A DNA stretch of 8,449 bases from the IMG/VR virus record IMGVR_UViG_2617270967_000016, positions 1-8,449 of that record; one strand, given 5' to 3'. Below are positions 1-8,449 of this stretch, one piece after another (within the stretch, counting starts at the first letter, position 1; every line of letters begins with the position of its first letter). A program made the position numbers and the translations under genes. This stretch comes from a virus (taxonomy: Duplodnaviria; Heunggongvirae; Uroviricota; Caudoviricetes). The notes under the pieces were generated by a model that saw only the letters and a program-made list of their open reading frames with translations, was not told where the DNA came from and made no database searches.

Positions 1-291
1 ATGGCTGATTTGAGAAAAGCAGCGCGTGGTCGGGAATGCCAGGTAAGAATCCCTGGCGTATGTAATGGCAACCCTGAAACGTCTGTACTGGCACATATCC
101 GGCTGACTGGATTGTGCGGCACCGGTACGAAACCGCCAGACCTGATTGCCACCATTGCATGTTCTGCCTGCCACGACGAAATCGACCGCCGCACGTATTT
201 TGTTGACGCTGGATATGCAAAAGAATGCGCGCTGGAAGGTATGGCGAGAACGCAGGTTATCTGGCTGAAAGAGGGGGTAATTAAGGCGTGA
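1..291 (+). CDS. ybcO: Cys-rich DUF1364-type putative nuclease (YbcO-like), nin-region protein
   Basis: Complete 96-aa ORF starting at ATG 1; sequence recalled as near-identical to DLP12 YbcO ([19 protein letters not shown]...); CxxC-type Cys clusters; stop overlaps the next start. Confidence 0.8.
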
Positions 292-650
292 ATACTTACC
301 ACATCACACTACCCTGGCCGCCGAGCAATAACCGCTACTACCGCCATAATCGAGGGCGCACGCACATCAGCGCAGAAGGGCAGGCATACCGCGATAACGT
401 CGCCCGAATCATTAAAGGCTCAATGCTGGATATCGGTCTGGCTATGCCTGTGAAAATCCGCATTGAGTGCCACATGCCGGATCGCCGTCGCCGTGACCTG
501 GATAATCTGCAAAAAGCCGCTTTTGACGCACTCACTAAAGCAGGTTTCTGGCTGGATGATGAGCTGGTCGTTGATTACCGCGTTGTGAAGATGCCTGTTA
601 CCAAAGGTGGGAAGCTGGAACTGACCATCACTGAACTGGGAGATGAATGA
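288..650 (+). CDS. rusA: Holliday junction resolvase RusA
   Basis: 120-aa ORF with GTG start overlapping the ybcO stop (GTGA); sequence recalled as RusA ([17 protein letters not shown]...[35 protein letters not shown]); expected position after ybcO. Confidence 0.88.
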
Positions 651-787
651 TGTTTGAGTCTTATATGGCAGAACGTCTTCGCCGCCGCTGGGTGCGCCTG
701 CGCTTATATCGTTTCCCCGGTTCTGTTTTGACCGATTACCGAATACTGAAGAGTTACGCCAAAACCCTGACAGGAGCAGGAGTATGA
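647..787 (+). CDS. ylcG: small nin-region protein YlcG-like (46 aa)
   Basis: ATGATG start overlapping the rusA stop (ATGA); translation [46 protein letters not shown] resembles DLP12 YlcG; too short for the ORF track. Confidence 0.55.
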
Positions 788-872
788 AGTCAGAGATAAC
801 AATCAACTAATACTGTTTTGTTGATTTTTGCTTGTAATTGGCGTTCTGGTCTGATTTTTGTGGAGTAAGTTG

Positions 873-1253
873 ATGCGTGATATTCAGATGGTTCTTGAGC
901 GTTGGGGAGCGTGGGCTGCAAGTGGTAACACCGGGGTGGACTATTCTCCGATCGCTGCCGGATTCAAAGGACTTTTACCATCTGCCACTAAACCACGTCC
1001 GGCCTGCTGCGATGATGACGGACTTATCATTGAAAACTGTCTTGCTCGTCTGAAGCAGAAAAAACCTGAGGAGTATTCGCTTCTCATTGCTCATTATTTG
1101 TTGCGAATATCAAAAAGACAGATAGCCAGGACGAGAAAGAAAAGCGAAAAAGCAATACGAATTGAGATGCAGATAGCCGAAGGGTTTATTGACGGATGTT
1201 TGTCTGTGCTGGGGGTAAGACTGGAGATGGACGACTGGCTGCTAAAAAAGTAA
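873..1253 (+). CDS. late-gene antiterminator Q (QuuD-like family)
   Basis: ATG at 873 preceded by GGAG at 862-865; N-terminus MRDIQMVLERWGAWAA... matches recalled Q/QuuD-type antiterminators; sits between nin genes and a strong terminator. The track start at 858 is a TTG extension. Confidence 0.8.
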   Translation: MRDIQMVLERWGAWAASGNTGVDYSPIAAGFKGLLPSATKPRPACCDDDGLIIENCLARLKQKKPEEYSLLIAHYLLRISKRQIARTRKKSEKAIRIEMQIAEGFIDGCLSVLGVRLEMDDWLLKK

Positions 1254-1322
1254 AAAATGATTAGTGCGGTCCGCAAAAAGTATGTCAGTATGTTAAGAGT
1301 GGTTACTTCGCCACACAGCTTA
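1254..1322 (+). promoter_or_regulatory. expected location of late promoter PR' and qut site
   Basis: By lambdoid architecture PR'/qut lie between the Q stop and tR'; I could not pick convincing -35/-10 hexamers, so this is positional only. Confidence 0.3.
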
Positions 1323-1347
1323 AACCCGCCGCGAGCGGGTTTTTTTA
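1323..1347 (+). terminator. rho-independent terminator (tR'-like)
   Basis: GC-rich hairpin cccgccgcgagcggg (1324-1339) followed by T7 (1340-1346). Confidence 0.6.
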
Positions 1348-1468
1348 TGGCTGAAATCGGTCCAGTACAGTAAACGTGCTGGTGGCGGTGAATACCTGTC
1401 TTTCAGCTTGCTGGCTTTTTCGACAAGAGTTATTGGTGTGTCACGTTAACCGGAAAAGGGAAAAAGAC

Positions 1469-1666
1469 ATGCTAAAACAGCAGGATATGACAGAAACCGC
1501 CAGAGTGGTGTTTAATGAATTAAGCGTTAACGACCCGGCGACAGTCGGGGAGATTGCGCAGAATACTTACCTTTCACGCGAACGCTGCCAGTTAATACTG
1601 ACCCAGCTGGTTATGGCGGGTCTGGCAGACTATCAGTTCGGTTGTTACAGACGCCTTCCGCAGTGA
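1469..1666 (+). CDS. small winged-helix protein, PapI/FaeA-like (65 aa), function unknown
   Basis: ATG 1469 with AAGGGA about 7 nt upstream; ...TVGEIAQNTYLSRERCQLILTQLVMAGLADY resembles the recognition helix/wing pattern of PapI/FaeA regulators (from memory); stop lies inside a terminator hairpin. Confidence 0.5.
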   Translation: MLKQQDMTETARVVFNELSVNDPATVGEIAQNTYLSRERCQLILTQLVMAGLADYQFGCYRRLPQ

Positions 1667-1680
1667 AGGCTTTTTTATTT
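1653..1680 (+). terminator. rho-independent terminator after the small wHTH ORF
   Basis: Stem gccttc (1653-1658) / gaaggc (1665-1670), 6-nt loop, then TTTTTTATTT (1671-1680). Confidence 0.5.
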
Positions 1681-1693
1681 GTGGTAAATGGGC

Positions 1694-1724
1694 GGCTGGT
1701 GGGTGTTAGGGGCACCCACCAGCC
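1694..1724. repeat. perfect 12-bp inverted repeat (hairpin or palindromic binding site)
   Basis: ggctggtgggtg (1694-1705), loop ttagggg, cacccaccagcc (1713-1724); no following T-tract, so not a classic terminator. Confidence 0.5.
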
Positions 1725-1816
1725 ATCTGCTCATGCGTTGGGTTCACAAGCAAACCTCAGGCCCACTGCTTTGCGCAAAAGCAGAATGAGCCTATCAGAG
1801 ACAGGCTTAATGTTCC

Positions 1817-2866
1817 ATGCTTAATACTGTAAAAATATCCAGTTGTGAGTTAATCAACGCCGACTGCCTGGAATTTATCCGGTCGTTACCCGAAAATTCT
1901 GTTGACCTGATAGTCACGGACCCGCCGTACTTTAAAGTGAAGCCTGAGGGCTGGGATAACCAGTGGAAGGGCGACGATGATTACCTGAAGTGGCTGGAGC
2001 AGTGTCTGGCGCAGTTCTGGCGGGGGCTGAAACCTGCCGGAAGTCTTTACCTGTTCTGTGGTCATCGCCTGGCATCTGATATCGAAATCATGATGCGTGA
2101 ACGCTTCAGTGTGCTGAACCATATTATCTGGGCGAAGCCGTCCGGACGCTGGAACGGATGCAACAAGGAAAGCCTGCGGGCGTATTCCCCCGCCACAGAG
2201 CGCATTCTGTTCGCGGAACATTATCAGGGGCCGTACCGCCCGAAAGATGATGGCTATGAGGCGAAGGGCAGGGTACTGAAACAGCATGTGATGGCCCCGC
2301 TGATTGCTTACTTTCGTGATGCGCGAGCTGCCCTGGGGATAACGGCAAAACAGATTGCAGATGCCACAGGAAAGAAAAACATGGTGTCGCACTGGTTCAG
2401 TGCCAGTCAGTGGCAGCTACCGAACGAAAGCGATTATCTGAAATTACAGTCGCTGTTTGCCCGGGTGGCAGAAGAGAAACATCAGCGCGGTGAACTGGAA
2501 AAGCCCCACCACCAGCTGGTGGATACGTATACGTCACTGAACCGGCAGTATGTGGAGCTGCATAGTGAATATAAGCATCTGCGGCGGTATTTTGGTGTGA
2601 CGGCGCAGGTGCCGTACACGGATGTGTGGACACATAAACCGGTGCAGTTCTATCCCGGGAAACATCCGTGCGAAAAACCGGCAGAAATGCTGCAGCAGAT
2701 AATCAGCGCGAGCAGTCGTCCGGGTGACCTGGTTGCAGATTTTTTTATGGGCTCAGGTTCAACGGTAAAAGCGGCACTGGCGCTCGGGCGTCGTGCGATT
2801 GGCGTTGAACTGGAGACCGGACGTTTTGAGCAGACAGTCAGGGAAGTTCAGGATTTAATCGTTTGA
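1817..2866 (+). CDS. orphan beta-class DNA amino-methyltransferase (N6-adenine or N4-cytosine)
   Basis: 349-aa ORF; motif IV DPPY near the N-terminus (LIVTDPPYF) and motif I FxGxG near the C-terminus (DFFMGSGST), the beta-class order; no adjacent restriction endonuclease ORF. Confidence 0.85.
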   Translation: MLNTVKISSCELINADCLEFIRSLPENSVDLIVTDPPYFKVKPEGWDNQWKGDDDYLKWLEQCLAQFWRGLKPAGSLYLFCGHRLASDIEIMMRERFSVLNHIIWAKPSGRWNGCNKESLRAYSPATERILFAEHYQGPYRPKDDGYEAKGRVLKQHVMAPLIAYFRDARAALGITAKQIADATGKKNMVSHWFSASQWQLPNESDYLKLQSLFARVAEEKHQRGELEKPHHQLVDTYTSLNRQYVELHSEYKHLRRYFGVTAQVPYTDVWTHKPVQFYPGKHPCEKPAEMLQQIISASSRPGDLVADFFMGSGSTVKAALALGRRAIGVELETGRFEQTVREVQDLIV

Positions 2867-2878
2867 AACGGATGAGAT

Positions 2879-2907
2879 TGCAGAATTAATTACGCACCAT
2901 TATTATT
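2879..2907 (+). promoter_or_regulatory. candidate sigma70 promoter for the tRNA cluster
   Basis: -35 TTGCAG (2879-2884), 17-bp spacer, -10 TATTAT (2902-2907); predicted start falls within a few nt of the first tRNA 5' end. Confidence 0.4.
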
Positions 2908-2915
2908 CTGCTCCC

Positions 2916-2991
2916 GGCCCTTTAGCTCAGTGGTGAGAGCGAGCGACTCATAATCGCCAGGTCGCTGGTTCAAATCCAGCAAGGGCCACCA
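2916..2991 (+). tRNA. ileZ: tRNA-Ile2 (anticodon CAU; would score as Met by anticodon alone)
   Basis: 76-nt cloverleaf: acceptor GGCCCTT/AAGGGCC, D-arm GCTC...GAGC, anticodon loop CTCATAA, T-loop TTCAAAT, encoded CCA; resembles E. coli ileX and Stx-phage ileZ. Confidence 0.8.
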
Positions 2992-2998
2992 TCACATA

Positions 2999-3075
2999 CC
3001 GCCATTAGCTCATCAGGAAAGAGCGCCAGCCTTCGAAGCTGGTTGCGCGGAGTTCGGGTCCCCGAAGGCGGTTCA
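2999..3075 (+). tRNA. argN: tRNA-Arg (UCG)-like, degenerate (possible pseudo-tRNA)
   Basis: D-arm GCTC/GAGC and anticodon arm CCAGC-CTTCGAA-GCTGG fold well, but the acceptor and T stems each carry a mismatch, the T-loop is TTCGGGT (no A58), and the 3' end is TCA not CCA. Confidence 0.45.
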
Positions 3076-3088
3076 TTATCTGTATCCT

Positions 3089-3165
3089 GCGTTGTTAGCT
3101 CAGCCGGACAGAGCAATTGCCTTCTAAGCAATCGGTCACTGGTTCGAATCCAGTACAACGCGCCA
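3089..3165 (+). tRNA. argO: tRNA-Arg (anticodon UCU, reads AGA/AGG)
   Basis: 77-nt cloverleaf: acceptor GCGTTGT/ACAACGC, anticodon arm ATTGC-CTTCTAA-GCAAT, T-arm ACTGG-TTCGAAT-CCAGT, discriminator G, encoded CCA. Confidence 0.8.
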
Positions 3166-3179
3166 CACTTATTTTCCCT

Positions 3180-3205
3180 GGCTCGCTTTTGCGGGCCTTT
3201 TTTTT
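3180..3205 (+). terminator. rho-independent terminator after the tRNA cluster
   Basis: Stem ggctcgc (3180-3186) / gcgggcc (3191-3197) with one G-U pair, loop tttt, then T8 (3198-3205). Confidence 0.6.
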
Positions 3206-3402
3206 AAATGTCTCACAATTCAGACGGTTGACAGTTGTCTGTTTTGCGGGGAGTTTGTTAAAAGAAACTGGCATGGTGAATCCCCCTGTGCGGAGGGGCA
3301 ATCAGCGAGTAGGTATATGGGATAATCGCGGATTCAGGTGCTGGTACTGAATTCACCGGGAGGCACCCGGCACCATGCAATGGCACATAGCGCCACTCTC
3401 CA

Positions 3403-3426
3403 GCCCCTCTCCGGAGGGGCTTTCTT
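3403..3426 (+). terminator. rho-independent terminator-like hairpin
   Basis: gcccctc (3403-3409), loop tccg, gaggggc (3414-3420), then TTTCTT. Confidence 0.45.
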
Positions 3427-3430
3427 ATGG

Positions 3431-3460
3431 ACAAAAAAGCCCGCGCAGGGAGACGCGGGC
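3431..3460 (-). terminator. minus-strand terminator-like hairpin (convergent with 3403-3426)
   Basis: gcccgcg (3439-3445) / cgcgggc (3454-3460), 8-nt loop; A6 at 3433-3438 on + gives a U-tract after the hairpin on the minus strand. Confidence 0.4.
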
Positions 3461-3653
3461 GGCAAGGAATAAACAACAAAACGTGAAGTAATATTTCAGC
3501 TGGCGAATAATATCCGACAGTAATCACTCTGCGCAATAGTGCGGCCTTTTTCGTATTGCGGGCTGTTGTCTCTCTTCTGCCATTGTCCTGTAACTTCCGG
3601 ACTTCAGCCCGCTCCTCATTTTACTCACAATATTATCCCGGCCGGGAGGATTC

Positions 3654-3947
3654 ATGGCATTTAAACACTATGATGTTGTCAGGGCGGCGTCGCCGTCAGA
3701 CCTTGCGGAAAAGCTGACACACAAACTGAAAGAGGGCTGGCAGCCATATGGCGGACCGGTTGCCATTACGCCGTACACACTGATGCAGGCGGTGGCTATT
3801 GAAGGAGATCCACAGGTCGGCCCTTCATCTGAGCCGGACTGGTTCTACGTGGTTGTGCTTGCCGGACAGTCCAACGGCATGGCCTACGGTGAAGGGCTTC
3901 CGTTATGGCTGCATTCAGGATGCGGACGCACAGCGCGAAGGTATTAA
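3654..3947 (+). pseudogene. 5' fragment of a NanS-p-like sialate O-acetylesterase (N-terminal domain plus start of SGNH/SASA domain); homology ends near 3902
   Basis: ATG 3654 with GGGAGG RBS; about 70-aa N-terminal domain then VVVLAGQSNGMAYGEG, a block-I GQSN motif; the ORF then reads out of frame through capsid-gene sequence to a stop at 3947. Confidence 0.55.
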
Positions 3948-4077
3948 CGCCTCTGCCCGCTACCCGAAAAACTGGGTGACCACCGGCGATCCGGCGCGTG
4001 AGTTCACCATGATTCAGTCAGCACCGCTGATGCTGCTGGCTGATCCTGATGCGTTCGTGTCCGTACAACTGGCGTAA
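3901..4077 (+). pseudogene. E: 3' remnant of major capsid protein gene E (last 57 codons)
   Basis: Translation YGCIQDADAQREGINASARYPKNWVTTGDPAREFTMIQSAPLMLLADPDAFVSVQLA matches the recalled lambda gpE C-terminus almost exactly; no upstream E sequence; different frame from the esterase fragment. Confidence 0.8.
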
Positions 4078-4079
4078 TC

Positions 4080-4106
4080 ATGGCCCTTCGGGGCCATTTT
4101 CTCTCT
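4080..4106 (+). promoter_or_regulatory. stem-loop with UUCG tetraloop and U-rich tail between the E remnant and FI
   Basis: atggccc (4080-4086), loop ttcg, gggccat (4091-4097), then TTTCTCTCT; likely mRNA-stabilising or partial-terminator structure. Confidence 0.35.
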
Positions 4107-4118
4107 GTGGAGGAGTCC

Positions 4119-4514
4119 ATGACGAAAGATGAACTGATTGCCCGTCTTCAGGTGCTGGGTGAGCAACTGAACCGTGATGTCAGCCTGACGGGGACGAAAG
4201 AAGAACTGGTGCTCCGTGTGGCAGAGCTGGAAGAGGAGCTTGATGACACGGATGACGCTGCCGGTCAGGACACATCTGTCAGCCCGGAAAATGCGCTGAC
4301 CGGACATGAAAATGAGGTGGTATCAGCGCAGCCGGATACCGTGATTGATACGGCTGCTCTGGTCACGGTCGTGGCACTGGTGACGCTGCATACTGATGCA
4401 CTTCACGCCACGCGGGATGACACTGTGGCATTTGTGCTGCCGGGAACGGCGTTCCGTGTCTCTGCCGGTGTGGCAGCTGAAATGACAGAGCGCGGCCTGG
4501 CCAGAATGCAATAA
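4119..4514 (+). CDS. FI: DNA-packaging protein FI
   Basis: ATG 4119 after GGAGGAG; MTKDELIARLQVLGEQLNRDVSLTGTKEEL...VAAEMTERGLARMQ matches recalled lambda gpFI over its whole length. The track start at 4080 is an upstream extension. Confidence 0.88.
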   Translation: MTKDELIARLQVLGEQLNRDVSLTGTKEELVLRVAELEEELDDTDDAAGQDTSVSPENALTGHENEVVSAQPDTVIDTAALVTVVALVTLHTDALHATRDDTVAFVLPGTAFRVSAGVAAEMTERGLARMQ

Positions 4515-4525
4515 CGGGAGGCGCT

Positions 4526-4996
4526 GTGGCTGATTTCGATAACCTGTTCGATGCTGCCATTGCCCGCGCCGATGAAACGATACGCGGGTACATGGGAACG
4601 TCAGCCACCATGACATCCGGTGAGCAGTCCGGCGCAGTAATACGTGGTGTTTTTGATGACCCTGAAAATATCAGCTATGCCGGACAGGGCGTGCGCGTTG
4701 AAGGCTCCAGCCCGTCCCTGTTTGTCCGGACTGATGATGTGCGGCAACTGCGGCGTGGAGACACGCTGACCATCGGTGAGGAAAACTTCTGGATAGACCG
4801 GGTTTCGCCGGATGATGGTGGAAGCTGTTATCTCTGGCTCAACCGTGGGCAACCACGGGGATTTACAACGATTTGGCCGCCGCCTCAGCCTGTATGTGAA
4901 CACGGCAGCGGAAGCCATTCGCGCCCTGTCGATGCAGATGCCGGGCTTTCGCCTTCAGATGAACGAAGGCTGGTACCAGATACGTATTGCCGGTGA
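4526..4996 (+). CDS. FII: head-tail joining protein FII with its C-terminus replaced by read-through into the I region (disrupted)
   Basis: GGGAGG RBS; first about 105 aa match recalled lambda gpFII (MADFDNLFDAAIARADETIRGYMGTSAT...SPDDGGSC.LWL); after about 4850 the frame continues out of frame through I-homologous DNA to 4996. Confidence 0.7.
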   Translation: MADFDNLFDAAIARADETIRGYMGTSATMTSGEQSGAVIRGVFDDPENISYAGQGVRVEGSSPSLFVRTDDVRQLRRGDTLTIGEENFWIDRVSPDDGGSCYLWLNRGQPRGFTTIWPPPQPVCEHGSGSHSRPVDADAGLSPSDERRLVPDTYCR

Positions 4997-5477
4997 AGAC
5001 ACGGCACCGGAGGTGGTGTACGCCCGCCTTCACGAACAGCTGGGTGAGGGAACGGTCATCCACATTGTGCCGCGACTGGCCGGGGCCGGAAAGGGTGGAC
5101 TGCAGATTGTGTTGGGGGCGGCAGCCATCGTGGGCTCTTTCTTCACGGCCGGAGGCTCGATGGCGTTATGGGGTACAGCCCTGAGTGCCGGTGGTTTTTC
5201 TGCCACCACGATGCTGTTTTCACTGGGTGCCAGCATGATACTGGGCGGTGTGGCCCAGATGCTGGCCCCGAAGGCAAAAACACCGGATTACCGCGCAACG
5301 GATAACGGCAGACAGAACACGTACTTTTCCTCGCTGGATAACATGATTGCCCAGGGGAACCCGATGCCGGTGCCTTACGGGGAAATGCTGGTTGGCTCCC
5401 GCCGTATATCCCAGGACATCAGCACCCGTGATGAAGGCGGGGGCGGAAAGGTCGTGGTTATCGGGCGGCAGGGGTAA
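4812..5477 (+). CDS. I: tail assembly protein I, native N-terminus missing (first 16 codons derived from FII DNA)
   Basis: From GDLQRFGRR onward matches recalled lambda gpI to the C-terminus (…NTYFSSLDNM.AQGN…YGEM.VGSR…VVVIGR); the in-frame ATG at 4812 lies in FII sequence. Confidence 0.78.
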   Translation: MMVEAVISGSTVGNHGDLQRFGRRLSLYVNTAAEAIRALSMQMPGFRLQMNEGWYQIRIAGEDTAPEVVYARLHEQLGEGTVIHIVPRLAGAGKGGLQIVLGAAAIVGSFFTAGGSMALWGTALSAGGFSATTMLFSLGASMILGGVAQMLAPKAKTPDYRATDNGRQNTYFSSLDNMIAQGNPMPVPYGEMLVGSRRISQDISTRDEGGGGKVVVIGRQG

Positions 5478-5482
5478 AAAGA

Positions 5483-5581
5483 ATAAAAAAATCCCGCAGT
5501 GATCGCGGACAGGAACTGCGGGAGAGTTACGAAGATTAAGTGTAAGGAATTATTCTTATATCACGACAAAAAAATTAACGC
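5483..5581 (-). ncRNA. candidate small RNA (about 100 nt) between I and J
   Basis: Delimited on the minus strand by a near-consensus promoter (5588-5615) and a hairpin plus U-tract terminator (5486-5520); no start-codon-initiated ORF inside; this intergenic block is absent between I and J in lambda. Confidence 0.3.
5486..5520 (-). terminator. minus-strand rho-independent terminator
   Basis: tcccgcag (5491-5498) / ctgcggga (5513-5520), 14-nt loop; on the minus strand followed by ATTTTTTTATTCTTTTT. Confidence 0.45.
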
Positions 5582-5587
5582 AGAGAA

Positions 5588-5615
5588 ATTATACGCGCCA
5601 CGGTCAGTTTGTGAA
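5588..5615 (-). promoter_or_regulatory. sigma70-type promoter on the minus strand
   Basis: Minus-strand -35 TTCACA (+ coords 5610-5615), 16-bp spacer, -10 TATAAT (+ coords 5588-5593, perfect); AT-rich upstream; predicted start near 5581. Confidence 0.45.
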
Positions 5616-5690
5616 AATGTGAAGATATTCAGAATTTTTATGCCATTACCGGTTTTAACCAACAGGATTATCGGTGGGCATGAAAGAAAA

Positions 5691-5723
5691 CCCCGGTATC
5701 TGCTGATACCGGGGTTTCTCTTT
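5691..5723. terminator. bidirectional rho-independent terminator
   Basis: Perfect 10-bp stem ccccggtatc (5691-5700) / gataccgggg (5705-5714), loop tgct; TTTCTCTTT downstream and GAAAGAAAA upstream. Confidence 0.6.
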
Positions 5724-5820
5724 AGCATGGCAGAAATGTGTTTCATGCTTTTCGGGCGAAGGATATCCGACTTCTGTACGGAATGGCAAGTGGCGGTTAA
5801 TTTATTCAGGGGAAGGCTGT

Positions 5821-6621
5821 ATGGGAAAAGGTGGCGGTAAGGCACACACGCCTCGTGAGGCGAAAGACAATCTCAAATCCACGCAGATGATGAGCGTGAT
5901 TGATGCGATTGGTGAGGGACCGATAGAAGGCCCGGTGAAAAGCCTGCAGAGTATTCTGGTGAACAAAACCCCGCTGACGGACACGGACGGTAATCCCGTG
6001 ATACACGGTGTGACCGCGGTCTGGCGTGCCGGGGAGCAGGAGCAGACACCACCGGAAGGCTTTGAGTCCTCCGGCTCTGAAACTGTACTGGGTGTCGAAG
6101 TGACCAGGGCAAAACCGGTAACACGCACCATTACGTCAGCGAACATTGACCGCCTGCGGGTGACCTTCGGGGTGCAGTCACTGGTGGAGACCACGTCAAA
6201 GGGTGACCGTAATCCGTCCTCTGTCCGTCTGCTGATTCAGTTACAGCGTAACGGTAACTGGGTGACAGAAAAGGATGTCACCATTAACGGCAAGACCACC
6301 TCACAGTTCCTGGCCTCGGTGATTCTGGATAATCTGCCTCCCCGCCCCTTTAACATCCGGATGGTCAGGGAGACGGCGGACAGCACCACGGACCAGCTGC
6401 AGAACAGAACGCTGTGGTCGTCATACACCGAAATCATCGATGTGAAACAGTGCTACCCGAACACGGCCATTGTGGGGATGCAGGTGGATGCGGAGCAGTT
6501 TGGTGGTCAGCAGATGACGGTGAACTACCATAGCCAGGTAACACAGAGTTATGACAGCCCGCCGGTTCTGGTGGGCTTTTTTGTGGGGGGAATATGTCAG
6601 TACAGATTTCAGGTGTGCTGA
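5821..6621 (+). pseudogene. J: tail tip/host-specificity protein J, N-terminal about 238 codons only
   Basis: RBS AGGGGAAGG; MGKGGGKAHTPREAKDNLKSTQ...PPRPFNIRM...TLWSSYTEIIDVKQCYPNTA matches the recalled lambda gpJ N-terminus; homology ends near 6533 and the ORF stops at 6621; full J is over 1100 aa. Confidence 0.8.
6557..6582 (+). terminator. terminator-like hairpin immediately upstream of the stf start
   Basis: gcccgcc (6557-6563) / ggtgggc (6570-6576) with one G-U pair, loop ggttct, then T6 (6577-6582). Confidence 0.4.
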
Positions 6622-7832
6622 AGGATGGTACAGGAAAACCGGTACCGGACTGCACCATAGAGCTGAAAGCCACGCGAACGAGTGAGACGGTGATAGTCAC
6701 CACGGTGGCAGAGCACCAGCCAGGCGAAACGGGCAGTTACAGCATGCAGGTTGAGCCGGGGCGTTATCGTGTGACCTTGTGCGTGGAAGGTCGTCAGCCG
6801 GCATGCGCCGGCGAGATTGATGTCATGGCCGACGACGAACCGGGCACCCTGAATGCCTTTCTGCTCCGTGAAACGGATGCAGCGTATTATCCTGATGCAC
6901 TGAAGAAGCTGGAAGCGGCGGCGGATGAGGCTGTGCGCAGGGCGCGAGAAGCTGCTGAGAAAGCCGAAACTGCCGTGGGGCCACAGGGACTGAAAGGCGA
7001 CACCGGAGCAACTGGTCCACAGGGACAGAAGGGGGACAAGGGCGATACAGGCCCGGCAGGGCCACCGGGGCCGAAAGGGGATAAAGGTGACAAGGGCGAT
7101 AAGGGGGATACAGGTCCGAAAGGTGAGCAGGGCGATCCGGGCGGACCACAGGGACCGAAGGGCGACAAGGGGGATACAGGCCCGGCAGGGCTTCAGGGGC
7201 CAAAAGGGGATACGGGAGCCGCAGGCCCGGCAGGGCCTCAGGGGCCAAAAGGGGATACGGGAGCCGCAGGTCAGGCAGGGCCTCAGGGGCCAAAAGGAGA
7301 TACGGGAGCCGCAGGTCCGGCAGGACCTCAGGGGCCAAAGGGAGATACGGGAGCTGCAGGCCCGGCAGGACCTCAGGGGCCAAAAGGAGATACGGGAGCC
7401 GCAGGTCCGGCAGGACCTCAGGGGCCAAAGGGAGATACGGGAGCTGCAGGCCCGGCAGGACCACAGGGGCCAAAAGGGGATACGGGAGCCGCAGGTCAGG
7501 CAGGGCCTCAGGGGCCAAAAGGAGATACGGGAGCCGCAGGTCCGGCAGGACCTCAGGGACCGTCAGGAAGTCCTGACAGCGGACTGTTTGGTGTCGGTTC
7601 TTTTGTCCTTGCGGCATATTATGCGACGAGTTATTCGGGGGATATGGCACCGGGCTCAGCCATTGCCGGCTCATCACTGTCTGCATGTTGCCTTTCGAAT
7701 GGTACTCCCCTGGTTGCTTCCGGTAATGTGGGGGAGACCCGTTTACCGGGCACGTGGCGTGCATGTGGTCCGATGCTATGGACATCATCTCCGGGTATCA
7801 GACAGGCAGGATTATTTCAGCGCATATCATAG
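6594..7832 (+). CDS. stf: side tail fibre protein with a collagen-like Gly-X-Y region
   Basis: 412-aa ORF; N-terminus [17 protein letters not shown] resembles recalled lambda Stf ([17 protein letters not shown]...); residues about 129-327 are uninterrupted Gly-X-Y triplets; 85-aa Cys-containing non-collagen C-terminus. Confidence 0.8.
7180..7560 (+). repeat. tandem array of a 45-bp unit (about 8 copies) encoding [15 protein letters not shown]
   Basis: Near-identical 45-bp units with only synonymous or single-residue variation (PAG/QAG); preceded by more degenerate [12 protein letters not shown] triplets from about 6978. Confidence 0.85.
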
Positions 7833-7840
7833 AGGAGGTC

Positions 7841-8449
7841 ATGGTGGATAAGGGAAAAGAGATTCTTGCAGTACGAAATGCAGCCAGCAACGAATATGGC
7901 GGGATAAACTGTGAGGTGCAGTTTGAAGACGCGGTGAATGAAAAAGGGGAACAGGTATGGCTGCCGTATACTGCAACGGAAACGGATAATACAGAACACG
8001 GAAAAGCATTGTGGTCTGGGCTGACAGCAGGAACGTACGGAAGCGTGAGTGCCTTTGTTGCCACGGAAGCAGTACTGGAAGCGGCAAAGGCGGCGAAACG
8101 GGAAGAGATTAATATCTGGCGTGATGTGCAGGAGAATATGGAATACGTGATGGAATTCAACGGAAGGAACTGGGATTACGGCAAGAAGACGTTGTCCAGG
8201 ATAAGCACGACACGCCTGATGGCAGAGAATAACCGTCTTCCGGAAGGTTTTGCCTGGACCGACGGGGATAATAATGTGGTGCCGGTGACGGCGGCGGAGA
8301 TAATTGCGCTGGCAGATGCGACAGAGCAGGCGATGTTTGCGAAGGGAGTGGAGATTAATACACGGCAGTTGCAGATGAAAGCCGAGGTTGAGGCGCTGAC
8401 AGACCTGAAGGCGATCCGCAGTTATGCTGTCGGATGGCCTGCTGGCTGA
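7841..8449 (+). CDS. putative tail-fibre-associated protein (assembly chaperone or distal fibre component), 202 aa
   Basis: ATG 7841 just after GAGGAGG (7832-7838) and 9 nt after the stf stop; stop TGA is the last codon of the window; function inferred from position only. The track start at 7754 overlaps stf. Confidence 0.55.
   Translation: MVDKGKEILAVRNAASNEYGGINCEVQFEDAVNEKGEQVWLPYTATETDNTEHGKALWSGLTAGTYGSVSAFVATEAVLEAAKAAKREEINIWRDVQENMEYVMEFNGRNWDYGKKTLSRISTTRLMAENNRLPEGFAWTDGDNNVVPVTAAEIIALADATEQAMFAKGVEINTRQLQMKAEVEALTDLKAIRSYAVGWPAG

Follow-up and report, generated by a model that had tools for sequence, protein, structure and literature searches.

Within the window, by which is meant the whole 8,449-nucleotide stretch of DNA from a lambdoid prophage that was analysed, a conserved DNA element, a gene for a small winged-helix (wH) protein, a structured leader RNA of about 130 nt and an orphan adenine methyltransferase (MTase) gene follow one another in this order. 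We read them, with a probability of roughly 0.55, as an anti-restriction late-gene cassette in which a toxic MTase would be gated post-transcriptionally, by analogy with com-mom of phage Mu; the wH protein and the leader probably keep the enzyme off until lytic growth. The MTase is of a known kind, and the leader RNA and its wH partner appear to be undescribed. The parts are located as follows.

1322 to 1342, + strand: intrinsic terminator 3' of the Q gene, found by terminator scan; the upstream boundary of the cassette.
1407 to 1445, + strand: conserved non-coding DNA element, with near-invariant blocks across 26 loci; candidate promoter or operator of the wH gene.
1469 to 1666, + strand: small wH gene, a 65-aa ORF in the ORF list and its translation, belonging to phrog_331, an uncharacterised phage family of unknown function.
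1653 to 1677, + strand: terminator-like hairpin whose loop contains the wH stop codon (1664-1666), with a U-run after it; found by terminator scan.
1688 to 1734, + strand: leader hairpin P1, from MFE folds of 27 sequences and pair counts.
1742 to 1815, + strand: leader domain 2 (P2, P3 and P4), from covariance model R1 and pair counts.
1817 to 2866, + strand: orphan MTase gene, 349 aa, M.EcoGII-family beta-class N6-adenine enzyme; PF01555, E 2e-44.

The cassette lies 3' of Q and its terminator, and tRNA genes follow it in the window. In relatives, the cassette is placed 5' of tRNAs, stx and lysis genes, and in many Shiga-toxin phages stx follows directly 3' of it. A terminator equivalent to that at 1322-1342 precedes it in most related loci of a 35-locus upstream alignment, and the cassette occurs independently of the Q allele. 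The MTase is an orphan, its neighbours being the small ORF and three tRNA genes, without a nuclease. The downstream tRNAs were considered as members of the cassette and rejected, as they occur 3' of the MTase in Escherichia loci only. Since the prophage in the window is a deletion remnant, the cassette may be inactive here.

The first-pass annotation had drawn attention to a 65-aa ORF directly 5' of an orphan beta-class MTase. Both genes are confirmed, and they are conserved together from Escherichia through to Plesiomonas, and also in N15-like phages. They are adjacent in 32 of 34 species-level genome loci, the two exceptions being one locus cut by a contig end and one with the MTase deleted, and the gap between them is 134-153 nt in all but one measured locus. 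Among viral loci selected by the MTase, the wH ORF lies upstream in 74 of 74, and the most remote wH relative is likewise found 5' of an MTase of 54% identity. A nucleotide query covering 1254-3300, tRNAs included, found matches in 311 phage records as well as in 3504 of 5426 complete E. coli genomes, of which 1757 matched along 80% or more of its length. A protein profile search with the MTase listed relatives of at least 61% identity only, short of the family boundary, which was reached by tblastn of phage records. The cassette with the RNA and a wH-type gene spans lambdoid, N15-like and VHML-like phages of Enterobacterales, Vibrio and Aeromonas. The Vibrio and Aeromonas phages gave no match to the wH HMM, and the link between RNA and MTase is wider than detectable wH homology; the RNA may work without the protein. 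Small upstream ORFs with a wH-like pattern of helix 3 and wing are present in the Vibrio phages.

By sequence, the MTase is an M.EcoGII-family enzyme. Its motif order, DPPY at residues 35-38 and then FMGSG at 310-314, is that of the beta class, PF01555 (N6_N4_Mtase) spans residues 29-340, and its matches among PDB sequences are RsrI, CcrM, MboIIA and DpnA. It is identical to M.EcoGII at 329 of 350 positions (~94%), the reference being the sequence printed in the supplement of PMC11551740, a machine-read text with some errors, which leaves about 20 differences, V70G and F124S among them. Identity to the enzyme of phage 1720a-02, named a close homologue of M.EcoGII in passages of Murray et al. 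(PMC5778455), is 329 of 348 (95%). [quoted passage not shown] Homologues at 92-94% are given as 'nonspecific' in Table 3 of PMC6602927, with no detectable motif in O111 STEC, and Yersinia phage P840 can do without its homologue in both lysis and lysogeny (PMC10612081). The window enzyme is assumed to be non-specific as well. The earlier suggestion of an epigenetic module rather than plain anti-restriction methylation finds no support in an enzyme this close to non-specific M.EcoGII.

The small ORF is truly coding, as its substitutions relative to orthologues fall mostly at the third codon position; against Kluyvera there are 7, 5 and 35 changes at positions 1, 2 and 3, with 27 synonymous and 8 non-synonymous codon changes. 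The AlphaFold2 model (mean pLDDT 89.8) places helices at 4-16, 26-33 and 37-49 and a beta hairpin at 53-62, a predicted three-helix bundle with a beta-hairpin wing as in the winged helix-turn-helix superfamily. In Pfam, the protein matches generic wHTH families below threshold only (TrmB, with 18.5 bits where the cutoff is 25.6, HTH_24 and MarR_2), and in RefSeq it goes under 'TrmB family transcriptional regulator' or 'hypothetical protein'. Its fold is most like the DNA-binding domains of IclR, MarR and ArsR, while its top Foldseek matches are wH dimerisation domains of SAM-dependent methyltransferases, and the RNA-hairpin-binding wH domains of SelB and Z-alpha domains are also among its structural neighbours. 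The label 'PapI/FaeA-like', given on first reading, is not borne out, the ORF being a generic winged helix with no specific similarity to that family by HMM, profile or fold. PF04703 (FaeA) is absent for the window protein at E<=1 and at E<=10 and is not one of the 25 Pfam families that a majority of the 38 scanned family members hit at E<=10; the family profile searched against PDB sequences found no PapI chain at E<=10, and comparison with solved PapI revealed neither sequence nor structural proximity.

Almost all members of the wH family are small and stand-alone, and in the core family the protein sequences of helix 3 and the N-terminus are invariant. The proteins are mostly acidic (pI about 4.4-6.5), which is odd for a small nucleic-acid binder. 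We infer that the protein is a trans-acting regulator of the cassette. Literature searches found no description of the small wH ORF or of the leader RNA, and neither is mentioned in passages of PMC5778455 and of the beta-class review PMC7544214.

Two further elements of the first-pass annotation stand between the genes: a terminator belonging to the small ORF, seen here as a terminator-like hairpin at 1653-1670 followed by a T-run and overlapping the stop codon, and a perfect 12-bp palindrome. The hairpin has covarying stems in all enteric loci and a strong U-run in 14 of 43. The palindrome, GGCTGGTGGGTG / CACCCACCAGCC at 1694-1705 / 1713-1724 with a 7-nt spacer, has a chance expectation of ~0.004 (~8449 positions x ~8 spacer lengths / 4^12) and forms the upper stem of P1, above a lower stem (1688-1693 with 1729-1734) and an internal loop (1725-1728). 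In domain 2, the closing helix P2 pairs 1742-1746 with 1811-1815 and 1748-1751 with 1805-1808; P3 pairs 1759-1762 with 1790-1793 and 1764-1765 with 1787-1788; and the P4 hairpin pairs 1766-1772 with 1778-1784.

When 27 sequences were folded independently by MFE, this architecture emerged. The consensus that RNAalifold derived from the raw MAFFT alignment was poor, as differing loop lengths shift the register, and the final structure was drawn by hand and then carried through a covariance model and re-alignment. Compensatory changes on both sides occur at 28 of the 39 pairs, and 94.1% of cells are paired, compared with 25-45% in slid controls; none of 500 shuffles reached the observed values. 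In the P1 upper stem, 11 of 12 pairs vary on both sides with 95% of cells paired; all four P2b pairs and four of the five P2a pairs likewise vary on both sides. P2a in the window copy has two mismatches (UGUUC vs consensus UGAUC). Covariance model R1 located the motif in 37 of 37 first-round sources and in nine of 11 remote phage loci. Phages of the N15-like and VHML-like groups and of Aeromonas thus also have the leader 5' of their MTase homologues; it is missing from one remote locus (L119) and from phiO18P. The Rfam cmscan returned no family match (window at E<=1, 1380-1840 at E<=10, five remote loci at E<=0.1), its sole match being a sub-threshold P26 hairpin (24 bits vs a gathering score of 36), taken as chance. 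A leader peptide was rejected as an explanation: the in-frame AUG at 1688 begins an ORF of 33 codons in the window and of only seven in Salmonella-type copies, and it is not conserved.

Single-sequence folding leaves the strand undecidable (z -3.4 on + vs -4.2 on -), and the count of 107 G-U cells vs 15 A-C cells favours the + strand. In N15, phiKO2, VHML and Aeromonas phages, the palindrome is wholly different in sequence but still pairs, with numerous G-U pairs that form on the + strand only. Comparative sequence evidence of this kind, changing letters with pairing retained and G-U on one strand, favours an RNA stem over a conserved protein operator, and the conserved element of which the palindrome is part almost certainly regulates the MTase.

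A different account of the palindrome regards it as DNA, namely an inverted pair of Chi sites shielding replicating phage DNA from RecBCD. GCTGGTGG is indeed present in both repeat arms, and five Chi sites occur in the window against 0.56 expected, all at 1378-2522. Such prophage loci, however, are dense in Chi throughout (7-14 per 8 kb), so the enrichment is not specific to the hairpin, and Chi is gone from the stem in Proteus, some Providencia, Plesiomonas, N15, phiKO2, VHML and Aeromonas. As stem variants without Chi keep their pairing, Chi was rejected as the reason for the palindrome, and the shielding account is very improbable.

In the window, the 3' strand of P2 stops 1 nt short of the MTase AUG, and the leader motif abuts that codon in 38 of 43 loci, which places the start region in an mRNA helix as in com-mom. 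No Shine-Dalgarno sequence is visible at the MTase start in the alignments. Very low basal translation is therefore to be expected, because P2 ends at the AUG and such a sequence is lacking. The motif does not abut the start in five Vibrio/Aeromonas loci; the RNA ends about 134 nt 5' of it in three Vibrio/Aeromonas phages and 11 nt before it, with AGGA between, in VHML-type phages, so occlusion of the start site is not universal.

The upstream element reads cTTGCTG (1407-1413), 12 nt, AGAGTTA (1426-1432) and TNNTGTGTCAC, and its blocks are near-invariant over 26 loci with differing Q antiterminators. In every locus, and likewise in N15, it falls 25-60 nt 5' of the wH start; the similar element of N15, GCAGAGTTACAGTTTGTGTC / CAGAGTTAC, is found upstream of gene 50. 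RNAalifold predicted no pairs in it, so its conservation is one of sequence rather than structure; the unstructured region also serves as an internal control for the leader structure. A consensus scan called no sigma-70 promoter at the element, which has a -10-like TATCTG without the final T, no dyad symmetry was established in it, and an operator search found no motif common to it and the leader.

According to the preferred reading, these parts would constitute a self-contained accessory cassette heading the late/lysis operon of temperate phages. During lytic growth, the MTase would hypermethylate progeny phage DNA and thereby blunt restriction in the next host. Since the enzyme harms the cell, the cassette appears to bring controls of its own: terminators before the cassette and after the small gene, the P2 closing helix at a start codon without a Shine-Dalgarno sequence, which would hold basal translation very low, and the 65-aa wH protein encoded immediately 5' as a regulator acting in trans. 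In the preferred version, the wH protein would act on the leader and permit translation of the MTase, as Com does for Mom. Several observations count against gating, namely the acidity of the protein, the lack of a shared motif in the upstream element and the leader, the start sites that are free of occlusion, the reach of the RNA-MTase link beyond detectable wH homology, and the lack of the RNA motif in L119 and phiO18P.

A possible though doubtful alternative makes the wH protein a conventional DNA-binding regulator of transcription, resembling the C proteins of restriction-modification systems, that would autoregulate from 1407-1445 or use the P1 palindrome as a DNA operator, with the leader acting independently, for example in mRNA stability or processing. 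The domains that its fold most resembles and its RefSeq name are those of DNA-binding regulators, the conserved unstructured element stands upstream in all loci and N15, and in N15/phiKO2 the annotated late unit, which includes the RNA and the MTase, does not take in the wH gene. Against this, a role of P1 as a sequence-specific operator is improbable, because its sequence changes wholly while helix 3 of the core family is invariant, and the symmetry of the palindrome as DNA is broken by G-U pairs. The acidity of the protein, the lack of an established dyad in the upstream element and the lack of sequence in common with the leader tell against DNA binding as well.

The leader itself may be the sensor. 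It is unlikely, yet conceivable, that it represents a new cis-regulatory RNA class for promiscuous phage adenine MTases, bound by helix 3 of the wH protein or else bound or N6-methylated by the enzyme (an 'm6A switch'); if true, this would yield a self-limiting burst of a genome-wide methylase in lytic growth only. A related and quite improbable proposal is an autogenous operator, in which the MTase, as an enzyme that acts on RNA and single-stranded DNA by binding and methylation, binds or methylates its own leader to limit its own synthesis and the wH protein has a different role, such as that of an enzyme partner. The RNA-MTase link is broader than the wH-MTase link (Vibrio VHML, VP58.5, Valp1 and ST2-1pr; Aeromonas PhAER-1), the RNA methylation in vitro described in passages of PMC5778455 is in keeping with it, and an acidic protein whose top Foldseek matches are MTase dimerisation domains would suit protein binding. 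The proposal is nevertheless an extrapolation without precedent for this enzyme, the wH-like small ORFs of Vibrio phages suggest that the wH protein may have diverged beyond detection, and M.EcoGII is active without a partner in those same passages.

The reading with which the first-pass annotation began, a heritable ON/OFF switch, can be dismissed. PapI is a small winged-helix protein too, the small ORF and the MTase are conserved as a pair, and consensus leader copies have one GATC beside the MTase start; yet a PapI-family co-regulator acting with Lrp at sites methylated by the adjacent MTase is hardly credible and already contradicted by the lack of FaeA/PapI similarity in HMM, profile and fold ranking, by a non-specific MTase family that is silent in lysogens, by a palindrome that is an RNA stem without sequence conservation and by a setting in a phage late region rather than a fimbrial or phase-variable operon. 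GATC is absent from 954-3806 of the window, so the module contains no Dam site. As M.EcoGII methylates adenine in any context, it offers no target motif from which a methylation state could be read, and as growing lysogens lack detectable methylation, M.EcoGI, M.EcoGII and their homologues cannot set a heritable lysogen state. The regulatory module of the earlier proposal thus survives in part: the ORF, the palindrome and the MTase form one conserved functional unit, and the PapI/Lrp/Dam switch does not stand.

M.EcoGII is in wide use as a reagent, methylation footprinting being one example, and serves as a model for the loss of sequence specificity in adenine methyltransferases. On its control in the natural host, passages of the original paper (PMC5778455) note only switch-off in lysogens. 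The cassette offers concrete candidate control elements, a covarying RNA absent from Rfam and a tiny winged helix, and an attractive epigenetic-switch reading is corrected. If true, the gating model bears on how phage DNA escapes restriction between hosts.

Among known systems, the closest in sequence are M.EcoGII and M.EcoGI of the E. coli O104:H4 C227-11 prophages, which, in passages of Murray et al. 2018 (PMC5778455), are likewise 349 aa and of the beta class (DPPY then FxGxG), prophage-borne and orphan, with silence in lysogens known from the literature (PMC5778455; PMC6602927); the window enzyme departs from M.EcoGII by its roughly 20 substitutions. Phage 1720a-02 has the same arrangement of wH gene, leader and MTase as the window. 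In the telomere phages N15/phiKO2, genes 50-51-52, at the late promoter region, offer a more distant parallel, as gp51 is a remote wH relative (hhalign probability 69%, E 5e-5), gp52 is an MTase with 56-60% identity, the same leader RNA lies between an annotated terminator and gp52, and a holin gene follows the cassette. They differ by an extra gene, gp50, and by the annotated late promoter and terminator that separate the RNA from the wH gene, and helix 3 is not kept (TEFIIEQM against RCQLILTQL).

Three systems resemble the cassette in logic. PapI/FaeA with Lrp and Dam, in the pap and fae phase-variation switches, share a small winged-helix regulator of similar size tied to adenine methylation, whereas here there is no detectable kinship, GATC pair or fimbrial operon, the MTase is without a target motif and the setting is a phage late region. 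The C proteins of type II restriction-modification systems are small DNA-binding proteins encoded just 5' of a modification or restriction gene, and they time expression after entry into a new host; unlike the wH protein, they are of the Xre-type HTH fold and bind C-boxes, and the present cassette has no nuclease and places a structured RNA between regulator and enzyme. In phage Mu, the toxic adenine-modifying anti-restriction enzyme Mom is expressed late, the start region of mom mRNA is held in a stem, and Com, a small zinc-finger RNA binder of about 62-65 aa encoded immediately 5' of mom, relieves it; Dam/OxyR and the C activator take part as well, and Mom is not a SAM methyltransferase of the M.EcoGII family. 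The parts are not homologous, Com being a zinc finger and the protein here a winged helix with only 1-4 Cys, and the mechanism of the present cassette is argued by analogy. What the two have in common is gene order and logic, with a small protein, a stem at the start site and a toxic modification enzyme, and if the gating model holds, the cassette would be a second example of the com-mom strategy, built from unrelated parts.

The window comes from a lambdoid prophage of the Shiga-toxin type and represents its late-region junction; the following features were assigned.

1-291, YbcO (Pfam)
288-650, RusA (Pfam)
858-1253, antiterminator Q (Pfam)
1322-1342, intrinsic terminator (terminator scan)
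1469-1666, small ORF for a winged-helix (wH) protein, downstream of the terminator at 1322-1342
1817-2866, methyltransferase (MTase), 349 aa
2916-3165, three tRNA genes, 3' of the MTase
3654-3947, DUF1737 fragment, immediately ahead of packaging protein FI
4080-4514, packaging protein FI (deletion-remnant part)
4526-4996, head-tail attachment protein (deletion-remnant part)
4812-5477, tail assembly I (deletion-remnant part)
5821-6621, J fragment (deletion-remnant part)
6594-7832, collagen-repeat tail fibre (deletion-remnant part)
after the tail fibre, within 3654-8449, DUF4376 protein

A search with 1254-3300, a segment that takes in the tRNAs as well, hit 311 phage records, chiefly Stx2-converting phages with stx located 3' of the tRNAs. 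Among 5426 complete E. coli genomes it hit 3504, and in 1757 of these the match covered 80% or more of the query. A 99%-identical relative (L001) runs on into lysis and terminase genes; since the window instead goes straight to head-completion and tail gene fragments, its copy lies in a deletion remnant, and stx, lysis, terminase and capsid genes are absent from 3654-8449. Just 3' of the tRNA genes and a terminator (3180-3197), STnc100 (RF02076) gives a full-length Rfam match at 3242-3432 on the plus strand, scoring 139 bits where the gathering threshold is 47. The tRNA gene at 2916-2991 is called tRNA-Met (CAT) by ARAGORN, whereas RefSeq lists it in relatives as a tRNA-Ile of the ileZ type, which is read after lysidine modification.

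The wH and MTase genes belong to a cassette of fixed architecture at the head of the late/lysis genes, in which the wH protein is the dedicated partner of the MTase. Scanning the small-protein alignment against one genome per species yielded 34 loci, from Escherichia to Plesiomonas, and an MTase homologue (57-97% identical) starts 3' of the small ORF in 32 of them; a contig end cuts one of the two exceptions, and the other has lost the MTase. The gap measures 134-153 nt in all loci but one, which has a truncated small ORF. In the reverse survey, which took in only viral contigs with enough upstream sequence, the small ORF lay 154-189 nt upstream in all 74 MTase-selected contigs. This pairing is independent of the Q allele, and the most remote detectable wH relative also precedes an MTase (54% identical). 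Natural decay variants include L021 (3980-4308), which keeps a truncated wH gene and the RNA and has lost the MTase, L026, with a stop codon inside the MTase, and L028 and L020, in which the wH gene is damaged while RNA and MTase are intact. Several unrelated cassette-bearing phages have divergent toxin-antitoxin pairs (RelE/ParE-type, HicAB, MazEF) immediately 5' of wH, at 10-608 in N15 (L120), 1-598 in phiKO2 (L121), 160-820 in P840 (L129) and 436-1043 in a remote locus (L119).

Between the 65-aa ORF and its orthologues, changes fall mostly at third codon positions and synonymous exceed non-synonymous codon changes, a pattern by which the ORF is judged a real gene. With 38 homologues as input, AlphaFold2 predicts a winged helix with high confidence (pLDDT 89.8); Pfam returned only sub-threshold matches to generic wHTH families, and PHROGs assigned phrog_331, of unknown function. 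A search of 1.84 billion cluster representatives yielded just 85 family members at E<=0.001, all small stand-alone proteins except for one weak match to a 1264-aa protein; the family is mostly acidic (pI about 4.4-6.5). Down to 43% overall identity, neither helix 3 (RCQLILTQL) nor the N-terminus (MLKQxDMT) varies, and because their codons show free synonymous variation, the constraint acts on the protein. By hhalign, N15 gp51 is distantly related to the family (probability 69%, E 5e-5), and the small ORFs upstream in Vibrio phages have only a helix-3 and wing pattern in common with the wH proteins.

The wH-MTase intergenic region is a conserved structured leader RNA. Such differences as occur in this highly conserved spacer are compensatory, and independent minimum-free-energy folds gave one architecture in most of 27 sequences: a long hairpin, P1 (1688-1734), followed by a second domain (1742-1815) closed by P2, which encloses P3 and the hairpin P4. 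A covariance model built from the hand-drawn structure recovered the element in 37 of 37 first-round sources; in its alignment 95.9% of cells are paired, compared with 25-45% for slid partners, and 12 pairs show changes on both sides. The model also finds the motif, at E about 1e-5 to 1e-15, upstream of remote MTase homologues (49-60% identical) in the telomere phages N15, phiKO2, PhiR46_1 and P840, the Vibrio phages VHML, VP58.5, Valp1 and ST2-1pr, and the Aeromonas phage PhAER-1. With these included, both-side changes occur in 28 of 39 pairs (119 cells), and the covariation score is 0.34 versus 0.146 in shuffles, none of which attained any of the observed measures. Although an alignment fitted to the model is biased in favour of the structure, slid controls pair far less, sequences folded independently agree and the P1 stem turns over completely in sequence, so that the conclusion is robust. 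Because G-U pairs (107 cells) far exceed A-C pairs (15 cells), the folded strand is the plus strand, the sense of the MTase. No Rfam 15 family matches the leader. The RNA accompanies the MTase over a wider range of phages than a recognisable wH gene does, as would be explained if the MTase regulates its own leader autogenously, which may be the case.

In 38 of 43 loci P2 reaches, with its 3' strand, to 1-2 nt 5' of the MTase AUG, with no Shine-Dalgarno sequence visible in the alignments at this start; VHML-type phages have AGGA between P2 and the start codon, and about 134 nt separate the two in three Vibrio/Aeromonas phages. The window's own P2 3' strand (1811-1815) reads UGUUC against the consensus UGAUC, giving a weaker helix. 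Farther upstream, a hairpin at 1653-1670 with a T-run, found by the terminator scan, overlaps the small ORF stop codon; all enteric loci have such a hairpin, with the stop codon in its loop, 5' of the leader, and its U-run is adequate for termination in only some copies. In most loci a terminator is followed by a sequence-conserved DNA block, cTTGCTG-N12-AGAGTTAYNTGTRTG (window 1407-1445), 25-60 nt 5' of the small ORF, and N15 has a similar block ahead of gene 50. It resembles a weak promoter plus an extra conserved block, was not called as a promoter by the consensus scan, and the region 5' of the small ORF, analysed as the leader was, has no predicted pairs. The wH protein may alternatively be a C-protein-like transcriptional autoregulator acting at this element.

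The methyltransferase is of an already known, promiscuous type. It is a PF01555 enzyme with beta-class motif order and without a nuclease neighbour, identical at 329 of 350 positions to the M.EcoGII sequence in the supplement of PMC11551740, despite some machine-reading errors in that text. According to Murray et al. (PMC5778455), M.EcoGII acts on adenine in DNA whatever the context and is less efficient on RNA, its constitutive expression is deleterious, it is not expressed in the lysogen, and the phage 1720a-02 enzyme is a very similar homologue; that enzyme is 95% identical to the window MTase and has the same neighbours. Homologues of 92-94% similarity in O111 STEC were classed as 'nonspecific', with no detectable motif left (PMC6602927). 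In Vibrio phage VHML (L123; 1298-1459 and orf17), orf17, which the record lists as a putative adenine methyltransferase, belongs to the same clade at 49% identity and carries the same leader RNA. Compared with M.EcoGII and most homologues, the window MTase has V70G and F124S, and with the P2 mismatches this cassette may be decaying.

The ORF, hairpin, palindrome and MTase listed by the first-pass annotation are all present, and the small ORF and the orphan, beta-class nature of the enzyme were upheld. Its PapI/FaeA label was not: FaeA is absent from the Pfam matches of the window protein, and it is not one of the 25 families that most of the 38 relatives scanned have as matches, and the family profile found no PapI among PDB sequences. 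The heritable, motif-based pap-type (PapI/Dam) switch proposed there is untenable, because the MTase is of the non-specific M.EcoGII type, which is silent in the lysogen, and no GATC occurs between 954 and 3806, so that the cassette and tRNA stretch both lack sites. GATC is strongly depleted across the window (8 sites versus 29 +/- 5 expected from shuffles).

The palindrome, a perfect 12-bp inverted repeat (1694-1705/1713-1724; about 0.004 expected by chance in the window), is the upper stem of P1. Chi (GCTGGTGG) occurs five times in the window, where 0.56 sites would be expected, and all five fall within one 1.2-kb stretch (1378, 1695, 1716 on the minus strand, 2509 on the minus strand, and 2515); the P1 arms hold two, and two others make a 14-bp palindrome, CCACCAGCTGGTGG, within the MTase coding sequence. 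A Chi-site reading of the palindrome was rejected, since related prophage loci carry 7-14 sites per 8 kb, so that the density characterises these prophages and not the cassette.

The cassette would supply broad anti-restriction methylation to progeny DNA, a role that fits the laboratory dispensability of the P840 homologue (PMC10612081). We infer that the toxic MTase is gated at several levels: the terminators would hold back cassette expression, P2 would occlude the SD-less start, and the wH protein would take part in the gating. Neither the leader RNA nor the winged-helix protein that accompanies it appears to have been described in the libraries and literature searched; together they form a regulatory cassette of moderate interest that lends itself to direct testing. 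In com-mom of phage Mu, a small upstream-encoded protein opens an mRNA stem so that a toxic adenine-modifying enzyme is translated. To our knowledge, com-mom is the closest functional analogue: the two systems would be alike in the function proposed for the window cassette, whose mechanism is a putative one, while their parts are without homology.

Follow-up and report, generated by a model that had tools for sequence, protein, structure and literature searches.

The window analyzed here, meaning the whole stretch of 8,449 nt, carries a late antiterminator gene, a DNA methyltransferase gene, three tRNA genes and the beginning of a nanS-p-type esterase gene, which runs into capsid sequence (Table 1). 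It is 100% identical to positions 162–8610 of JNRW01000053.1, from an E. coli draft assembly (GCA_000704885.1). An initial annotation, made from the letters of the sequence, had described the order Q, tR′, Ile-CAU/Arg/Arg tRNAs and a NanS-p-like start. ORF calls, Pfam, ARAGORN, Rfam and a terminator scan find every one of these elements, but a methyltransferase gene that went unmentioned lies between tR′ and the tRNAs. The tR′-like terminator begins 69 nt past the end of Q, at the same place relative to Q as the annotated tR′ of phage Nil3, and probably has the role of tR′. The tRNA genes with anticodons CAU, UCG and UCU are adjacent and lie downstream of Q, as in the ileZ-argN-argO cluster of phages. 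The CAU tRNA is labeled tRNA-Ile (ileZ) in RefSeq relatives and is identical in sequence to ileZ2 of Sakai Sp5, and the argO-type tRNA-Arg (UCU) matches Sp5 argO2 at 76 of 77 positions. The terminator that follows the trio is kept in stx-positive and stx-negative relatives alike. Terminator-like sites are frequent around it, with five observed in 2850–3700 versus 0.8 expected from shuffled sequence. Between the tR′-like terminator and the methylase gene, a 65-aa ORF that is annotated in relatives lies within 1376–1816; a longer mechanical ORF over the same region has a weak TrmB-like HTH match (E 0.005).

Table 1. Genes and other features of the window, with positions counted from its first nucleotide
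Feature	Position	Strand	Basis or remark
YbcO	1–291	+	
RusA	288–650	+	
Late antiterminator Q, 126 aa	873–1253	+	Pfam PF06530 (Phage_antitermQ), E 1.6e-52
tR′-like intrinsic terminator	1322–1350 (stem region 1322–1342 + T-run)	+	8-bp stem, 5 G-C pairs
Second terminator, in region of 65-aa ORF	1653–1670	+	
N6/N4 DNA methyltransferase, 349 aa, late operon	1817–2866	+	Pfam PF01555, E 2.2e-44
tRNA, anticodon CAU, ileZ type	2916–2991	+	ARAGORN; Rfam tRNA 72.5 bits
tRNA-Arg (UCG), argN type	2998–3074	+	ARAGORN; Rfam 43.4 bits
tRNA-Arg (UCU), argO type	3089–3165	+	ARAGORN; Rfam 70.1 bits
Post-tRNA intrinsic terminator	stem 3180–3197, T8 3198–3205	+	Terminator scan; left edge of cargo slot
Cargo (moron) insertion point, empty here	3206–3209	.	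Homology break versus Stx2a prophages
STnc100-family sRNA gene (Sp4 EcOnc05 homologue)	3242–3432	+	Rfam RF02076; terminator 3402–3421
Minus-strand sRNA (Sp4 EcOnc08/EcOnc21 homologue)	3433–3597	−	Terminator 3460→3439, U-tail to 3433; probe match
nanS-p-type esterase pseudogene, first 84 codons	3654–3905	+	DUF1737 + start of SASA domain
Deletion junction, then last 174 nt of lambda-type major capsid gene	3904–4077	+	

Backbone type and position of the cargo slot

The initial annotation recognized in this order the late layout of Stx-converting phages, and it took the interval of about 450 bp between the tRNA genes and nanS-p for an empty toxin locus. The first of these claims is borne out. Q, tR′, the rare-codon tRNAs and nanS-p are all in place, positions 837–3790 of the window match prophages of E. 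coli CB6837 and others, and prophages of the CB6837 type carry stx2A and stx2B between a tRNA trio of identical layout and a DUF1737-SASA-DUF6645 esterase gene. Q is identical at 126 of 126 residues to Q of the Stx2a prophage of CB6837 (L005); it is also 126/126 identical in the terB prophage of E. coli FORC_043 (L012) and in the stx-free prophage of strain 700462 (L004). The methylase shares 94%–98% identity with its positional counterparts in these three prophages (94% versus CB6837), and the left flank is 92% identical to the CB6837 prophage.

The claim that stx is absent also holds. With Stx1A/B and Stx2A/B as queries against the whole window, tblastn gave a best E value of 0.6 and zero matches in the interval, and blastn (word 7) with the stx1AB and stx2AB genes returned chance words only, none of them within the interval. 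A search for residual stx promoter or 3′ flanking sequence had been proposed together with the initial annotation; blastn-short with the stx promoter and the non-coding 3′ flanks again returned only chance words, none within the interval. Neither stxA nor stxB lies downstream of Q and pR′. Judged by these comparisons, the backbone is of the Stx-phage type and free of toxin.

Where, then, does the toxin sit in relatives? The comparison set consisted of three Stx2a prophages, namely those of CB6837 and Sakai Sp5 (L010) and a third, L006. Window 2867–3206 is a 92% match to Stx2a sequence that ends 50 bp before the start of stx2A in the three prophages, and window 3209–3790 matches all three from 42 bp past the stop of stx2B. 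In the CB6837 prophage, 1,332 bp comprising the stx2 promoter and leader, stx2A, stx2B and the 42-bp tail thus correspond to two bases in the window. Given breakpoints at 3206 and 3209, the toxin cassette is missing at a single point, directly after the tRNA terminator. Stx1 phages show a similar arrangement: window 3271–3653 matches the sequence downstream of stx1B, with 98% identity over 3349–3653, and the stx1 cassette ends at the module start TTAAAT..TCTCAATTCAG. At 448 bp, the gap in the window is close in size to the stxB-to-nanS-p spacers of the CB6837 prophage (501 bp), Sp5 (486 bp) and the Stx1 phage (510 bp). On the strength of these alignments, the 448-bp interval is the stxB-to-nanS-p spacer of Stx1 and Stx2 phages and not a vacated toxin site, so the reading of the interval itself as the empty toxin locus was wrong. 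An end-to-end alignment with phages that carry stx elsewhere had been named as evidence against that reading. The interval does align with stx-positive phages, but stx adjoins it upstream in those phages rather than lying at a distant locus.

The Stx2a prophage of CB6837 and the Sp5/933W-type phages share with the window the order Q, tR′, (methylase), three tRNAs, terminator, STnc100 module and nanS-p. They differ from it in carrying the 1,332-bp stx2 cassette at 3206/3209, and the sRNA spacers of Stx2 phages are of a different sequence type, 73%–79% identical to that of the window. If the late operon works as it does in Stx phages, Q-modified transcription from pR′ would pass tR′, the methylase gene, the tRNA genes and whatever occupies the slot.

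Two convergent sRNA genes in the interval

In the initial annotation, the interval held only hairpins and a convergent terminator pair. The pair exists, at 3402–3421 on the plus strand and 3460–3439 on the minus strand, but the description missed the sRNA genes to which the two terminators belong as RNA 3′ ends. On the plus strand, an Rfam search finds a full-length match to the STnc100 family (RF02076; model positions 1–206 of 206) that scores 139.2 bits versus a gathering threshold of 47 (E 1.7e-31). STnc100, which is also EcOnc27/EcOnc05 and is related to PasD, is among the sRNAs linked to the sialic-acid esterase gene (Zhu, Shabalina & Storz 2026, bioRxiv 10.64898/2026.05.13.724894). The window copy resembles other family members in its full-length match, its prophage site beside a sialic-acid esterase gene and its intrinsic terminator. 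In the CB6837 prophage, STnc100 lies 75 nt downstream of stx2B, a distance that agrees with its published position in Stx2 phages (PMC12370729). This copy next to stx2 scores 192 bits, whereas the copy in the window scores 139 bits and has a shorter central region. A pairing between STnc100 and stxB has been proposed (PMC12370729); that target is absent from the window.

The closest published precedent is Sp4 of E. coli O157:H7 Sakai, a stx-free lambda-like prophage (Asadulghani et al. 2009, PMC2669165; Tree et al. 2014, PMC4104026). Convergent sRNAs between a moron CDS and a conserved downstream ORF have been reported in Sp3, 4, 5, 9, 10, 11, 15 and 17 (PMC4104026), and those in the Sp4 gap are EcOnc05 on the plus strand, ~222 nt on northern blots, and EcOnc08/EcOnc21 on the minus strand, ~271 nt (Tree et al. 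Table S2, PMC4104026). Sp4 shares with the window the ileZ1-argN1-argO1 trio, the terminator, a spacer (489 bp), a NanS-p-type gene and the lack of toxin. The Sp4 gap is 99.2% identical to window 3166–3653, with five differences (substitutions or indels), and identity over window 2899–3905 is 98.5%. The two prophages differ elsewhere: Q of Sp4 is just 58/127 identical to Q of the window, Sp4 has a CAAX protease and an AraC-type regulator between Q and the tRNAs where the window has the methylase, and Sp4 retains a full-length esterase (616 aa), lysis genes and most structural genes. The stx-free Q/tRNA/nanS-p layout with its convergent sRNA pair was already described for O157 Sakai between 2009 and 2014.

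The published probes place both Sp4 RNAs in the window. Window 3300–3334, read as its reverse complement, is identical to the EcOnc05 northern probe (35/35). The EcOnc08/21/42 probe matches 3507–3541 at 34 of 35 positions and is plus-sense, so that it detects a minus-strand RNA. The Hfq peaks were published in the coordinates of an older Sakai record, which is offset by +136 bp at Sp5; mapping peaks by coordinates alone is unsafe because of this offset, and the probe sequences were used instead. At Sp4, the offset is approximately zero, as judged by probe positions and by the fit to the terminators. On this basis, the Sp4 Hfq peaks at 1179938–1180010 and 1180016–1180101 fall at window ~3434–3506 and ~3512–3597 on the minus strand, and the plus-strand Sp4 peak falls at ~3303–3411. 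Northern and Hfq-CRAC data show the 99.2%-identical Sp4 copy of STnc100 to be a discrete, Hfq-associated RNA; in the source strain of the window, the sRNA pair is presumably expressed.

The conserved module starts at ~3209–3213, and a scan for the sigma-70 consensus upstream of the STnc100 RNA gave no convincing promoter; a TTGACA at 3228–3233 has no good −10 element at 16–18 bp. The length of ~222 nt on northern blots would put the 5′ end of the STnc100 RNA at the cargo boundary (~3207–3218), meaning that it may be processed from a longer transcript rather than transcribed on its own. Its fold compares with shuffled sequences at z = −2.09. For the minus-strand RNA, a promoter-like site at 3660→3632 would give a product of ~193 nt, as opposed to the ~271 nt on the published northern blot, and the 5′ end may reach ~3625–3700. 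The minus-strand RNA belongs to no curated family and folds no better than shuffles (z = −0.86). The anti-sRNAs AsxR and AgvB (RF02703 and RF02702), RNAs of 51–60 nt with a conserved 3′ region of ~42 nt, were considered for the minus strand and rejected, as neither family has an Rfam hit at E ≤ 10 in 3160–3700. Even with up to three mismatches allowed, the window has no AsxR terminator motif, which Sp5 does contain. On the minus strand, the window has an RNA of the EcOnc08/21 type in place of AsxR, the short anti-sRNA of Sp5.

Taken together, the interval would produce two convergent Hfq-binding RNAs, with STnc100 on the plus strand facing a longer minus-strand RNA that is antisense toward the 5′ region of the esterase gene. 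Within the minus-strand sRNA region, plus-strand positions 3529–3553 hold a third terminator-like hairpin, weaker than the other two (CTGCGCAATAGTGCGG followed by CCTTTTT). Located ~100 nt before the esterase start, it could attenuate read-through into nanS-p.

Slot alleles and the origin of the empty junction

The slot is occupied in some relatives and empty in others. On the backbone of Q, methylase, tRNAs and esterase, it is empty in the window, in strain 700462 (99.9% identical), in strain 100416, in phage Nil3 and in Sp4. The same backbone carries stx2AB in the slot in CB6837, and in FORC_043 it carries terB and DUF3927, a 747-bp insert (L012 3871–4617) at the point where stx2AB sits in relatives. 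All empty alleles have the same junction, GCGGGCC-T8-AAATGTC-TCACAATTCAG. The terB allele reads GCGGGCC-T6-(cargo)-A4T4-AAATGTC-TCACAATTCAG, a clean indel inside the T-run of the terminator, and retains the empty-type TTTTAAATGTC to the right of the cargo. An alignment with stx-negative lambdoid prophages, which the initial annotation had suggested, shows this identical empty junction in Sp4, Nil3 and strain 700462, all stx-free, with spacers that are 99.2%, 98.9% and 99.9% identical to that of the window, respectively. The empty allele is also common. Of 5,426 complete E. coli genomes, 1,017 (about one-fifth) contain an uninterrupted match to a 141-bp probe across the empty junction (window 3150–3290). 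Further variants occur in the sRNA module. In JKHS016 (L013 3876–4343), STnc100 modules are in tandem, 99% and 84% identical to the module of the window, and the diverged second one starts from the TCACAATTCAG boundary as well. On the minus strand of strains 100416 and 23CRST047, the anti-adapter gene iraM replaces the segment equivalent to window 3422–3652, which holds the minus-strand sRNA (L011 4071–4700; L024, from 23CRST047, record 570155–570490). It is possible that the iraM segment is another variable slot, in which convergent orientation is retained.

Was the slot never loaded, or was a toxin lost from it? The junctions do not polarize insertion versus deletion: the terB allele is a clean T-run indel and the stx2 repeat matches at 7 of 9 positions, so either direction is possible. 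A recent loss would mean that a former Stx2 (or Stx1) phage underwent precise deletion of its stx cassette in this lineage. Such a history would account for the match to a genuine Stx2a prophage in Q (identical) and in the methylase (94%). Moreover, ATCTGCGCC / ATCTGTGTC, an imperfect and weak repeat (7/9) on either side of the stx2 cassette, could serve for its deletion, and this prophage has suffered at least three other deletions. However, no remnant of the stx promoter, coding sequence or 3′ flank is left, the junction is base for base that of Sp4, Nil3, strain 700462 and about one-fifth of complete E. coli genomes, and the spacers of those Stx2 phages whose left flank matches at 92% are no more than 73%–79% identical to the right flank. 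In addition, an intact 47-kb sister prophage in 23CRST047, inserted at the same potB/potC site, is likewise empty and aligns unbroken over tR′ and the tRNAs and on into the sRNA module. Since one identical empty junction occurs in the sister prophage and in many genomes, this allele is widespread and was inherited; it is not the product of a new deletion of toxin genes. Because there is no stx remnant, the junction is common, the right flank is of another type and the sister prophage is empty, a recent loss is quite unlikely.

The variety of cargo raises another question, namely whether the boundary is a site made for exchange. The cargo types that meet the T-run/TTAAAT boundary are stx1, stx2, terB+DUF3927 and extra sRNA modules, and these four insert types reach the same module start within a few bases. 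The terB and empty alleles differ by the clean T-run indel with TTTTAAATGTC kept to the right, and RTATCYGCGCC is common to stx2 and terB cargo at their left ends. A specific recombination that swaps stx1, stx2, terB and sRNA modules at a dedicated T-run/TTAAAT site, with the empty allele as an unloaded acceptor, is nevertheless very improbable, given that there is no recombinase, no inverted repeat and no convincing target-site duplication, that the repeats are just 4–9 bp long and imperfect, and that homologous recombination between the conserved tRNA block and the sRNA/esterase block accounts for the swaps equally well. A related proposal is that the T-run / TTAAAT..TCACAATTCAG boundary is a discrete cassette-exchange site, that the STnc100 RNA is a processed 3′ product of the cargo transcript and that the empty allele is an unloaded acceptor. 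This combination is unlikely; if its processing component were true, sRNA output would be tied to cargo expression. Could the interval instead encode a small protein, such as a 92-aa minus-strand ORF or the ORFs of phage records, and no RNAs? The initial annotation had reported no ORF of stxA or stxB size. There is indeed no stx, but a mechanical 92-aa ORF of about StxB size does exist on the minus strand at 3258–3536, overlapping both sRNAs, and some records call “hypothetical protein” CDSs over the homologous stretch. Against coding, a Pfam search of the interval ORFs, including this one, gave no match at E ≤ 1, the ORF starts with TTG, crosses both intrinsic terminators and is antisense to a 139-bit Rfam sRNA, RefSeq marks the fragment as incomplete or pseudo, and the northern-validated sRNAs of Sp4 map to this very stretch. 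A protein in place of the RNAs is hardly credible. The minus-strand stretch 3261–3386 (L004 8422–8547) is annotated as an “incomplete hypothetical protein” by RefSeq in relatives, and older phage records have ORFs there, such as b70; being antisense to the STnc100 sRNA and lacking a family match, this CDS call is probably spurious.

The explanation we favor, with a probability of roughly 85% overall, combines a spacer, an empty slot and convergent sRNAs. Window 3206–3653 would be the standard spacer that leads from the moron slot of the late operon to nanS-p, and the slot would be unoccupied. In toxin-converting relatives, the stx promoter and stxAB occupy one point between the terminator of the tRNA trio and the sRNA module; other relatives carry terB+DUF3927 there, and many are empty, for example Sakai Sp4.

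What are the implications of the empty slot? By itself, the finding has little significance, since the empty junction occurs in about one-fifth of complete E. coli genomes, and everything described here fits published stx-free lambdoid prophages (PMC2669165, PMC4104026, PMC10462455, PMC8065619). The main use is in annotation. Annotators who meet a gap of ~450–490 bp between the tRNAs and nanS-p should treat it as an sRNA module, with a cargo slot that is a single point on the 5′ side, and not as the scar of a lost toxin; “hypothetical protein” CDSs called within it are probably spurious. Comparison of the alleles (empty, stx2, stx1, terB, duplicated module and iraM) also provides a compact map of cargo exchange for this phage family.

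Decay of the esterase gene and the prophage

The gene downstream of the interval had been described as NanS-p-like, and a gene of another kind would have spoken against the Stx-phage layout. Its NanS-p-type start is confirmed, but only as an 84-codon fragment. DUF1737 (PF08410), the N-terminal domain of NanS-p, is found at residues 3–49 (E 7.2e-17), and the 84 codons are all identical (84/84) to the start of an intact 618-aa esterase in strain 700462. That esterase has the domains DUF1737, SASA and DUF6645 and is 54% identical to Sp5 NanS-p. In common with the NanS-p esterases 933W L0105 and Sp5 ECs_1207 (PMC10462455, PMC8065619), the window has DUF1737 and a GQSNG block. It differs from them in retaining codons 1–84 only, fused out of frame to capsid sequence, and hence has no catalytic or C-terminal domain. 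Pfam does not find SASA (PF03629) or DUF6645 in the 97-aa ORF of the window, and both are present in the intact alleles of strain 700462, Sp5 and L008. Homology to the esterase stops at 3904/3905, where the gene is joined to the capsid tail through a 2-bp TA microhomology. The resulting chimeric esterase/capsid ORF extends over 3654–3947. No called gene equivalent to this 97-aa ORF was found, and the exact esterase/capsid junction was not found in a collection of species-representative genomes.

This junction is one of three in-order deletions, totaling ~23 kb, that separate the window from the sister prophage of 23CRST047. The first, of ~12.3 kb, removed the rest of the esterase gene, the lysis, terminase, portal, protease and decoration protein genes and most of the capsid gene. 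The second, of ~7.0 kb, removed tail genes and joined the 3′ end of FII to the 3′ end of K and I at ~4839–4856, creating a chimeric 156-aa ORF at 4526–4996. The third, of ~3.4 kb and including lom, joined J, ~240 codons in, to the N-terminus of the tail fibre at ~6531–6590. Both tail deletions are common to at least seven draft assemblies that keep the head module, which makes the esterase-to-capsid deletion the most recent. With holin, endolysin, terminase, portal, most of the capsid gene and tail genes Z to K missing, neither the lysis nor the morphogenesis modules needed to form particles are complete. Beyond the window, JNRW01000053.1 runs on into potB, potA, pepT, roxA and phoQ, and the whole remnant was not found in any complete E. 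coli genome. This copy sits in a dead prophage remnant beside potB, whose late region has been reduced to its regulatory and RNA cargo part.

Two features of the tail region can be added. The tail-fibre ORF at 6594–7832 has a collagen-like Gly-X-Y region made of 45-bp DNA repeats (~7014–7558), and its length differs among assemblies, at 397, 412, 427 or 442 aa. No gene is called in the 343-bp intergenic stretch between I and J (5478–5820), which 1,445 complete E. coli genomes conserve; a strong hairpin, AAAACCCCGGTATC..GATACCGGGGTTT, lies within it.

Follow-up and report, generated by a model that had tools for sequence, protein, structure and literature searches.

An essentially homology-free join between a NanS-p-type esterase gene and capsid gene E in a defective lambdoid prophage of Escherichia coli

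INTRODUCTION

Several chromosomal lambdoid prophages of Escherichia coli, such as DLP12, Rac and Qin of K-12 and the defective Sp prophages of O157, have lost blocks of late genes by internal deletions, and in these cryptic elements truncated structural genes lie beside intact accessory genes encoding tRNAs, methylases and tail-fibre proteins. The degeneration of 'grounded' prophages through the loss of harmful or useless genes is a described model (PMC6379469). DLP12 is reported to keep its lysis cassette (PMC7918800). The esterases of the NanS-p type, including NanS-p of 933W and vb_24B_21 of phi24B, consist of a DUF1737, a SASA and a C-terminal domain and are encoded between the tRNA genes and the holin gene; both this three-domain layout and the genomic position have been described (PMC10462455). 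In phage lambda, the major capsid gene E is followed by FI.

Here, we analyzed a stretch of DNA of 8,449 nucleotides (the window) in which fragments of an esterase gene of this type and of gene E are fused. Like the cryptic prophages, the element is a chromosomal lambdoid prophage that lacks blocks of late genes and carries truncated structural genes next to intact tRNA, methylase and tail-fibre genes. It differs from them in that its set of scars is found only in a handful of near-identical draft assemblies and in 0 of 5426 complete E. coli genomes, and in that the states before and after the last deletion are both available, with zero SNPs in the flank. Unlike DLP12, it has lost the lysis cassette. 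Its esterase fragment is 100% identical over 84 residues to a full-length protein that has the domain order of NanS-p and is encoded between the tRNA and holin genes of lambdoid prophages, whereas the window keeps just the DUF1737 domain and the GQSN block and has no upstream stx operon. Its capsid remnant corresponds to the last 57 residues of an E of lambda type and is followed by an intact FI as in lambda, but 83% of the gene, including the start codon, is missing, and it is no longer a capsid gene.

RESULTS

Gene content and surroundings of the window

The window corresponds to positions 162–8610 of contig JNRW01000053.1 (assembly GCA_000704885.1) at 100% identity. ORF, Pfam and tRNA scans revealed the late half of a lambdoid prophage, which begins at the left end with YbcO, RusA and YlcG, followed by Q. 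Outside the deletion scars, the features are:

873–1253, + strand: antiterminator Q, 126 aa (Pfam Phage_antitermQ, E 1.6e-52; positions 1034–1414 of the source contig)
Between Q and the methyltransferase gene, strand not given: TrmB-like ORF, 65 aa (ORF and Pfam scans)
1817–2866, + strand: intact DNA methyltransferase, 349 aa (Pfam N6_N4_Mtase, E 2.2e-44)
2916–3165, + strand: three tRNA genes, CAT (Met/Ile2 type), Arg-TCG and Arg-TCT (ARAGORN)
4119–4514, + strand: intact FI, 131 aa (Pfam Packaging_FI, E 3.6e-49; tblastn 98.5% over residues 1–132)
4896–5477, + strand: intact tail assembly gene I, 193 aa (Pfam Lambda_tail_I, gene call)
6594–7832, + strand: side tail fibre with collagen-like repeats, 412 aa (Pfam phage_tail_N, Collagen)
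7778–8449, + strand: DUF4376 tail-fibre-assembly-like gene (Pfam DUF4376)

A terminator-like hairpin directly after Q (1322–1342) is a candidate tR'. The exact methyltransferase allele was found on the source contig only, among 153 billion gene positions; STEC-type prophages frequently carry near-identical alleles, with ~99% DNA identity. In a sister assembly, the contig ends within this gene at 2641, a hint that the genome in question has a further, partial copy of it. The same tRNA cluster is annotated in relatives as tRNA-Ile, Arg, Arg. Stx phages carry stxAB between this cluster and the esterase gene; in the window, stx is absent from that spacer, which measures just 488 nt. Terminator-like hairpins lie in it at 3180–3197, 3402–3421 and 3529–3544.

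To the right of FII, the segment 4854–6532 matches the K fragment, I and J contiguously at 98.6% in a complete genome. We considered whether the spacer between I and J (5478–5820, 343 nt) was an insertion, and rejected this given its contiguous matches of 97–98.6% and its identical length in strain S1-CAM-01-A. The collagen-like (G-X-Y) region of the tail fibre (6978–7560) varies among the assemblies, giving proteins of 412, 442 and 397 aa and a gene call of 427 aa reaching the end of its contig. Variants of 412 and of 442 aa were both seen in a deleted as well as in an undeleted assembly, and this variation suggests repeat slippage or differing assembler paths through two similar fibre genes. 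A 321-aa antisense ORF (6823–7788) is a by-product of the fibre repeats.

In the source contig, the right end of the prophage with its adjoining chromosome reads tfa–YkgJ–potB–potA–pepT–roxA–phoQP–purB, and the tfa–YkgJ–potB junction is common to 16 complete genomes. One of the relatives used below, S1-CAM-01-A (NZ_CP145714.1, 2728620–2775607), has a full prophage of ~47 kb between potB and potC, whose right end is shared with the element of the window; an NgoMIV-type restriction-modification pair and an S49 protease gene with a frameshift are also found in it. The right flank of the second junction-bearing contig, JNRX01000020.1, is different (5900–8988 of L005/L011, as against 8611–10110 of the source contig, L004/L010), with an integrase adjoining yfdC–mlaA–fadL, which we take to be the argW/CPS-53 locus on the K-12 map. 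The two contigs are 94–97% identical from the collagen repeats onward. Either two prophages recombined via their fibre genes, or one of the contigs is chimeric in the repeat.

The esterase gene is joined to gene E at a shared dinucleotide

A sequence-only reading of the window had proposed a deletion junction within 3880–3910, in which an esterase frame runs past its GQSN motif into E sequence in a different frame and only the last 57 codons of E remain. All of this was borne out by our alignments. At base level, the last esterase-homologous base is 3905 and the first E-homologous base is 3904, so that the junction can be placed at 3904–3905. The features at the join are:

3654–3905, + strand: 5' remnant of a NanS-p-type (SASA family) esterase gene, 84 of 617 codons, start ATG at 3654
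3904–3905, no strand: breakpoint of deletion 1, the dinucleotide TA common to both parents
3906–3947, + strand: out-of-frame tail of the esterase ORF, 13 codons from E DNA with the stop at 3945–3947, making a fusion ORF of 97 aa (ORF list, BLASTP)
3904–4077, + strand: 3' remnant of the lambda-type major capsid gene E, last 57 codons at 3904–4074 and stop at 4075–4077

On the left, window 1269–3905 aligns to the Q–methylase–tRNA–esterase region of E. coli O104:H4, with the final 365 bases 100% identical, and on the right, window 3904–4839 matches the E–FI–FII region of strain S51 at 98.6%. A megablast search of 5426 complete E. coli genomes returned no record spanning 3300–4600. The left-hand matches, annotated as 'SASA family carbohydrate esterase' and 100% identical in O104:H4 genomes, all stop at 3905, and the right-hand matches, which cover E–FI–FII at up to 99.6%, all start at 3904.

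Near the breakpoints, just 14 of 80 positions are the same in the parental sequences. A repeat scan together with the alignments found no filler DNA, IS remnant, flanking repeat or hairpin at the join. Since 16% of random joins would show 2 bp or more of microhomology, the 2 bp observed here are at chance level and do not point to a particular joining mechanism. The join is thus essentially homology-free and connects the interiors of two unrelated genes. The two reading frames are one base apart, a codon of the esterase frame starting at 3903 and one of the E frame at 3904.

Both truncated genes are reduced to fragments

The ORF at 3654–3947 is preceded by the native Shine-Dalgarno sequence of the esterase, GGGAGG, at 3643–3648, and its residues 1–84 are identical (84/84) to residues 1–84 of the 617-aa esterase of O104:H4 by BLASTP. 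In the full-length protein, Pfam places DUF1737 at residues 3–49, SASA at 66–262 and DUF6645 at 467–577. The fusion ORF retains DUF1737 complete (PF08410, residues 3–49 of 97, E 7.2e-17). Of SASA there remain residues 66–84, that is, 19 residues including GQSN (SGNH block I, encoded at 3864–3875), and the domain is cut 8 residues past this first catalytic block. Consistent with this, no SASA match was obtained in the fragment with Pfam, and the complete four-block SASA/SGNH catalytic domain is absent. The C-terminal carbohydrate-binding region (DUF6645/lectin-like) is absent as well, the full-length esterase query matching residues 1–84 only by tblastn. The 13 residues of the tail are unrelated to the esterase (BLASTP). 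The exact 97-aa sequence has no record among 15 billion proteins, and gene callers had not called the ORF. The context upstream of the esterase, with Q, the methylase gene and the three tRNA genes, is as in the relatives, and the holin side is deleted. Because the remaining SGNH blocks and the C-terminal carbohydrate-binding region have been deleted, the remnant is predicted to be incapable of enzymatic activity as a 9-O-acetyl sialate esterase. With its own ribosome-binding site retained, the 97-aa ORF could yield a DUF1737 polypeptide.

The E frame corresponds to residues 285–341 of the 341-aa E of S51 (BLASTP) and matches positions 275–328 of the 329 of the Pfam profile Phage_cap_E (PF03864). 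Of the 341 codons, the window contains 57, and a complete E (~341 aa) beginning at a start codon of its own is missing. The earlier statement that about 85% of E is gone was therefore right about the loss and slightly off in the figure, the 284 missing codons amounting to 83%. GenBank lists a 62-aa ORF at 3889–4077 (KDZ60649.1 and KDZ66868.1), which has a GTG start, takes 5 codons from esterase DNA and is without an obvious ribosome-binding site. Its annotation as a 'phage major capsid E family protein' is probably an artefact. The E tail has no credible start, and on sequence grounds both it and the esterase fragment are classed as pseudogenes.

We also considered whether short C-terminal fragments of E in other records point to a recurrent breakpoint. 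This was rejected: they are partial ORFs at contig ends that lack start codons, and not junctions. A strong terminator-like hairpin (4080–4097) follows the E stop directly and overlaps a listed ATG at 4080, upstream of the real FI start at 4119.

The missing interval contains the lysis, packaging and head genes

In the full-length prophages of strain 700462, O104:H4 and S1-CAM-01-A, the esterase gene, the lysis cassette, cos, Nu1/terS, A, W, the portal gene, C, D and E form one colinear element. We searched the window and 16.8 kb of the source contig by tblastn with proteins of two full-length relatives: the esterase, holin, YdfR, endolysin, Rz, small and large terminase subunits, W, portal, S49 protease, D, E, FI, FII, Z, U, V, G, T, H, M, L, K and I. 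Only residues 1–84 of the esterase, the C-terminus of E, FI, residues 1–110 of FII and I were matched, and there was no trace of the lysis cassette, terminase, portal, protease/scaffold or D. The proposed absence of these genes and of the rest of the esterase gene was accordingly upheld, and no intact E, lysis or terminase gene was found elsewhere in the 16.8 kb of the source contig. The window also lacks the lambda cosN sequence, GGGCGGCGACCT; since this sequence lies ~190 bp upstream of Nu1/terS in the full-length relatives, cos was lost too. Comparison with these relatives located the boundaries of the join and the missing block of genes, and the interval measured on them ranges from ~11.9 kb (strain 700462) to 13.2 kb (S1-CAM-01-A).

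Two further scars lie in the tail genes

The window is colinear with the prophages of S1-CAM-01-A, 700462, O104:H4 and S51 except for three gaps, of ~11–13 kb, 6969 bp and 3432 bp. The second and third gaps end the following remnants:

4526–4856, + strand: FII remnant, 110 of 117 codons (tblastn residues 1–110), ending at deletion 2
5821–6532, + strand: J remnant, ~238 of roughly 1130–1160 codons (Pfam FNIII-A_GpJ), ending at deletion 3

At deletion 2, FII homology extends to 4856 and K homology starts from 4854, with the trinucleotide CAC (4854–4856) shared. Relative to S1-CAM-01-A, 6969 bp are missing, which comprise Z, U, V, G, T, H, M, L and most of K. FII is joined to the last ~45 nt of K, and the resulting ORF runs out of frame to 4996 with a length of 156 aa; the 156-aa 'tail attachment domain protein' of GenBank is debris of this deletion and not a gene. 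At deletion 3, J homology extends to 6532 and homology to the lom–stf spacer starts from 6531, with TA shared. According to the base-level alignments, 3432 bp were lost, with J codons 239 to the end and lom. The remaining 266-aa J' ORF (5821–6621) extends past 6594, where the tail fibre gene starts. Neither of these scars occurs in any of the 5426 complete E. coli genomes, and the same is true of the esterase–E scar.

Given that holin, endolysin, Rz, cos, terminase, portal, protease, D, E and Z–K are missing, the element would be unable to lyse its host, to be packaged or to form particles.

Near-identical relatives retain E, D, the protease and terminase genes

Relatives were found by exact look-up of the 156-aa FII fusion ORF and the 266-aa J fragment, which returned seven contigs. 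The FII–K scar is common to all seven; two of them carry the esterase–E junction and four have an intact E. These four (L006–L009) are identical to window 3904–7149 except for one difference in L008, at 5567, and their other differences from the window are all in the collagen repeats. Leftward, they diverge from the window exactly at 3904 and continue into intact E, D, S49 protease (C), a 390-aa portal gene, A and Nu1, their contigs ending inside Nu1 or A. They share with the window the FII–K and J–stf scars. They also have a deletion of 586 bp between the end of A and the portal gene, with a 4-bp overlap (L006 2429–2432), which takes W and the first ~143 portal codons and leaves the portal of 390 aa.

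Attempts to trace the undeleted ancestor did not yield its left half: the exact methylase is present on the source contig only, and the contigs of the relatives end in Nu1 or A. RusA was tried as a tracer of this half and proved unusable, being too widespread (2524 blocks).

Based on parsimony and on the zero SNPs in the flank, the esterase–E deletion would be the latest of at least four, with the tail-gene, J/lom and W/portal deletions preceding it. The deleted and undeleted forms are identical over the 3.2 kb of flank that can be compared, and the identity of the relatives right up to the breakpoint supports a polarity from undeleted to deleted. The reverse, a 'repair' by recombination, is disfavoured because it would need a crossover to the right of 3904, which would normally import differences. 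As the undeleted relatives carry three other deletions with E, D, C, A and Nu1 intact, the element would already have been incompetent for particle formation before the esterase–E deletion. The lysis genes were presumably still present at that stage.

These relatives bear on the proposal of the sequence-only reading that one event removed lysis and packaging and thereby left the prophage unable to form particles. The loss of the lysis and packaging genes stands, but the disabling role assigned to it does not, in view of the four relatives that are already defective. That the loss was a single event is plausible given the clean join, which contains no filler, although the lost interval included at least one older deletion.

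Occurrence of the junction in two deposited assemblies

A second assembly, GCA_000704905.1, contains the 60-mer across the junction as well, in contig JNRX01000020.1; this contig is identical to window 2641–7462 and has the same junction. A 30-mer across the junction had no match in the GTDB species representatives, among which E. coli is represented by one genome. Both junction-bearing assemblies are short-read drafts from one project; they possibly derive from colonies of one stool sample and are perhaps not independent. Their GenBank proteins are assigned to E. coli strain 3-073-06_S3_C1, one name for two accessions, so that the source assembly or its sister is that strain, a phylogroup-A stool isolate. 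In a typing study of this series of isolates, strains 3-073-06_S3_C2 and 2-011-08_S3_C2 are listed as phylogroup A, ST43 (PMC8923075).

DISCUSSION

Our analyses argue that the junction is, with good probability, the scar of an illegitimate internal deletion in the late operon of a lambdoid prophage inserted between potB and potC. One break would have fallen 252 nt into the NanS-p-type esterase gene and the other 171 nt before the stop codon of E, and the ends would have been joined at the TA that they share. The ~11–13 kb lost in this way would have comprised the catalytic and C-terminal domains of the esterase, holin, endolysin, Rz, cos, Nu1 and A, together with the remnants of W and the portal gene, the protease/scaffold, D and 284 codons of E. 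Such a join may have arisen by illegitimate recombination, either microhomology-assisted end joining or replication slippage over the 2 bp. Judging from the gene content, late transcription driven by Q would no longer lead to holin, endolysin or Rz, so that lysis of the host would be lost, and without cos and terminase any remaining chance of packaging would have disappeared. Selection or drift may thereby have rid an already defective prophage of late genes that were harmful or of no use, in line with the degeneration model for 'grounded' prophages (PMC6379469).

Whether the deletion was positively selected as a 'disarming' step is a further matter, and we regard this as possible though rather unlikely. 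If it were so, a prophage with Q and a complete lysis cassette that makes no particles would, upon induction, kill its cell for nothing, and the deletion would have removed this liability. The 3-073-06_S3 isolates, which have the deletion, and the undeleted 2-011-08_S3_C2 type would then form a natural pair for measuring the fitness cost of the lysis cassette.

An alternative origin of the join would be recombination between two lambdoid prophages of one chromosome, in which the left and right halves derive from different elements and the scar marks a larger chromosomal deletion or rearrangement. The best matches in complete genomes indeed differ between the halves, being of the O104:H4 or 700462 type on the left and of the S51 or lambda type on the right. 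The exact methylase protein, moreover, is on no contig of the undeleted relatives, and the second junction-bearing contig stops within the methylase gene at 2641, which suggests another copy leftward in that genome. However, lambdoid phages are mosaic, and differing best matches of the two halves are therefore expected. The order and orientation across the join are exactly those of a single lambdoid late operon, and single prophages that combine a NanS-p esterase, a lysis cassette and a lambda-type Nu1–A through E do exist, one of them at potB/potC. A deletion between separate prophages would also take the chromosomal genes lying between them. We thus consider this origin improbable, and an internal deletion within one prophage remains our preferred reading.

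The sequence-only reading had itself named a chimeric join as what would overturn it. An artefact of assembly or library construction, with the join not present in the cells, would fit the origin of both junction records as short-read drafts from one project and the absence of the junction from the 5426 complete genomes and from every GTDB representative. The contigs of this family also differ in their path through the collagen-repeat fibre and in their right flanks (potB or intS/yfdC), and some of their joins are unreliable. Against this, a misjoin driven by repeats requires the parents to have a k-mer in common. Here they overlap by only 2 bp and agree at 14 of 80 positions nearby, which excludes such a misjoin and means that reads with the junction k-mers must exist. 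Two separately deposited assemblies arrived at the identical junction, the sequence is 100% continuous on both of its sides, and the same element has two further clean scars that are common to seven contigs. An artefact is accordingly very improbable. It is still less credible that the fusion was selected as a functional mosaic joint or new gene, for instance one encoding a stand-alone DUF1737 protein: the 97-aa ORF does have a complete DUF1737 and the native GGGAGG site in a Q-controlled operon, but the join is out of frame, cuts SASA 8 residues after its first catalytic block and adds 13 nonsense residues, the exact sequence is absent among 15 billion proteins and confined to one clone, and the event is too recent (0 SNPs) to show selection.

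A related prophage in another E. coli strain, E1433 (NZ_CM180511.1; 8317–11242 of locus L003), has the same order of modules, with one scar where the late-regulatory/lysis region meets the head genes and others in the tail genes. There, the join places a holin fragment directly in front of an intact E, Z–M are partly lost and L is frameshifted. Because the breakpoints differ, the decay of E1433 is a separate event, and such deletions recur in the same modules.

To conclude, the locus represents ordinary prophage decay, already known in kind, of which it is a new instance only. For annotation, the 62-aa 'capsid' and 156-aa 'tail attachment' entries of GenBank are debris, which matters little beyond that purpose. 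The sole unusual aspect is that near-identical sister isolates keep the state before the deletion, so that the steps can be ordered. The element thus provides a worked example of stepwise decay, with four clean scars that have little or no homology, in which the last step took the lysis cassette and cos from an already tail-less element. The pair of states before and after this step could serve tests of whether losing the lysis genes is an advantage in defective prophages.

Follow-up and report, generated by a model that had tools for sequence, protein, structure and literature searches.

DLP12, Rac, and Qin are cryptic lambdoid prophages of Escherichia coli, which have lost structural modules by internal deletions and in which scattered late genes are kept. 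They differ from the prophage considered here in the element itself, in its integration site and in its junctions. Short-homology illegitimate recombination in E. coli comprises RecA-independent deletions between repeats of a few base pairs as well as alternative end-joining. In the late operon of phage lambda (FII to I, NC_001416 7612–15444), the genes FI, FII, I, and J are homologous to those of the locus described below, the last 100 nt or so of K are shared with gene I, and the ATG start of I is preceded by GAGAGG. Lambda differs from the locus in that all its tail genes are present and in that its FII sequence diverges after position 4839.

Intact prophages closer to the locus than lambda are also available. 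One of them, a lambdoid prophage here called L013, occupies the ykgJ/potB site in E. coli S1-CAM-01-A (NZ_CP145714.1), and the closest relative with an intact tail region, L033, is contig k141_87357 of ENA ERZ27318481. Together with a third relative, L001, they have the same gene order as the family of the locus, A-W-B-C-D-E-FI-FII...K-I-J-lom-stf-DUF4376, but unlike the locus they have the full Z-U-V-G-T-H-M-L-K block (about 6.97 kb), a complete FII of 117 aa and a gene I with its own ATG and Shine-Dalgarno sequence. In the following, we describe how this block was lost, and what the loss means for the reading of the genes on its two sides.

The Locus and Its Relatives

The analysed stretch of 8,449 nucleotides (the window, from whose first letter positions are counted) is the late region of a lambda-like prophage. 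It is 100% identical to positions 162–8610 of contig JNRW01000053.1 in assembly GCA_000704885.1 (L007). In that contig the prophage is followed on its 3′ side by ykgJ, potB, potA, pepT, roxA, and phoQ, which are 99.4% identical to E. coli chromosomes, and a prophage end is found at the ykgJ/potB site in 656 complete E. coli genomes. The host would be E. coli (or Shigella), judged only from the 99.4% identity of the potA/potB/pepT flank to E. coli. The features of the window are the following.

1–291: ybcO
288–650: rusA
858–1253: Q
1817–2866: N6 DNA methylase gene
2916–3165: three tRNAs (Met-CAT, Arg-TCG, Arg-TCT)
3654 to about 3903: nanS-p/DUF1737 esterase gene, 5′ stub
3904–4077, + strand: major capsid gene E, 3′ stub, with which the retained head genes begin on the left (lambda, L001, and L013 are homologous from 3904)
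4119–4514, + strand: FI, gene of the DNA-packaging protein FI, intact, 131 aa (PF14000, 167 bits)
4526–4856, + strand: FII′, head-tail joining gene with 110 native codons out of the original 117 (PF05354, 70 bits)
4526–4996, + strand: FII′ read-through ORF, 156 aa, with K/I DNA read in the third frame after the join (called in six NCBI assemblies)
4812–5477, + strand: chimeric ORF, 221 aa, with 15 out-of-frame codons from FII DNA followed by I codons 21 onward
4841–4860, no strand: adjacent 10-mer pair pointed out in the first-pass annotation (4841–4856 is native FII sequence)
4854–4856: CAC breakpoint (three-way alignments against L001, L002, L013, and L033)
4854–4899, + strand: K stub (C40 peptidase gene), last 14 codons and TGA at 4897–4899
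4857–5477, + strand: I′, tail tip assembly gene I, 5′-truncated (PF06805 positions 9–83 only; translations of relatives; PDB homologues)
5821–6532, + strand: J′, first 237 codons of tail tip gene J (PF24801; homology to all intact relatives stops at 6532)
6594–7832: side tail fibre gene (stf) with collagen-like repeats
to 8449: DUF4376 gene

The head-completion genes FI and FII are adjacent and in lambda order, with 95% identity to lambda over 3904–4839, while I and J follow downstream, collinear with the relatives and 97–99.8% identical to intact loci over 4854–6532. The genes stf and DUF4376 are intact in the window. The E stub is called in L007 as a 62-aa product with PF03864, and FI is called as 131 aa in L007–L012, with a Shine-Dalgarno duplex of −9.3 kcal/mol.

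Four observations concern other parts of the window and its relatives. First, the arrangement Q-methylase-tRNA-nanS-p (window 3166–3653, break at 3207/3208) is that of Stx2 phages, with 94% identity up to 3206; 1,332 bp with stx2A and stx2B in LC567841.1 are absent from the window, and the flanks resume at 3209 with an identity of only 79%, so that the window may represent either an stx-free allele or a loss. Second, between E and FI, at 4080–4097, there is a GC-rich hairpin with a T-rich run behind it (ATGGCCCTTCGGGGCCAT TTTCTCTCTG); it is terminator-like by a consensus scan and occurs also in L033. Third, stf contains at 7083–7558 collagen-like GXY tandem repeats (a 45-bp unit repeated 8.5 times with 92% match, plus a 36-bp array), the copy number of which varies among otherwise identical contigs, giving products of 397, 412, more than 427, and 442 aa, some of them cut by contig ends. 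Fourth, in L008/L032 (GCA_000704905.1, 5900–12356) ykgJ is followed by an integrase gene, yfdC, mlaA, and fadL (the argW region) in place of potB, and the part from the 3′ end of stf to ykgJ is 96.6% identical to the window, compared with 99.8% upstream; these differences suggest that two prophages recombined with each other, or underwent an inversion, inside the repeat/tfa region.

The Join between FII and K/I

The first-pass annotation had noticed a sharp switch from FII to I homology within 4835–4865. The switch is confirmed, and when the window is aligned with relatives closer than lambda, its position can be given to the base. In three-way alignments with L001, L002, L013, and L033 the join is exact: there is a 3-bp overlap, CAC, at 4854–4856, with mismatches on both sides and no filler. 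FII homology to L001, L013, and L033 extends to 4856, i.e., FII′ matches their FII through ...CAACCAC, and K/I homology begins at 4854 in L001, L002, L013, L016–L025, and L033. The FII parent reads ...CTCAACCGTGGGCAACCAC up to the join and CCGCTGTTAACC after it, the K/I parent reads ...CATCTGCCTTCAC up to the join and GGGGATTTACAACG after it, and the window reads ...CTCAACCGTGGGCAACCACGGGGATTTACAACG. The CAC triplet is the only sequence common to the two parents at the join, and a single copy of it is kept. In a megablast comparison with lambda, FII homology stops at 4839 and I homology is not detected; the earlier impression of a transition spread over about 20 bp arose because lambda FII homology ends already at this point.

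Both parental flanks are present in L001, L013, and L033, where they are collinear, in the same orientation and part of single intact prophages, in the case of L013 at the same chromosomal potB/ykgJ site. The flanks of the junction are 96.7–99.8% identical to these three relatives, the highest value being that of L033, with 99.82% for the right flank and over I–J′. In the three intact prophages the breakpoints are 6,965–6,970 bp apart, which means that about 6.97 kb is absent from the window. That the tail module between FII and I was lost by a deletion at short homology, as had been proposed, is supported by this collinearity of flanks lying about 6.97 kb apart.

One breakpoint precedes the FII stop by 23 nt, the other the K stop by 45 nt. 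The last seven codons and the stop of FII are gone, together with all of Z, U, V, G, T, H, M, and L and most of K, so that nothing remains of the tail genes between FII and I except a 46-nt stub of K. The match to the intact loci begins 42 nt upstream of the annotated I start, within the K coding sequence. The statement that the whole module from Z to K had been removed thus holds for Z to L, but the last 14 codons of K with their TGA survive at 4854–4899. Because this stub of 14 codons and a stop is out of frame with FII, it has the character of a relic, and it would be unexpected in a native arrangement.

Distribution and Age of the Junction

The 60-mer over the join (TGTTATCTCTGGCTCAACCGTGGGCAACCACGGGGATTTACAACGATTTGGCCGCCGCCT) is identical in L004–L012 and L021. 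The carriers derive from three IMG/VR contigs and no fewer than seven NCBI draft assemblies, a set in which some genomes are probably represented more than once, and the 2,629-bp core of the carriers (3904–6532) differs by at most one mismatch. Megablast searches gave no junction-spanning match in 5,426 complete E. coli genomes (query 4300–5500) or in 50,697 phage records (query 3600–5600), the exact junction 33-mer is absent from the GTDB species representatives, and the junction 21-mer has no match in metagenome contigs. One match to the 21-mer, in a Desulfobacterales MAG, was rejected as due to chance, the flanks being without similarity. A native, contiguous FII–I sequence with tail genes located elsewhere, which would have spoken against a deletion, was looked for and found neither among the phage records nor in the complete E. 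coli genomes. Since the identical junction occurs in near-identical carriers only and is absent from complete genomes and phage records, the FII/K deletion appears to be one recent event in a single lineage.

The head genes from A to E are kept upstream of the same scar in L006, L009–L012, and L021. From their presence beside the scar in these sister contigs it follows that the tail deletion preceded the head deletion of the window.

Other Junctions in the Prophage Family

This head deletion has its junction at 3654–3904, where the 5′ stub of nanS-p/DUF1737, about 250 nt long, runs into the 3′ end of E. Relative to L001 about 12.3 kb is removed, containing the lysis genes, Nu1, A, W, B, C, D, and most of E. 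At the join, CTTCC is followed by GTTATGGCTGC, and the bases GT(TAT) match a terminase-A stub in L005; the junction looks like a second deletion layered on an older A′/E′ junction. The fusion ORF across it (3654–3947) has no exact protein on record. L033, in which the tail genes are intact, has a different head deletion of its own (566–573), which brought a lysozyme gene into nearly direct contact with the 3′ end of E, ahead of FI.

A third deletion junction is located at 6531–6533 (TA). Here J breaks off after codon 237, and the sequence resumes about 60 nt upstream of stf, with a loss of about 3.43 kb relative to L013 (the rest of J, and lom).

Contig L005 and the window have endpoints in common (L005 303–307 and 2931–2933, window 3902–3904 and 6530–6532): they share the E endpoint with different left partners and the last base of J with different right partners. 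As the endpoints are common but the partners differ, neither of the two types can be ancestral to the other. Such reuse of endpoints is not expected for random illegitimate recombination.

Mechanism of the Deletion

We consider it highly probable that a single ancestral deletion of about 6.97 kb, made by illegitimate recombination at the 3-bp CAC microhomology, left its scar at 4854–4856. The deletion would have occurred in the late operon of a lambda-like prophage that is inserted beside ykgJ/potB in the chromosome of E. coli (or Shigella), and the ends would have been joined at CAC independently of extended homology. In E. coli, the likeliest routes to such a join would be replication slippage, template switching, or end-joining of a resected break. 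We infer that the event was independent of RecA, as we infer the molecular pathway, because the overlaps are short and because no IS, transposase or recombinase gene lies at the join.

Like short-homology deletions in E. coli in general, the event has a microhomology of 2–4 bp that is kept once, lacks filler and entails a loss on the kilobase scale, although a single 3-bp overlap is within the range of chance: its probability at one random join is about 0.05. Taken singly, the FII/K junction is therefore only suggestive of microhomology use. To this can be added the overlaps at the other junctions of the prophage family:

FII/K junction, window 4854–4856: CAC
J′/stf-upstream junction, window 6531–6532: TA
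A′/E′ junction, L005: TAT
W-B junction, L006: CATG
J′/7848 junction, L005: ATA
nanS-p′/A′ junction, window: none

The summed overlap over these six junctions is 15 bp, which under random joining has a probability of P = 4 × 10−4.

A deletion mediated by an insertion sequence, with subsequent clean loss of the element, is also conceivable; the ORFs and gene calls of the window show neither an insertion sequence nor a transposase at the join or close to it. A related possibility is that the ends are not chosen by random microhomology joining but are fixed by a recurrent break site, a hot spot or a transient mobile element. Such a mechanism would account for the sister contigs, where later deletions start or end at, or within 2–5 nt of, earlier junctions (the E and J endpoints of L005 and the window). 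The FII/K junction, by contrast, is known in one form only, without any reuse of the site, and no recombinase site or inverted repeat is seen at the join. For the FII/K deletion we therefore regard a fixed-end mechanism as improbable. It is likewise improbable, and offered as a speculation, that the decay of the prophage as a whole is non-random, in the sense that old scars or sequences adjacent to them would be preferred sites of breakage or template switching, with the FII/K scar as the first in the cascade.

The Start of Gene I

How much of gene I was lost through the deletion depends on where the gene begins. Both PGAP and the gene caller of the collection place its start at a GTG overlapping the K stop, at 4896 in the window, which gives a product of 193 aa, and the same GTG is called in the relatives (L001 20772, L002 12043, L013 13250). 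The I start of lambda precedes the K stop by 103 nt. L001 and L002 have an open I frame beginning with an ATG that precedes the GTG by 99 nt (226 aa), and the product from this ATG, MATTNAFCLASPPLA(H/R)ICLHGDLQRFGRR, aligns with lambda's MAATHTLPLASPGMARICLYGDLQRFGRR. The upstream ATG has a conserved GAGAGG Shine-Dalgarno sequence with duplex energies of −8.5 and −9.3 kcal/mol, and the GTG is without one (−1.5 kcal/mol).

The protein families give the same picture. The Pfam profile Lambda_tail_I (PF06805) begins at lambda residue 14, upstream of the GTG, and it is covered from 2 to 83 with 100 bits by lambda I, as compared with 9 to 83 with 54.3 bits by the window ORF, which still exceeds the gathering cut-off of 23.8. 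The PDB homologues 9l9p and 25vf begin 7–8 residues before a strand of the form I-x-L-y-G. In lambda, L001, L002, 9l9p, and 25vf this first strand lies upstream of the breakpoint, and in the window profile positions 1–8 are missing. We conclude from these comparisons of sequence that the true I start, its ribosome-binding site and the first 19 codons are deleted in the window, and that the GTG call is probably a systematic start-site miscall in the annotation of E. coli prophages. The earlier claim that the I start had been removed is accordingly right for the lambda-type ATG, but not for the GTG of the annotation, which is retained at 4896. The choice of GTG hides the truncation of I in the window.

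Fate of FII′ and I′

In the FII′ read-through ORF, 110 native residues are followed by 46 unrelated ones, which replace the last seven. On the other side of the join, the first-pass annotation had suggested that an in-frame ATG at 4812 could drive a chimeric I protein. The ATG is in frame and the ORF is open over 221 aa, its codon 15 (His/CAC) coinciding with a native I codon, but it has no Shine-Dalgarno sequence (duplex −3.2 kcal/mol, against −8.5 and −9.3 for native I starts). The candidate I′ starts at 4812, 4815, 4818, and 4896 all lie between −1.5 and −3.3 kcal/mol, the native ATG being deleted together with its GAGAGG. A promoter scan found no promoter-like site on the + strand in 3500–5900, and thus none local to FII′ or I′; a terminator-like hairpin with a weak T tail is found at 4803–4823. 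Any transcription of the two reading frames would come from read-through of the Q-dependent late transcript.

The partners of gpI are missing as well. In the virion, gpI residues 135–223 form a trimeric plug that is held by gpJ and caps gpH (PMC10721106). Of the partner proteins, gpH, gpL, and gpK are deleted in the window, and of gpJ only 237 codons remain. We predict from sequence that a working chimeric I protein is unlikely, because there is no Shine-Dalgarno sequence, the first conserved strand is absent, H is deleted, and J is cut at codon 237. As markers of expression we name the 46-residue tail of FII′ and the peptide MMVEAVISGSTVGNH-GDLQRF.

It could be argued that the arrangement is native, e.g., a head-only or satellite-like element in which the chimeric I or the extended FII′ has a role, given that both reading frames (4812–5477 and 4526–4996) are open, that FI, stf, and the DUF4376 gene are intact, and that Q is kept with the upstream region of the late operon, which makes read-through transcription conceivable. 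With neither a Shine-Dalgarno sequence nor a local promoter-like site for the chimeric frame, a truncated N-terminal domain of gpI, and the two proteins that hold its plug inside the tail tip lost or cut, with the arrangement absent from all phage records and complete genomes examined, and with carriers that keep losing neighbouring genes, a functional arrangement of this kind is very unlikely. The element that the deletion left behind can no longer build a tail; it would be inert, without expression or function, and FII′, K′, and I′ are best treated as pseudogenes.

The Two 10-mers at the Join

Two similar 10-mers at the join had originally been read as consistent with a deletion by short-homology recombination, for which one 10-mer would have to come from each parental end. 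Two such 10-mers are indeed present: AACCGTGGGC (4841–4850) and AACCACGGGG (4851–4860) adjoin each other at the breakpoint and match in seven of ten positions. This is, however, no better than chance would give, since the window contains 57 adjacent 10-mer pairs with at least 7/10 matches, where first-order Markov simulations give 36 ± 12, and a pair of this kind lies no further than 10 bp, on either side, from 5.6% of arbitrary positions.

When a deletion takes place between direct repeats, a single hybrid copy remains and not two copies side by side. In the window both copies stand next to each other, and 16 of the 20 bases of the pair, i.e., the first 10-mer and six nucleotides of the second, belong to the FII parent: in L001, L002, L013, and L033, AACCGTGGGCAACCAC forms part of the native FII gene without interruption. 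The K/I parent reads CATCTGCCTTCACGGGG, which contains no motif like the 10-mers and has only CAC in common with the FII parent. The 10-mers thus fail as the recombining homology, and a deletion between AACCGTGGGC and AACCACGGGG must be regarded as extremely improbable; judged from the parental alignments, the repeat is a coincidence and the actual homology is 3 bp.

Very remote, too, is the idea that two contigs were misjoined in short-read assembly. The carriers are without exception draft assemblies, and several lambdoid prophages are present in the source genome, but a 3-bp overlap is too short to seed an assembler join, and the same 60-mer recurs in separate assemblies with differing flanking states, which makes an artefact hardly credible.

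Implications

The junction between FII and K/I is an ordinary scar of prophage decay, a phenomenon that is already known, and its importance beyond annotation is small. In annotation, FII′, K′, and I′ should be entered as pseudogenes of a defective prophage, and the locus should not be described as encoding a 156-aa "head-tail joining protein" or a 193-aa "tail assembly protein". The near-identical contigs, with their further stepwise deletions, document on a small scale how fast a prophage is reduced in nature, and they could serve in studies of deletion mechanisms.

Follow-up and report, generated by a model that had tools for sequence, protein, structure and literature searches.

The window, by which we mean the whole analysed stretch of 8,449 nucleotides, carries in order RusA, the antiterminator Q, a DNA methylase, tRNA-Met, tRNA-Arg(tcg), tRNA-Arg(tct), STnc100, a DUF1737 ORF, FI, an FII-like ORF running into the tail assembly gene I, a putative small RNA (sRNA) gene and 266 codons of J joined to an N-terminal tail-fibre gene. 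The STnc100 sRNA (3242-3432; Rfam 139 bits) lies downstream of the tRNA genes Met-cat, Arg-tcg and Arg-tct (2916-3165). This region, with tRNAs and STnc100 after Q and the methylase, is the PR' moron region known from Stx-like prophages; a relationship of STnc100 to PasD has been reported. The prophage itself is a deletion remnant: FI (4080-4514) is followed by an FII-like head-tail attachment ORF (4526-4996) that runs directly into I (4812-5477), so the genes from Z to K are missing. J, which measures 3474 bp in an intact relative, stops here at 6621 after 266 codons and overlaps an ORF for a tail-fibre N-terminus that contains collagen repeats (6594-7832); in the tail-fibre/collagen region at 6900-7500 the GC content reaches 0.685 and the AT skew is about 0.6. 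In complete E. coli genomes, at most 47% of the window is covered at a single place, and the I protein with the window-specific N-terminus was found to be 100% identical in three IMG/VR contigs.

The main subject of this work is the gap between the two tail genes. On the left it is bounded by the gene of tail assembly protein I (4812-5477, plus strand; Pfam Lambda_tail_I and the RefSeq annotation of an identical locus) and on the right by the 5' part of the tail tip gene J (5821-6621, plus strand; Pfam FNIII-A_GpJ). The ORF ends define a gap of 343 bp (5478-5820) with a GC content of 0.40-0.475 against 0.55-0.64 in the flanks, which bears out the AT-rich block of that length described in the first-pass annotation. 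The same annotation had I and J abutting in phage lambda, and this is roughly right, because only 60 bp separate the end of I (15444) from the start of J (15505) there. In intact relatives the 343-bp block lies inside a full lambda-like tail operon, between genes annotated as "tail assembly protein" and "gpJ". The block was searched for in 5426 complete E. coli genomes, a check of its recurrence having been suggested at the first reading, and 1659 of them contained it; the whole block is far beyond chance. Among the 20 RefSeq records listed, no feature was annotated under the match.

On the minus strand of the gap, a consensus scan found the promoter-like sequence TTCACA-16-TATAAT (5615-5588) with 11 of 12 matches to the consensus, and so the near-consensus promoter read there earlier was recovered independently. 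Its -35 hexamer TTCACA occupies 5610-5615 and its -10 hexamer TATAAT 5588-5593, with a spacer of 16 bp; altogether, the scan gave three promoter-like sites in 900 bp against 0.5 expected from shuffled sequences. The core ATAAT of the -10 hexamer is common to every allele examined, in the form of TATAAT, TAATAAT, GATAAT or AATAAT, and the -35 hexamer is kept in most of them and replaced in the allele of the Sakai strain. The scan also placed a minus-strand terminator at 5509-5493, followed by TTTTTTT. The complete intrinsic terminator extends over 5485-5522 of the minus strand and consists of the outer stem CCCGCAG/CTGCGGG (5522-5516 paired with 5499-5493), an A and a tract of seven U (5492-5485). 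Its end is 8 nt from the stop codon of I. The 7-bp G+C-rich outer stem with U7 has the form of a Rho-independent terminator, as belongs to the module bound by the proximal face of Hfq. This outer stem is unchanged in 20 of 20 distinct alleles aligned, and the inner part is variable. The whole unit has stayed intact in the window despite the heavy deletion of the surrounding prophage.

A primary transcript of 97 nt, GCGUUAAUUUUUUUGUCGUGAUAUAAGAAUAAUUCCUUACACUUAAUCUUCGUAACUCUCCCGCAGUUCCUGUCCGCGAUCACUGCGGGAUUUUUUU, is predicted at 5485-5581 of the minus strand, if the start is placed 7 nt after the -10 hexamer and the end in the U7 tract; the hairpin with a U-tract anticipated about 100 nt past the promoter corresponds to this terminator, with its seven U, 97 nt from the predicted start at 5581. 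The transcript can be aligned with PasB, an sRNA of enteropathogenic E. coli (EPEC) E2348/69, and with 29 other alleles. Its folding energy is -19.4 kcal/mol (z -2.1); the structure begins with a weak hairpin at the 5' end and closes with the strong terminator, and between them lies a central region that remains mostly unpaired in the consensus fold. There is no ATG in the 97 nt and just trivial GTG or TTG frames of 2-3 codons are present, in agreement with the earlier statement that no start-codon-initiated ORF lies within the unit. On the basis of alignment invariants, the consensus fold and complementarity analysis, the central region was delimited as UCCUUACACUUAAUCUUCGUAACUCU, RNA nt 34-59 (5523-5548, minus strand). 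It contains an anti-Shine-Dalgarno-like UCCUU together with AUCUU, which is invariant in the family, and is the counterpart of the segment of E2348/69 PasB complementary to the partners of that RNA in RIL-seq. Within the RNA of the window allele, UCCUUACAC and AAUCUUCG are candidate target-pairing stretches.

The element between I and J is already known: it represents an experimentally validated sRNA family and is not novel. PasB of EPEC O127:H6 E2348/69, encoded in prophage PP6 at NC_011601 1466343-1466261 on the minus strand (83 nt), was detected with the Northern probe AATCCCGCAGTGATCGCGGAGCT (PMC8550237, Table S6). This probe matches 20 contiguous bases of the window at 5490-5509 (20 of 23), and the matched site is the terminator of the predicted RNA. 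PasB was validated by Northern blot and RIL-seq as Hfq-dependent, its log2 values in a differential-expression table, taken as Δhfq versus wild type, being -6.8 and -2.4; it gave 37 RIL-seq interactions and is among the most connected sRNAs of the accessory genome in EPEC, with partners including map, espC, bfpB, cesD2 and the rpoS leader (PMC8550237). In published work on Pas RNAs it is the most broadly distributed of them and often the sole one in non-EPEC strains (PMC8550237; bioRxiv 10.64898/2026.05.13.724894).

The location of the unit in the window is that of the family. [quoted passage not shown] In E2348/69, PasB lies 6 nt beyond the stop codon of I (tail assembly protein), upstream of gpJ and antisense to both genes. 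The window allele shares with PasB the site between J and the adjacent I stop codon, the strand, identical -35 and -10 hexamers, with the spacer and the upstream region differing at a few positions only, the 5' GCGUUA with a U-run, the AUCUUC motif, the outer stem of the terminator and the U7 tract. The identity over the RNA as a whole is 74% (104 aligned columns), exact words are shared up to a length of 25 nt, and the central pairing region differs, being UCCUUACACUUAAUCUUCGUAAC in the window against UCCUUCACAUUGAUCUUCAUUUG in PasB. The right-hand module also differs, being the long form R1 in the window (189 nt, with a bidirectional hairpin) and the 87-nt form R2 in E2348/69. Judging from the TATAAT box, the start would be expected 15 nt upstream of the 5' end published for E2348/69 PasB on the basis of RNA-seq coverage, and hence either the RNA is processed or the start was wrongly placed. 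If the window RNA were trimmed as in the E2348/69 annotation, its 5' end would be near 5568.

Three further Hfq-associated RNAs can be attributed to the same family. EcOnc22, EcOnc23 and EcOnc24 of E. coli O157:H7 Sakai belong to prophages Sp15 (Stx1), Sp14 and Sp11, respectively, and were obtained by Hfq-CRAC; EcOnc22 gave a Northern band of about 85 nt and was destabilised in Δhfq (PMC4104026 and its Table S2). All three pairs of coordinates lie, in the current Sakai record, within the I-J gaps of these prophages, each gap being 240 bp long, and on the strand antisense to the tail genes. These three gaps are identical, and their antisense strand holds one promoter-terminator unit ending in ...UUAAUCUUCAUCGUUCUCUCCCGCAGCUCCGCUAACUCUGCGGGAUUUUUUU. 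The Sakai RNA shares with the window allele AACUCC, UUAAUCUUC and the terminator CCCGCAG...CUGCGGGAU7; it differs in an unrelated -35 region, in the 5' part and in the short form of the right module, and therefore represents a third allele. Between the coordinates given by Tree et al. 2014 (Table S2) and NC_002695.2 there is a shift of about +140 nt, as judged from AgvB (EcOnc01a; 1941920-1941981; +137 to +146), whose position in the current Sakai version was found with Rfam and used for calibration; a correction of this size is required whenever EcOnc sRNAs are placed on NC_002695.2. The placing of the Hfq peaks on the sRNA body rests on this shift, which we infer between the genome versions, and the strand, gap and size agree with the PasB family with or without it. 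The link between EcOnc22-24 and PasB was found in neither of the Pas papers: the term EcOnc is absent from the main text of the 2026 preprint (bioRxiv 10.64898/2026.05.13.724894), and the PasB row of Table S6 contains no note on an EHEC homologue (PMC8550237).

Summarizing these data, it may be concluded, with a probability of about 0.85, that 5485-5581 of the minus strand is the gene of a PasB-family sRNA, called EcOnc22-24 in O157, i.e., of a trans-acting, Hfq-dependent RNA that is carried by lambdoid prophages and transcribed against the late operon. We infer the expression of this particular allele, because its promoter and terminator are intact and its hexamers and outer stem match those of an expressed allele. 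The independently transcribed minus-strand sRNA of about 100 nt proposed in the first-pass annotation is accordingly supported, the gene having been demonstrated experimentally in related prophages. The window copy is, as judged from its sequence, a common unannotated allele with a divergent pairing region. In our opinion, this case indicates that reading at the first stage works, since a real and experimentally validated sRNA gene was recognised from raw sequence alone.

The distribution of the alleles was studied on 115 loci retrieved from IMG/VR with the conserved promoter block, which gave 30 distinct RNA sequences. All 30 share the -10 core ATAAT, the 5' GCGUUA and U-run, AUCUU, the terminator outer stem and the U-tract; the middle part occurs in several forms and the inner stem of the terminator is variable. 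The left (sRNA) and right modules recombine freely, so that the alleles are mosaic. The window type is the most frequent in this sample (36 of 115 loci). Its RNA body was found in 707 of 5426 complete E. coli genomes and the body of the E2348/69 type in 918; among 711 E. coli records matching the window allele, 614 do so at an identity of at least 99%. Copies of the window type are annotated in none of the RefSeq records listed and are absent from Rfam. The cmscan of Rfam proposed as a check at the first reading was run at the gathering threshold and at E<=10 within 5400-5900, and no family covered the gap, with weak terminator-driven matches only.

The published bacterial survey took the E2348/69 sequence of 83 nt as its BLAST query, with a word size of 28 (Zhu, Shabalina and Storz 2026, bioRxiv 10.64898/2026.05.13.724894). 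The window allele shares no exact word longer than 25 nt with PasB and was therefore probably missed and left uncounted by a survey with this word size. A scan of species-representative genomes with the 19-nt box gave mostly chance matches, the locus being found only in E. albertii and in one contaminant contig. The latter is a 3.4-kb contig filed under Streptomyces flavalbus, which contains an E. coli-type I-sRNA-J locus with a hybrid allele and is almost certainly a contamination of that assembly. The PasB family thus appears to be confined to Escherichia and Shigella, as published. Two loci of the IMG/VR set carry insertions: in L036 an IS element, which we take to be IS629-like from its end, sits between the -35 and -10 hexamers of the sRNA promoter, and in L022 an IS3-family element lies in the R1 module. 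These insertions indicate that the sRNA gene can be inactivated naturally.

To the right of the sRNA promoter there is a perfect 10-bp hairpin, CCCCGGTATC/TGCT/GATACCGGGG, with a loop of 4 nt (5691-5714). It is flanked by AAAGAAAA and TTTCTCTTT, an A-run preceding and a T-run following it, and stem, loop and flanking runs are exactly as had been described at the first reading. The folding energies are -29.9 kcal/mol (z -6.5) on the plus strand and -28.7 kcal/mol (z -7.4) on the minus strand; among the terminators given by the simple scan, this hairpin was absent. It is a bidirectional terminator-like element and characterizes the right-hand module R1, the 189-nt form present in the window. The other form, R2, which occurs in E2348/69, Stx2c phages and Sakai, is 86-87 nt long and has an unrelated hairpin, CAGGCAYC...GRUGCCUG, followed by UUGUUUUUG; one pair of its stem switches among C-G, U-A and U-G, which is a compensatory change. 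In every allele, in one of these two unrelated sequence forms, a hairpin and then a plus-strand T-run are situated between the sRNA promoter and J (5691-5723 in the window, about 2870-2900 in the E2348/69 locus L004 and 2040-2075 in the Sakai locus L125).

It had been suggested that the hairpin insulates the unit from the right, and as a general feature this is unsupported, for the other alleles have an unrelated hairpin with a T-run on the plus strand only. This orientation indicates that the shared feature is plus-strand termination before J and not protection of the sRNA. Such a sense-direction terminator inside a Q-antiterminated operon may stop polymerases that have not been modified by Q before they reach J.

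Upstream of the promoter, a CRP-like palindrome, TGTGA-AGATAT-TCAGA, was found at 5618-5633 as a candidate activator site. It has 9 of 10 core bases and is the sole match to TGTGA-N6-TCACA (with at most one mismatch) in the 8.4-kb window, where 0.21 would be expected. In all alleles the box lies at a constant distance of 24 nt upstream of the -10 hexamer, and its half-sites and their spacing are kept in 80 loci retrieved independently via the I protein; in the Sakai allele both half-sites are kept although the N6 and the -35 region differ. The centre of the box is 35 bp from that of the -10 hexamer, i.e., at about -44.5 from the predicted start, 3 bp beyond the canonical class II position of -41.5. 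Because of this difference of 3 bp, control of the sRNA promoter by CRP is put forward here as a hypothesis only. The hypothesis would fit the higher level of PasB in overnight LB than in DMEM (PMC8550237), which contains glucose. As other explanations of the palindrome, a Cra or FNR site was rejected by eye, since its half-sites match neither. The idea that the box serves a divergent promoter on the plus strand was likewise rejected: the scan gave no plus-strand promoter-like site, and the stretch, compared by eye, is not conserved between R1 and R2.

To consider how PasB pairs with its targets, we used its entries in the RIL-seq table that refers to the non-activating condition (PMC8550237). 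PasB occupies the RNA2 position in every one of these chimeras, as is to be expected if an sRNA depends on Hfq; its best-represented partners, by number of chimeras or of libraries, are E2348C_2648, the napF 5'UTR, map, hflX, fabR and the nlpD-rpoS region, and further ones are bfpB, caiF, espC, cesD2, tolC and raiA (PMC8550237). An annotated start codon is overlapped by 10 of 13 partner fragments. Complementarity was evaluated by ungapped local scoring of the sRNA against the 13 fragments, in comparison with 200 shuffles of the sRNA. Unconstrained RNAduplex had been dropped for this purpose, as it produced meaningless whole-length duplexes. E2348/69 PasB exceeded 200 of 200 shuffles (z 3.8), this significance belonging to the pooled statistic, as most of the single sRNA-target duplexes are not significant alone.

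The best sites lie in or next to nt 37-63 of PasB, UCCUUCACAUUGAUCUUCAUUUGUCUG, for 10 of the 13 partners, two of the ten extending a few nucleotides beyond; the binomial p of 0.008 (chance 27/67 per site) is to be read loosely, because the interval was picked after the results were known. Among the sequences targeted are AAUGUGAAGGA, which immediately precedes the start codon of yijD, and two at the starts of other genes, GAAGGUCAAUGUGAAG for napF and GCAAAUGAAGA for tolC. These data agree with a model in which the PasB segment headed by the anti-SD-like UCCUU pairs across the Shine-Dalgarno and start region. The rpoS gene of E2348/69 is annotated as frameshifted in RefSeq, and yet the nlpD-rpoS leader and start region (3102250-3102570) is a PasB partner with 56 chimeras; here AAAUGAAGAU is complementary to AUCUUCAUUU of PasB.

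The window allele, scored against the same E2348/69 partner fragments, showed complementarity at the level of chance (z -0.17). Its central segment (5548-5523) keeps UCCUU and AUCUUC and is otherwise substituted, so that the pairing sequence characteristic of PasB is absent. Judging by these features, the window allele most likely has the same chassis and mechanism and a partly different set of targets. According to the mechanism that we propose, the near-consensus sigma-70 promoter would start minus-strand transcription at about 5581, and the intrinsic terminator would stop the RNA at 5485, next to the stop codon of I. A tail of seven U is a typical Hfq-binding 3' end, and in a lysogen the RNA would bind Hfq, after which its central region, with UCCUU and the invariant AAUCUUC, would pair with mRNAs, mostly at translation-initiation regions. 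The window allele is thus predicted to be expressed and to control a partly different set of mRNAs.

Other explanations of the locus deserve attention. Transcription of the gene converges with that of the late operon, and 97 nt of the late transcript are perfectly complementary to the RNA, which might conceivably act mainly in cis, pairing with the I-J intercistronic late mRNA of its own prophage, or of a superinfecting relative that has the same allele, and triggering cleavage or altering the expression of J. The diversity of alleles, which are mosaic with freely recombining modules, would then reflect specificity between phages and not a difference in host targets. The position of the RNA speaks against this: it ends 240 nt upstream of the J start codon, or about 135 nt in the short-gap alleles, and therefore cannot mask the ribosome-binding site of J. 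Moreover, the RIL-seq partners are host and virulence mRNAs, with no I-J chimeras among the PasB rows for the non-activating condition (PMC8550237), and the RNA is intact in prophage remnants that are unable to make tails, such as the one in the window. For these reasons we regard a predominantly cis-acting RNA as unlikely, while a role in cis could coexist with a function in trans.

Still less probable is that the block is inert moron debris, or a transcriptional insulator, and that the window allele gives no functional RNA. Such an idea is suggested by the degraded state of the surrounding prophage and by the IS insertions in the two relatives mentioned above, and it is opposed by the intact -10 hexamer, terminator stem and U7, which are the same as in the expressed E2348/69 allele, by the identity of at least 99% in 614 of the 711 matching records, and by the fact that two sister alleles are expressed and bound to Hfq. 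The lowest probability of all, a very small one, is assigned to the gap encoding a small protein. ORFs exist there mechanically (5499/5641-5840 on the plus strand, 5845-5561 and 5789-5655 on the minus strand), and the record of phage ASU11 annotates the plus-strand one as a hypothetical protein of 66 amino acids; however, PHROG families match none of the three, the listed RefSeq records have no feature at this place, the ORFs read straight through the perfect 10-bp terminator hairpin, and the short-gap alleles do not contain that stretch. The empty PHROG scan also led us to drop a decayed protein-coding gene as the origin of the gap, including the case, raised at the first reading, of the block being the 3' end of such a gene.

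Returning to the PasB-family sRNA as the preferred reading, at least three strongly diverged alleles of it occupy the I-J slot, and the O157 sRNAs EcOnc22-24 belong to the same family as PasB. We tentatively suggest, at somewhat less than even odds, that the slot holds an allelic series of one sRNA gene, in which a constant chassis (the CRP-like box, the -10 hexamer, the 5' U-run, AUCUUC and the terminator) is combined with interchangeable pairing regions, and that the window allele, present in about 13% of complete E. coli genomes, has a regulon of its own, distinct from the PasB regulon, and is responsive to cAMP-CRP. It is exactly in the region matching the partners of PasB that the window allele, the most common one of the IMG/VR sample, differs. 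Differences in Hfq regulons from strain to strain could partly be traced to the allele carried by a prophage remnant.

Among other known systems, the family may be compared with AgvB and AsxR (RF02702 and RF02703), which are also short, prophage-borne, Hfq-bound RNAs whose 3' part is conserved and whose pairing part varies, transcribed convergently to the phage late genes at a fixed "moron" site. Identity with them was rejected, as their genes are located downstream of PR' and not in the I-J slot; in addition, the unit does not match them in sequence or structure: cmscan detected neither Rfam family, be it at the gathering threshold over the window or at E<=10 within 5400-5900, and the same search finds AgvB in Sakai. 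Unlike the PasB family between I and J, AgvB and AsxR lie downstream of PR'/stx, and they act as sponges of the sRNAs GcvB and FnrS, whereas the partners of PasB are mostly start regions of mRNAs. A broader parallel is given by phage morons, in which a gene together with a promoter and a terminator has entered as an autonomous unit between late genes (Juhala et al. 2000, as cited in PMC4104026). Like them, the I-J unit is extra DNA of lower GC content and brings along both a promoter and a terminator for expression from the prophage, but it encodes an RNA instead of a protein and points against the late operon.
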